From Mobula hypostoma (lineage: Eukaryota): a stretch of DNA of 64,000 nucleotides. Every line of letters starts with the position of its first letter. Position 1 is the first letter of the stretch. Under the pieces are notes generated by a model. It had not been told where the DNA came from. It saw only the letters and a list, made by a program, of their open reading frames with translations, and did not search any database. Below are positions 1 to 64,000 of this stretch, piece by piece. The DNA lies in contig NC_086097.1 of the NCBI RefSeq assembly GCF_963921235.1, forward strand, positions 67,892,001 through 67,956,000. The letters run 5' to 3'. Position numbers and translations under genes: made by a program.

Positions 1-1787
1 ATGTCCGTCTACCCCTGTGCTTCCTACTGAAATTTTATAGTGGTTCAGTTTGCTTTCTTCTAGTGGTTAGGGGAGGTCTGATTAAGCTGACTGATGTGAA
101 ACTCTCTCTATCCATATAACATTGTTGATATTCCCACAGAGCTAAAAGTTGATTTTTCCACCTGATTGCACACCATTTTAACAGATGCCCAATTCAGCTT
201 TTTTATGAACACACAATAAAAATTAAAGAAAATAGGTTGTATTTTTCATCTTGTCATTTTCCCAGACACATAATAAAAGATTAAAGTGCACATCTGTTTG
301 CTGGATAAACAATGAGTTCATATTTTTAACAGTACCACTTGCTACTTATGAATAAATATTGCAAAACATGGCTCCTGGATCATGAATCGAACAACACTGC
401 TTTGCAGCATCTTATTGCAGAAATCCATGCAGCAATTGAGCTTAAATGAACATGATTATGGCAGACCACTGTGCTGGAAAAAAAACACCATTAACTCTAT
501 TGATATCTGAACAGGAAAAAGTAAATTTAGGTTTCTAGGCTTGCATAAATGTTTCAAGAGGATCAGTGCATTCATATCAATTAGAAAGCCATGAAAATGT
601 AATTGTTATTTTTATACCTACTCAGTGTATGATGCTTAGAAAATACCTTAATGAATGCCTTAGATGAGGAAACAACAAGAAGAACAACTGGAGGCAGATG
701 TTTCGATTTAATCACAAATGTCATCTGAAGTTGTGCGTCAAATCATGTCCAAATAAAATAGTATAATTGAAAAGTTCAAGTGGAAGTTAAAAGACTCAAA
801 AACACGTTTTGATTTAAAAAGCAAAAAAAATGTCACAGTTTACAGAGGCATTGTTAATTATACCAACCAGTACTCTATATTACTTAAGACAATGGATTTC
901 AACAGAATACCACCTCAAAATTGACCGTGGTGCACAACCAAAAATAGCTACCCAGTCAAGTATTAACAATTAAATAGGAATTCATAAAGTATTTGATCAA
1001 ACAATTGTTAATTTCAAAAGTAATATTCTCAAATACTTCGAAGACAGGGGCTTCAAAGACAACTTTGATACGACAAAAAAGAATTTATGCTGATGTACAT
1101 GCTTATTATGAATCTACTGCCAAATGAATATGAACAATTATAGAATAATAGTTCTACAATCCAATTACACTGTTTCTTGCTCACAGAATTTAGTAGAGTT
1201 TTGCATTGTTCTTTTGTGAATAGAATCTGTAAAGATTTTGTCCAATATTTTGGTGTTATTATTTGGCTTTTTAGTTACTTCCATATGCTACAATGTACTA
1301 AGGCCCCACCTTAAATTATGCAGAAATCATATAAATCCAGAGTAGGAATAATTTATCCATAAATACAGTATACTTAGGTTTAAAGTAGTCCTGATAATTA
1401 TGTATTCATATTAAAGTTCTGTGAAGAACAAAAAAAAATGTTCAAAATGTGCAGCAAGGAGGTCAAGAACTGGGCAAAGCTAGAAAATGGGTCAAAACTG
1501 TAAAGAATAAGGAGCACAAGATCTACTTGAATCCAATAAAGCCCCAAAAGTTGTGTTATTTTTGCCAATTTTGTAACTAACTAGCTTTTAACAGGTCAAG
1601 AAAATTGCACGTACAAAATTGTGCTTATTTATTCATGGGATAGACAGCTATGTTCTGGTTTAATCAGGAAGTAAGCAAAAGTAAGACTTCAGGTCAGGAA
1701 AAGAGTATAATTTTCTTCAGAAGTAAAGAATTCTGGGTCTTTGTAGTGCTATTGGAGTTCAAAACACCTTAGAGGTAATTTAAGCAA

Positions 1788-4409
1788 AATGGCGTCAGTG
1801 AACTATAATGATGTTCTGGGGGCTACATATAATACTTCCAAGTCTACTTCTTTTGAATTACTCTCACTGCAATCTGCAGCATGTAATTTCCTTTGAAGCA
1901 ATGTACTTATAAATAAACTTAATGATCTACAGACTTCCTGATCTTCTGAAGGACTCGGCAGACTAAACAGGTACAACACCTTTAAGTGGACGAAGGTTCA
2001 TTGCCATGGTTAGAAGCATGGCGGGGGTGGGGGGATGAGGGTTGGGGGGGGAAAGGGGTGGGACACCAAGCCAGGCTGAAGCATAGAGGAATAAGTCTCC
2101 CTCTACCCAACATTTTGTTAGCAAACCTGTAGTCACAAAATTGAGGACCTGAGGGCAAGATTGCTATGTTGCAGGGAAGTAAGAAATTGTTGTGTTCTAT
2201 GTTTGAATGAGACTTGGCTTTCTTCCAGCATGCCAGATACAGTGATTAGATCCGGAGGTTTCTCAGTTACAGAATGGACTGAATTGCTGGTTTGGAAAAG
2301 GCGAAAGGTGGAGATGTGTGTTTCATGATAAACTCTTGGTGGTGCTCCAAATGGTGGTTTTTTTTAACTTGTGTTCCCCCGACCTTGAACGCCTAACAGT
2401 CAAATGTCATCCATTGTATTTACCTGGGTAGTTTCCCTCCATAATCCTGACTGCCAGCAGTCAACTATAATCAAGTGCTTGAGATACTGCATGATGCCTT
2501 CTCAAAAAAGAAAAGGTCTATCCTGATGCATTTCAAATCATAATTAGGAATGTAAACCAGGCTCGTTTGAAGAAAACCCTGTCCAATAACCATCAGCATA
2601 TAACCTGTAGCAGCAGAGGTTCAAACACACTTGACCACTGTTATACTATGATAAGGAATACCTACCATTCCATAGCCAGCCCGCATTTTGGTAAATCTAA
2701 TCATTTGGTTGTCCTTCTGTCTACATACAGGCAGAGACTAAAGAGCAAAATTCTGCAGATTAAAACAACAAAGGGGTAGCCGTGGAAGCAGAGGAGTGGT
2801 TATGGGATTGCTTTGAGTAGGTAGACTGGGTCATGTTCATGGACTCATCTGTGGATCTGAATGAATACACCATGGTTGTCATGGACTTTATTAAAACAGT
2901 TGTGGACAAGTGTGTCCCCAAAAAAATCATTCAGAATCTTCCCCAACCAGAAGCCTTGGATGAACCAATATGCTGAGCGCCAGATGAGAGACTTTCAAGT
3001 CTGGAGACCAAGAAAGTTACAAGAGGTCCGGGTACAACCTCCAGAAAGCTATCTCACCTGTGAAGTGGATAAAATTCTGGATGAAAATTGAAGGAACAAA
3101 GGACACTCAACTGTTATGGTTGAGCTTGAATATCTCTTATAAAGTTAAATCAAGCAAACATAAGTGTCAATAGGACTTTGCTTCCAAATGAGCTCAATGC
3201 CTTCCATGCTCGCTTTGACCATCAAAACTAGGAGGAAACATAACAAACTCACACAGCCCCTGATGATCCTGTGATTTCAATCTCTGAGGCCAATGTGTGA
3301 GCAGCGTACAGGAGGGTGAACCCACAGAAAGCACCTGGCCCATGACAGGTATCTGGCCAAGTACTAAACACCCGAAGTGGATCACCAGGCTGGAGTGTTC
3401 ACTGAAATCTTTAACCTCTCGCTTCAGCAGTCTGGAGGTACCTACCTGCTTCAAGCAAACTTCAATTATCTCGGTGTCTAAGAAGAACCTGCCTCAATGA
3501 CTATCATTCAGTAGCACTTACATCTACAATGATGAAGTGCTTTGAGAGTTTGGTGATGAAACATATCAATTCCTGCCTGAGAAGTGACATGAATCTGCTC
3601 TAATTTGCTTACCGGAACAGGTAAGGCATTCAATACTATCATCCCCTCAATAAACTTCAAAGCCTTGGTCTGAACACCCCCTTGTGCAATTGGATCCTCG
3701 ATTTCCTCAATTACAAACCACAGTCAGTTCAGATTGGCAACAACATCTCCTCCACAATCTCATCAGCACAGGTGCACCATAAAGCTGTGTGCTTAGCCCC
3801 CTGCTCTACTCGCTTTATATTTATGAATGTGCGGCTAAGCACAGCTCCAATGCATATTCAAGTTTGCTGACGACACCACTGTCATAGGCTGAATCAAAGG
3901 TGGTGACAGATCAGCTTATAGGAGGGAGACTAAAAATCTGGCCAAGTGGTGCCATAACATCAACCTTTTACTCAACGTCAAGCAAGACCAAAGAGCGGAG
4001 TACTGACTTCAGGATGAGGTAACCAGACGCCCATAAGTTGGGCCCCAACAGAGGATCAGAGGTGCAGAGGGTAAGCAGCTTTAAATTACTCAGAGTTATT
4101 ATTTTGGAAGACCAGTCCTGCGCCCAGCACCTAAGTGCAATTATGAAGAAAGCATAGCACCACCTCTACTTCCTTGGGAGTTTGTGAATATTTGGCATGT
4201 AACCTCTCATTATGGTCAGTCCATCACGGGTAAAGCTGTCCCCACCGCTGAGTACATCTACACCAAGCACTATCGCAGGAAAGCAGCATCCAACAGTAGG
4301 GACCCACACCAACCAGGACATGCACTTTTCTGATTGCTGTCATCAGGAAGAAAGTACAGGAGCTTCAAGACTCACATCACCAGTTTCAGAAACAATTATT
4401 ACCCTTGAA
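1788..4409 (+). mobile_element. Degenerate near-full-length Rex1/Babar-like non-LTR retrotransposon (APE endonuclease + RT)
   Basis: Broken frames carry endonuclease motifs (LCLNETWL, TLDHCYT, HFGKSNHLVVLL), [18 protein letters not shown] and the RT KFADDTT motif (~3860-3880). Homologous to the better-preserved copy at 32995-34945. Many stops and frameshifts; boundaries approximate. Confidence 0.85.
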
Positions 4410-4411
4410 CC

Positions 4412-5064
4412 AAATCAGAATCAGGCTTATTATCACTGGCATGTGTTGTGGAATTTGTTAACTTAGCTGCAGCAAATACAATGCAATATATGATAATCTA
4501 GAAAGAAAAAGATAAAGTAAATCAATTCCAGTAAGTAGAGATATGCATATTAAATAGATTAAAATTAGTGCAAAAACAGAAGTAATATACATTTTAAAAA
4601 AATGTGAGGTACCGTAATGTTCATGGGTGCGGTGCATGGCTAAGCGGTTAGGGTGTTGGTCTAGCGATCTGAAGTCGTGGGTTCGAGCCTTGACCGAGGC
4701 AGCATGTGTGTCCTTAAGCAAGGCACTTAACCACACAGTCTACCCAGCTGGGAATGGGTACCAGCAAAAAAAAAATGCTGGGGGTTAATCTCACAATAGA
4801 CTGGCGTACTATCCGGGGGAGGGGGTAGTCTCGTACCCTCAGTCGCTTCACGCCACGGAAACCAGCCTGATGGGCCACAAGGCTCGTGACAGACTTCAAT
4901 CTTTAAAAATGCTCATGGGTTCAAAGTCCATTTAGGGATCATATGGCAGAGGGGAAGAAGCTGTTCCTGAATCGCTGAGTGTGCCTTCAGGCTTCTGTAC
5001 CTCCTACCTGTGATAACAATGAGAAGAGGAAGTGATTTCTGAGGCACCACTCATTGAAGAGGCC
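4412..5064 (-). mobile_element. 3' fragment of a Rex1/Babar-type LINE in reverse orientation, interrupted by a SINE
   Basis: The reverse complement reads as a LINE 3' end (RYRSLKAHTQRFRNSFFPSAI-like frame at ~4940-5010) and ends in AATAAG..(TGATTC)n at ~4412-4430. Similar to the + strand fragment at 39620-39820. Confidence 0.7.
4629..4907 (+). mobile_element. tRNA-derived SINE with CORE-like central domain
   Basis: Pol III A box TGGCTAAGCGG and B box GGTTCGAGCC, followed by GTGTCCTTAAGCAAGGCACTTAACC. Flanked by a 13-bp TSD with 1 mismatch: AATGTTCATGGGT (4616-4628) / AATGCTCATGGGT (4908-4920). Confidence 0.85.
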
Positions 5065-5169
5065 TCACAGGTAGGAGGTACAGAAGCCTGAAGGCACACT
5101 CAGCGATTCAGGAACAGCTTCTTCCCCTCTGCCATATGATCCCTAATTGGACTTTGAACCCATGAGCAT
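4909..5169. repeat. 105-bp inverted repeat (104/105 identical) with 51-bp spacer
   Basis: 4909-5013 is the reverse complement of 5065-5169, with one mismatch. Confidence 0.95.
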
Positions 5170-6714
5170 GTGATTAAGTCCACTAGGGAAGAAGCAATTC
5201 TGGATTAGGTGTTGTGAAATGAGCCAGATTTGGTTGGGGAACTCAAGAAAAAGGAACCTTAGGAGACAATGAACATAATGTGACATAATTCACCCTGCAG
5301 TTTGAGAAGGAAGAGCTAAAGTCACATGTATCAGTATTACAGTAGAGTAAAGGAACTATAGAAGCATAAGAAAGGAGCTGGCCAAAGTTGATTGGAAGGG
5401 GTCACTAGCAGGAATGATGGAAGAAGAGCGATGTATAGAATTTCTGGGAGCAATTTGGATGGCGCAAGACAGAGTCATCCCAAAGAAGAAGTAGCAACAT
5501 TCTGAAGGTAGGATGAGGCAACCGTGGCTGACAAGAGAAGTCAAAGACAGTAGGAAAGCAAAAAATAGGGCAAATAATATAGCAAAAGTTATTGGGAAGA
5601 TCGAGGAATGGGAAACTTCTAAAAACCGATAGAAGGCAACTAAAAGTGAAATATGAAGGCAAGCTAGCCAATAACAAAAAAGAGGGTACCAAAATTTTGT
5701 TTCAGATATATAAAGATAAAAAAGTGGTGAGTGTGGATATTGGACCACCAGAAAATGACAGTGGAGAGGTAGTAATGGGAGACTATGAAATGGCTGACGA
5801 ACTCAGTAAGTATTTTACAAAAGTCCTCACTGTGGAAGACACCAGCAACATGACAAAAATTTGACAGTTTTAGAGAGCAGAAGTGAGTGTAGTTGCTATT
5901 ACTAAGGAGAAGGTGTTTCGGAAGCTGAAAGGTCTGAAGGTAGATAAGTCACCTGGACAGGATGGACTACACCTAGGGTTCTAAAAGAGGTAATTGAAGA
6001 GATTGTGGAAGCATTAGTAATGATATTTCAGGAATCACTAGATTTTGGAATGACAGAATTGATGGCTTTGTGGCCACTTTGCAGACGATATGAAGGTAGG
6101 TGGTGGGGCAGATAGTTTTGAGGAAATAGGGAGACTACAGAAGGACAGAGAGATTAGGAGAATAGGCAAAGAAGTGGCAGATAGAATATAGTGCAGGGAA
6201 GAGTATAAATGTGCATATTGATAGAAGAAATGAAAAGCTTGACTATTTTCTAAGGGGGGAGAAAATTTAGAAACCAGAAGTGCAAAGGGACATGGGAGTC
6301 CTTGTGCAGAATTCACGGAAGGTTAACTTGCAGGTTGAGTTGGTGGTAAGGCAGGCAAGGCAAATGCCATGTTAGCATTTATTTTGAGAGAATTGGAACA
6401 CAAAAGCAAGGATATAATGGTGAGGTTTTATAAGAGATTAGCAGATCACATTTGGAGTGTTGTGAGCAGTTTTAAGCCCCCTATCAAAGAAAATATATGC
6501 TGACATTGGAGAGGGTCCAGAGGAGGCTCATGAGAATGATTCAGAGAATGAAAGGGTTAATGCATGAGAAGCGTTTTCTGATTCTGGGCCTGTACTCGGT
6601 AGAGTTTACAAGGCTATGCGGGGTGTGGGGGGAGGGGGTGGAAATCCCATTGAGTTCTATCGAATACCGAAAGGCCTAGACAGAGTAGATGTGGAGAGGA
6701 TGTTGCCTATAGTG

Positions 6715-6792
6715 CAGGGGTTTCCACCCGGGGATTCACAGACACCTTGGTTAAAAGGTAGGGCCCATGGCAAAAAATGTTGGTAACCCCTG
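6715..6792. mobile_element. 78-bp hAT (Charlie-like) MITE
   Basis: Termini CAGGGGTTTCCA.. / ..TGGTAACCCCTG, with a perfect 8-bp TSD CTATAGTG (6707-6714 and 6793-6800) inside the CR1 frame. Confidence 0.85.
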
Positions 6793-6961
6793 CTATAGTG
6801 GGTGATAAGACCAGAGGGTACAGCCTCAGAATAGAGACGCATCCATTTAGAACGGAGATGAGAAGGATTTTTTTTAGCTAGAGGGTGGTGAATCTGTGGA
6901 ATTCATTGACACAGATGGCTGTGGAGGTGTCTTTGAGTATACTTAAAGCAGAGGTTGATAG

Positions 6962-7955
6962 CTTTCCAAGATAGTGCTAGCGACTAACAACAACTTTTTG
7001 CAGACAGCTCACACGACTACTCTAGTAGTTAATACTGTTTCTGAACTGTGATTGTTGCAGTCTGCAGCCTATAATTTCCATTTTAAGGATATTCATTTCA
7101 TCCGACTAAATGATCTGGCTCTTTTGCAATCTCCTGGGTGATTTGGCGAACTAGACTCTCGAGAGTGCAGGTATGGTCAGGACAGCTATCGCTGCAGATA
7201 GACTCTGTGTTGAGGCCTGAAAATGGAAGACAAACCCATGGTTGCTCCATTACTCTGCACTGATTGAAGCGTTGAGCAAGATTAAAATTGTCGAGGACAA
7301 GAGCACAAAAAGAACGTGTTCAGTGCCATCTGCCTTCATTATAACAGCCTCCTTCTCTTCTTGCTACTACCGTCAAGCAGGAGGTGCAGAAGCATGTCAC
7401 CGGGTTCGGGATCAGTTGTTGCTCTGCAGCCACTGGGCTCCTGGATGTGCTTCACTCACCTCTGCTGAACAGGCTCCGAAGCAATGAACTTTCAGGGACT
7501 CTGCAGTTCATGTTCCATGTGCTTATTTTTTCTGTTTGTGAGATTTGATCAAGACATCAAGGCCAAGGGCGAAGGATAAACCAGTGTTCAGCTCACTGCT
7601 CTGTGAGGTTTACTCACTTCAGTGCTGAATTGACCTGTAGCGCACGACCATTGACACTCGCCTCAGCACTGAATTGGCTCCATGGCTATGGCCTACAGCC
7701 AGCAGGCTCCTGGACCTGCTTCACTCCCTTTGGCACAGAACTGGCTCTGTGGCTGTGGACTCACTTTCGGGGGCTCTGTGGTTAATGTTCTGTGTGTTAT
7801 TTGTTTACTCTTTAAAGTTTACAAGGTTCATTCTTTTCTCGCACATTGACTGTTTGTCACCGGGGTTTTTAATGAATTTTATTGTGATTTTTTGCAATTA
7901 GATGAATCTCAAGGTTGTATACAATATACATACTTTAATAAATGTACTTTGCACT
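6962..7955 (+). mobile_element. Non-autonomous retroposon with a Rex1-like 3' tail, inserted in the CR1
   Basis: TTGATAG direct repeat at 6955-6961 and 7956-7962, after which the CR1 sequence resumes. The tail (gaatctcaaggttgtata..aataaatgtactttgcacttt) resembles the Rex1-type LINE tail at 29350-29425. No recognisable intact ORF. Confidence 0.65.
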
Positions 7956-8856
7956 TTGATAGGTTCTTGATTAGTCAGGGCATCAAAGGTTATGGGTTTG
8001 AGAGAGGCAATAAATCAGCTATGAAGGAATAGCAGAGCAGACATTATGGGACAAGTGTTCTAATTCTACTCCTACGTCTTATAGACAGAGTAAACATTTT
8101 ACAATTTCAGAAGTTCCTATGTTTATTCACAAGTAAAACAACATCTCTATCATCCAAGTATATGCACCCAGAATGACAAGCTCAGAGGAAGATATTGATG
8201 CCTTCTACCACTCCCTAGACAAAGCACTAGAAAAATGCAAATCACAAGAAGCCATCATAGTCATGGGCGGCTTCAATGCAAAAGTTGGTGAGGGAAGGGA
8301 AGACCATATTGTTGGAGACCAGGGATTCGGAGAAAGAAATGAAAGAGGAGAAGAGCTTATATCATGGTGTAAAACAAACAATTAGATAATCACCAGCACT
8401 TCGTCTAAACAACATCCAAGAAGGAAATGGACATGGAGAGGCCCAGATGGGAACTGTAATATTGATGTGACTCGGCCACAGCTGTAGATTGAACAACCAC
8501 GTTTATTCACCAGACTTCTATTTTTTTAAAACCCTTTTTCCATGTCCTGATGTCATACGTACTCTGACGCTACAAATACTCACACAATACATTACATCTC
8601 CCTTCTCAAGATTTTTTTTTACAACACTGTGAATGACCAAAACAATGCCTCTAGCTATGCCCTTCTTACAGTGCAACAACCACGACATAAACTAAAAAAA
8701 TCTTACCTTCTTGTACTGTATTCTGCATTATATTTTACAATACTAACAGCAGTGTATTTTCTTTTACAAACATAGACTAATAAACCTTTTATTTCACACC
8801 CTGGAACTTATAACATGCGTAGCTTTGCCTCAAACTGTGTGAGAGTGTATGTATGT

Positions 8857-10525
8857 CTAGTCTCTGTATCTAGCTGGAAGTTTGACTTGTCTCCCAGACC
8901 GTGTGTGATACAACTGTGACTGTGCTTGACTTTCATCCGTGTCAGTCTCTCCAGTGACCTCTGTGTCTTTGGGGTCTGAATCGTTCTTGGTGTCGTTTGT
9001 TTCCATGTCTGTATATGTGAAAACGTCCTGTGCATCTGTACGTGGAAACATACTCTTGCTTGTCTTCAGCAGATGCTTCCTGTTCCTCCTATATTCTCTT
9101 CCATCCGGCATGTAAACTATGAAGGACCTTGGTTGCTGATGTCTGCTCACAACCACAGCTGATTGCCAAGTGTCTCCTCTCTGTATTCTGACATTTTCAC
9201 CTGTATGCAGATCTGGCAACTGTCTTGTATGTCTGTCATAGTAGCTCTTTTGCTTTATCTGCTTGTACTTTTGCTTGTCACGTACTTGAGCGTTACCTTC
9301 AGGGGTCAGTAGAGTTGTGGATGTTGGCAGTTTGGACTTCAGACGACGTCCCATCAACAGCTGCGCAGGAGAGAACCTCACACCCTCAATCGGTGTGTTG
9401 CGGTATTCAAGCAGAGCAATGTAAGGGTCACTGTCGCTGCTTTGTGCCTTCTTGAGCATGTTCTTGACAGTTTGTACAGTTCTCTCTGCTTGTCCATTAG
9501 ACTGAGCGTGCCCTGGACTGGAAGTAACATGTTGAAATTCCCAGCTTTCTGAGAACTCTCTGAACTTACCACTGGCATATTGTGGACCATTGTCACTGAC
9601 GACAGTATCTGGAATACCATGTCCTGCAAATGTCAACTTCATCGCAGTAATGACACCTCGACTGGACATGTCACTTAACTTGGTGATCTCCGGATATTTT
9701 GAATAGTAGTCCACACAATGCAGATATTCTGTACCATTGTAGTGAAAGAGATCTGTGCCAACCTTCTCCCATGGTCTTCCTGGTAGTGGGTGGGGAAGCA
9801 GAGGCTCTCTTGGATTGTTGTTTTGGTTTTCATTACAGACAGCACACTGAGACACAATGTCCTCTATCTGAGTTGACATGCCTGGCCAATAGAGAATGTC
9901 CCTTGCTCTTTCTTTACATTTCACTATGCCCAGGTGTGACTCATGAATTTTGTTGAGCATTTCCTGTCTCATTTGGTTTGGTACGATGAGTTTTGCTGTT
10001 TTAAACATTAGTCCTGATGCATAGCTGATTTCCTCTTTAAATGTCCAGTATTTCTGCATTTCCTTTGGAACATCTTTTCTTTCTGTTGGCCATCCATTCA
10101 TTGAAATGTCTCTTAGCATTTGCATTTCAGGATCATCTGCAGTTGCTTTCCTGAACATGTTCAACTTCTCCTCAGAGATGGGTAGCTGAGGTGTAACCCA
10201 GTTGACGTCCAGCTCTCTTCCTAGCAACTCTTCCTTCTGCTCTTTGAGGTAAGCACGGCTCAAAGCATCAGCGATGTGCAGTTCTTTTCCCGGCTTATAG
10301 GTGACTGTGAGAGTGTACCTCTGTAGCCTGAGAAGCATCCTTTGCAGCCTCATAGGAGCTTGGTGGAGTGGCCTTTTGAAGATGCTCTCATTTGGTTTGT
10401 GATCACTCTCAACCTGGATTTCTTTGCCATTTACATATTGGTGGAACTTCTCACACCCATAAACTATGGCAAGTAATTCCTTCTCGATTTGAGCATATTG
10501 GCATTGGCAGTCCGTAAGTGTCTTC
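8857..10525 (-). CDS. pol: Gypsy pol fragment: C-terminal RNase H and complete integrase (open frame, no native start)
   Basis: YAQIEKELLAIVYG..SDHKP (RNase H), HESH..CAVC zinc finger, GTDLF / VSDNG / QAERTV DDE triad, C-terminal TRSGRQVKLPARY. Confidence 0.9.
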
Positions 10526-10529
10526 AAGC

Positions 10530-10563
10530 GGAGGCGTGGGTTTGAATCCCACTTCTGACACCA
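10530..10563 (-). promoter_or_regulatory. Extended primer-binding site complementary to the tRNA-Leu 3' end including CCA
   Basis: The + strand reads GGAGGCGTGGGTTTGAATCCCACTTCTGACACCA, which matches the vertebrate tRNA-Leu(CAA) 3' end as I recall it at 33/34 nt (TTCGAA>TTTGAA). It abuts the 5' LTR. Confidence 0.88.
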
Positions 10564-12615
10564 TGTAATATTGATGTGACTCGGACACCGCTGTAGATTG
10601 AACAACCACGTTTATTCACCAGACTTCCATTTTTTTAAAACCCTTTTTCCACGTCCTGACGTCATATGCACTCTGACGCTACGAATACTCACACGATACA
10701 TTACAGGAACAACAAAAATCAAATTGACTACATAACAATCAATAACAGATACAAAAACTTGATAACTCAATCTAAAAGCTACCCTGGAGCAGACTGTGGA
10801 AGTGACCACATAACAGTCATTTACAAAATGAAAATAAAGATGAGGAAATTAAAGAAACCAAAAAGATCAGAACCACTGGATTATCAACAACTACAAAACA
10901 ACCCTCATGTGAAAATAGAATACACAATCAAGGTGAAAAACTGTTTTCAATTGTTGCGGGATGAAGGAGGCAAATCTTCCTGGGACATACTGAAGGAATC
11001 CATGGTTGAAGCTGCAAAAGAAACCATCCCATGAAAAGAACGGAAAAGTAAGAAGAAATGGATAACTGAAGATATAATATAATTGATGCAACAAAAACAG
11101 ACCATCAAACTAAGAGACAGCAAAGAATACAAACAACTTGATAATAAAAAGAAAATGCAGAGAAGCTAAAGACAGATGGCTAAATGAGAAATGCTCAGGG
11201 ATAGAAATGCTACAAACCCATAACCCTGGAACAAAGTTGATGCACAGTAAGATTAAAGAACTAACGGGGAAATTACCTTGCTCAGCAAGTGGATGCATCA
11301 AGGCAAAAGATGGCAGCTTAATTATGAGCAAAGAGGAAATCCTAAACAGATGGACAGAATATATAAAAGAACTTTTTGAAGACCAGAGAGGAGAAAAACT
11401 GAACATAAAGAAGATTCTTGAAGGACCTAGCATTCTACAATCAGAAATTCAAGCAGTTATAAATAAAACAAAACATAACAGCGCAACTGGTCCAGACAAC
11501 ATCGCTGTTGAAATGATACTGGCCTTAGAAGATTTTGGAATAGAGAGAATAACAGAAATAGCAAATGAAATCTGTGATCATGGGGAGATACCTGATGATT
11601 TAAGTAAATCAGTGTTCATCACACTTCCAAAGAAAGAGGGAGCAAAGAATGTGAGTTACATCGTACAATAAGCCTGATGAGCCACGTGGCAAAAATTATT
11701 CTCAGAGTAATCATGATGAGAGCAAAACGCTGTATTAAACCAGAAATCAGTAAAGAACAATGTGGCTTTGTGGAAAACACTGGAACCAGAAATTCAATTT
11801 TTATGCTACAGATGATCTGTGAACCAGCCATCCAGGTACAAAAAGACATCTACCTATGTTTCATCGACTATACAAAAGCTTTTGACACTGTCAAACACTA
11901 AGATCTTCTGGAAATACTTCAAGATCTTGGCATAGATGGGAAAGATAATATGTTTCTTAAGAAACTTATACTGGGATCAGACAGCATCCATCAGAATAGA
12001 AGGAGAAGTGAGTGAGTATATGAATATCATGAGAGGAGTCAGGCAAGGTTGTGTCTTTTCGCCAGACTTATTCAACCTGTACAGTGAAAATATTTTGAGA
12101 AGTATCAAAGACATCAAAGGATTCACAATTGGAGGCCAGAATATAAATAACATCAGATATGCTGATGACATCATACTAATAGCTGACTCAGAAACAACAC
12201 TTCAAGAACTACTCACTATAGTGGCAGCAGAAAGTAATCACAGAGGCCTCTCAATCAACACCAAGAAGACAGAAAGCATGGTCATCTCCAGAAAGACAAA
12301 CATCTCACAATGTGTGATTGAAGCACCTTCAATTACTCCAAAAGACTGAGGTTTGGTAAAATACTGAAAGGCTTTTATTCGCTGTACAATACGACCTCCA
12401 CAGTGAGTGTCTGCCCCCGGACTGAGGGGGAGGGGCAAGGCAAATACCTTTATACAGGACTCTGTGGGAGGAGCCACAGGGGCAGTCAGCAGAGGGGCGT
12501 GTCCAGACAGGTAACCCAGTTACAACATATATACATGGTTTACCACATTCACCCCTCTTTTTTTAAAAAGAGTCCCGCGGGGTGAAGTGACTGACAATAT
12601 TTACAAGAAGTATAT

Positions 12616-15011
12616 TTACAGGTTAAGTCTATCAGGCGGTCGAGTCCGTCGCTGTGACCTACGTAGCACTGGCGGTGATTACACTGGCGATGGCGGTTGT
12701 GCTGGCTCCAGCCTGACTTGAGGTATCAGCACGTTAGGCGTCGGTAATCCCTCGTGCGTGTGCGTCGCGCCCGGTATGGGAGTGTCGTGTGGTGTCTGTA
12801 TAGGGTTTGGGGTGCACGGTGTCTCGTAGGTACATACATTGGTGGGTACGGGGTCAATAGTCACCACGGAGTGTTCAGGGTAGGGGCCCGGAGCTCCTGC
12901 GGGTGCCAGGTCGCGGATGGAGACCGTGTCCTCCCGCCCATCAGGTAAAACCACGTAGGCATACTGGGGGTTCGCATGAAGTAAGTGAACCCTCTCGACT
13001 ATCGGGGAGTATTTATTGCTCCTCGCATGTTTCCGGAGCAGCACTGGCCCCGGGGACGTCAGCCAAGATGGTAGGGTGGTTCCAGTGGTCGATTTACTGG
13101 GAAAAGAAAAGAGCTGCTCATGAGGGGTGGCATTGGTGGCCGTGCATAACAGGGAGCGGATGGAGTGGAGTGCCTCGGGAAGGACCTCCTGCCAGCGGGA
13201 GACCGGCAGTCCCTTTGACCTGAGGGCTAAGAGTGTGGCCTTCCACACTGTGCCATTCTCCTTCTCTACCTGTCCATTCCCCCGGGGATTATAGCTCGTG
13301 GTCCTACTGGTTGCAATTCCCCTAGCCAGTAGATATTGGCGCAGCTCGTCACTCATAAATGAGGACCCTCTGTCACTGTGGATATAGCATGGGTATCCGA
13401 ACAGAGTGAAGAGCTTGTGCAGGGCTTTTATAACTGACGTGGTAGTGGTGTCGGGGTAGGGGATGGCGAAGGGGAACCGCGAGTACTCGTCAATTACGTT
13501 AAGAAAGTACACATTGCGGTCGATGGAGGGAAGGGGGCCCTTAAAGTCAATACTCAGTCGCTCAAAGGGGCCGGTGGCCTTGATGAGTGGTGCCTTTTCG
13601 GGTCAGTAGAAGTGCGGTTTGCACTCTGCGCAGACTTGGCAGTCCCTGGTCATCATCCTGATCTCCTCAAGGGAGTAAGGCAGGTTCCGGGCTTTCAAGA
13701 AGTGGAAAAGCCGGGTGACTCCCGGGTGGTAAAGGTCTACATGTAGGGCGTATAGCCGGTCGATCTGCGCGCTGGCGCACGTTCCCCGGGATAGGGCATC
13801 GGAGGGCTCGTTGAGCTTCCCAGGCCTGTACATGATGTCATAGTTGTAGGTGGAGAGTTCGATTCTCCACCTCAGAATTTTATCATTTTTGATTTTGCTC
13901 CGCTGCTGATTATTAAACATGAATGCGACTGAGTGCTGGTCAGTTAGCAGGGTGAACCTTTTGCCGGCAAGATAGTGCCTCCAGTGCCTTATAGCTTCCA
14001 CTATGGCCTGGGCCTCTTTCTCCACTGCAGAGTGCCGAATTTCAGGGCCTTGAAGGGTACAGGAGAAGAACGCCACTGGTCTTCCTGCCTGGTTGAGGGT
14101 AGCAGCCAGCGCAAAGTCGGAGGTGTCACTCTCCACTTGGAAGGGAATGGCCTCAACCACCGCATGCATTGCTGCTTTGGCAATGTCCCCTTTTATGAGG
14201 TTGAAGGCCACGTGGGCCTCGGCAGAGATGGGGAATGTGGTGGACTTGACCGGGGGCGGGCCTTGTCTGCATAGTTAGAGACCCATTGGGCGTAATATGA
14301 AAAGAAGCCCAGGCACCTTTTGAGGGCTCTGAGGGTATTGGGAAGAGGGAGTTCCAACAAGGGGCGCATACGGTCGGAGTCAGGGCCAATGACTCCATTC
14401 TCCACGACACACCCAAGGATAGCAAGTCGGGTGGTCCCAAATACATACTTGTCCTTGTTATAGGTGAGGTTGAAAGATTTGGCCGCTTGGAGAAATTTTT
14501 GGAGGTTGTTGTCGTGATCCTGCTGGTCGTGACCGCAGTTGGTGATGTTATCCAGATATGGGAACGTGGCCTTCAGTTGGCACTGGTCCACCATCCGGTC
14601 CATTGCCCTCTGGAAGACAGATACACCATTCGTGACACCAAAGGGGACGCGCAGGAATTGATAAAGCCTGCCGTCCGCCTCGAAGGCAGTGTAAGGGCGG
14701 TCCTCCCGGCGGATGGGGAGCTGATGGTAAGCGGATTTTAGGTCTATGGTCGAGTACACCTTGTACTGTGCTATCTGGTTGACCATATCCGCGATGCGGG
14801 GTAGAGAGTATGCGTCGAGCTGCGTGAACCTATTGATGGTCTGGCTATAGTCCACGACCATCCTATTTTTCTCTCCGTTCCGAACAACGACCACCTGCGC
14901 CCTCCAAGGACTTGTGCTTACCTCAATGACCCCCTCCCTGAGCAGCCGCTGCACCTCCGACTTAATGAAAGCTCTGTCCCCCGCGCTGTACCTCCTGCTT
15001 TTAGTTGCCAC
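12616..15011 (-). pseudogene. pol: Gypsy pol (RT-RNase H-integrase), disrupted
   Basis: RT motifs SPW..RMVVDY..IDLKSAYHQL..PFGVTNG..YLDN (catalytic D>N), RNase H ESDTS..EKEAQA..TDQH, integrase H..HPG..CQVC, IDEYSR / HSDRG / VEKEN. Frameshift near 14200-14260 and in-frame stops at 13603 and 12679. Natural end RRSQRRTRPPDRLNL* at 12616. Confidence 0.92.
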
Positions 15012-15015
15012 AGGT

Positions 15016-16494
15016 TTACAGTCGGGGGTCAGGTTGGCGAACAGTGGTGGGGGAGGGATCCTGAGGGTGGAGAGGCCGCAAGTGGTGTCGGTAGTGTGGC
15101 AGTTGGCATGATGTTGGGTGGGATGTGCGGGTCGGTGTGTGTGTGTGTGTGGTCAGTAGCGGGGTACGTGACATATCTCTGCAAAACAGGGGATTTATGA
15201 CAGTAATTGGCGGGAGGGGCCCATCATATTTCATTGTCACGCTTTTCAGGTGGCTCTGGAAGTCCAACCCCAGCAGCACAGGGGCAAACAGTTGAGGCAA
15301 GACCAGTAACGTAAAGTCCCGATATTCTGTGCCCTGAACCACTAGTGTCGCTACACAACCCCCCCGGATGTCTGTTGTATGCGACCCGGAGGCCATGGTG
15401 ACCCTCTGACTTACCGGCCGTATCATGAGTCCACAATGCTGCATCGTGGCCGGGTGGATAAAACTCTCCATGCTGCCTGTGTCAAACAGGCAGCTTGTCC
15501 TGTGCCCCTCCACCAGGATGTCCATCATTGACCTTGCGAGCTGGTGGGGAGCGCTTTGGTCAAGGGTCACGGAAGCCAGGGTGGGGTCGCTGTCTTGGTC
15601 CGGCGTGGTGGGGTGCCCTGTGAGCACCTGTTGGTCGTAGGCGGTGGGAGGTGGAGCCGACCGAGATGGCCGCCCCCATGTCTCGCACGTGGTGGCGTGC
15701 AGGGAAGATGGCGGCAGGCAAGATGGCGACCCCCACGTCTCGCACGCAGCGCTGCTCGATCCCGCTCGCGGTTTTGACTTACAGACCTTGGCGAAGTGGC
15801 CCTTCTTTCCGCAGCTGGAACAGGTAGCTTGTCGGGCCGGGCAGCGTTTCCGGGGGTGCTTCTCCGGTCCGCAGAAGTAGCACTTCGCGGACTCACGACT
15901 GGCAGCAGCCGTGGTCGATTCGCCGGCACGTTTCGGGGTCTGCGGCACCCACGAGGCCATCGGGGGATTGCGTGCCTGGAGAGCCTCGGAGTTATGCAGA
16001 GCGGCCTCCAACGTATCAGCCAGCTCCATCGCCGAACTTAGGGTAAGATTGGCTTTTTCCAGCAGCCGCTGGCGCACGTACACTGACCTGGTCCCCGTGA
16101 TGAAGGCGTCCCTCACCAGGAGTTCTGCATGCTGTGCCGCCGTCAGCTCCTGGCAATTGCAGGCTCGCACGAGCGTCTGTAGGGCCTGGACGAACTCAGC
16201 ACTCGATTCCCCGGGGCGTTGTTGCCGTGTCGCTAAACGGTGCCGAGCATAGACGCTGTTTATCGGCCGCAGGTATTGTCTTTTGAGTGCGTTCATTGCG
16301 CCACCATAGTTCGGCTGGTCTCTGACCCGTGGACTGACCCTGGAGAGTAGAACTCTGAGCTTCGCTACGGGGTCGGTCGCTTTAATCTCCTCTAGATACG
16401 CTTTGAAGCAGGCCAGCCAGAGTTCGAAAGTGTTTCCAGCTTCAGGTGTTTGCGGATTGAGGTCTAATTTTTCTGGTCTCAGGGACTGTTCCAT
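15016..16494 (-). CDS. gag: Gypsy gag-protease ORF (frameshifted from downstream pol)
   Basis: ATG 26 nt downstream of the 5' LTR. Two CCHC knuckles (CYFCGPEKHPRKRC, CSSCGKKGHFAKVC). Aspartic protease motifs LFDTGS and LLGLDF. Confidence 0.92.
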   Translation of the reverse strand: MEQSLRPEKLDLNPQTPEAGNTFELWLACFKAYLEEIKATDPVAKLRVLLSRVSPRVRDQPNYGGAMNALKRQYLRPINSVYARHRLATRQQRPGESSAEFVQALQTLVRACNCQELTAAQHAELLVRDAFITGTRSVYVRQRLLEKANLTLSSAMELADTLEAALHNSEALQARNPPMASWVPQTPKRAGESTTAAASRESAKCYFCGPEKHPRKRCPARQATCSSCGKKGHFAKVCKSKPRAGSSSAACETWGSPSCLPPSSLHATTCETWGRPSRSAPPPTAYDQQVLTGHPTTPDQDSDPTLASVTLDQSAPHQLARSMMDILVEGHRTSCLFDTGSMESFIHPATMQHCGLMIRPVSQRVTMASGSHTTDIRGGCVATLVVQGTEYRDFTLLVLPQLFAPVLLGLDFQSHLKSVTMKYDGPLPPITVINPLFCRDMSRTPLLTTHTHTPTRTSHPTSCQLPHYRHHLRPLHPQDPSPTTVRQPDPRL

Positions 16495-16622
16495 GTTTTA
16501 AAATGTACAGCGAATAAAATTGAAGCACCTTCAATTACTCCAAAAGACTGAGGTTTGGTAAAATACTGAAAGGCTTTTATTCGCTGTACAATACGACCTC
16601 CACAGTGAGTGTCTGCGCCCGG

Positions 16623-16656
16623 ACTGAGGGGGAGGGGCAAGGCGAACACCTTTATA
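16623..16656 (-). promoter_or_regulatory. Putative LTR promoter: TATAAA box and TCAGT initiator
   Basis: TATAAA on the - strand at 16656-16651 and TCAGT at 16627-16623 (A about 31 nt downstream of the TATA start). AATAAA follows at ~16581-16576. Confidence 0.6.
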
Positions 16657-17385
16657 CAGGACTCTGTGGGAGGAGCCACAGGGGCAGTCAGCAGAGGGGT
16701 GTGTCCAGACAGGTAACCCAGTTACAACATATATACATGGTTTACCACAGTGATCAAGATCAGAAATACAAACATCAGACAAGTCAACAAATTCCGATAT
16801 CTTGGCAGCCTAACAACGAGTGATGGCAGGTGCGACACAGATATCAAATACAGAATAGCAATGGCGAAAGAAGCTTTCCAAAAAATGAAGACCATGTTAA
16901 CAGACAGAAAGATGAGCATATACACTAAAAACAAAATACTGCAGTGCTACAGTTATTCTATCCTGACTTATGGAAGTGAATGCTGGACCATTTCCCCAGC
17001 AATGGCAAAGAGACTAGAAGCAGCTGAATTATGGTTCTACGGGAGAATGTTAAAAATATCATGGACCACACACACATCAAATGAAGAAGTTCTCAGAAGA
17101 GCCCAAGCAGTTCGATCACTCATACCAACAATAAGAGAAAGACAACTCAGATTCCTAGGACACATCATGCGGAATGATGAACTAGAAAAACTCATACTCC
17201 CTGGAAAGATCGAGGGAGCAAACCTAGAGGAAGACCTCGGCTTATGTACATCAAAAGCATAGCCAGGTGGCTACACATCGAGGAAATGGAAGACATCCAA
17301 AAAACGAAGGATAGATCTATATGGAAAACCATGGTCACCAACGTCTGCATCGGATATGGTACCTGGACAGACAGATTATACTGGT

Positions 17386-17676
17386 TTTAAAAATGCAAAC
17401 ACGAGGAATTCTGCAGCTGCTGGAAATTCAAGCAACACACATCAAAGTTGCTGGCGAACGCCTTTTGCCAATCACCTGTCCAGCTCTTGGCTCCATCCCT
17501 CCCCCTCCTGTCTTCTCCTATCATTTTGGATCTCCCCCTCCCCCTTTGAAATCTCTTACTAGCTCTTTCTTCAGTTAGTCCTGACGAAGGGTCTCGGCCT
17601 GAAACGTCGACTGTACCTCTTCCTAGAGATGCTGCCTGGCCTGCTGTGTTCGCCAGCAACTTTGATGTGTGTTGCT
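17386..17676 (+). mobile_element. Short Penelope-like element 3' end (pseudo-LTR) with an inverted 5' piece
   Basis: 17461-17676 matches the 3' UTR of the PLE at 47570-47795, and 17386-17460 is its inverted tail. Perfect 14-bp TSD CAGATTATACTGGT (17372-17385, 17677-17690). Confidence 0.9.
17577..17612 (+). ncRNA. Minimal type I hammerhead ribozyme (Penelope-associated)
   Basis: AGTC-CTGACGA-A-GGGTCTCGGCCT-GAAAC-GTC-GACT: stem I AGTC/GACT, core CUGANGA and GAAA, GUC cleavage triplet, helix III reduced to the palindrome ACGT. Confidence 0.8.
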
Positions 17677-17837
17677 CAGATTATACTGGTATCTGTGTTG
17701 ATTACATTATGCATGGGTACTATTCCATCATAATTTGTTGAATTATATGTTACTGAATATCTGCAAAATACATGGGAACACAAGAAAAAGGAAGATGTTG
17801 GTCATTCAGCCCCATGTGGTTATTCTACCTTTTGCGT

Positions 17838-18186
17838 GGCATTGTGGCACAGTTGGCAGAGCTGCTGGCTCACAGCTCCAGAGACTTGGGTTCAATTGCG
17901 GCCTAGGGAGTGGCATGTGTGATACTTGCACATTTTCTCTGTGGCAGCATGTGTTTCTTCTAGTTGCTCTGGTCTGGTTTCCTCCCACACCTCAAACATG
18001 TGGGTTGGTAGGTTAGTGGGCCTTTGTAAACTGCCATTACTGTGTAGGTAAGCACAGGGGGATTGATGAGAATGTGGAGAAAATGAGAAAAATGGGATTA
18101 ATATAGGATCAATGCAAATCGATTACCTTGGACTCTGGGTTGAAGGGCCTGCTTGGTGCTGTATCTCCCTATTACTCTTTGACTCT
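17838..18186 (+). mobile_element. Old tRNA-derived V-SINE with CR1-type tail (HE1-like)
   Basis: A box TGGCACAGTTGG and B box GGTTCAAT. V-domain-like ttgcacattttctctgtg..ggtttcctcccaca. Tail gaagggcctgcttggtgctgtatctc..actct shared with CR1 3' ends in this window. Confidence 0.75.
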
Positions 18187-21100
18187 GTTCAATAAGATAG
18201 TGCTTGATCTTTTACTGCAGTGTATCTCTATTGTACTAATGTTTAATAATATTCTTAACTTAGAGGGCTTTTAACTGCTTAGCTCCCTCTATCAATGGCG
18301 CCTATCACCCATTATGTATCTGCTTTTGCTTCAGATTTCATAAGTGTATTAATATTTTTCAGAAATAAAAACAGAAAATGTTGTAAATAGCAGGTTAGGT
18401 AGCACCTGCGGAAAGGAAACAGTTAACATTTTCTCATTTCACAATGAGAAAAATAGAAATCAAACACATAACATCTATAAAATCATGATTTTAGAAGATA
18501 TTAAGTACTGTTAACATTTATAAATGGGAAATCATAATCTGCATGATTTTATTTACAGCAGCTCCACATCTGATAATTTGAAGAGACTTCCAATTAACAT
18601 AAACAATTTCTGTTCTAAGAAGCAGCTTCCATTGTTTAGTGACAAATTATTGTTGACGTAAGAAAAAAATTGCTATTTAAAAGAGTAATATTTATAGAAC
18701 ACCTCTTAGGTCTTCATTGTGTTAATAAATAACATCTTCTTTTTGTTCCTGAGAAGTGTTCACTAAAAATGCATTAGGTATTCCCTGCAAATAAAATAGA
18801 GCAATTTGCCATAATCAGATAAATCATGGCTTCAAGTTGCAACCAACAAGGGGAGCAGCACACTTTAAAATTATTTTATAGTATTAGAAGACCATTGGTC
18901 CCAATGCTATTAATTTTATAAATAATCAATTTCTTTGCAACTAATGCACCATGTCAAAATTTACTTTATTTGCTACATTTGCTGCTGCATCACTTCTTTT
19001 GTTTCACTGATTGACTGGAAAATAGAAGATAAATTGGGATACTTGCTTATTACAAACATTTATTGGAACGAAAAAAACATTTGGTCAGAATGTGAAAGAT
19101 AGCTTATTAAATCCGTATGAATTGTTATTCAACTACTTCATTGTTTCATAGATTTTTTGCTTCTTTGAAACGAGTGAATCTACTTTCAAATTATGCATCA
19201 ATTAACCATCTTAAGAAGATACCTTTCAGATCTCAGGCAGGGAAACCACCATGTAGCAGAGATTATCATGAAAACCCAAGCTACATCAAATTATGTGATA
19301 TGATGGACATTTTGAAAATATTTTTAAATAATGTCACTGAAAAGTTTTATTTATTTTATCTTTGCAGCAATGACATTTTACTTGAAAGGCAAGGCTACAG
19401 AAATGGATTTTGCTTTCTTCAATAATACATTTTGATCTGAAGCTTGATTTGAGTGTTATTTCCACAGTTAAAGAATGTAACAAACCAGAAAGAACTAACA
19501 GCTTGGAAGGCTCCATGCTATTTCATTAAATAGAAAATCCAAGATACTATTTCATTAAATATCAAAAGCAGCATTTCATGGGGTTCAGTTTTTGATTGTA
19601 AGAAAATTGAATGGATTAAAATTGATTAAAGTAGTCTTACAAAGGTTGAACAAGTGCAATTTTGATTAATTGTTATATTAGATAGTGTTGAATATCGTAC
19701 ATCAATACCACTAAACCATACTGTTGGAGCTTCACCGACTTGTCTTCTGCAATGATCAGAGAAACATGAAACATACAATAGAATTACCAAACTGTATTAA
19801 AGGGATTTTTATGGACTGTATTTAATTTCATACAATTTAAATTTAATATGACCTACACTTAACAAGAAACGTAGATACTTAATTTTCAAGAAAACTTTTG
19901 CTTTTCTTCTACAATGAACAAAACTGAGAGTTTGATTCCAAAAAAAATCAATCCTAGGGGCTATTGGAGAATAGAAAATCTAAAAGATTTCCTGAAATAT
20001 CTTCAATTTGTACTACAAGACACCTTTAATTTTTGTCTGTCAATTTCTGACCAAGAGCAGTCTAATTAACAGATCAGATATCTATCCTTTAAAGGAGCCT
20101 GTACTACAAGTCCCCAGAGAAAAATAGCTAGTTTTAATGTGGTAATACGGATTGTACTGTGGAGAAGGAAAAAAGGAAGGCTGGAAGATCCGAGATGAAG
20201 AGTATCGATCATGGATGGTGCATCCAATGATAGCCAGTAGAGAACTTGATGGATCATAAGATGGGATGAAGACAGAAGGAGAGTTACCAATCATCCCACA
20301 TTGAAGACCATTTCTAGGAAAAGTTCTCTCAGGAATAAGAGGAGAGTCAAAGTACTAATGAAGGACAGGAATTGGCACCTATCATAGGATTGAGGAAGAG
20401 CAAAGTGAAGCAGTCACTTTGGATGCAAAAAAAAATTAACTGAAGGAAGATTGACAAATATTGACAAACAGGCTGTTTTATAAACACAAAGGCAAATCTT
20501 AGGTCTTCAGTTAATACCCGCTTCTGCAGTTGTGGGGCTGACAATTTTGTCAATTGCAATATACACACAAACAAAATCAGAAGTGGACATTAATTATGGA
20601 TTGTTTGTCAGATGGTACGATTGAATACACCCAGCGGCCTCTGTGCATTCATGTATATCGATTACACATGGTTCACATTCATGGAAATAGGCAGCGCATG
20701 CAAAAAATACCCATTCAGGTTTCAGATTAATTTCTAAAGGGCAGAGCAAAATTTGTCATAGTCATACAGAATGAAAACAGATCATTTAGCTCAACTCATC
20801 CATATAGCATATTAGAACTTCTGGGCTTAAATTTCTTAAAATGAAGACCACCACCTCATCATAATTTCTAAATAACCAAACTGCCAGCTGAAAGCAAATT
20901 GACTCCTTATCCTGCCTCTGTTAAAACTGGAAGTGGGTATGTTCATTATAGTATTAGAATTGATTCATTTTCTTTGAATTTCAAGCTCAGATATAACTCA
21001 TCTTTGGCATTTAAGAGTTAGCCTCAAATTTCAAACTTAAACACATGTACCAACAGGTCAAATATAGAACAGTACAGCACAGTATGAGCCCTATGGCCCA

Positions 21101-22449
21101 CGGTATTCTAAAGGTTATTCTTCTATTTTCATTAAGCGTGAAAACAAAAAAAAACTTACAGGGCTTGACAAGACAGACACAGTGTGATGCTTCCTTAGAA
21201 GGGGTGTCTAGAACCAGCGGCCACCAACTAAAATATGGAGGCAGACATGGAAAGGAAAATAAATTTCCTTAGCCAGAATGTGCTGTATTTTTGGAATCCA
21301 ATGTGCAAGAGGATCATTAAGTCTCAACATATTCAAAACGTGGTTAACTTTTATATATTAGAGGGATTATGGGATGTCCCTCAAAGGTTTAGAGGGAAAT
21401 GGGACTAGCTCAGCTCAGTTAGGCAACTTGGTCAGCAGAAACAAGCCAAATGCCTGCTTTCTATGCTCCTGAGTAGCTGTAAGATACATTTGGATGAATA
21501 TGGAACTGAGGGAAAAGATCAGCTGTGATCTTACAGAACAAGCATGAAGGGCCAAATGGCCTATTCACACTTCCAACTCATTTGTTCATATTAATTTCAC
21601 ATATCTGTGACTTCATGTTTTCTCTACAATAAGTTTGAAATCTATATTCCTTTTCAAAGTGCAATAATTTGAAGGGTAATGTGTAAAAATTGACTTTTTG
21701 AAGTTGGTATGTTTTACAGAAGAATGCTGATGCTGAATCAGAAATGTGTTTCCATAAAATGTATCCTGCTAATGTGGTCCAAGACTCAAAAGAAGAAAAT
21801 AAGACCTATCCTATGTCCCCTCACTATAGGGTGTTTATCCTAAAACCACCTAATCTTCAAGGACTAACTCACTTCTCTGTCTAGCTCCCGTGGTGAAGTT
21901 TTGGCTGCAAATACCCACTGTTTGAGTGCTAAGCCCCTCCTCCCCACCAAGGAGTAGATACTTCCAGCTAACAAAGTAGTTAAAACAGTTAATTTTATTT
22001 TTATTAATACGTTAGACAAATAGTCCTCAACACACATTTAACGCTCACAGAGAATTATTAAATTATAAAAGATTTCCGATTAACAAAAGATTTACAAACT
22101 ACAAAGCATTTCCAAATACAGATACAATTTTTACAAACTAGAAGAACATACCAACGAGTCGCAGACGAACTAGTTGTCCTTCGCAGAAACAAAAGGTTGA
22201 GGAATGTATTCTACTTCTTCTTTCTGTTACCCCATCATTCTATCATTCTCCTTGTCATTCCTAACAATCCCAAACGATTCGGCTATTTATACTGTTTTCC
22301 ACTTGATTAAATCATTTGCACATGATGTTTTCCAGATATCTTTGCTAGGACAAAGTAACTCCCAAAGATGGTCTAAAGAGCTTCTGGTGGCAGAGATCCC
22401 AAACATTCACAATTAATGCTGTGAGGACTGACCCTGAATACACAAACAC

Positions 22450-22590
22450 CTCCCCAACCTTTTTCCTCTGACTCATCTTTCTTTCTCCAGTCCTGAAGAA
22501 GGGTCTCAGCCCAAAACACTGACTATACTCTTTTCCATGGATGCTGCCTGGCCTGCTGAGTTCCTTCAGCATTTTGTGTGTGTTGCCATC
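22450..22590 (+). mobile_element. Penelope-like 3' end fragment with a decayed hammerhead
   Basis: agtcctgaagaagggtctcagcccaaaacactgact..gatgctgcctggcctgctgagttcc..cagcattttgtgtgtg, homologous to 47690-47795. Confidence 0.8.
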
Positions 22591-23206
22591 TCAACTTGTA
22601 ACCATGTTTGATATGCTAAGTGATGTAACCCCATGGTCTTGCATTTAGCTAATGGGGACATGTCAGGGTACTTTACTTGCAAAGCTGTGCCTCTAATATC
22701 AAATTGATTGCTGCTTGCAATTTACATCGAGTATTGGAGACAGGTTCTTGTTTACACCAAAAAGCTGAGCAAAGAACATCTGTTAACAGCTTTAATTTTA
22801 TCACCGACCCTTTGAAAATGTCATGCCACTGTACTAGAAAGCTGAGTTTAGCAATAAGCCTCTTGGACCCAGGAAAATGAATATTCATCACACTAGTTTA
22901 TTTTAAAGGACTCCTTTCATAACTATCTCTATCCACATTAAATACCTCATTTTTAAATCTTTCATGAGTTGTGGATGTTGCAATATTTGACATACGTAGG
23001 AAGGTTGGAAAGGAGACAAGACGAAGTCCAGGATTAGGATGGGGAAAAGATCAGAGGATCATGGGGCCTCATTACTGTGATGCTAGAACAGCAGGTTTTA
23101 GGAAGCAGGCTGGTATGGAATTCTATTGCTGATAACTTAGGAAACTGACGGCACCCAATAGAATATAGAAGAGTGCAGCACAGGAGAAGGCCCTTCCACG
23201 CACAAT

Positions 23207-23406
23207 CAAAAGAAAATCTGCTGGTGCTAGAAATCCAAGCAACACACACAAAATGCTGGGGAAACAACAGGCCAGGCAACATCTATGGAAAAAAGTACAG
23301 TCAACGTTTTGGGCCGAAACCCTGGCATCCTAGCCCAAAGTGTCGACTGTACTTTTTTCCACAGATGCTGGCCGGCCTGCTAAGTTCCTCCAGCAGTTTG
23401 TGCATG
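23207..23406. mobile_element. Fold-back insertion made of two inverted Penelope tails
   Basis: An inverted PLE tail is followed by a forward PLE tail. 13-bp TSD with 1 mismatch: TTCCACGCACAAT (23194-23206) / TTCCACCCACAAT (23407-23419). Confidence 0.8.
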
Positions 23407-24536
23407 TTCCACCCACAATGTTGAGCTGAATTAACTAAATTAGTAATCAAATGCCCAATTAAACTAATCCCTTCTACCTATACAATGTGCATATCCTTCC
23501 ATTTGCTGCACCTTCATGTGCTTATCTACGAGTCTCTTGAATGTCTCTATTGTATTTGCTTCCACCATGACCCCTGGTAGCACATTCCAGACACCTTCTT
23601 CTCTACATAAACAAACTTGTCCTGCCCAGCTCGTTTGAATTTATCCCTCTCACCTTAAATGCATGCTCTCTGGTCTTAGAGTAAACAGTCAGTATCTTTT
23701 TTCCAGGGTTGAAATGTCTATCTATGCCCATCATAATCTTCTGAGTCTTTATCAGATCTACCTTCAGCCTCTACTGCTCTTAGAGAAAACAACCCAAGTT
23801 TATCCAATCTCTCCTTTTATTATCTGCCTTCTAAGCTAGGCAGCATCATGTTAAACCATTTCTGCACCTTTTTCAAATCCTTGACATCCTTCCTACAGAG
23901 GGACAACCAGAAATGAATGTAATACTTTCAAGGAGCTATGAACTTGGATCCCCAGATCCCTTTGCTCATCAACACAGTTAAGACTCTTGCCATGAATAGT
24001 ATACTGTCCCTTTACATTTGATGTCCCACAGGGCAACACTTCACACTTGGCCAGGTTAAACTTCAATTTTGCAACTGACTTAGATCCTGCTCCATCCTTT
24101 GGCAGCTCCTACACTATCCACTACACCAATCTTCATATCGTCTGCAAACTTACTAACCCACTCATCTATGTTTTCATCCAGGTCATTTATATGTATACTA
24201 AACAGTGATATATTGTACAAAACACCACTTATCACAGACCTTCAGCCAGATCAAGTTCCACCAACACTACCCTCTGTCTTTTATGGGCAAGCCAATTCTG
24301 AATCTAAATAGCTAATTCTGTGGATCTTAATCTTCTGGATGAGCCTCCCATGAGGAACCTTGTCAAATGCCTATTGAAATCCATATAATCAATATCCACT
24401 GCTCAACCTTCATCAGTCAACTTCATCACCTCCTCGAAAAACTCAATCAAGTTTGTAAGACACAACATACCCTGCATAAAGCTATGCAGACTGAACCTAT
24501 TTAGGCCATAGGTTTTCAAATCCTCATAAATCCTAT

Positions 24537-24656
24537 TTTTTTTTAGATTATGAAGACACACAGTCCTCTTATATTGTCATTTAGTAATGCATGCATTAAG
24601 AAATGATACAGTATTTCCTCCGGTGTGATATCTCAAAACACAGGACAGACCAAGGA
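24537..24656 (-). mobile_element. Truncated copy of the non-autonomous retroposon family seen at 34274-34905
   Basis: agattatgaagacacacagtcctc..aatgcatgcattaagaaatgataca..acaggacagaccaag aligns with 34277-34390. Poly(T) on the left side. Confidence 0.75.
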
Positions 24657-26770
24657 TCCTCTCCAGTAATTTCCCTGCTACTAGCACTGATGTGAGGCTC
24701 ACCTATCTATAGTTTCCAGGATTACACTATATACCCATTTCCCTTCTTGAATAAAGGAACAATAATAGCTATTTGCCTTGCCTCAGGGAACTCAACTGAG
24801 GACATAAAGATACTGGTCAAGGTGTGCCAGCAATCTCATCCCTTGCCTCTCTCAATAACCTGGTGTATATTCCATCAGGCCCTGGGGACTTCCCACTTTA
24901 ATGTTCTTTAAAACATTCAGTACTACTTACTTCTTTATCTGGAAATGCCTCAAGCAAATTAGTATGCTTTACACTGATCTCCCTATTTTCCACATCCTTT
25001 TTAGTAGATACTGTTGCAAATTACTTATTTAGATCGTCAGTCACATCCTCCGCCTCCAAACACATGTTCCTTCCTTCATTCTACCCTTTCTCTAGTTATC
25101 ATTTTGCTCTTGATGTATGTACAGAATTCCTTAGGATTCCTTAATCCTACTTGCCAAGGACCTCGAGCTCTTTTCCAGCTTCTTTATAATCCTTGAGGGA
25201 TCTGCTTGATTTTAGGTTCCCAAACCTTGCATGAAGTTTCCTTTTTCTGCTTGACTAAATTCACTACTTCCTTGTCCATCCAAGGTTTCATCACCTTGCT
25301 ATCCTTGTCTTTCTTTCTCAATGGAACACGCATACCTGTCAAGTTATGTGCTTAACAAAAGCCGCAACCCTTTACTTCCATTACGAACAAACCAAAAACA
25401 GTCACCTTACTCTGATGTTGTTACATCAGACACACTCTCTGAAAGAGAACACAAAATCTCAATGACTGTGTTTGTGAATTATGTAGAACAGTTTCTATTA
25501 TGAACAATATGTGTCACCTGTCACCCATTACATTATCCTAAACTTGTCTAATGCTCTCATAATTTGCCCTGCTCCGATGTAAATATTCTCGTGCAAGCAA
25601 GATTTATGTTTTCTATACTTACCTTTATGGCAATCACAAATCTTAAGGAGTTGTGATCACTGTTCCCAAATTGTTTTTCGACTGAAAGGTCAGTTACTCG
25701 GCAGGCTCATTACCCAATTCTAATATGGCCACTGCTCTAGTTGGACTTTCTACGAATTGATTTAAGAAACCTTCCTGGATGCACACTACAAATTCTACCG
25801 TTTAAAGTTCTGGCACTGAGGAGGAGGTCCCAGACTATGTCAGGGAAGTTGAAGTCACCCACTGCAACGACTTTGTTTTTTCACACACCTTTCCCTAACC
25901 TACCAGCACATCTGTTTTGCAACGTTCCAGTTGCTATTGGGCTGGGGCATGGGAGTCTGTAGAGTGATCCCATCAGATTAATTGCACCTTTCTAATTTTT
26001 GAATTCTACTCATATTGACTCAGTGAATGAGCCCTCCATGATGTCCCCGTGAATGCTACTGTTCCATTGTCCCCGATGAAAGTTCAACAGCTCAATGCCT
26101 CCACCCCAACCTTTACCTCCCTTCTCTATCCTTTCTAAAACATCATCAAATGAAATTCCTCATTTTTGCCTAATACTCCTAGCATTAAAGTATAGACACT
26201 TCAACCTATCCATCCTGTGCTAATTTTCCCCTGCCTGTTCTTACTGGTTGTAACACCGACTTCATGGCTTTCTCTGTAGAAAGGAGATGAAGTACCCAAA
26301 ATATGCAGGATGTTGTCTTAGTTTCTGGTGGCAATATTGATTCAAGATGTAATGTACAAGATTTATGTATGACAATGAAAATAATTTTTATTGTTTGTTA
26401 CAATGGAAATATCCACCTCCGTCCTTCGCTTGTTAACTTGAGAATGCACCAAGGAAAAATATTCAGCATTACTCATAAACATTGCTCATGAATATGTTCA
26501 TTTTAAATTTGATATTTAGTTGCAATTCCTGTTGATCTAACAACAGATATTTTGAATAAAGGTGCTTTATTTTGTGGCACTTAAATGCTGATACTTTCAA
26601 TGTCAGATTTTGTAGTCATGGCAGATTCCTTAAAATGTTTACTGAATGTTTATTGTTGCTTCAAGTCCAAAATAACAAGTTAAATATGACTGGAAATGAC
26701 ATTTGACCGTCTTGGTCTATCTTGGAAGGCCAAGCTAGGATGATCTTTTTGCCCAAATATATGATGGCAA

Positions 26771-26967
26771 TGGCCAGTGGTGTAGTGGCATCAGCACCAG
26801 ACTTCGAGGTCCTGGTTTCAAATCGGCCGGCTCCTTGCACGCTTTCCATCTGTGCTGGGCTGAGTGTCAAGCTAACAACTTGGCCTTGTAAATAACAAAT
26901 GCTAAGGAAACGGCAAATGCTAAGAAAATGACGCTTGATGCCCCACAAGGTGCAAAAAGGAACAACG
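26771..26967 (+). mobile_element. Short tRNA-derived SINE
   Basis: A box TGGTGTAGTGG and degenerate B box GGTTTCAAATC. Perfect 12-bp TSD ATATGATGGCAA (26759-26770, 26968-26979). Confidence 0.75.
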
Positions 26968-28544
26968 ATATGATGGCAAGTCTAATAGCAATTGTGATAT
27001 CTGAGCACAAGCAGTGTGCCTAATTTATAAAGAATAATAAGTGTAATCCGGAAAACAAAAGAGAAGCAGTAAAGGGCTAAAAGACAGACAGCAAAAAAAA
27101 ACAGCAGCACGAGTCAATAAGCATCAACTCCAATTACCACATGTGATTTTATCAATGTCCAGAAACTATTAATTTTAATTAATTTTTGTTGGAGTAAAAC
27201 ATTACCACAAGATACATCTGCATTAATTCAACAGTGGTTTAGTTTCACAGGCATTCTGGTAACTCATCCAAATAAGGCTGTGCCATGATTGTTGTTCTGT
27301 TTTCATATATCTGTATATGCACTGCTTCATTTACATGCATCTGTATTTGCATCTTCTCCTTGTCTGCCTCTTGGTGTGTATCTTTTGTAAAAGTCAAACA
27401 AGCTTCTAATTCCATCAACCAAATGGAATTATGGAGGATCCTTCTAAAAGCTGGCTGTCCTCAGAAACGTCTTACCTGTTCTGTTACCACCACACACTGA
27501 CATGCAAGCTACCACTCTAACAGATAAGTGGTCAATCTTCTTGCTTCAGGCCCAGAACTAAAATCACCCCAATCTCAGTAAATGAAGCTAGGGCTTATGC
27601 ATATTCAGTGAATGAGAAGATGTGAGGTACACCAAACATTCAGAGAAAGGTTGTCCTTAATCAACCAGTCTTTGCTACATTGTGATCCACAAGATTCTAA
27701 TAAAATGGGATTGCTTCCCACATTCCAGGAGGTACTCTTCAACAAAGGCAGATAGAAATGATGAAATTCACCAGTACCTCCATGTGTCAAGCACATCCCT
27801 GTGTTCAATGTTCAAGATCTTAAACATAACACCAAGTTCCAAAACCCAAGACAACATGGTTAACAGAGAAGCAATGAAAATCAGGATAAGGTAGCCCTCT
27901 AATCATTACAAAATCCTGTTCTGCAGTCATATTTATAAGATGTAGGTTCAGGAGGCAAAACCTGCTAGATTTGAAGACATATATGACAAAATTAGTTTGC
28001 CAAATGGATAAGAAATCAGTATGTTTTTATTTTAATAATGACTAACACAAACACAAACAAAACAATAAAGAATGAGGCCTGAATCAGGAGATACATAACA
28101 GCAAATTCATGGCCTTGGGGAGCTGCTGAAATAAGGACTTCCTTTAGGGACAGATCATATTTAGGAAATTAAATGAAGTAAGTATCATGAAATTTCAATA
28201 TTGTACTGAATTTGACATTTTCACTTTCTAGGCAGCAGTTTGGCTGGGTGGATCACCTACTGGATAAAAAGAACATTGCATTCAAGTAGAAATCAATGGA
28301 TTTGTCTTTCAAACTGAAAAGGTCAAGTAAGTTGATAAATATTTTAATAATTAATTAATTAATCTTTTTGAGCTAAATCGATCTGTAGCCAAATACAGTT
28401 CTATTCCCACCTTCAAACAAAATATGGTAGATTTTTTGTCTCAGTGCTGACTGTCTGATCTTGCAGATGTATAACCTCTTAAAAAAAAAGTTGGATTGAA
28501 GCTATTCATGATTTTCTATCTATTCAACAACTTCTTTCTCAATG

Positions 28545-29425
28545 TCAGCAGTTACAAGGAGCTGACTTCAGGAGGAGGAAACCGGAGGTCCACGAGCCAG
28601 TCCTTGTAGGAGAATCAGAGGTGGAGAGGGTCAGCAACTTTAAATTCCTCAGTGTTATCATTTCAGAGGCCCTGTCTTGGGTCCAGCACATACTGTAAGC
28701 GCCATTATGAAGAAAGCACACCTCTACCTCTGCCTCTACCTTCTTAGGAGTTTGCAAATATTCAGCATGACATCTGAAACTGACAAACTTCTACAGATGT
28801 ACAAGTGGAGAGTCTATCAACTGACTGCATCACAGCCTGACATGGAAGCACCAATTCCATTGAAAGGAAAACCCAACAAAATTTAGTAGAATCAGTCCCG
28901 TCCATCACAGGTAAAGCACTCCCCGCCATGAGCACATCTACGCAAAGCGTTGTCACAGGAAAGCAGCATCCATCATCAGGGACGTCCACCACTCAGATCA
29001 TGTTCTCTCTTCTCACTGCTGCCATCGGGAGGGTGGTACTGGAGCCTCATGACTCACACCACCAGTTTCAAGACCCCTCAACCATTGGGCTCTTGAACCA
29101 AATGGGATAACTACTCTTAACTTCACTTGCCCCATTATTGAAATGATCCCACAAGCTATGGACTCACTTTCAATGACTCTTTACCTCATGTTCTCAATAT
29201 TTATTGCTTATTTATTTATATTATTTCTTTTTCTTTGTATCTGCAGTTTGTTGTATTTTACACACTGGTTGACGAGCTAAGTTGGTGCAGTCTTTCATCA
29301 ATTCTATTATGCTTATTATTCCATAATGGATTTACTGAGCATGCCTGCAAGAAAATAAATCTCAGGGTTGCATATGATAACATATATGTACATTGATAAT
29401 AAACTTACTTTCAAATTTGAACTTT
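28545..29425 (+). mobile_element. 5'-truncated Rex1/Babar-like LINE 3' fragment
   Basis: DFRRRKP..SEVERVSNFKFL..KKAH..LYLLRSL, followed by a 3' UTR ending aataaacttactttcaaatttgaacttt. Confidence 0.8.
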
Positions 29426-29802
29426 AATGTTAAAATAATTAGAAGTAAGCTGTACAGTTTTACAATGATGTCTTCTCTAGATAAATTCTCAGTATCTGAC
29501 AGTTAAAAAGAAAAGAAGTCCTTGTCACTGGACCACTTGATTCCTCAAAAGCATTTGTTGAGAACAAAACTACTATCAATTTAACAATTTGTGAAATTTG
29601 TACTGTCTCTTTTAATGGGATTATTTTGTTACTGATTTCATGACAAGTTGGAAGATATGCAGAAAGATCATCAATGAATTGTTTGATCATAATCTGTGAA
29701 AATTAGGATTTAATTATTCAATTTTTCTGTGCTTATAGTGGCAAAATCTTTGCCTCTAGAAGGGCAACTGAAGGCTGTGCTCAAAAGCTAAGTAATACAT
29801 AC

Positions 29803-29968
29803 CTGAACATAGAGTCAAGATAGTCATGAATGTTCTTCCTGACTGCATACTGAATAAACTCATGCCTTTGCCACCAAACACCATCCTGCCAGTTTCCTCT
29901 GGCCAACCAATGACTTCTTCTTGGGTTTTAGCACATAAATTGTATCCTGATTCCATCAACTTTTGGAC
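29803..29968 (-). other. Candidate 166-bp internal exon of an unidentified host gene
   Basis: Pyrimidine-rich tract then ttgaag| acceptor, and a strong CAG|GTATGT donor. One frame is open (VQKLMESGYNLCAKTQEEVIGWPEETGRMVFGG..). Lies in repeat-free sequence. Protein not recognised. Confidence 0.3.
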
Positions 29969-32446
29969 CTTCAAGTAGCAATCAGGCAAAAATGAAAAAT
30001 GAATAGGAAAGAGGCTGACAATTTGCAACATCTCTGTTTGTACTTTGTTAAAAAGTTGCACCTGGGTGAAATTGAACATGTCACCAGTAAGCTATACCAG
30101 CACCAGCTGTAAAGCACTAGCTGCAATAGCAACACAGCAGCCCTTTTATTAGAACCCTGCCATCTGCAAGGGATTGAATACTTAGCACAATCGTGTTTTT
30201 TTTTGCTTTTTTTTGTTAGGCATTTAAAAGGCACTTAATCACACGTGCCCCTGATGTTGACTCTGCGCGGGGATAAACGTTCAACAAAATATCTCAATAA
30301 TATCCATCTTCATACCACTACTTATTTTGTTCTTTCAAAATATAGCAGAATTTGAGAAATTCTCTTAGGAACATGCTTTTTCACCAATTAATGTAAAACG
30401 GGAGAATTGATTTATCAAAACCACTCAGAACACTATCAAATGTGTCAAGAATTAAATCCATCGACTGAAAGAGTTTGGAGAATCAAGCTAGCCTATGGGA
30501 TCACCAGACCTTTTCAAAGCCATCATAAATCACTGCAGAAAACAAATGAAGCCCTGTGTGATAAGATTTGCACTGACAGCTTTACTGCACCTCCACGTAT
30601 GGTAGATAAATGGATAACTTTGCCTTTATCAATTGCCAGTTTAAAAAAATTCAAGTTGTCAAAAATGTTACAACTTACTCATAATAAAAATCCAAAGCCA
30701 CTGCATGATTTTAGCTATGTTAAATAAACTGCGACAAGGATTCATGTTGCAGTGCAAAATTCACTTCACTTCCTCATTGAAACATCCAAGAAGGCCTGAA
30801 AACATTTGGGAGGGTAATATTATTTTCAGAAAGGGTGGAAGCACCAAAAATAATTAGATTCATTTTACATTCTTAATTTATTCATTTCTCTTTGTCATTG
30901 CAAGATTGCTTGCTGCAGCTGGAATCCTCACTGAACAGCTGCAATAAAGATGCGATCTTCATAGGAAAAGGAACTAGAGTGCAGGAGATGTTAAATGGTG
31001 TCTGTAGCAGTGAATGAGTTAGAGGGTAACACTTTTGATGTGGTTGCTTTGATCTTTCTGTCCAATATTTTTCCCAAGATGGAAATGCTTTGTGTTTGCC
31101 ATACTGCTGCTCATTTACAATGCAGTATTTTCATTTGAATTTTTTCACCCCAAAGTAAGTTAAACCTGATTCGCTTGAAAGACAGAAGTGCTGTAATTTA
31201 TTTATTTCAGTGGAAACAGCTGAAAGTTCTGGATTGAAGAAATAATTAAATTCAGATAATATCAAAGCAATCAGATCAAAGGACAATCTCCCTAATGGAA
31301 TAAATCAGGCACAATCCATTCACTCATCCTTGTTTTCCAGAGGTACAAGTTTCATTGGACTTTAAGACACAGGAACAAAAAAATTTAAAATGAACTATTT
31401 CCCCACCCATAAAATTATATTTACGTAAATCCTTCCTCGAAAGGGTTGAATCCTAATTAACACATACAAGTTCCACACAAATCATCGGCTCATTTAAATT
31501 TTAAATACAATAACAAATCTTCCAATTATTTTTATCAAAGTACATTTAGAATAGTGTTAAGAGGCAATATTTGTGAAAATTATTTTGACAAAATACTGCT
31601 TATTGTTACTGAGATCAGCAGGAGACCTTTTCTACACCACGTTAGCACATTGCAATCCATATAGTGCAATTATGCCCACATACCCATCAGAAGATAATTT
31701 TAGCTTCACAAATAAGAATTGCAACATCCTTTTAAACAGACCACATCAATAATCTGCTTTACACTAGCAGGTTTAAATATTGATGCATGCCGATGACATC
31801 TCCATGATGAATGGCTGTGACAATTTGCAAGAGTATTGATGGAAATGGCCAATGATATGGTGCCTACATTAGAACCTAGCAGCAGCTTCAAAAATCGTCA
31901 TTGTAATTCATCTCACTTAAAAATATAGTCTCATTTAGCTTTAGTCATTAAAAAAATACACATATAAACCATTGGATATCCCACAAAATGTTGCTCGAAG
32001 CTCAAGGAATTATAATCAATACAGCTTGACATGAGTTTTAAAATGCATTCATTACAGCTTATCTGCAAATGGCCAATCCTCTGAACAGGATTGCCAACAT
32101 TAAGCCCCTTAAACAGCAGCAAGTCTAGGACTTGTATCCATGCATTGTAAAATACAGAAATGAAAATTTACTTAATGACAGCTAGTTTCCAATACCCCAT
32201 AATTCAGTTTAGTGACGATGCCATAGCATTTAGGCTTGGGAATTGCCTCATGGTTCCTGTTCTAAGGTTATCATGATCCCAATCAATTTCAATAAGGAGA
32301 ATTCAACTTTCATTGTTTCTTTCGAACGTTTTAATTATTTACATATTTTAATTGTTTATTACCTGAGTAAAAGATTCTTATAAAAATCCTTCACAATTTT
32401 TACAGTTGAAGTTGGTACAGTTCCAAAAACCTGCAATTCAGACTAT

Positions 32447-32976
32447 CATTATCATCATCATCATTAGGTGCCGTGCCCAGATTGAGCTTTGACTACTATG
32501 GCCCACGCACTCCTGTTTCGAGTCAAGTAGATCAATTCATTAGTATTCATTTCCAGTTCTCTGGCTGCTGTCTCCATCATCATTTGTCTTTGCCTTCCTT
32601 TTGCTTTCTTCCCTTCAATCTTTTCCATAATTACCATGCATTCTAACTCCTCTTTCCTAATCACATGTCCTATGGAGTTACATTGCCTTTTCATGATCTC
32701 ATACATTATTTCTCTTTTGTGCTTGCTCTGTTCATGACATCCCCATTAGATATTCATTTCCTCCATGATATTCTTTGCATCCTCCTCTAAAACCACATCT
32801 CTGCTGCTTCAATTCGTTTCCTCATGTTACTAGATATTGTCCAATATTCTGATCTATATAACATAAATGGATAAACATAACATTTAAGAAAGGAAAGGCA
32901 GCAGGTCCTGGTGAATGAGTAATAGAACAAATTATCACCCTTGAAGATTATGGAATTGAAAACTTACTGATTTAAT
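32447..32976 (-). mobile_element. Truncated RTE LINE with 5' inversion
   Basis: The - strand 3' end (IGHVIRKEELE..KIEGKKAKGRQR, (GAT)n tail) is joined to a + strand upstream RTE piece (KGKAAGP..IEQIITLEDYGIE) at ~32888-32976. 13-bp TSD CAATTCAGACTAT (32434-32446, 32977-32989). Confidence 0.85.
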
Positions 32977-33068
32977 CAATTCAGACTATACAACTCAATT
33001 TCGCGTACTGTCTCAACTGTTCAACAAACGACACCATTGCCATCACCCTCCACCTGGCCCTAACCCAA

Positions 33069-34057
33069 ATGTGTATAAATGACATGTACCTTCGAATGCT
33101 GTTCATAGACTTCAGTTCAGCATTCAACACAATCATTCCTCAGAAACCGATTAGAAAGCTGAGCCTACTGGGCCTGAACACCTCCCTCTGCAACTGGATC
33201 CTAGACTTCCTGACTGGGAGGCCTCAGTCAGTCCAGATTGGAAGCAGCATCTCCAACACCATCACAGTGAGCACGGGGCCCCTCAGGGCTGTGTGCTCAG
33301 CCCACTGTTGTTCACTCTGCTGACCCACGACTGTGCTGCAACACACAGCTCGAACCACATCATCAAGTTTGCCGATGACACGACTGTGGTGGGTCTCGTC
33401 AGCAAGAACAATGAGTCAGCATACAGAGAGGAGGTGCAGCGGCTAATAGACTGGTGCAGAGCCAACAACCTGTCTCTGAATGTGAACAAAACAAAAGAGA
33501 TGGTTGTTGACTTCAGGAGGACATGGAACGACCACTCTCCGCTGAACATCAACGACTCCTCTGTAGAGATCGTTAAGAGCACCAAATTTCTTGGTGTTCA
33601 CCTGGCGGAGACTCTCACCTGGTCCCTCAACACCAGCTCCATAGCAAAGAAAGCCCAGCAGCATCTCTACTTTTTGCGAAGGCTGAGAAAAGTCCATCTC
33701 CCACCCCCCATCCTCACCACATTCTACAGAGGTTGTATTGAGAGCATCCTGAGCAGCTGCATCACTGCCTGGTTCGGAAATTGCACCATCTCGGATTGCA
33801 AGACCCTGCAGCGGATAATGAGGTCAGCTGAGAAGATCATCAGAGTCTCTCTTCCTGCCATTCCAGACATTTACACCACACACTGCATCCATAAAGCAAA
33901 CAGCATAATGAAGGACCCCACGCACCCCTCATACGAACTCTTCTCCTTCCTACTGTCTGGCAAAAGGCACCAAAGCATTCGGGCTTTCACAACCAGACTA
34001 TGTAACAGTTTCTTCCCCCAAGCCATTAGACTACTCAATACCCAGATCCTGGACTGA
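33069..34057 (+). pseudogene. RT C-terminal half of the Rex1/Babar LINE (one frameshift near 33280)
   Basis: ORFs 33069-33323 and 33293-34057 join into RT domains 3-7 plus the C-terminal region. Confidence 0.88.
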
Positions 34058-34273
34058 CACCAACCTACTGCCCTCTACTGTGCCTATTGTCTTGTTTATT
34101 ATTTATTGTAATGCCTGCACTGTTTTGTGCACTTTATGCAGTCCTGGGTAGGTCTGTAGTCTAGTGTAGTTTTTGTGTTGTTTTACGTAGTTCAGTGTAG
34201 TTTTTGTATTGTTTCATGTAGCACCATGGTCCTGAAAAAGGTTGTCTCATTTTTACTGTGTACTGTACCAGCA

Positions 34274-34905
34274 ATCAGATTATGAGAACACTCAGTCCTC
34301 GTTTATTGTCCTTCAGAAATGCATGCATGTATTAAGAAATGATACAATGTTCCTCCAGAGTGATAACACAGAAAAACAGGACAAACCAAAGACTAACACT
34401 GACAGAATCACATAATTATAACATATAGTTACAGCACTGCAAAACAGTACCATAATTTGATAAAGAACAGATCATGGGCGCGGTAAAAAAAAAGTCTCAA
34501 AGTCCCGAGTCGATCGACTCCCGAGTCCCCGACAGCAGGCGGCAAAGGGAGAAACTCCCATAAACCTCCAGGCACTGACAACTGCCAATGCATTAGAAGC
34601 ACCCGACCATAGCCGACACTGAGTCCGTCCGTCTGAAAACTTCGAGCCTCCAACCAGTCCCTCCGATACAGCCTCCTGAGCGCCTTCGACCTCGCCCAGC
34701 CGCTGAAACAAGCAAAGCCGAGGATTCGGGGCCTTCTCCTCCAGAGATTCCGGACCACACAGTAACAGCGGCAGCGAAGTGGGCATTTCAGAAGTTTCTC
34801 CAGATGTTCCTCCATACTCTCACGTCTGTCTCCATCAAATCAAAATTGTGCACGGTCCCCTACTTGATAAATAACAGACATCACCACCGAAGTGGCCACG
34901 TGCGC
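34274..34905 (-). mobile_element. CpG-rich non-autonomous retroposon inserted into the LINE 3' UTR
   Basis: The LINE tail appears to resume at 34906. A second, truncated copy lies at 24537-24656. AATAAA on the - strand near 34302-34307. No TE protein recognisable. Confidence 0.7.
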
Positions 34906-35819
34906 TGGTCAAAAAGACAATAAAAAGTGACAACTTGACTTGACTCAGGTTACTTGAGCTGCAAAGCAAGTATGGGAATGGAAAAACTGCAGGTGGCACC
35001 ACGTTGGAAAGGCCTGGTCCATTGCTCTTATAACTTCGATCATCGTAAAATATCACTTCTATATAAGAGCATTGAACTAAGAGATCTGGTTCAATGGCTT
35101 GCCAATGGCCAAGTTGTGCTGACCTTATCAGCATCAGCATTTGCTGCAGAGGCTCCTTCACTCTATCTGAAAATGGATGAAAATTGTTGGGAATGATTGG
35201 AAGCATGCTGGGAAAATAGGAAGATTATCCAGTGCTCAGCTGATTTGCTGGGAAGTGATTCAGGAAAGTAACTGGGAACGTGAGACAAAAAGCTTCGGGA
35301 AACACAGAATCATCTTGGTACCTGAAGGAAAGCCAAAAAAATGAACCACTTTTCTATTTTCTGATGCCTTTTCCTGTTGGTTATATCGACCTAGACAAAG
35401 AACAGCAACTTGCATTGAATTTAAGACAAGGATTTTGATGTGATTACAGAAAGCAAATTCTATTGTTGGACTGCATGTCCCTGATACAAGCACCTGGTGT
35501 GTGTCAAAATTAAAAGTAAAGAAGTATTTATTTCTATTTCACCAACAGAAAATAAAATAACGTATTGCCACTTAGAATTTCTTTTCCCTGACATTAAATT
35601 TGAATGCAAGTGAGACAGGTCAATCACTTCAGCAACTTAAGCAGTGACTATGATTTTAGTACATTCAAAAATGTATGACAATCAATTAAATACTTCCGAA
35701 ATGTGATCTGCTTGGTATGGAGGTTCCAACGTACAGGATTGCAGGAGGGTACACAGGGTTATAGACCCAGCCAGCTACATCACGGGCGCAACTCTCCACA
35801 CTGTCAAGGACCTATTCGA

Positions 35820-38800
35820 AGTGCTCTACCAACAGATGAACCACTTTGAATACTGATGACTTAGCAGAGGAAAGTCACAGACATCAGGTCTTTGGCACAG
35901 AGTCTGGCTCTGCGTTTTAGAAGGGAAGGGGAAGAAGAGACAAGCAATGGTGATAGCGGATTTGTTAGTTGGGGGGAACAGAAAGGAGCTGCTGTGAGCA
36001 AGAATGAGATTCTCGGATGGTATATTGCCTCCCGGGTGCCAGGGTCTGGGACATCTCTGTTTGAGTTCTCAGCATTCTTAAGTGGGAAGGTGAACAACCA
36101 GAGGTCATGGTCCATGTAGGTACCAATGACATAGGTAAGGATAGTGACAAGGTTCTGCAAAGAGAGTTCAGGGAATAAGGTGTTAAGTTAACGAGCAGGA
36201 CCTCCAGGGTTGTGATCTCAGGATCAGGACCTTTACAGAAGAGATTCTCTGCATCCGAACTGGAGAGTGACTAATATCCTGGTGAAAAGGTTTGCTAGTG
36301 CTGTACAGGGGTGTTTGAACTAGAGCTGCAGGGAATCAGAGCATCCAAACAGGCAGTGGAAAAGCTGTGGAGATGGATGTTGTTAAGACCTCAGACAAAG
36401 TCAGGAATCAAAACGTTGAACATAGGACGACTAATGTCCTGAGCTGTGTCTGCTTCAATGCAAGAAGTATCATAGAGAAAGCAGATGAGCGCGGAGCATG
36501 GATCAACACATGGAATTATGACATTGTAGCACTAGTGAGACCTGTTTGCAGGAGGAGCGGAACTGGCAGCTCAGTATTCTGGGTTTCTGTTGCTTTAGAT
36601 GCAACAGATTTGGAAGGGATTAAATGAAGAGGGATGGTGTTACGAGTCAGGGAAATTGTCATGGGAGTGCTCAGTCAGGACAGACTGGAGAACATATCTA
36701 GTGAGGTGCTATGGGTGGAAATGAGGAATAAAGAAGGCATGACCACATTAATGGGGCTATATTACTGACCACTCAACAGTCCACAGGATTTAGAAGAACA
36801 AATTTGTAAAAAGATCACAGGCTGTTACAAGAAACACAAGATTGTTATACTAGGTGATTTTAACTTGCCACATATTGGCTAGAACTCCCATATTGTAAAA
36901 AGACTAAGTGGGATAGAGTTTGTCAAGTGTTCAGGAAAGTTTCCTTAATCAGTACATAGAAATCCCAATGAGACAGTATATACTTGATCTGCTGTTAATG
37001 AATGAGAGAGGGCAGGTGACAGAAGTTTGTGTAGGGGAACACTTTGCATCTAGTGATCATAATGCCATTAGTTTCAAAGTAGATATGGAAAAAGATAAGT
37101 CTAGTCCATGAGTTAAAATTCTAAATGCAAGAAAGGCCAATTTCAGAAAAGATCTGGAAAGTGTGGATTAGGACAGGCTGTTTTCTGGCGAAAGTGTACT
37201 TGGTAAGAGGGAGACCTCCAGAAATGAAATTTTGAGAACACAAAGCTTTTCTGCGCCTGTCAGAATAAAAGGTTAAGATAACAAGTGTCGGTAACCTTGG
37301 TTTTCAAGAGATATCAAGGCCCAGCTTAAGACAAAAAAAAAAGAGGTACATAACAGGTATAGGTAGGTAACAGGTAGGAACAAATGAAGCATAAGAAATG
37401 CAAGAGAACACTAAAGAAAGAAATCAGGAGGGCTAAGAGGAGGCATGAAGTCGCCCTAGCAGACAAGGTGAAGGAGATTCCCAAGGGATTCTACAGATGT
37501 GCTAAGAGCAAAAGTTTAACGGGACAAAATTGGTCCTCTGAAAGATCAGAATGGTAAAGTACATGTGGAGCCAAGAGAGATTGGGAAGATCTTAAATAGA
37601 ACTCTTGCATCTGTATATAGTCAGAAAATGGGCACAGTCTATAAAAATGAGGCAAAGCAGCATAGACTTCATCGACCCTACAGATTACAGAGGAGGAGGT
37701 GTTTGCTGTCCCGAGGCAAATTTGGATGGATAAATCCCCAGGGGCTGACAAGGTGTTCCCTCGGACCCTGCAGGAGACAAGGGCAGAAATTGCAGAGCCC
37801 TAGCAGAGGTATTTAAATCATCCTTTGTGAAAGGTAAGGTGCCAGAGGGTTGGATTGTTCCACCGATTAAGAAAAGCTCTAAAAATAAACTAGGAAATTA
37901 TAGGCCAGTGATCTTGAAATCAGTAGTGAGAAAATTATTGAAAGGTATTCTCAGTGACCAGATAAATGAGTATTTGGATAGATATGGACTGATTAGGGAC
38001 AGTCGGCATGGCTTTGTGTGTGGGAGGTCGTCTAACCAATTGTATAGAATTTTTTGAGGAAGTTATATAGAACATAGAATTCTACAGCACATTACAGGCC
38101 CTTCAGCCCACAATGGTTGCGCCGACCATGTAAACTACTCTAGAAACCGTCTAGACTTTCCTTACCGCATTGCCCTCTTTTTTTTTTAAAGAGTCTCTTA
38201 AAAGACCCTATTGTATCCGCCTCTACCACCATCACTGACAGTGCATTCCATGCACCCACCACTCTCTGTGTGAAAAACTTACCTCTGACATCCCCCTTCT
38301 ACCTATTTCCAAGCACCTTAAAACTGTGCCGCCTCATGTTAGCCATTTCAGTCCTGGGAAAAAGCCTCTGGCTATCCACACGATCCATCCTATACACCTC
38401 TATCAGGTCACCTCTCATCCTCTGTTGTCCTAAGGAGAAAAGGCCAAGTTCACTCAACCTATTCTCATAAGGCATGCCCTCCAATCTAGGCAACATTCTT
38501 GTAAATCTACTCTGCACTCTCCAGGAAAATTGATGAAGGCAAGGTAGTGACTGTCGTCTACATGAACTTTAGCAAGGCATTTGACAAGGTCCCACATGGG
38601 AGGTTCAGTCGCTTGGCATTCAAGATGAGGTAATAAATTGGATGAGGCATTGGCTTTGTAGGAGAAGCCAGAGAGCGGTAATAGATGCTTGCCTCTCTGA
38701 CTGGAGTGCCATAGGAATCGCTGCTGGGTCTGCTTCTGCTACGTGTTGAACTTCGGTCGGCAAGTGCAAGGTGTTGCACTTCTGGTAGGACCAACGAGGA

Positions 38801-39540
38801 TAAGTCTTACACAGTGAGTGTTAGAGCACTGAGAAATGCTGTAGAACAAAGGATTCTGGGAATATAGATCCATAATTAATAGAAAATGGCATCACAGGTA
38901 AATAGGGTCGTAAAGAAAGCTTGTGGTGCATTGGCCTTCTTAAGTCAAAGTACTAAACACAGAAGATGAGATTTTATGTTGAAGTTGTGTAAGGCATTGG
39001 TGAGGTCCAATTTGGAATATTGTGTGCAGTTCTGATCACCTACATACAGGGAAAATGTAAATAAGGTTGAAAGAACACAGAGAAAATTTACAAGGATGCT
39101 GTTGGGTCTGGAGGACCTGAGCTATAAGATTGAACTTTATTCCTTGGAATGTAGTAGACTGGGGGGAGATTTGATACAGGTACACAAAATTATGAGCAGT
39201 ATAGATAGGATAAATGCAGGGTAGGCTTTTTCCACTGAGGTTGGGTGGGACTACAACTAGAGGTCATGGGTTAAGGGTGAAAGATGAAAAGCTTAAAGGG
39301 AACATGAGGGGAAACTTCTTCACTCAGGGGTTGAGAGTGCATGGAATGAGCTGCCAGTGCAGCTGGTGCGTGCAAGCTCAATTTCAATGTTTAAGGGAAG
39401 ATTAGATAGGTACATGGATGGTAGGGGTATGGAGGGCGATGGTCCTGGTGCAGGTTGATGGGAGTAGGCAGTTTAAATGGTTCAGCATGGACTAGATGGG
39501 TTGAATGGCCTATCTTTATGCTGTACTTTTCTATGACTCT
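35820..39540 (+). mobile_element. Near-full-length degenerate CR1 LINE (ORF1 esterase remnant + ORF2)
   Basis: ORF1 CLPGARV..PEVMVHVGTNDIG. ORF2 CFNARSI, ILGDFNLP, ILDLLL..SSDHNAISF, DKSPGAD, NYRPV, YMNFSKAFDKVPH. Tail ctgtacttttctatgactct. Confidence 0.9.
38066..38520 (-). mobile_element. CR1 3' fragment nested antisense within the CR1
   Basis: VQSRFTRMLPRLEGMPYENRLSELGLFSL..RMRGDLIEVY on the - strand. The host CR1 frame (gaggaagtta|ccaggaaa) resumes after it. Confidence 0.85.
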
Positions 39541-39544
39541 AGGA

Positions 39545-39825
39545 GACAGTGCCTGAAGAAGCCAGTATCCATCACCAGGAACCCTCTCCATCTGGAACGT
39601 TACCATCATCAGGGAGAATGTATAGGAGTCTGAAGACCTACATTCAATGATTCAGAGCTTCTTTCCCTCTGCATTAGATTTCTGAATGGTCCAGGAAACC
39701 CATCTTGTTAGTCGTTGTCTTTGCACTCTTTTTGTAACTTATTCTAATTTTATATCTTTGTTCTGCACTGCTGCTAAACAACAAATTTCATGACCCATGT
39801 CAGCGATAATAATCCTGATTCACTA
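39545..39825 (+). mobile_element. Rex1-type LINE 3' fragment
   Basis: tgcctgaagaagccagtatccatc..agggagaatgtataggagtctgaag..ttctttccctctgc..gataataatcctgatt, homologous to other Rex1 3' ends in the window. Confidence 0.65.
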
Positions 39826-39864
39826 ACATAAAAACCACACTTGCAAGATCCTATAAACTGCACA

Positions 39865-40920
39865 GGAATCATAGAAAATTTATAAAAAGGAGCCCATTCA
39901 TTCTTGTCATCTGTTTGATTCCAGTCAAAAATGAACTACCTGCCTAATCCTGTCTTTAGCCCTTTGAGTACACATCCAAATACTATTTAAACACATCAAA
40001 GGTTTCTACATATACCGATATGTAGAAACGTCAAACACTTTCCAGCCAACTACCATGCCGGTCTGAAAAGAGAGTTTGCTTCGCTCCTCCTTAGTTCTTC
40101 TATAAATTATTTTAATTCACTGCTCTTCTAGCTCTCAAACCTACTTACTAAGGATAGAGTTCCTTGCTATTTATCCTATCAAGGCCACTCATGATCTTAG
40201 ACACCTCAACTAAGTTTTCCCTTAACCCTGTCCATTGCAGACTATTCAATTTTGCCTGATAACTTAAATCCCCAGTTTCCAGTCATGTCATTCATGAATC
40301 TGCATCTTCTCCAGTAAATTCTATCTCTTTTTTTGTGCAATGCACTCTCCAGGGCTGTACACGACACTCAAGCTGCCGGCCTAACTAGTGTGGTCTACAA
40401 TCCTATTGCTTTTATATTCCAAACCTCAGTTTCTAAAGTAAAGCAGCCAAATTATTATTTTAATCACCTCATCAACCAGTCCTGCAATTGCCAGGGTGCT
40501 TCTGTTCCTGCACATCACTCAATATCCTTCCATTTTTTGTTTATACTCCTGCCTTCCTGCATCTCCCAAATGCATTCTCTCATACCTCCCCACATTAACT
40601 TCAATTTTTCACTTTGTGCAGTTGAGCAGACTCTTTATAGCTTCCTGTAGCCTAAAGCTTTCTTCTTTACTGTAAACCAGTGATCTTTGAATCACCTGCT
40701 GACCTCTTTATCATGCTCCTCATATTTAATTCAAAATCATTAATACTATAAAAAGCAAGAGACTGGGGCCTCTGGAAACCCAAGGGTAACAGTTTCCTAG
40801 TTACAAAAGCACACATTACCATTTACTTCCTGTCACTGAGCCAATGTTGATCCAATCTGCCAGTTTTCCTTGGACCTCTTGGGGTTTTACTTTATCGAAC
40901 AGCCTGTTATATGTCAATGA
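39865..40920 (-). mobile_element. Highly decayed CR1 3' region
   Basis: Residual similarity on the - strand to the GDLIEVYKIM and KFADD regions and to a CR1 tail. Confidence 0.5.
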
Positions 40921-41039
40921 CCAGATAATTTATTTTAGAAATGTTAGTGGATGAATCAATGGTGGCTAGAACATGATGGGGGCTCCCTCTCTCTTCTTCA
41001 AATAAGGCCATAGGATCTTATTTTGCCCATCTTCTTTAT

Positions 41040-42170
41040 GCAAATTGCTATTACTAAGAAGAAGATGTTTGAGAAGCTGAAAGATGAAGGTACATAAGTC
41101 ACCGGGACCAGTTGGTGTGCACCCAGGGTTCTGAAAGAGGTGGCTGAAGAAATTTTGGAGACATTGGTGATGACCTTTCAAGAATCACTAGATTCTGGAA
41201 TGGTCCCGGAGGACTGGAAAATTGCAAATGTAACTCCACTTTTTAAGAAGGGGGGGAGACAGAAGAAAGGAAATTATAGGCCAGTTAGCTTGATTTCAGT
41301 GGTTGGGAAGGTGTTGGAGTCCATTATTAAGGATGAGGTTTTGGGATTCTTGGAGGCACAAGATGCAACAGGCTGAAGTCAGCAGGATTTCCTCAAGGGG
41401 AAATCTTGCCTGACAAATTTGTTGGAAATCTTTGAGGAAATAACAGACAGGTTAGACAAAGGAGACTCAGTGAATGTTTCTTACTTGGATTTTCAGAAGA
41501 TGTTTGACAAGGCTGCACATGAGGCTGCTTTACAAGATACGAGGTCATGATATGACAGGAAAGCTACCAGCATGGATAGAAGATTGGCTGACTGGCAGGA
41601 GGCAAAGAGTGGGAACGTAAGGTGCTCTGGTTGGCTGCCAGTGACTAGTGTTGTTCCAAAGTGGTTGGTATCGGGACCGTTGCTTTTCACATTATGTCAA
41701 TAATCTGGACGACAGAATTTTGGCTTTGTGGCCAAGTTTGTGAAGATACAAAGACAGGTGGAGGAGCAGACAGCATTGAGGAAGTAGGACGCCCGCAGAA
41801 GGACATAGACAGATTGGGAGAATGGGTAAGAAAGTGGCAGATGGAATACAGTGTAGGGAAGTGTATGGTCATGCACTTTGGTAGAAGGAATAAAGGCAGA
41901 GGCAATTTTCTAAAGGTAGAAAATTCAAAAATCACAGGTGCAAAGGGACTTGGAAGTTCTCATACAGGATTACCTAAAGATTAACTTGCAGGTTAAGTCA
42001 GTGGTCAGGAAGGGAAATCTTTCAAGAGCATTCTTTTCAAGAGGACTAGAATATAAGAGCAAGGATGTAATGCTGAGTTTTTATAAAGCATTCATCAGAC
42101 TCCATGCAGTAATATGAGCAGCTTTGCCTCCTTATCTTATCTTGAAAGAAATGGATACTGGGATAGTGGA
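41040..42170 (+). mobile_element. CR1 ORF2 RT fragment
   Basis: KSPGP..HPRVLKEVAEEI..VPEDWKIANVTPLFKKGGRQKKGNYRPVSLISVVGKVLESII, YLDFQKMFDK, WQMEYSVGKC. Confidence 0.88.
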
Positions 42171-42289
42171 TCCATTTGTTGAAAACGAAGAATTTTCTAA
42201 ATTCAGGGAGGGTACCAGAATGCTGGATAACAGCAGAAGTGAGTCCACGTTCGAAAAGAGAGGCAGACAGAATGCAGGAAAGTATTAAC

Positions 42290-42400
42290 TTGACCATTTT
42301 GTTTCATTTCCATAGATGCTATCTGACCTGCTGAGCTCCTCAAGCATTTTGTGTCTGTTACTCTGCATTTCCAGCAACTGCAGAATCTCTTTTGTTTAAG
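42290..42400 (+). mobile_element. Penelope-like tail fragment
   Basis: ccatagatgctatctgacctgctgagctcctcaagcattttgtgt..ttccagcaactgcagaatctct. Confidence 0.65.
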
Positions 42401-43834
42401 TATTAACATTGGTAAGTTTAATATCTATTGCTGGCAAGATGCCAAAGTTAATAATTAAAGAGAAAATAACAAAGCATTTAGGAAAGTATAATATGATGAA
42501 ACCTAGTCAACATGACCTTACGAAAGATAAATCATGCTTGACAAATTGTTCATATTCTTGGAAAATGTGACAGGGAGTTTTGAGAAAGGGGAAATGTTAG
42601 TGTGGTATATTATGATTTCTGAAATGTACTCGACAAAGTTCCAAAGTGCATAAATTAAGAACTCAGTGTATTGAAGAAAGTGTGTAATCATGGATTAAAA
42701 ATAGACTGTCACTTTGAAAGCACAGAATTGGAAAAAAATGGGTCCATATCAGGCTGGAGAAATGTATTCTTCCTTTCAACATCAATCTCATTCAATGCTC
42801 AGTGCTTTGTGCTTCATATTCAGAAGTATATGGGATCGTCTTTCCAAACCCATCCACACTTCTTCAAACTATAAAAATTTACATTGTGAATTTTTGTACC
42901 AAAATTAACTAAAACTCTTTGCATAATTAGTAAATATGTTGTCACAGCACATTCCATTTTCCACAAGATGTGCAGGACCAATGTGCCAAGGCATTTTCAG
43001 TATCATTTCTCAACACCAAAACCAAAAAGGATGTGGGAAACAAGAGCATGTGAACATTATTACCTTCAAGACACACCAGACAAACACCACACACACTTGA
43101 AAATACCCTCAATCAAAATTCTGAAATGCCACACCCAGTAGCACTATGTAAATGTACCTTTGACATTTTTCCTGTAATCGTTCACATAAAAGACTCAGTA
43201 TCTTCTTCTCAAAGCCATTAATGGAGCAGTAATAAATGCTTGATTTGTTAGTAATGCAATATTTCAACGAAGTGTGGAAAAAGTTAGCAAAGCTAGTTTT
43301 CTATTGCCCTACTAATATTGGCTAATGATGAACCCCAGACAAACGAAAATGAAGATTTATACAAGTACGACAAGATAACTAAAAGTGACATCTGTAAATG
43401 ATAATAAATGGAAGCAGGCTTGTTATCCTTCTAAAATGTCATTATTTTGCCCTTTACTGCCTATAAAAGTCAAGCGTTAAACATAAACAAGATATGATAC
43501 TCAATCTTCAAATTCTGAACTATTCTGCACATATACTGTGTCAGTTATTAAAAATGCTAATGCTAGTTTTCAGAGAAGTATTTTATACTGTCATTGACAA
43601 TGAAAGGCTCCACTGATAAAAAAGAAAAATTAATCAGCGTTTATAACAGAAAGAAAGTAAATTTTGAAACTGACAACAGTTCTTTTAGTTGGAGAGGAGA
43701 GAGAATAGCTGTTATCTCCCAGGATAGCTCACAAATGTATCCCCTGGCCTTTAGGGAACCCTAAAGTATTTCAAGGTGATTAATGTCACAGTAGATAAAG
43801 TTGTTACACAGGAGGCTCCATGCTAACTGCAAAC

Positions 43835-44360
43835 TGTTAAGTTTCGTAAATCAAAAACATAAATACTAATTGAAAGAAAAATAAGAGCGCCAAGAATGTG
43901 AGTCTATCTTCATTTTTTCTTTAAGAGAGGCACCATATCACATAGTAGCATCATGACATATGCAATTCCCGTAGTTCATACATAACCATAATGGATTACT
44001 TAAACAACAGAATGCTTAAACAATACATTTACAATATTGCTCAATTATAACTTACATATTAAATACATAACACTCCTCCCTGCTTAGCTGTAAACTCCAA
44101 CTCACTATAGAACATATATACATATACTACATTTACAGTACATTATATCATGCAACTACTTTATACACATCCACAGCATAGTAAATTTTAAATTGTCCTT
44201 TTCAGGCCTAAAGGTTTAATCACTGTGAAGGATTTCTTACTCTGGTGGGATAACATCTTTCCTGACAAATGAGGTCACTCTGCTTGGCAGGTGAGACGTG
44301 TGGCTGTGAAAGCAATCTCAGACTCTGGGGCTTCCTCTGTGGTGGTTTTAAGAGTTGACT
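43835..44360 (-). mobile_element. 3' remnant of a Gypsy element: LTR (43835-44072), PPT and integrase C-terminus
   Basis: TGTTA..TAACA termini, PPT AGGGAGGAG adjacent on the - strand, and an ERCYPTRVRNP..LNL-like frame at ~44210-44265. The LTR is similar to 59122-59348. Confidence 0.7.
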
Positions 44361-45692
44361 TTGAGATGAGTTGCAAGTAAATTGGACCTGCAGTTATTGC
44401 AAGCATACTCACTGCTCTACATATTGCAGGAATACAACAGAATAGTGGCTAAATTCCAGGGCTGGCATGCAGATTCCTGCACTATTGATCTGGTGATAAA
44501 AGGTCAAATCCTTCAATGGCAGCAGGAGAATTTAAATGCAATCAATTAAATTCCTTGATGTGCTGGGGTCAAGGATGTAGCTAAACAATGATACAACATT
44601 CTGAGGCAGAAGAGTGTAGAAGCAGAGGTCATGATCCAGATAGATACCAATAGCAGATTGAAAGGAGATGCCATTCTACAAGCAGATTACAAGGGCAGTA
44701 CTGGCAGCTCAACCTTTGCATTGCATTTGAATGTTTCCCTGCGACACCCAGGGCATCAAGCATGCTTGTAGTAAATGCAGGCACAAAATACATTTGCAAG
44801 CAATCCAAGTTACAGAGGTTTCAAAATGGAGAACTGGGTAAAAGAACAGTCACAGTAGCAAAATCAATTAAAGCATGGAAGTGTAGGTTTTCTGACACAC
44901 ATTTTAACTACTATGTGAGAGAAAAGGTAGCTAACGGACTAAGGAATGGATATAGGTGGGAGTGAGAGAGGACAAAGAAGGCACCTATCACTATCTAGTT
45001 AGATTTCAGGATTGTTATGGTAAAGGACCAAGATACATCAGAAATAACTTCTAATCGGGGAAAGGCCCATTTACCAGGCTGAGAATATAACTAAAAGTGA
45101 ACTAGAAACAGCTATTTGAAGGTAACTCAAAAAAGTGGCAGACTCTCAAAGAGGAGACACTAAGAATGTCCAAATATATTCCAAATAAAATAAAAGGTAA
45201 CACTCCCATATCTAAATCCCACAGGAGTGAATTCTTATGACCCAATTTAGTGGACCTGATGTCATATCAGCATGATCTACCTAATTTGCACTAGTTGCTA
45301 TACTGACCTATTTGCAAACAGCACAAGTCACACTAAAAATATTTGCTTCCACTTTGCTTTGAGAAGTGAAACCAAATTAACACTAGATGCTGAAAAAACC
45401 CAATTCCACATGGCTTACCTTTTCTTTTAGAATTAAAAAATGCATTGTGGATAATTCATCTGGTTTAGCTAGTGGTTCTGAGTTCTGTGGTTAACCAGGT
45501 GCCCAGGTAACAATCGAGTTTCATCTTCAAGTCAAATCTCATTGCAGTTGGAAATTAAATTTTTGTTCGTAAGAATTTCTTCTATTTTCTAATCTGGAGC
45601 AGCATGTTCAGAGTTTTAATCAGTTGAATTTATTTATTACTTACTTATGTAAAAAATCCATTTTTCTTCAGAAATGAGATCCTTAGTATATT

Positions 45693-47396
45693 TACCCCTC
45701 GATCGTGACCCCACTAAGGAGCACCAGGCCACTGTCTCCCACACTATCAACGACTTTATCCGCTCAGGGGATCTCCCATCCACTGCTACCAACCTTATAG
45801 TTCCCACACCCCGCACTTCCCGTTTCTACCTCCTACCCAAGATCCACAAACCTGCCTGTCCTGGCCGACCTATTGTCTCAGCTTGCTCCTGCCCCACCGA
45901 ACTCGTTTCTGCATACCTCGACACTGTTTTATCACCCCTTGTTCAATCCCTTCCGACCTATGTTCGTGACACTTCTCACGCTCTTAAACTTTTCGATGAT
46001 TTTAAGTTCCCTGGCCCCCACCGCTTTATTTTCACCATGGATGTCCAGTCCCTATATACTTCCATCCCCCATCAGGAAGGTCTCAAAGCTCTACGCTTCT
46101 TTTTGGATTCCAGACCTAATCAGTTCCCCTCTACCACCACTCTGCTCCGTCTAGCAGAATTAGTCCTTACTCTTAATAATTTCTCCTTTTGCTCCTCCCA
46201 TTTCCTCCAAACTAAAGGTGTAGCTATGGGCACCCGTATGGGTCCTAGCTATGCCTGCCTTTTTGTTGGGTTTGTGGAACAATCTATGTTCCGTGCCTAT
46301 TCTGGTATCTGTCCCCCACTTTTCCTTCGCTACATCGACGACTGCATTGGCGCTGCTTCCTGCACGCATGCAGAACTCGTTGACTTTATTAACTTTGCCT
46401 CCAACTTTCACCCTGCCCTCAAGTTTACCTGGTCCATTTCCGACACCTCCCTCCCCTTTCTAGATCTTTCTGTCTCTGTCTCTGGAGACAGCTTATCCAC
46501 TGATGTCTACTATAAGCCTACTGACTCTCACAGCTATCTGGACTATTCCTCTTCTCACCCTGTCTCTTGCAAAAACGCCATCCCCTTCTCGCAATTCCTC
46601 CGTCTCCGCCGCATCTGCTCTCAGGATGAGGCTTTTCATTCTAGGACGAGGGAGATGTCTTCATTTTTTAAAGAAAGGGGCTTCCCTTCCTCCACTTTCA
46701 ACTCTGCTCTTAAACGCATCTCCCCCATTTCACGTACATCTGCTCTCACTCCATCCTCCCACCACCCCACTAGGAATAGGGTTCCCCTGGTCCTCACCTA
46801 CCACCCCACCAGCCTCCGGGTCCAACATATTATTCTCCGTAACTTCCGCCACCTCCAACGGGATCCCACCACTAAGCATATCTTTCTCTCCCCCCCTCTC
46901 TGCATTCCGCAGGGATCGCTCCCTACACAACTCCCTTGTCCATTCGTCCCCCCCATCCCTCCCCACTGATCTCCCTCCTGGCACTTATCCGTGTAAGCGG
47001 AACAAGTGCTACACATGCCCTTACACTTCCTCCCTTACCACCATTCAGGGCCCCAAACAGTCCTTCCAGGTGAGGCATCACTTCACCTGTGAGTCGACTG
47101 GGGTGATATACTGCGTCCGGTGCTCCCGATGTGGCCTTTTATATATTGGTGAGACCCGACGCAGACTGGGAGACCGCTTTGCTGAACATCTACGCTCTGT
47201 CCGCCAGAGAAAGCAGGATCTCCCAGTGGCCACACATTTTAATTCCACATCCCATTCCCATTCTGACATGTCTATCCACGGCCTCCTCTACTGTAAAGAT
47301 GAAGCCACACTCAGGTTGGAGGAACAACACCTTATATTCCGTCTGGGTAGCCTCCAACCTGATGGCATGAACATTGACTTCTCTAACTTCCGCTAG
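45693..47396 (+). pseudogene. PLE ORF (RT core, thumb, GIY-YIG) with a single frameshift near 46885-46900
   Basis: ORF 45674-46969 (RT) and the end of ORF 46503-47396 (GIY-YIG). The copy at 50581-51306 reads through this point as HIFPSPHLSAFRRD. Confidence 0.9.
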
Positions 47397-47693
47397 GCCC
47401 CACCTCCCCCTCGTACCCCATCTGTTACTCTTTTTTATGCACACATTCTTTCTCTCACTCTCCTTTTTCTCCCTCTGTCCCTCTGAATATACCTCTTGCC
47501 CATCCTCTGGGTCAACCCCCCCCCCCCCGTCTTTCTTCCCGGACCTCCTGTCCCATGATCCTCTCGTATCCCCTTTTGCCTATCACCTGTCCAGCTCTCG
47601 GCTCCATCCCTCCCCCTCCTGTCTTCTCCTATCATTTTGCATCTCCCCCTCCCCCTCCAGCTTTCAAATCCCTTACTCACTCTTCCTTCAGTT

Positions 47694-47729
47694 AGTCCTG
47701 ACGAAGGGTCTCGGCCTGAAACGTCGACT
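47694..47729 (+). ncRNA. Minimal type I hammerhead ribozyme in the PLE 3' UTR
   Basis: AGTCCTGACGAAGGGTCTCGGCCTGAAACGTCGACT, identical to 17577-17612. Confidence 0.8.
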
Positions 47730-48355
47730 GTGGCTCTTCCTAGAGATGCTGCCTGGCCTGCTGCGTTCACGAGCAACTTTGATGTGTGTTGCTTGAATTT
47801 CCAGCATCTGCAGAATTCCTGTTGTTCCTTAGTATATTGATCAAGATGTTGGCAATCCAATTGCTATGCCTGGCAGATGTTGTTGTAAGTAGGGCATTTA
47901 GAAGGATACCAGCAAATTTGCCGGTAACGTAAATAGACATCAGTTTGACATACCACACTGATGCTCTTGTTCAATTCAGACTAAAATGCTTAATTCATGA
48001 ACTCTGACCTGCTTGAGAACAGTAGAGGGCATATCCTGACTGGTAAATTAGTGTTTGCGATATTTGTCTCTGTGCCATCCCATTCCTATTGAAGAAGACT
48101 GATTCTAAGATCAGAGCTCATCTTGTAGCATTAACTCCTACTTTTACAGGTGTAAAGATATCTCTATTTTCTAGGTACCTGTGCATATGGCTGAAGTTTG
48201 TGTTTCAAGCATCTTTTGGAAAGACTTTCCTATTTTTTTAAACACAGTTTCAGTTTCTACTAAAATAGCAAATGCATTTTCACTTTTAATGAAGGCAGTA
48301 TTTTATACTTAATGATACACTACTTCAACAAACTTGTATTTGCCAAAGGTAATGC

Positions 48356-49023
48356 CAGACATCCCACCCTGCAAAAACTGATTTCAGGGAGGTAGCACTA
48401 TCAATTTGCAGGAGACTTCCAGGAGAGGTGGGATGTCTGCAATAGAGTAACTCCTTAGCAGCTGGCCAGCTAGTTTAAATAACATTAGCTATGCTAATGA
48501 ACGAATGACACCTGTTAAACTCACCTCAACATGTCTTTTACAGTCTTAACCCACCATGGGCAATAGAAAAGTCACTGTTGCAAACAGTGCAGCGAGCAAC
48601 ACTGTCATTATTTTTGACCCCTATTAGGCAGGGGTACACTTTAGTGTAGTCTGGGGTGACGTACGTTTTATATTTTTTTGGAACACTCTGCCATGGCGCG
48701 CTGTTGCTCTCTCTCTCGCTCTCGCTTGCTTGCTCTCGCGCTTTCTCTCTCTCTCGCTTGCGCTCTCACTTGCTTTCTCTCACTCTCTCTCACACTTGCT
48801 TTCTCTCTCGCGCTCTCTCTCTCTCGCTTGCTTTCTCTCTCGCACTCTCACTCTCACTCTCTCTCTCTCTCATGGTCGCTCTCGCGCTCTCTCTTGCTTT
48901 CTCTCGCTCGCTTGCTCTCAAAAAAATTGATTTCCGTGATATTGTATATAATTTGCGGCCATCAGGGAGCCACTATTCATATGCGGGAGACTCCCAGAAC
49001 TTCCGGGAGAGGTAGGATGTCTG
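48356..49023. mobile_element. Non-autonomous DNA transposon with a duplicated right end and an internal CT/CG microsatellite
   Basis: TIR CAGACATCCCACC (48356-48368) versus GGTAGGATGTCTG (49011-49023), plus an internal perfect GGTGGGATGTCTG (48427-48439). TAATGC direct repeat at 48350-48355 and 49024-49029. Confidence 0.75.
48705..48920. repeat. Degenerate (CT)n/(CTCG)n microsatellite
   Basis: Visible low-complexity ctctctcgct repeats. Confidence 0.95.
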
Positions 49024-49537
49024 TAATGCACACTTATTAATTAACTCACTTCCATATAAAAGCCACAGTAGATTCCATTATACAGAATTAAATATTTGCT
49101 AGGTGTCTTTCTCACTCCTTGAGAGTTAAATGTGTTGAAATAATTATACCAAGCTTTCTGATAGTTGAAATAACTATTTGACAATAAACAGCCAAAATAT
49201 TTTGACTTACTATAAAGAAAGCATATTTTAAATAACCAAAGATTATTTCCCCACAGCACAAAATAATGTAGCATGATTTTACTAGGTCTTGTGTTAGAAA
49301 AGTCCATGTATACAGTGTACTTAACTTGGTTGTGTGATATGTTAATCACACTCTCACAGGACACTCTTTCCTGAACACTTAAACCAGCCAGGCATTCTTC
49401 TTTAGCTAAAATGAAATACTTAACCGTGCTGCTTTCAGGATGAAAGCTTAGCAAGCAGCAATTAAGATTTTGTGGACAATCACCAGCTAATTTGGATTAA
49501 AGACAAAGGAAAATCAATGATCTTCAGTATATGATTA

Positions 49538-50253
49538 TTGAGGTACAATACTTGCAATACTCAAGCTGTTGGGGTTGTCTGCTGTATCCAGTGCCCCCGA
49601 TGCAGCCTCTTCTGTATCGGTGAGACCCAATGTAGATTGGGGGGGGGGGGCACTTTCAAGCACCTCTGCTCCATCCACAAAAAGCAGAATTTCTTAGTGG
49701 CCAAGCATTTCAATTCCTATCTTCATTCCTGTTCCAACATGTTCCATGGCCTCCTGTTCTGTCATGATAAGGCCACTCTCAGATTCAAGAAGCAACACCT
49801 CACATTCCATATAGGTAGCCTCCAACTTGAAGGCATGAACTTAGATTTCTCAACTTCCAGTAATTTATTTTTCCCCCTACACCTTTCCCTCTTTCTTTCC
49901 ACATTCTGGCCTCTTACCTCTCCTCCTTACCTACCTATCACCTCCCCCTGATGCCCCTCCTCCTTCCCTTTCTCTCATCACTCTCTTTCCTCTCCTATCA
50001 GATTTCTTCTTCTCCAGCCCTTTGCTTTTCCCATTTATCATCTCCCAGCTTCTTAATTCATTCCTGTCTCCCACCTGCCTGACTTCACCCATCACCTTCC
50101 AGCCTGTCCTCCTTCCCCTCCCCCGCCTTCCCTCTTCTTTTGCAATGCCGATGAAGGGTCTCTGCCTGAAACATCAACAGTTTATTCATTTCCATCGAAG
50201 CTGCCCGTCCTGCTGAGTTCCTCCAGAATTTTGTGCGCGCTCATCTGGATTGC
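49538..50253 (+). mobile_element. Older Penelope-like 3' fragment (GIY-YIG + 3' UTR with decayed hammerhead)
   Basis: GVVCCIQCPRCSLFCIGETQCRLG..VAKHFNS..QHLTFHIGSLQLEGMNLDFS, and ccgatgaagggtctctgcctgaaacatcaac at ~50148-50178. Confidence 0.85.
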
Positions 50254-51503
50254 CAGGACTAACTGAAAGAAGAACTAGTAAGAGATTCGAAAGTGGGAGT
50301 GGGAGGGGGAGGGGGAGATCCGAACTGATAGGGGAAGACAGGAGGCGGAGGGATGGAGCCAAGAGCTGGACAGGTGATTAGCAAAAGGGATATGAGGGGA
50401 TCATGGGACAGGAGGCCTAGGGAGAAAGAAAAGGGGAGGGGGGAAGCCCAGAGGATGGGCAAGGGATATAGTGAGAGGGACAGAGGGAGAGAAAGGAGAG
50501 AGAGAAAAAGAATGTGTGTATATAAATAAATAATGGATGGGGTACGAGGGGGAGGTGGGGTACAAGGGGGAGGTTGGGAATTAGTGGAAGTTTGAGAAGT
50601 CAATGTTCATGCCATCAGGTTGGAGGCTACCCAGACGGAATATAAGGTGTTGTTCCTCCAACCTGAGTGTGGCTTCATCTTTACAGTAGAGGAGGCTGTG
50701 GATAGACATATCAGAATGGGAATGGGATGTGGAATTAAAATGTGTGGCCACTGGGAGATCCTGCCTTCTCTGGCGGACAGAGCGTAGGTGTTCAGCGAAA
50801 TAATCTCCCAGTCTGTGTCGGGTCTCGCCAATATATAGAAGGCCAGATTGGGAGCACCGGACGCAGTATATCACCCCAGAACGCTCACAGGTAAAGTGTC
50901 GCCTCACCTGGAAAGACTGTCTGGGGCCCTGAATGTAAGGGCATGTGTAGCACTTGTTCCACTTACAAGGATAAGTACCAGGAGGGAGATCAGTGGGGAG
51001 GGATGAGGGGGACGAAGTGACAAGAGAGTCGCGTAGGGAGCGATCCCTGCGGAAAGCAGAGAGATGGGGGGATGGAAAGATATGCTTAGTGGTGGGATCC
51101 CGTTGGAGGTGGCGGAAGTTATGGAGAATTATATGTTGGACCCGCAGGCTGGTGGGGTGGTAGGTGTCGACAAGGGGAACCTTATTCCTAGTGGGGTTGC
51201 GGGAGGATGGAGTGAGAGCAGACGTGCGTGAAATGGGGGAGATGCGTTTGAGAGCAGAGTTGATGGTGGAGGAAGGAAAGCCCCTTTCTTTATAAAAGGA
51301 GAACATTTCCTTCGTCCTGGAATGAAAAGCCTCATCCTGAGAGCAGATACGGCGGAGATGGAGAAATTGCGAGAAGGGGATGGCATTTTTGCAAGAGACA
51401 GGGTGAGAAGAGGAATAGTCCAGATAGCTGTGAGAGTCAGTAGGCTTACAGTAGACATCAGTAGATAAGCTGTCTCCAGAGATAGAGACAGAAAGATCTA
51501 GAA
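50254..51503 (-). mobile_element. Penelope-like element, inverted arm
   Basis: ORF 50581-51306 encodes the RT thumb and GIY-YIG. The arm is the reverse complement of 51802-53041. Confidence 0.93.
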
Positions 51504-53171
51504 TTAGTCCTTACTCTTAATAATTTCTCCTTTGGCTCCACCCACTTCCTCCAAATTAAAGGTGTAGCCATGGGCACCCGTATGGGTCCCAGATATGCCT
51601 GCCTTTTTGTTGGCTTTGTGGAACAATCTATGTTCCAAACCTATTCTGGTATCTGTCCCCCACTTTTCCTTCGCTACATCAACAACTGCTTTGGCTCTGC
51701 TTCCTGCACACATGCTGAGCTTGTTGACTTCATTAACTTTGCCTCCAACTTTCACCCTGCCCTCAAGTTTACCTGGTCCATTTCCGACACCTCCCTCCCC
51801 TTTCTAGATCTTTCTGTCTCTGTCTCTGGAGACAGCTTATCTACTGATGTCTACTAAAAGCCTACTGACTCTCACAGCTATCTGGACTATTCCTCTTCTC
51901 ACCCTATCTCTTGCAAAAATGCCATCCCCTTCTCGCAATTCCTCCGTCTCCGCTGCATCTGCTCTCAGGATGAGGCTTTTCATTCTAGGACGAGGGAGAT
52001 GTCCTCCTTTTTTAAAGAAAGGGGCTTCCCTTCCTCCACCATCAACTCTGCTCTCAAACGCATCTCCCCCATTTCACGCACATCTGCTCTCACTCCATCC
52101 TCCCCACTAGGAATAGGGTTCCCCTTGTCCTCACCTACCACCCCACCAGCCTGCAGGTCCAACATATAATTCTCTGCAACTTCCGCCACCTCCAATAGGA
52201 TCCCACCACTAAGCACATCTTTCCCTCCCCCCACTGCTTTCTGCAGGGATTGCTCCCTACGCGACTCCCTTGTCCATTCGTCCCCCCCCCCATCCCTCCG
52301 CACCGATCTCCCTCCTGGCACTTAACCTTGTAAGCGGAACAAGTGCTACACATGCCCTTACACTTCCTCCCTCACTACCATTCAGGGCCCTAGACAGTCC
52401 TTCCAGGTGAGGCGGCACTTCACCTGTGAGTCAGCTGGGGTGATATACCGCATCCGGTGCTCCCAAAGCGGCCTTCTATATATTGGCAAGACCCAATGCT
52501 GACTGGAAGATCATTTCGCTGAACACCTATGCTCTGTTCACCAGAGAAAGCAGGATCTTCCAGTGGCCACACATTTTAATTCCACGTCCCATTCCCATTC
52601 TGATATGTCTATCCACGGCCTCCTCTACTGTAAAGACGAAGCCACACTCAGGTTGAAGGAACAACACCTTATATTCCATCTGGGTAGCCTCCAACCTGAT
52701 GGCGTGAACATTGACTTCTCAAACTTCCACTAATGCCCCACCTCCCCCTCATACCCCATCCATTATTTATTTATTTATATGCACACATTCTTTTTCCCTC
52801 TCTCCTTTTTCTCCCTCTGTCCCTCTCACTATATCCCTTACCCATCCTCTGGGCTTCCCCCCTCCCCCTTTTCTTTCTCCCTGGGCCTCCTGTCCCATGA
52901 TTCCCTCATATCCCTTTTGCCAATCACCTGTCCAGCTCTTGGCTCCATCTCTCCCCCTCCTGTCTTCCCCTATCAGTTCGGATCTCCCCCTCCCCCTCCC
53001 ACTTTCAAATCTCTTACTCGCTCTTCTTTCAGTTAGTCCTGACGAAGAGTCTCGGCCCAAAACGTCAACTGTACCTCTTCCTAGAGATGCTGCCTGGCCT
53101 GCTGCGTTCACCAGCAACTTTTGTGTGTGTTGCTTGAAATTCCAGCATCTGCAGATTTCCTCATGTTTGCG
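51500..53171 (+). mobile_element. Penelope-like element, forward arm (5'-truncated, disrupted)
   Basis: GVAMGTRMGP, LRYINN (catalytic DD lost), GIY-YIG remnant, 3' UTR with a decayed hammerhead at 53035-53070. Confidence 0.93.
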
Positions 53172-53275
53172 CTTAGTACTCAAAAATTTGTGATACAGAA
53201 GAAAATTCACAGAAGTTATGTGAGAATGTTAATCTGTCACAGTTTTTTTACAACTTTTATTTCTTGATGCATGTA

Positions 53276-53606
53276 CAAGGGGTGATTGATAAGTTCGTAG
53301 CCTAAGGTAGAAGGAGTCAATTTTAGAAAACCTAACACATTATTTTTCAATATGGTCCCCTCCTACATTTACACACTTAGTCCAGTGGTCGTGGAGCATA
53401 CAGATCTTGGACCTCCAGAAAGTGCCCACAGCAGGGTGATTGATAAGTTCGTGGCCTAAGGTAGAAGGAGATGGGTTATGCAGCTCTCGTTACATGCATA
53501 TGCACTTCAACTCTGAGTGATTATGCAGAAAGAATTATGCAGAAAGTTTGAAGTTAATAACTCATCTCCTTCTACCGTAGGCCACGAACTTATCAATCAC
53601 CCCTCG
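53276..53606. mobile_element. Tc1/mariner-type MITE with a third internal TIR copy
   Basis: TA|C(A/G)AGGGGTGATTGATAAGTTCGT(A/G)GCCTAAGGTAGAAGGAG ... its reverse complement ending CCCCTCG|TA. Extra direct copy of the left TIR at 53434-53470. Confidence 0.9.
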
Positions 53607-53724
53607 TATGTCACAGCTCATTTGTATTACCAAAAATTGTAATAGGGCCTGTTTTCTAGGAATGGATCCACTTCCCTGTTATACTACAGAAGTCACCTGT
53701 GTTGTAACTATCACATAACATGTA

Positions 53725-53856
53725 AGACCTTAACATATAGGAGCAGAAGTAGGCCATTTGGCCCATCAAGTCTGCTCCGCCATTCAATCATGGGCTGATC
53801 CAATTCTTCGAGTCATCCCCACTCCCCTGCCTTCTCCCCATACCCTTTGATGCCCT
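53725..53856 (-). mobile_element. CR1 3' tail fragment
   Basis: ataggagcagaagtaggccatttggcccatc..ccataccctttgatgccc is the reverse complement of a CR1 tail such as 56540-56670. Confidence 0.8.
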
Positions 53857-54844
53857 GTTAATTGAATTGCTTAAATGAGACTATTGACAAATAAACACTG
53901 GCAAATAAAGGTAACAGAGTCACAGATATTTGTTTTTTAAGCTGCACAGCACACAAGCCAGGAACTATAAAACAGAGATTTGTTACTACTTCTATTTGTT
54001 ACGATTCTGGCTAGTAAGAATTTTGATACAGTAACAATATAGGGACGATCCTATAGATCCTGAAGATCACATGTGTCATTGAAAAGAATTTTGGGTGATG
54101 GCATTAACTGCCCTTCTAGTGGTAGAAATTAGAAGGGAAGAGAAACAGACAGATTGCCTTTGGTCAACTGTTGGAGTATCCTGTAGTAGATTGTATATAC
54201 TACAGCTAAAGAGCCTTTTAATAGAGAGGAAGTTATAACACCTGTAGCACTGGGCCTGATCAAGGAAACCACTCAATCCTGAATGATGTTAAAGCTTCTC
54301 TAGTGCTATTGAATTACTTGAATAAATATTTTGAAAAATGGATATGGACAGTTCTGTGTAATTATTGAAATTTGCTATAGTTATGTATGAACATATCTTG
54401 TGAAGAACAACTTGGCTATAGAATACACCTTCCTAAGGTCCTAAATAGTGAAACTGATATTTATAGAGACACAGCTGGTGCAAGAAGCTTCTAGAGGTTA
54501 AGATAAAAGCATTTCAGTATTCATTTAATACCACTGTACAGTTTAGAATGTAATGAGTAACTAGTATTTTGTCCATTTCTCTCCCAGTATTGTTTGGGTC
54601 ACAAACCATCTGCTGCCGCTCACAAATATATAAAGATAGACAAAAACAGTTCAAGAATTAATATAGTTAAATATCAATGTATACTTATTGCAAGTCATTT
54701 AATTCCAAGCGTTACACTCCTCAGGATGCAGTTCAGTACTGGAACATGAGAGTCCAGGAATTTCATATGTGGCATTCCACAACACAATGTTTAAGTGTTG
54801 TCAATGGATTATCATTTTGTAATTCTTCATTAAATCAAACATTC

Positions 54845-56675
54845 TATAGTTGCCTTGCTGGTGCCAAGATCAGGGATGTCTTGGATTGGGTCTGTGGCAT
54901 TCTCAAGGGTGATGGTGAGCAGCCAGAAGTCTTGGCACATATTGGCATCAGTGACATAGGTAGACAATGGGAAGAGGTCCTGAGAGAGATTTTAGGGAGC
55001 TAGGTAGAAAGCTGAGAAACAAAACCTCCAGGGTAGTAATCTCTGGATTGCAGCCTGCGTCATGTACCAGTGAGTGTAAAAATAGGATAATTTGGCAGGC
55101 TGCAATGTGGTCAGATGTTTCAGTATTGTATTAGAGTAAAGGGAATTACAGAAGCATGAGAGAGGAGTTGGTCAGAATAGATTGGAAAAGGACACTGGCA
55201 GGGATGACAGCGGAGCAGCACATGGCTGGAATTTCTAGAAGTAATACGGAAGGCACAGGATATATACATTCCAAAGAGCAAGAAATATTCTAAAGGCAAG
55301 ATGATACAACAGTAGTTAACAAGAGAAGTTAAAGCCAGCATAAAAGCCAAAGAGAGAGCATGTAAAAGGTAAAACATTCTGTAGACAGCATGGTTTCCTC
55401 AAGGGAAAATATTGCCTGACAAATCTGTTGGAATTCCTCAAATAAATAACAAGCAGGATAGATAAAGGAGAATCAGTTGATGTTGTGTACTTGGACTTTC
55501 CGAAGGCCTTTTATAAGGTGCCACACATGAGGTTGCTTAACAAGCTACAAGCCCATTTATTACAAGAAAGATTCTAGCATGGATAAAGCAGTGACTGATT
55601 GGACGGAGGCAAAGAAAGGAAATAAAGAGATCCTTTTCTGGTTGGCTGCTGCTGATTAATTGTGTTCCACAGGGGTCTGTGTTGGGACTGCTACTTTTAT
55701 GTTATATGTCAATGATTTGGAAGATGGAATTGATCGCTTTGTTGCATAGTTTTCAGATGACATGAATATAGGTAGAGGGGAAGGTAGTTTTGAGGAAGTG
55801 GAGAGGCTACAGAAGGACTTAGACAGATGAGGAGAATGGGCAAAGAAGCGGCAAATGAAACGCAGTGTTGGGAAGTGTATGGCATGCAGTTTGGTAGAAG
55901 AAATGAAAGAGTTGGCTATTTTCTAAGCGGAGAGAAAATACAAAAATCTGAGGCGCTAAGGGACTTGGGAGTTTTTGTGCAGGATTCCCTAATGGTTAAC
56001 TTGCAGGTCAAGTCTGTGGTGAGGAAGGCAAATGCAATGTTAGCATTTATTTCAAGAGGACTAGAATATAAAAGCAAGGATGGAATGTTGAAACTTTATT
56101 AAGCACTGGTGAGGCCTCACTTTGAGTATTGTGAGCAGTTTTGGGCCCCATATCTTGGAAAGGATGTACTGGACTGGTTCAAAGCAGGTTCACGAAAATG
56201 ATTCCAGAATTGAACGACTTAACTTATGAAGAGTGTTTGATAGCTCTGGGCCTGTATTCACCAGAATTCAGAGGAATGAGAGGTGACCTAATTGAACCTA
56301 TTGAATGGTGAAAGGCCTTGATAGAGTGGATGTTTAGAGGATGTTTCCTATGGTGGGAGAGTCTAAAGACCAGAGGACACAGCCTCAGAATAGAGAGGCA
56401 TCCTTTTAGAATGGGGATGAGGAGGAATTTCTTTAGCCAGAGAGTGGTGAATCTGCGGAATTTGTTGCCACAAGCAGCTGTGGAGGCCAAGTATTTACGT
56501 TTATTTAAGGCAGATGTTGATAGATTCTGGATTGGTCAGGGCATGAAGGGATCACAGGAAGATGGCAGGAGAATGGGGGCTGAGAGAAAAACTGGATCAG
56601 CCATGGTGAAATGGCGGAGTAGTTTCAGTGGGACAAATGGCCTAATTCTGCTCCTGCATCTTATGGTCTTATGGT
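54845..56675 (+). mobile_element. CR1 LINE with large internal deletions
   Basis: ORF1 CLAGAKIRDV..PEVLAHIGISDIG, then ORF2 YLDFPKAFYKVPH, VPQGSVLG, FSDDMN, RNFFSQRVVNLRN, and tail (tcttatgg)n. Confidence 0.88.
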
Positions 56676-56825
56676 CTCTTGCTCTTTTATTTATTAGGAA
56701 AATTAGTATAAACTGACATTATAACAAGTGTTGCTATCTTCAGGGGAATTTGACTAATTACTGGAATAATATTGTCACTCTATGTGATGACTTGTTCTCT
56801 GTAGGCTGCTTCATTATTATTTGGA

Positions 56826-58510
56826 TTAGGTCAATCAGTGTAGTGTCATCAGCAAATATAATTAGCAGATTGGAGCTTTGGGTGGCGACACAGTCATGGG
56901 TATACAGAGAGTAAAGGAGGGGGCTTAGGACACAGCCCTAAGGGGCACCTGTGTTGAGGGTCAGAGAGGCAGAGGTGAGGGAGCCCACTCTTACCACCAG
57001 CCGGTGATCTGAAAGGAAGTCCAGGATCCAGCTACACAAGGCAGGGTGAAGGCCGAGGTCTCTGAGCTTCTTGTCGAGCCTGGAGGGAATTATGGTGTTG
57101 AATGCTGAACTGTAGTCCAAGAACAGCGTTCTCACATAAGCATCCTTCTTCTCCAGATGTGTAAGGACGATGTATAGAGCTGTGGCAATTGCATCATCTG
57201 TCAATCGGTTGTGTTGGTAGGCAAATTGTAGGGGATCCAGTGTGGGTGGTAGCAAGCTGTGGATGTAATCCTTGACCAGCCTCTCAAAGCATTTGCTTAT
57301 TATTGAGGTGACTGCAACACGTTGCCAGTCGTTCAGACATGTTACCTTGGTCTCTTTAGGTACAGGGACAATGGTGGATAATTTGAAGCAGGAGGGCACT
57401 CTACACTGGGAAAGGGAGAGATTAAAAGTATCTGTAAACACACCTGCCAGTTGTGCCGCGCACATCCTGAGTACCCGCCGTAGGATGCTGAATGGTCCCG
57501 AAGCCTTGCGACTGTCCACTCGTTGGAAACACCTGCCTACTTCAGCTTCAGAGATGACCAAGCTGCAGGTCTCCTCAGGGGCTCAGTGTTGGCAACATCA
57601 AATCATGCGCAAAAAAGATTTACTTAATCTGGGAGAGAGGCATCGATGTTGGAAACTGCACTGCGTTTAGCTTTGAAGTCTGCCACGGTGTGCAGACTTG
57701 CCATAAGCTGCATGTGCTGTTGGTGGAGAGTTGAATGTGGATCTTGTCCCTGTACTGTCATTTTGCTGCTTTAATGACTTTGTGTAGATTGTAGCTGCAC
57801 TTTTTGAGTTCTTGTTGGTCACCGGCAACGTAAGCTCTGTGTCGCGCAGTAAGTGCTGCTCACACGGAACTGTTGATCCAGGGTTTCTGGTTTGGATAGA
57901 CCCTGACCAATTTCTGGGGAACAACATCCTTGATACACTTCTGGATGAAACTTGTGACCTCATCTGTGAACTCTGAGACAACCTCATCATGGAAGACGTT
58001 TCAGTTGACATCATCAAAGCACTCCTGCAGCATGGGGGCCAATTGGTCGGACCAGCAGTGGACTGTTTTAACTATGGCCGCCTCTTGATTCAGGTTCTGC
58101 CTGTATCTCGGCAACAGCAAGATGGAGGAGTGATCCGTTTTCCAAATGGTAGGCGAAGGAGTGCTTTGTAAATGTTGCGGAAGGGAGACTAGCCGCGGTC
58201 AAGTATGCTATCTCCCCGTGCTCTCACCTGGATGTGTTGGCAAAACTTTGGAGAGATTCTAGACAGCGATGCTCTATTGAAGTCACTGTCAACAATGAAG
58301 GCAGCCTCTGGATGTACAGTTCCCAGTGTGCTGATGGCCTCATACAGTTCCTTGAGAGCCAGGTCACTATCAGCCTGCGGCGGAATATACACAGCTGTGA
58401 TAATAACAGTCGTGAACTCTCTCGGCGACCAGAAAGGTCCACAACAGCAGCACCAGATACTCCAGATCTGGGGAACAAAAGGATTTGAGGGCATGCACGT
58501 TCTGGAGGTC
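56826..58510 (-). mobile_element. Rex1/Babar-like LINE internal fragment (endonuclease to RT), reverse strand
   Basis: AVYIPPQAD, DFNRA, YPNQKPWIN-like, PLQFAY, LFLDYSSAFNTI, LCSWILDFL, GAP*GCVLSP, FADDTT. Confidence 0.9.
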
Positions 58511-59121
58511 TAAAGATTTCTAAATTAATTTATTAATCAATTAATAATTCAATCCATTTCGGAAACACTAACATTGAGAATTACAGTGAGTTCTTGTGTA
58601 AACAAACCGAGAGTTGCAAAAGAGCTCAGACACTCTAGCTAATGTTTTTCCACATCCTTCTTGCTAACTGAGTGACCACCATCTGTTCTCCAAAAACTGT
58701 TTATGCAGTCAGTTAGCACAAGGTAAACTTCAAGGAACACAGCAACGATAGACAGAATATGTATCGTGTTTACCCTAAATTGGTAAAACAGTAAAACATA
58801 AAACACAAAACAAATAGCCATGTTTTTGCATTGCTAAGCTTGGACTTTTTATTGCATTTTTAAAATTTTATCTGGAGAAGATGATAATTCAAATGAGATG
58901 AGACAGCCCAATTTACAATACTGTTGTCTGAAATGGTTAAAGGACAAGTCAGTTTATGTAGCACTCTTACATGTTTCAATTACATTTTTTTATGAGCTAG
59001 CACCTTGAGGTTAATTATCTCACCAACTTCAGTAAATGACGTGCCATATTCCCATCTGTCTCCTCCATTAGCTACTTACTATCCCCTAATTTCTAATGAG
59101 TGGGATCAAGATAATTATGAG

Positions 59122-59348
59122 TGTTATGTTTTGTAACTCCAGAAATTAATTGAAAGAAAATACAGAAGCCCAGACTACTTGTGTACTTAGTTTCTTTTAT
59201 TTAGTGAGGCATTGACATATGATGTGGTGGCGTAATGACATAATGCCATTCACATACTTCATAGCTACAACCCCCTAACGAATTATGTAAATACAAGAAT
59301 ACTTAAACAATATAATTATGATGTTACTGAAATATTAAAAACACTGCA
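59122..59348. mobile_element. Probable solo LTR related to 43835-44072
   Basis: TGTTATGTTTTGTAA start and CA end. Shares blocks with 43835-44072 (taattgaaagaaaa, gaggca, atgacata, agaat.cttaaacaata, atattaaa.aca). TSD imperfect (ATGAG/ATGGT). Confidence 0.6.
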
Positions 59349-59629
59349 ATGGTTAAGATAGTAAGCTACATTTCTTCAGTTGGTTACTTCAAAGATCTTA
59401 ATCTTCAAATTTCACTTCCTGGTTTTCGGTTTGACTGATATTTTAATGGTCCCATCTAATTAATAAAAAAACCTATTGCCCCAAGTGACAAACAACCTGT
59501 TGGGTTGAGAAGCAGAAGACTGTTCCAGCATCTACAGTCTCATGTCACCTAGTGCCCTATGCTCTTCAGAAGTTATATCCTGACTCCTTGTATCCCTACT
59601 AACAGTTTATTTATTTATTTTTATTTTAA

Positions 59630-59790
59630 GATACAGCACGATTACAGGCCCTTTCACCCTAAAGAGCCTGCACCACCCAATTACACCCATGTGACTAGTT
59701 AACCTACTACCTTGTACGTCTTTGGAATGCGGGAGGAAACTGGAGCACCTGGAGGAAACCCATGCACTCACTGGGAGAACGTACAGACAA
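59630..59790 (-). mobile_element. V-SINE-like fragment
   Basis: The - strand reads tgtacgttctcccagtgagtgcatgggtttcctccaggtgctccagtttcctcccgcattccaaagac, a V-domain-like sequence. Confidence 0.7.
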
Positions 59791-60410
59791 GGGTGGCTAA
59801 TTTTGTTCCATTGTTCGAGGGTAAACGGTTCGGGTCAGGGAACTACAGACCAATGTGCCCGACTTCAGTTGTATGGAAGTTATTGAATGGTTTTCAGGGG
59901 GACAAATCTACCATTACACAAGGCCTGATCAGGAGTAGTCAGCATGGTTTTGTGCATGGGAGGTCATGTTTCATGAATATCTCAGAGTTTTTTTGAAGAT
60001 GTATCTAAGGGGATAGATAAAAGAAATGCATTGTATGTTGTCCCTATGTATTTTAGTAAGTCCTTTGACAAGGCCCTGCATGGCGGGCTGATCTGGAAGA
60101 TGGGGTCACATGGGATTCAGGGAAGTTAGCGAGATGGATTCAGAACTGGCTCGATGATAGGAAGCAGGGGATGATGGTTACTATGGATAAGGTGGTTAGT
60201 TACAGTCTTTTCACCAGCGTTTGGGGTTCAGAATGAGAGAGCACAGATACAGGATTAGAGGGGAGAGATTTAGGGACTGATGAAGGGTCTTGGTCGGATG
60301 TGTTGATTGTTTATTTCTTTCCATTGATGCCGCCTGACCTGCCGGGTTCCTCCAGCATTTTGTATGTGTCACTCTGGATTTCCAGCACCGGCAGAGCACT
60401 TTGTGTTTGT
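59790..60410 (+). mobile_element. CR1 RT fragment followed by a Penelope tail (60274-60410)
   Basis: VANFVPLF..GNYRPM..SQHGFVHGRSC, then ctgatgaagggtcttgg..gatgccgcctgacctgccgggttcctccagcattttg. Confidence 0.75.
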
Positions 60411-62427
60411 ACTTTATTATGATAAATGCAATGAAATTCCTCATTCACATGAAACTCACAGATGCTCTCTGAGTGCGAAACCAAATACTTCACATGAAAC
60501 AGCAAATCCTTTCTGATTGCTAAACCAAACACTGCTTCAGAGGTGGAATGTAAATAATAGCAGGGCCAAGTTTAAAAAAATTCAGAACCTTGCTCCTTGC
60601 CAAGATTAGCAATGATTAAATATAATAGGAGATTTACTACTACAATGAAAGATTATGCAAATAACAGAATTATTTCACATTTATTTCTAAAATATAGTAT
60701 AGCTGCAATGTAATCCTTTTGGGTAGACCAGAGAATGTAGTAGATGCTGAAATGATTAGATGAAAGATGAAAGTAATTATGTTACAAAGCTACTTTTAGG
60801 TGGCTATAATGAAATCACACACGATTCCAAACCCACATTTTTAAATTTTAAGAGGCAAATTTCCATTTCTAAGGTTGCAGTGGTGGTGTCTAGTTAGTGG
60901 AAGGTGGGCAGTACCAGTTTCTCAGCTGGTGTGAGATCCAGCTGAGCTCAAGGAGAACCTGAAGGACATTATTTTGGTGAAAGCCCAAGAATACTCTGAA
61001 GCACACTTTCTTCATTTGCCACTGGACAGAACTCCACACCAATCGGGAATCAAAAATACCAAACCAGAAACACGCTTTGCTTTGAACTTTGCATGACTTA
61101 TATACACCACTGCTGCTCATGGAGTTGGCCACAAAACAGAAGAGGGAGGCATGAAAAGATTGAGGTGAGTTTGCTACTTTACAGACAGAGATTTAGATAA
61201 CCTGGTGCAGCAAAAGAAATATCTGTTATGCTTGGGAGCCAAGAGACCATCCAAAACTGCAGAATGAAACAGCCAGCAATAGGCAACAATGTAGGAAAAA
61301 TCATGTCATATGTATTACACGTGAGACTAAGACCTCTACATGCTATTGAAGCTAACAAGATTATTTCCTGGCACTAAATCTCACTCTGGTGCTTTCATAT
61401 ACAGATAGACAACACTCCACTACCTTCTTACCTCAAGGGTTATTGTCAGCTGCTCAGAGAATCTTCTTCCCTCCCTTCATCTTGAGGTATCACCACCTAT
61501 CCAACCAACTCCCATACTGTACTCAGACACATACATGCTTCAGGTAAGCCAACTGCATTATGGGGGGCACATCAGTGCATGTCATTCTTGACCAAAGACC
61601 TCTTTCATACTCAGAAACTGGCCTGATCGGGTGGAAGAGGTTAATGCCTGACAGGCACTTGGCCAATGTCCTTGGCCAAAGAGCCACCAAAGGGATGCAA
61701 GATATCATGTGTATCTTCCATATTCTTCCTTTCTTTATTGAAGTGACTTCCTTCCTCAAAAGTCTCACTTTTCATTCAGTGAATTTGTACTTCTGTGGGT
61801 TTTAGCATGTGGTTCAGCAGCTTGTGCTGATTTGGTCCTCAGGAGGGAAATGAAAAATGGTATGGAACCTTTGACCTGTCACCATGGTTCCCCCTCCAGT
61901 GGAAACACTGGCTGTTATAGTACTTGCAGGAAATTACACCAGCTAACAGGAATTCATTAGTACTTTCAATTAATTATGGACCTGTATTCCCAGATCCCTT
62001 TGTTCTGCCACACACCGCAGTGACCTACCATTCACTGTGAAAGACCTACTCTGATTGGTCTTAATGAAAGGCAACACCTTGCGCTTGTCTGTCTTAATTT
62101 TCCTCTGCCATTTATCAGCCTATTTCTCCAGCTGATACAGATCCATTTGCAAGCCATGACAGCCTTCCTTGCTGTCCACTGCACCCCCAATGTGTATGTA
62201 TTAACACACCAACAATCAAATGAGAACCAGGACTCACCCCCTCAAGCCAGCTCCACCATTTAACAAGACCATGCTGAACTGACTGTAACCTTAACCACAC
62301 ATTTCCACCAAATATCTTTCAGCATTTGTTGTCAAGAAATTAAATACCTCTACCGAGTCAAAGGCTTTGTTTCTTCAATCCTCTAAAAGCAAAATAAAAA
62401 CCTCAGCTATTTTAAATGTATGACATA

Positions 62428-63790
62428 AATCAGGAAATTATAGGTCAGTGAGTCTGACATCAGTTGTGGGAAAGATATTGGAAGGTATTCTAAGGGACCA
62501 GAGATACAAGTATTTGGATAGACATGGACTGATAAAGGATAGTCAACATGGTTTTGTGCATGGTAGGTCATGTCTAACCAATCTTATAGAGTTTTTTGAG
62601 GAAGCTACCAGGAAAGTTGATGAAGGAAAGGTAGTGGATGTTGTCTACATGGACTTCAGCAAGGTTTGATAAGGTCCAGCATTGGAGGTTGGTCAAGAAG
62701 GTTCAGTTGACTTTGGTTTTGTGGGAGAATTCAGAGAGCGGTTGTAGATGGTTGCCTCTCTGACTGGAGATCTGTGACTGGTGGAGTGCCACAGGGATTG
62801 ATGCCAGGCTTGTTGTTGTTTGTCATCTATATCAATGATCTGGATGATAATGTGGTTAACTAGATTAGCAAATTTCACCAAGAAATGACACCAAGACTGG
62901 AAGTGTAGTGGACAGCAAAGAAGGCTATCGTGGCTTGCAAAGGAATCTGTACCAGCTGGAAAAATGGGCTGATAAATGGCAGATGGAATTTAATGCAGAC
63001 AACTGTGAGGTGTTGCATTTCGGTAGGACCAATAGCACCAATCAGTGTAGGTCTCGCACAGTGACTGGTAGGGCACTGAGGAGCGTGGTAGAATGAAGGG
63101 ATCTAGGAATAGAAGTCCATAATTCACTGAAAGTGGCATCACTGGTAGATAGGATTGTAAAGAAAGCTTTTGGCACATTGGCCTTCATAAATTAATGTAC
63201 TGGGTATAGGAGATCAGATGTTATGTTGAAGTAGTATAAGACATCAGCAAGGCCTAATTTGGAGTATTGTGTGCAGCTTTGGTCACCTACCTACAGGAAA
63301 GATGTAAATAAAATTGAAAGAGTACAGAGAAAACTTACAAAAATGCTGCTGGGTCTGGAGGACCCGAGGTATAAGGAAAGGTTGAATAAGTTAGGACTTT
63401 ATTTCTTAGAATGCAGAAGATTGAGAGGAGATTTGATAGAAGTACACAAAATTATGAAGAGTATAGATAAGGTAAATGCAAGCAGGCTTTTTCCATTGAA
63501 GTTGGGTGGGACTACAACAGGAGGTTATCAGTTAAGGGTAAAGGGTGAAAAGTTTAAGGGTGACCTGAGGGGAAACTTCTTCACTTAGAGGGTTGTGAGG
63601 GTGTGGAATGAGCTGCCAGCACATGTGGTGCATGCGAGCTCAATTTCAATGTTTAAGTGAAGTTTGGATAGGTTTCTGGAAGGCTATGGTCCTGGTGCAG
63701 ATCAATGGGAATAGATAGTTTAAATACTTTGAGCATGGACTAGATGGCCAAAAAAGGCTCTTTTCTGTACTGTATTTCTCTCTGTGACTC
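62428..63790 (+). mobile_element. 5'-truncated CR1 LINE
   Basis: GNYRSVSLTSVVGKILE, SQHGFVHGRSCLTNLIEFFE, VYMDFSK, WQMEFNADNC, LEYCVQLWSP, RRLRGDLIEV and a CR1 tail. Confidence 0.92.
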
Positions 63791-64000
63791 TCTCTCTCTA
63801 TATCTATGACAACTTATCTTTCAACAAGGATCTCTAGTTCTAGTTTCACCTGCAGGAGAAAATATCTACCCGTCATTGACCTTCTGAAGGCCCCTATAGA
63901 ACAATCTCGTGAAATTTGAGCAAGTCACTCTCATCTCTTCTAATGTACAGCAGATACAAATCTAATATTTCAACTGCCTTTAGATGAATACATGCACATA

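What the first reader, a model, noticed from the sequence alone, without database searches (positions are those of the whole stretch)
10515..10563. tRNA-Leu read-through fossil: over-long PBS fused directly to RNase H, deleting gag-PR-RT
Seen: next to the 5' LTR is a 34-nt tRNA-Leu 3' end copy with CCA (10530-10563). It may extend through a variable-arm-like GTCTTC-AAGC-GGAGG to ~10520, where it merges into RNase H codons (K-T-L-T-D). Known: plus-strand strong-stop synthesis normally halts at m1A58, giving an 18-nt PBS (TGGTGTCAGAAGTGGGAT). Inference: RT read through position 58 along the T arm and variable arm, then the second strand transfer landed ectopically at a GAAGAC/GGAGAC microhomology in pol. 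That would produce the deletion in one replication cycle, and the product still integrated normally (intact LTR ends, 5-bp TSD). It would be a genomic record of priming by a hypomodified tRNA.
Basis: partly seen in the sequence, partly recalled or inferred. Interest (0 to 1): 0.75.

Follow-up and report, generated by a model that had tools for sequence, protein, structure and literature searches.

The report
Retrotransposon copy captured its primer tRNA
This single defective jumping-gene copy has 34-44 letters of its host's leucine tRNA joined straight to the middle of its polymerase gene, likely because copying overran the primer tRNA and restarted in the wrong place; the same error is described for HIV-1, and sister elements in this genome show such overruns ending mostly at two tRNA positions that are normally chemically modified.

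Summary
Observation confirmed. Beside the 5' LTR (minus strand) lie 34 nt matching the CCA end of host tRNA-Leu at 33/34, probably 44 nt with the variable arm (40/44), fused to RNase H. The junction is single-copy. The family's normal PBS is only 12 nt (148 exact copies), not 18. Of 19 copies with longer tRNA matches, 13 end at exactly 18 nt, the m1A58 stop; only this one goes past 20. A second LTR family holds 11 copies reading 27-58 nt into tRNA-Leu(AAG/TAG); 6 stop exactly before G37 and several land on 6-11 nt microhomologies. Best reading (0.8): plus-strand synthesis overran the primer, then jumped into pol, and the product integrated normally (5-bp TSD). Corrections: the claimed GAAGAC microhomology is absent from family pol (1 nt shared), K-T-L-T-D is a chance reading, and hypomodification is unproven. 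The mechanism is already in print for HIV-1 (44 defective proviruses, PMC12657518). I found no report of it in germline retrotransposons (10 paper searches), and the scan's notes held no look-alike. New variant of a known kind; interest 0.5.

The parts
10564..10705 (-). 5' LTR, 142 bp, TG...CA
   Evidence: 133 of 142 identical to the 3' LTR
10552..10563 (-). the family's normal 12-nt primer binding site for tRNA-Leu
   Evidence: 148 exact LTR+12-nt+A hits; leader seen
10546..10551 (-). tRNA copy, bases 13-18, up to the usual stop before A58; absent from normal family copies
   Evidence: 13 of 19 extended copies end at base 18
10530..10545 (-). tRNA copy past A58 (T opposite A58 at 10545) through the T arm; one CpG change at 10543
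   Evidence: 15 of 16 match to host tRNA-Leu genes
10520..10529 (-). probable copy of the tRNA-Leu(CAA) variable arm, U44 and G43; base 10520 is shared with pol
   Evidence: 8 of 10 to the best host arm, about P 0.02 after correction; folds as the arm
8608..10520 (-). pol remnant: C-terminal part of RNase H, integrase zinc-binding and core domains, 3' region
   Evidence: PF17917 profile 40-105, PF17921, PF00665; 92-94% identity to family copies from 10520 on
8597..8607 (-). polypurine tract
   Evidence: 11-nt purine run before the 3' LTR, read from the sequence
8455..8596 (-). 3' LTR
8450..8454 (+). target site duplication GGAAC, left copy
10706..10710 (+). target site duplication GGAAC, right copy; the target is a decayed LINE ORF (WTWRGPDG-N / N-KNQIDYI; LINE label recalled)

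Best explanation
The locus is a single, integrated, internally deleted Ty3/gypsy retrotransposon copy whose 5' LTR is followed by a 34-44 nt copy of host tRNA-Leu fused to RNase H, and it likely arose in one round of reverse transcription when plus-strand synthesis overran the primer tRNA and then jumped to the wrong place on the minus strand. Steps: (1) shown: orientation, CCA and contact with the LTR end identify the insert as a copy of the attached primer; (2) shown by sister copies: this family's plus-strand strong-stop DNA usually ends at base 18, six bases past its 12-nt PBS, and sometimes restarts at short homologies elsewhere; (3) inferred: here RT passed A58 and copied to about G43; (4) inferred: the unpairable end joined the minus strand inside RNase H with one shared base, by an end-to-end template jump, dropping about 3 kb or more (leader, gag, PR, RT); (5) shown: both LTR ends and a 5-bp TSD are intact, so integrase accepted the product; (6) shown: it was not amplified. 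Whether A58 was unmethylated or was read through while methylated is not decided (I put unmethylated at about 0.55).
For: 33/34 and 40/44 match to host tRNA-Leu genes, with a CCA that the genes do not encode. 148 normal 12-nt PBS copies against 19 extended copies, 13 ending at base 18. Landing sites of sisters carry the tRNA copy's last 4-8 letters in L127, L129, L077, L076, L131, L232. L129 and L077 share a landing site but are not among each other's 8 closest copies, so the event recurs. Exact TSDs in L128 (6 bp), L129, L132, L133, L076; near matches in L077, L127; none seen in L122, L125. A second family shows 11 read-throughs of 27-58 nt from different tRNA-Leu genes, 6 ending at base 47, the last base before G37 (P about 1e-8 if ends were uniform over 28-85), landing on 6-11 nt homologies in 6 of 11. 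Same structure in 44 defective HIV-1 proviruses, inserts 7-54 nt (PMC12657518). RT can bridge ends on 2-nt pairing (PMC3035444 abstract).
Against: This copy's junction has only 1 shared base, below the 2-nt minimum reported for RT clamping and unlike most sisters. It ends at base 43-44, not at the G37 stop, which for tRNA-Leu(CAA) would be base 49. The arm differs from every assembled gene at 2 or more of 10 bases. Ordinary internal deletions are common in this family. Two of the 19 extended copies (L126, L231) could be plain deletions whose landing homology mimics a tRNA extension. No read set confirms the junction.
Confidence: 0.8

Rival explanations
1. Two steps: read-through first made a near-complete copy with a longer tRNA insert (possibly to the G37 stop), and a later deletion, in a daughter round or in the chromosome, cut from inside the insert to RNase H.
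For: Explains the 1-nt junction and the end at 43-44 rather than 49. Copies that extend and then rejoin the leader exist (L122, L233 in this family; L150 in another). Internal deletions are frequent.
Against: A later deletion would have to start inside a target under 50 bp of a 5-kb element. No parent copy with the long insert exists in the assembly. Most extended sisters are deleted exactly at the end of their tRNA copy.
Confidence: 0.12
2. Read-through reached only base 34 (end of the T arm plus half the arm stem); the next 9 bases are untemplated or borrowed filler that resembles the variable arm by chance. This changes the length, not the mechanism.
For: No assembled gene matches the arm exactly; bases 35, 36 or 40 differ. 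Short filler occurs at sister junctions (L125, 3 nt; L128).
Against: 7 of 9 matches, P about 0.02 after correction; both differences from the best arm are transitions and the stem still pairs; no source for the 9-mer in family sequence.
Confidence: 0.15
3. The long PBS is inherited: a subfamily or an amplified non-autonomous element carries it.
Against: One locus only in three searches; 148 copies have the 12-nt PBS; contigs of two related organisms also diverge after base 12 (loose ends at 10552).
Confidence: 0.02
4. The tRNA piece came independently (a tRNA retrocopy or repair patch pasted at the PBS) or the junction is an assembly chimera.
For: No run spans the junction.
Against: The copy starts exactly at the LTR end in primer orientation with CCA, has a decayed CpG like old DNA, sits between LTRs with a matching TSD, and belongs to a recurring class.
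Confidence: 0.04

Closest known systems
Defective HIV-1 proviruses from delayed (aberrant) second-strand transfer, Hardy et al. 2025, PMC12657518 (abstract, outline and passages read)
   Same: LTR, PBS, then primer-tRNA sequence (7-54 nt there, 16-26 nt past base 18 here) defining a deletion junction; intact LTRs; attributed to failure to stop at m1A58.
   Different: Somatic lentivirus with tRNA-Lys3 and an 18-nt PBS there; a germline-fixed Ty3/gypsy retrotransposon with tRNA-Leu and a 12-nt PBS here, so even the normal stop overshoots by 6 nt. The passages I read report no pile-up of ends at position 37.
Plus-strand strong-stop at m1A58 and minor stops at 54/55 and ms2t6A37 in HIV-1 and M-MLV RT reactions (PMC8599865 passages; PMC13191261 section 10)
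   Same: Main end at base 18; a second end just before position 37.
   Different: Shown there in vitro and in cells; here read from integrated copies. The review says products stopped at 37 cannot serve as active templates, whereas here such products integrated by mis-jumping. Position 37 here is G (m1G37 inferred), not ms2t6A.
Ty1/Ty3 plus-strand transfer, where the primer sequence is not inherited (PMC5371799 passages; Lauermann and Boeke 1994, 1997 seen only as references)
   Same: Short PBS and a first strong-stop DNA that runs into the tRNA.
   Different: In Ty1/Ty3 the tRNA-extended product is described as a dead end; here such products were integrated as deleted copies.
Helenus, Ajax, Cassandra TRIMs (PMC10886601 passages)
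   Same: Non-autonomous LTR elements that carry small-RNA-derived sequence.
   Different: Their tRNA-like or 5S part lies inside the LTR as a Pol III promoter and is amplified; here it lies at the PBS, antisense, single-copy.

Membership tests
Ty3/gypsy LTR retrotransposon | Paired TG...CA LTRs, PBS, PPT, short TSD | tested here: met
Ty3/gypsy LTR retrotransposon | pol order RT - RNase H - integrase | tested here: met
   RNase H then integrase in the window; RT motifs upstream of the junction in sister copies
Mag clade of Ty3/gypsy (label recalled from motifs) | RT phylogeny grouping with Mag | not tested
   no tree built; resemblance recalled, from no call
Delayed second-strand-transfer product (Hardy 2025 class) | Primer tRNA sequence beyond the PBS, contiguous with the 5' LTR, in primer orientation | tested here: met
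Delayed second-strand-transfer product (Hardy 2025 class) | tRNA insert defines the deletion junction; LTRs intact | tested here: met
Delayed second-strand-transfer product (Hardy 2025 class) | Formed in one round of reverse transcription | not testable with these tools
   inferred from sister copies; two-step rival remains
Priming by m1A58-hypomodified tRNA | Primer lacked m1A58 | tested here: inconclusive
   T opposite A58 here and in 11 of 11 copies of the second family, but A or C in L106, L146; RT reads through m1A
Amplified non-autonomous subfamily / TRIM | Several copies share the junction | tested here: not met
   single copy
Helenus-type TRIMp3 | tRNA-derived promoter inside the LTR | tested here: not met
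   tRNA match lies outside the LTR, at the PBS

The most novel reading that the evidence does not exclude
Botched LTR-retrotransposon copies are a germline fossil record of primer-tRNA modification: their tRNA inserts end at m1A58 (base 18) and m1G37 (base 47), and the base fixed opposite position 58 separates unmethylated primers from misread methylated ones, so modification status and isodecoder use in ancient germ cells can be read, family by family, from genome assemblies alone.
Probability: 0.45. Interest if true: 0.72.

Novelty: new variant of a known kind. Interest (0 to 1): 0.5.

Why it matters
The locus itself is a dead copy. Its value is as one of a class. The class shows in vivo, in a vertebrate germline, where retrotransposon RT stops on its primer tRNA: at base 18 even when the PBS is 12 nt, and before G37 when position 58 is passed. 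That bears on a question long argued for retroviruses (whether m1A58 sets the plus-strand stop, PMC8599865) and extends a mechanism described for HIV-1 in 2025 to Ty3/gypsy elements. It shows that over-extended products are not always dead ends, names the tRNA genes that actually primed (different Leu isodecoders in different copies), and offers a route by which tRNA sequence enters LTR elements. A census needs only assemblies.

Tried and rejected
ARAGORN finds no tRNA at the locus and Rfam gives only a sub-threshold tRNA hit, 17.1 bits, E 0.87: it is a fragment, not a gene. ARAGORN labelled the intron-bearing host genes Thr(cgt); I call them Leu(CAA) from the CAA before the intron. Microhomology GAAGAC/GGAGAC in pol: absent in 29 of 29 copies. 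Bridge templated from the element: not found. A opposite position 58 as an m1A misreading signature: I first counted L093, L105, L144, L145, L148, L150 and L106, but one search showed that the family of L093/L105/L150 has a normal leader starting AC, so their A is uninformative; L143/L148 look like normal leaders; L144, L147 are too short to call; only L106 (A) and L146 (C) remain suggestive, with L145 possible. L071 was dropped from the 15 hits because it lacks this LTR. L158's 58-nt and L076's 20-nt ends overlap landing homology. Sequencing runs: no listed run holds half the words, no RNA holder listed; 4 runs laid, none spans the junction. Scan notes: 4 look-ups, no look-alike. Paper searches with no result: (I recall Pulsinelli and Temin 1991 on PBS-anchored deletions in a retroviral vector but could not see it). 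PMC7472051 and PMC8775094 passages hold nothing on over-long tRNA copies. Supplements were not read; those of PMC12657518 may list insert ends.

Full report
The locus. The element lies on the minus strand: 5' LTR 10705-10564, 3' LTR 8596-8455, 133 of 142 bases identical, TSD GGAAC on both sides, purine tract at 8597-8607. Between the LTRs are 44 bases of tRNA-like sequence and then a pol remnant that Pfam reads as the C-terminal part of RNase H, the integrase zinc-binding domain and the integrase core. It sits in a decayed LINE reading frame (LINE label recalled). A search of the own genome scored 40 of 638 candidates; I examined 29 other copies, and 27 begin to match at window 10520. Upstream of that point they continue into RNase H and RT. 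Against natural copy L117 the junction lands at 3300 of 5346, so about 3 kb or more is missing.

Is it tRNA? Host tRNA-Leu(CAA) and (CAG) genes in the same genome match 10530-10563 at 33 of 34 once CCA is added; the genes do not encode CCA. The mismatch is a CpG transition. The next ten bases match the best host variable arm at 8 of 10; without the last C, which pol shares, P is 0.0013 for one gene and about 0.02 over 14 variants. The arm still folds. No assembled gene matches it exactly. I put the 44-nt reading at about 0.85.

The family as control. The normal PBS is 12 nt, followed by an A-rich leader; an exact pattern finds 148 such copies. A looser pattern for 15 or more tRNA bases gave 15 loci, 14 with this LTR; one more came and four, 19 in all. 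Their tRNA matches end at base 18 in 13, at 15 in 2, and at 17, 19, 20 and 43-44 in one each. Copies ending at 13-14 could not be seen with these patterns, and L126 and L231 are ambiguous. Base 18 is the last before A58. After it the copies jump: to sense positions in gag or pol, back to the leader (2), to the antisense strand (2), or to sequence outside my reference copies (5). Many landing sites repeat the last 4-8 letters of the tRNA copy. Of 9 extended two-LTR copies checked, 5 have exact TSDs, 2 near matches, 2 none. So this family's plus-strand strong-stop DNA likely overshoots its PBS by six bases, and mis-jumped products integrate at roughly one per eight normal copies (rough: the patterns differ in stringency). 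The window's junction is unique, and it is the only one of the 19 past base 20.

Other families. A two-mismatch scan for CCA-bearing Leu(CAA/CAG) copies past base 18 gave 26 and 13 hits; most were tRNA genes, but LTR-end-like contexts with 27-38 nt matches appear in at least three other families (L096, L101, L105, L106, L146, L229), most without a partner LTR found within 7.5 kb. A family primed by tRNA-Leu(AAG/TAG) (Gmr1-like, label recalled) has a normal 18-nt PBS. Of 30 loci read from 35 hits, 23 end at 18 (21 with the normal leader), one at 19, one at 21, four at 46-47 and one at 56. With six more there are 11 read-throughs, 27-58 nt, from different tRNA genes; 6 end at base 47. G37 is base 48 from the 3' end. 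P is about 1e-8 if ends were uniform over 28-85; this ignores bias from landing homology. Six of the 11 land on 6-11 nt homologies in four reference copies, the rest were not mapped. Pairs that share a landing site are independent by sequence (L211/L218) or use different tRNA genes (L214/L220). m1G37 is reported on many zebrafish tRNA clusters and m1A58 on nearly all (PMC11417395 passages); that these Leu tRNAs carry m1G37 in this species is inferred.

Mechanism. Orientation decides the source: sequence complementary to the tRNA, starting at the LTR end with CCA, can only come from plus-strand copying of the attached primer; a minus-strand switch onto a free tRNA would give the other orientation (inference from the standard scheme, PMC13191261 section 10). 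Here RT passed A58 and copied to about G43, five bases short of the G37 stop, then joined the minus strand in RNase H. With one shared base this looks like an end-to-end jump; the reported RT clamp needs two (PMC3035444 abstract), so a two-step history keeps 0.12. On hypomodification the evidence is mixed: T opposite A58 here and in all 11 copies of the second family fits unmethylated A58, and those primers were evidently modified at 37; but RTs read through m1A with substantial frequency (PMC4787781 passages and section 27), and L106 and L146 carry A and C there. My first larger tally of A shrank.

What is known. Hardy et al. 2025 (PMC12657518; abstract, outline, passages) describe 44 defective HIV-1 proviruses with 7-54 nt of tRNA-Lys3 at the deletion junction and ascribe them to an unrecognised m1A58. 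The stops at 58, 54/55 and 37 are known from HIV-1 and M-MLV work. Ty1/Ty3 extend into tRNA without inheriting it. Helenus-type TRIMs are a different thing. Ten full-text searches showed no report of such inserts in germline retrotransposon copies or of ends at G37; the library lacks most subscription and older papers, so this is weak evidence of absence. Four look-ups in the scan's notes found no look-alike; one note (e1-9949081) used botched copies in a similar way for a self-priming family.

Verdict. The mechanism is in print for HIV-1; the germline Ty3/gypsy setting, the 12-nt PBS overshoot and the G37 pile-up make it a new variant. Interest 0.5.

Noticed in passing
G000 loci L152, L157-L160, L166, L168, L169, L173, L174, L182: An LTR family primed by tRNA-Leu(AAG/TAG) has 11 copies with 27-58 nt of primer tRNA, 6 ending just before G37; 5 of 30 unselected PBS loci are of this kind, a far higher read-through share than in the window's family.
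   Followed up: yes
G000 loci L066-L079, L133, L230-L233: The window's family has a 12-nt PBS yet its mis-jumped copies mostly carry 18 nt of tRNA; some jump to the antisense strand with inversions or to non-element sequence.
   Followed up: yes
window 12317-16749 (-): A second LTR element (231-bp LTRs, 98% identical) inserted in the same LINE; the bases after its 5' LTR do not look like a tRNA 3' complement and gag starts within about 30 bases. Could be tRNA-independent priming.
   Followed up: no
L137 (G000:C5:32698333) and L229 (G000:C5:143179758-143179810): Copies where LTR end plus PBS is repeated in tandem next to an extended tRNA copy, suggesting repeated strong-stop jumps.
   Followed up: partly
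L150 (G000:C96:23703749): About 10 tRNA bases past base 18, then return to the family's normal leader: an insertion without deletion.
   Followed up: partly
window 4909-5169: 105-bp inverted repeat, 99% complementary, 51-bp spacer.
   Followed up: no
window 46156-53167: 1.7-kb direct repeat (90%) and 1.3-kb inverted repeat (89%) in a rearranged repeat cluster.
   Followed up: no
window 13786-13876: ARAGORN tRNA-Gly call inside the second element's pol, probably spurious.
   Followed up: partly

Follow-up and report, generated by a model that had tools for sequence, protein, structure and literature searches.

The 64,000-nt stretch of Mobula hypostoma DNA that was analysed here (the window) carries on its minus strand a compact Ty3/gypsy LTR retrotransposon of 4,431 bp (~4.4 kb). 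It belongs to a group of elements that, judged from comparative sequence analysis, probably (probability about 0.78) primes reverse transcription with its own RNA and not with a tRNA, in the manner of the fission-yeast element Tf1. The anatomy of the primer site, its position at the LTR edge and its retention, through matched changes, in about 20 families were observed directly and are described below, followed by the proposed mechanism and the competing readings.

All features of the element are given in coordinates of the window and lie on the minus strand. The 5' LTR (16749-16521, listed as direct repeat D1) and the 3' LTR (12547-12319) are 229 nt long, begin with TG, end with CA and share 98% identity. 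The element is bounded by a 5-bp target-site duplication, ATCAC (16754-16750 and 12318-12314), which was read off the sequence on both sides. A polypurine tract, AAAAAAAGAGGGGTGAA (12564-12548), abuts the 3' LTR, and similar tracts are present in the relatives. Gag and protease are encoded in one open frame of 492 codons (16494-15016) containing two CCHC knuckles and an aspartic protease. Pol (15152-12682) is distributed over three shifted frames, which correspond to reverse transcriptase (15152-14196), RNase H (14274-13606) and integrase (13602-12682), and the window copy is for this reason regarded as decayed. The order of the Pfam domains (gag, followed by protease, reverse transcriptase, RNase H and integrase), together with the LTRs, the polypurine tract and the short duplication, is that of Ty3/gypsy elements (Metaviridae), and the closest solved relative is yeast Ty3 Gag-Pol (E 1.8e-62). 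A possible promoter was predicted at 16656-16622, with TATAAA at 16656-16651 and an Inr-like TCAGTC whose A lies at 16625. The host site of the element is a LINE-type reverse-transcriptase reading frame on the plus strand.

The limits of the LTR are supported independently of the window copy. They are backed by the other copies, in that the matches in 30 of 30 start at the LTR TG and matching target duplications flank further copies. In addition, genomic-DNA-like contigs from four public runs show loose ends and diverse flanks precisely at 16521 and 16749.

The leader between the end of the 5' LTR (16521) and the gag ATG (16494) comprises 26 nt (16520-16495). It consists of a single spacer A (16520), which separates the terminal CA of the LTR from the primer-binding site (PBS), the PBS itself, TTTTATTCGCTGTACA (16519-16504), and TTTTAAAAC. 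TGG is absent, and no tRNA-type PBS was found in the leader as judged by this form rather than against a host tRNA set. An Rfam scan of 12200-16900 with E values up to 1 yielded zero matches, and the sole ARAGORN call in the window was located inside pol on the opposite strand. The PBS pairs perfectly over 16 nt with the proposed self-primer segment TGTACAGCGAATAAAA in the 5' LTR (16590-16575, inverted repeat I8) and with the second copy of this segment in the 3' LTR (12388-12373, inverted repeat I7). When the 303 nt upstream of gag were subjected to dinucleotide shuffling, an inverted repeat of 16 nt was reached in 0 of 200 shuffles, the mean longest repeat being 7.0 nt. The primer segment has the 3' end AATAAAA, and its AATAAA (16581-16576) is the sole canonical hexamer across the arm, the loop and the 150 nt upstream. 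Directly 3' of the segment, RNA folding predicted a U5 stem-loop (GCCUU...AAGGUGC, 16574-16525).

The coordinates proposed in an earlier note on this DNA, which was based on the letters of the sequence, all hold on the minus strand by sequence and repeat analysis. Its view that the element has no tRNA PBS was borne out by the TGG-free leader and the empty Rfam scan, and the complementarity in primer geometry that it described is real, with the PBS arm starting 1 nt past the LTR CA. TATAAA and TCAGTC, proposed there as TATA box and initiator, are present in the sequence, while their use as promoter and start is a prediction.

Copies of the family were searched for in the M. hypostoma genome (3.48 Gb, 200 contigs) with an LTR-leader query, which resulted in 1,509 first-look candidates; the 40 of these that were scored were 97-100% identical. 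Five further copies with both LTRs measured 4.16-4.45 kb, a sixth fetched copy showed one LTR, and matching 5-bp target duplications were present at four of the five further copies with printed junctions. A single open frame of about 1,300 codons is present in some other copies. The family is young and of high copy number, with many hundreds of copies in the genome. In the 30 copies first fetched, the LTR arm was nearly invariant, the final PBS base was A or G, and the arrangement was the same throughout. The exact pattern of arm, loop and PBS occurred 385 times in the genome; together with the identical arrangement in the 30 copies, this contradicts the idea that the window copy is a rearrangement. 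Genome-wide counts of an exact 30-mer gave A at the last PBS position 171 times and G 162 times. Because of this split, the family trait is best described as 15 Watson-Crick pairs plus an A-U or G.U pair at the sixteenth position; the perfect 16-mer of the earlier note is correct for the window copy, but as a family-wide trait it applies to a subset of the copies.

Several features of the copies were analysed as possible traces of primer use. The other product of CpG decay was found at the last PBS base 13 times, and the A/G split is therefore not plain CpG decay (171 vs 13). The A/G label changed 16 times on a quick tree (without shuffled-label comparison). Among 68 copies, 59 other sites were likewise commonly polymorphic and only loosely linked (median r2 0.02), so that the last PBS base is not special, and the split was not taken as a sign that the primer had been copied. 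CpG changes that match between the two arms numbered 9 doubles vs 28 and 41 singles, with 385 unchanged. This enrichment is weak (odds ratio 3.0, one-sided p 0.011), and differences in copy age could be its cause; a second CpG pair gave 3 doubles (singles uncounted). A search for the 15-mer outside LTRs resulted in 632 matches; among the 100 listed, 88 were the PBS on the other strand and the remaining 12 were followed by A or C, and the search was uninformative. For diverged families in the same genome, the query P0013, a 67%-identical homolog, returned only the window family (12 loci, all with 93-96% DNA identity).

The decisive test was the comparison with diverged relatives. Metagenome contigs were scanned with the pol alignment, yielding 80 loci with 40-67% Pol identity. 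As a uniform test, the longest perfect inverted repeat was determined in the 300 nt that precede the start of gag, as located by gag similarity. The test comprised 32 rows, i.e., 31 metagenome loci and the window, each offering 120 nt or more ahead of gag; clustering at 80% nucleotide identity reduced these to 22 clusters (families). Three loci with too little upstream sequence were left out. Relatives with LTR pairs flanking pol span 3.9-4.6 kb, apart from one of 6.7 kb with extra DNA. The LTRs of the relatives align over 85-248 nt (most over 155-248 nt, some being cut by contig ends). In the relatives with LTR pairs, the bases that follow the 5' LTR are likewise complementary to an LTR-internal segment.

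An inverted repeat of 10-19 nt was obtained in 27 of the 32 rows, a length reached by 0-6 of 200 shuffles (shuffle mean ~7.3). The 3' arm was located beside a CA in every positive row, and in the positive loci with both LTRs delimited this CA was the LTR end as aligned. Two further short contigs, L066 (14 nt) and L065, both from the three loci left out of the test, pair by eye across contig ends. No clear pairing was obtained in five of the 32 rows, which form four of the 22 clusters. Among these, an AT microsatellite won the test in L083, where a 9-nt pairing was seen by eye; L084 is an old, degenerate copy with 16 nt and three mismatches by eye; L123 showed 8 nt, which was not significant; and L125/L126 showed 15 nt with one mismatch.

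The sequences of the arms differ by family, e.g., GTTTACGCGTAATAAA, TTTCTAGTCGAATAAA and TGATTCTAAGCTGTTAAAA, and each is matched by its own PBS. The same was found for the family arms ATTATGTTGCTGATTAAA, ATTAAGTTTTGAAGA and ATGTAGACAAAT, whose own PBS is complementary in each case. Two to four Watson-Crick pair types were present at each of 12 helix positions. Within clusters, matched double changes were found from T-A to G-C (L052 vs L058/L059/L115) and from C-G to T-A (L060 vs L057). An arm part resembling AAGTTGATTAAA is alike among several families, the last 10 nt being 60% identical, or 48% when the four innermost are omitted; judged from these arms, which are partly similar across families, the helix positions are not all independent. 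The covariation of LTR segment and PBS among relatives, by which the earlier note had suggested its proposal be checked, was found, since 18 of the 22 diverged families retain the pairing with sequences of their own. A tRNA-primed sister group was looked for in the 21 remaining loci, none of which had an LTR pair around pol.

The architecture around the two arms is conserved as well. In 21 listed elements, the arms are 10-19 nt long and enclose a loop of 21-68 nt. RCC follows right after the 5' arm in 17 of the 21, and the 8 nt ahead of the 3' arm end in ..CAA, i.e., the LTR CA plus one A, also in 17 of the 21. In most families the TG of the 3' LTR is preceded by an A, and the CA of the 5' LTR is followed by one, consistent with a linear DNA that carries an additional base at either end. 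RNA folding was performed with eight leaders from six elements, the window being folded at two lengths, and all eight closed with the arm/PBS duplex, with z-scores of -3.4 to -9.0 (-7.4 for 16590-16495 of the window). In the second fold of the window, the 35 nt upstream of the arm folded separately and the duplex was undisturbed. A stem-loop adjoining the primer arm was predicted in all six elements; it is the longer U5 stem in the window and a small RCCU..AGGY hairpin in the others. The 3' end of the LTR arm is AATAAA or ATTAAA in 11 of 18 family representatives, and nine of these 11 have no other canonical hexamer in the scanned region. The overlap of primer and poly(A) signal, noticed earlier in the window, is thus present there as AATAAA but is not universal.

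Under Tf1-type self-priming, the following course would be expected; the RNA start, the cut and the extension are deduced from the anatomy. In the genomic RNA, the LTR segment 16590/16589-16575 (15-16 nt, ending in AAUAAAA) would pair with the PBS at 16519-16504, and the U5 stem-loop would stack on the primer/PBS duplex. The RNase H of the element would cut after 16575, where the duplex meets the U5 stem, comparable to the Tf1 enzyme, which cuts after its base 11. The freed 3'-OH would be extended through the spacer A and U5, giving a strong-stop DNA of spacer, U5 and the rest of R (~55 nt), the 5' end of which would be joined to RNA reading ..GCGAAUAAAA. The plus strand would later copy the primer and thereby renew the PBS, and this renewal would keep the two segments complementary. 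An LTR edge is the point where the minus-strand primer ends, and the position of the PBS arm at the LTR edge therefore reads as that of a primer site.

The most probable RNA start is 16590/16589, where the complementary segment has its 5' edge, because the complementarity stops sharply there and any longer primer would bring a tail without a match into plus-strand transfer. Within the self-priming reading, this start is more likely than an upstream one, by about three to one. Against the Tf1 scheme stand TATAAA and the Inr-like motif, which would set the start 35 nt ahead of the primer segment. Secondary to priming, the duplex may also hide the poly(A) signal at the 5' end, since the primer segment carries the LTR hexamer in many families.

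Two other readings accept the duplex and assign it a different use. The LTR segment could prime from inside the RNA, either with a start at 16625 or with the segment being supplied by another RNA or by the R copy at the 3' end; two cuts or other trimming would then be needed, and the mode would differ from that of Tf1. Such a start agrees with the classical 31-nt spacing between TATAAA (16656-16651) and the A at 16625, with the lack of variation at 15% or more in TATAAA and TCAGTC among 70 5' LTRs of the genome, and with the separate folding of the upstream 35 nt. It is nevertheless considered unlikely: inspection by eye of the other families revealed no TATA-like motif at a constant distance from the arm, the complementarity ends abruptly after 10-19 nt in every family, and in the standard scheme a 5' extension would produce a non-matching 3' tail on the plus-strand strong-stop DNA. 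Similarly doubtful is the full combination of an internal self-primer within R, cuts at the junction of two stacked helices and a PBS pairing that hides the sole 5' poly(A) signal, in an animal-wide lineage without chromodomains. Still less probable is a duplex that acts solely as a regulatory or packaging hairpin (poly(A) hiding, dimerisation or encapsidation) next to another, unrecognised primer. This reading does not explain why the 3' arm begins one base past the LTR CA in the window and in most listed relatives; furthermore, none of the 26 nt from LTR to gag resembles a tRNA end, and seven of the 18 representatives pair without a canonical hexamer in the arm. In its favour are the hexamers that end the arm in the other 11 and the location of the PBS complement solely downstream of the 5' LTR, so that the 3' copy of the poly(A) signal would stay free. 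HIV-1 offers a parallel, as its poly(A) hairpin includes AAUAAA, hides the 5' signal and probably limits the use of that signal; it is local and present at both RNA ends, whereas the partner strand in the window group is the PBS, at the 5' end only. Covariation does not separate a hairpin role from a primer role, and the two are compatible and may coexist.

Very improbable is a site that binds a cellular RNA (part of a tRNA, an snRNA or other), or a window copy that arose from a tRNA-primed element by rearrangement. A shared primer could mimic the similarity of the AAGTTGATTAAA-like arms; nothing else was found that points to it. Differing arms match their own LTR in the window and in L049, L055, L061, L073, L074, L076, L080, L090 and L127, and the Rfam and ARAGORN results offered no candidate besides the call inside pol. 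Because the relatives keep the pairing with family-specific sequences and the copies show the same arrangement, a primer of cellular origin, a chance match and a rearrangement of the window copy are excluded. Tf1-type self-priming thus remains the preferred reading.

In the passages cited, self-priming is demonstrated for Tf1 and proposed for Tf1/sushi chromoviruses of fungi and vertebrates (PMC6317226, PMC10085805, PMC4600332, PMC6934838); predictions exist for Tcn1-type elements from non-seed plants and for copia elements of the TAR lineage (PMC6317226). According to the descriptions cited, Tf1 anneals the 5' part of its mRNA to the PBS; RNase H then cleaves where the duplex ends and so frees a 3' end for extension (PMC4600332, PMC10085805). 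The self-primer/PBS duplex of Tf1 is described with flanking duplexes, as a three-duplex "pretzel" (PMC10085805). As far as these sources portray Tf1 and Tf2 of Schizosaccharomyces pombe and Tj1 of S. japonicus, Ty3/gypsy elements whose self-priming is established by experiment or strongly implied, the window group resembles them in having no tRNA PBS (PMC4600332, PMC10085805), in a PBS just past the 5' LTR CA whose partner is an LTR segment lying 3' of the promoter (predicted here), in extra RNA structure beside the duplex (also predicted here) and in the need for a cut at the primer 3' end. Tf1-type elements carry a chromodomain, and according to the same accounts the first bases of their mRNA have been shown to act as the primer, whereas the window group has no chromodomain and a primer end deduced from the pairing. 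The window group further differs from Tf1 in its duplex of 10-19 bp, in the hairpin directly 3' of the primer and in an arm that usually ends in a poly(A)-type hexamer. The sushi-ichi group likewise consists of vertebrate Ty3/gypsy elements for which self-primers are proposed in the passages cited (PMC6317226, PMC4600332, PMC10085805), but these are chromoviruses, unlike the window group. The Tcn1 clade and the TAR Ty1/copia elements show, as here, PBS/LTR complementarity without a tRNA match in the part of the source cited (PMC6317226), but belong to other lineages and hosts, none being metazoan without a chromodomain.

The relatives of the pol product were found in rays (93% and 79% identity) and catsharks (68-77%), and at 49-60% identity in cnidarians, a crinoid, a mussel, a rotifer and nematodes. 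No chromodomain was listed by Pfam for the best 120 homologs. A Chromo match with an E value up to 0.1 was obtained in none of five proteins scanned, and none in the integrase frames of the window. The chromodomain is the mark of chromoviruses; because no member has one, the group is by this feature not Tf1/sushi. The two CCHC knuckles and the missing chromodomain, both mentioned in the earlier note, were thus confirmed by the reading frames and the domain scans. At the reverse transcriptase motif, which is usually YxDD, all five full proteins read carry Y(L/I)DN; judging from these proteins, this is a lineage trait and not a defect of the window copy. Neither YLDN nor YIDN was matched as a whole word in the full-text literature, among the papers listed.

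The lineage is plausibly Mag-like, perhaps of the C-clade, a placement made by features and without a tree of named references. Compact size, short LTRs, two CCHC knuckles and the absence of a chromodomain are shared with the Mag lineage. As described for the C-clade in the part of the source cited (PMC6238403), the distribution in marine animals is wide, and here covers cnidarians, molluscs, echinoderms and fishes. The training set of Mag C-clade LTRs has a mean length of 174 nt and the end AYANAACA in the passage cited (PMC3601003), compared to 85-248 nt for the relatives studied here. The C-clade pattern looked for was a TGT.. start with an ..AACA end; many LTRs of these relatives end in ..AACA, and the window LTR starts with TGTGG and ends in ..TTCA. 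A full-text search of the literature, to which the first descriptions of SURL, Jule and Cigr-1 as well as Butler et al. were external, returned no mention of self-priming in the Mag/SURL-like lineage.

The comparative evidence gives the self-priming reading good support. The mechanism proposed is of a known kind, in a lineage and an architecture of which the literature searched holds no description. Experimental proof of self-priming is known only for the Tf1-type elements of fission yeast. A self-priming signature is present here in a lineage without chromodomains that occurs in rays, sharks, cnidarians, molluscs, echinoderms and other animals. If the reading is true, independence from tRNA would be far commoner among animal retrotransposons than annotation tools assume, and tools that seek tRNA sites would label these elements "PBS-less". 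Defences directed against tRNA primer sites, such as 3' tRNA fragments, would then miss the lineage, and the elements would provide a compact, well-defined RNA structure for studying how RNase H chooses its cut. If instead the internal-primer reading with masking were true, one duplex would solve both priming and the choice between the 5' and 3' poly(A) signals. The overlap of primer and poly(A) hexamer is a simple candidate answer to the question of how very short LTRs avoid premature polyadenylation.

The active-site motif of the reverse transcriptase of the element, encoded at 14547-14558 on the minus strand, reads YLDN instead of YxDD. The same replacement, as Y(L/I)DN, was found in five Pol proteins of the lineage (P0001, P0005, P0013, P0039 and P0114), the mussel relative carrying YIDN, and in the window copy and these proteins together it is lineage-wide, from rays to cnidarians. 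For the Ty1 reverse transcriptase, retention of polymerase activity in vitro is reported after exchange of a single active-site Asp for Asn (PMC2148107). ARAGORN called a tRNA-Gly of 91 nt at 13786-13876 on the plus strand, antisense to the part of the element that encodes RNase H; the call is probably spurious.

The element is inserted into a LINE-type reverse-transcriptase frame, parts of which were located at 11936-12346 and 16717-17259 (both plus strand). The left part matches Pfam RVT_1, and for the right part no Pfam match was obtained. The 5-bp target duplication ATCAC that flanks the window copy is also present at one other copy, L033. The flank upstream of the element contains a perfect 29-nt inverted repeat (17431-17459 and 17648-17676) with 188 nt between the arms.

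A second, distinct Gypsy-type fragment in the window, without its 5' part (8860-10611, minus strand), consists of one 584-codon frame encoding RNase H, an integrase zinc-binding domain and the integrase core. Two frames (45653-47393, plus strand; 50584-51510, minus strand) match the GIY-YIG nuclease weakly, slightly below the Pfam cut-off, and the frame that precedes one of them matches reverse transcriptase, likewise weakly and below the cut-off; these sequence matches suggest Penelope-like elements. A LINE-like reverse-transcriptase frame (33155-34054, plus strand) additionally matches Pfam ALKBH8_N (E 1.9e-21), which is an unusual combination.

The gag of the window copy lacks 12 nt near ~16323 (minus strand) that are present in other copies and in public contigs; four additional residues are encoded there in the other copies. 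Among 68 copies of the family in the Mobula hypostoma genome (L001-L030 and L129-L168), common polymorphisms with a minor allele of at least 12% were identified at 59 sites, and linkage among these sites was very low (median r2 0.02). This mosaic of weakly linked polymorphisms suggests that subfamilies have often recombined with one another in the course of reverse transcription.
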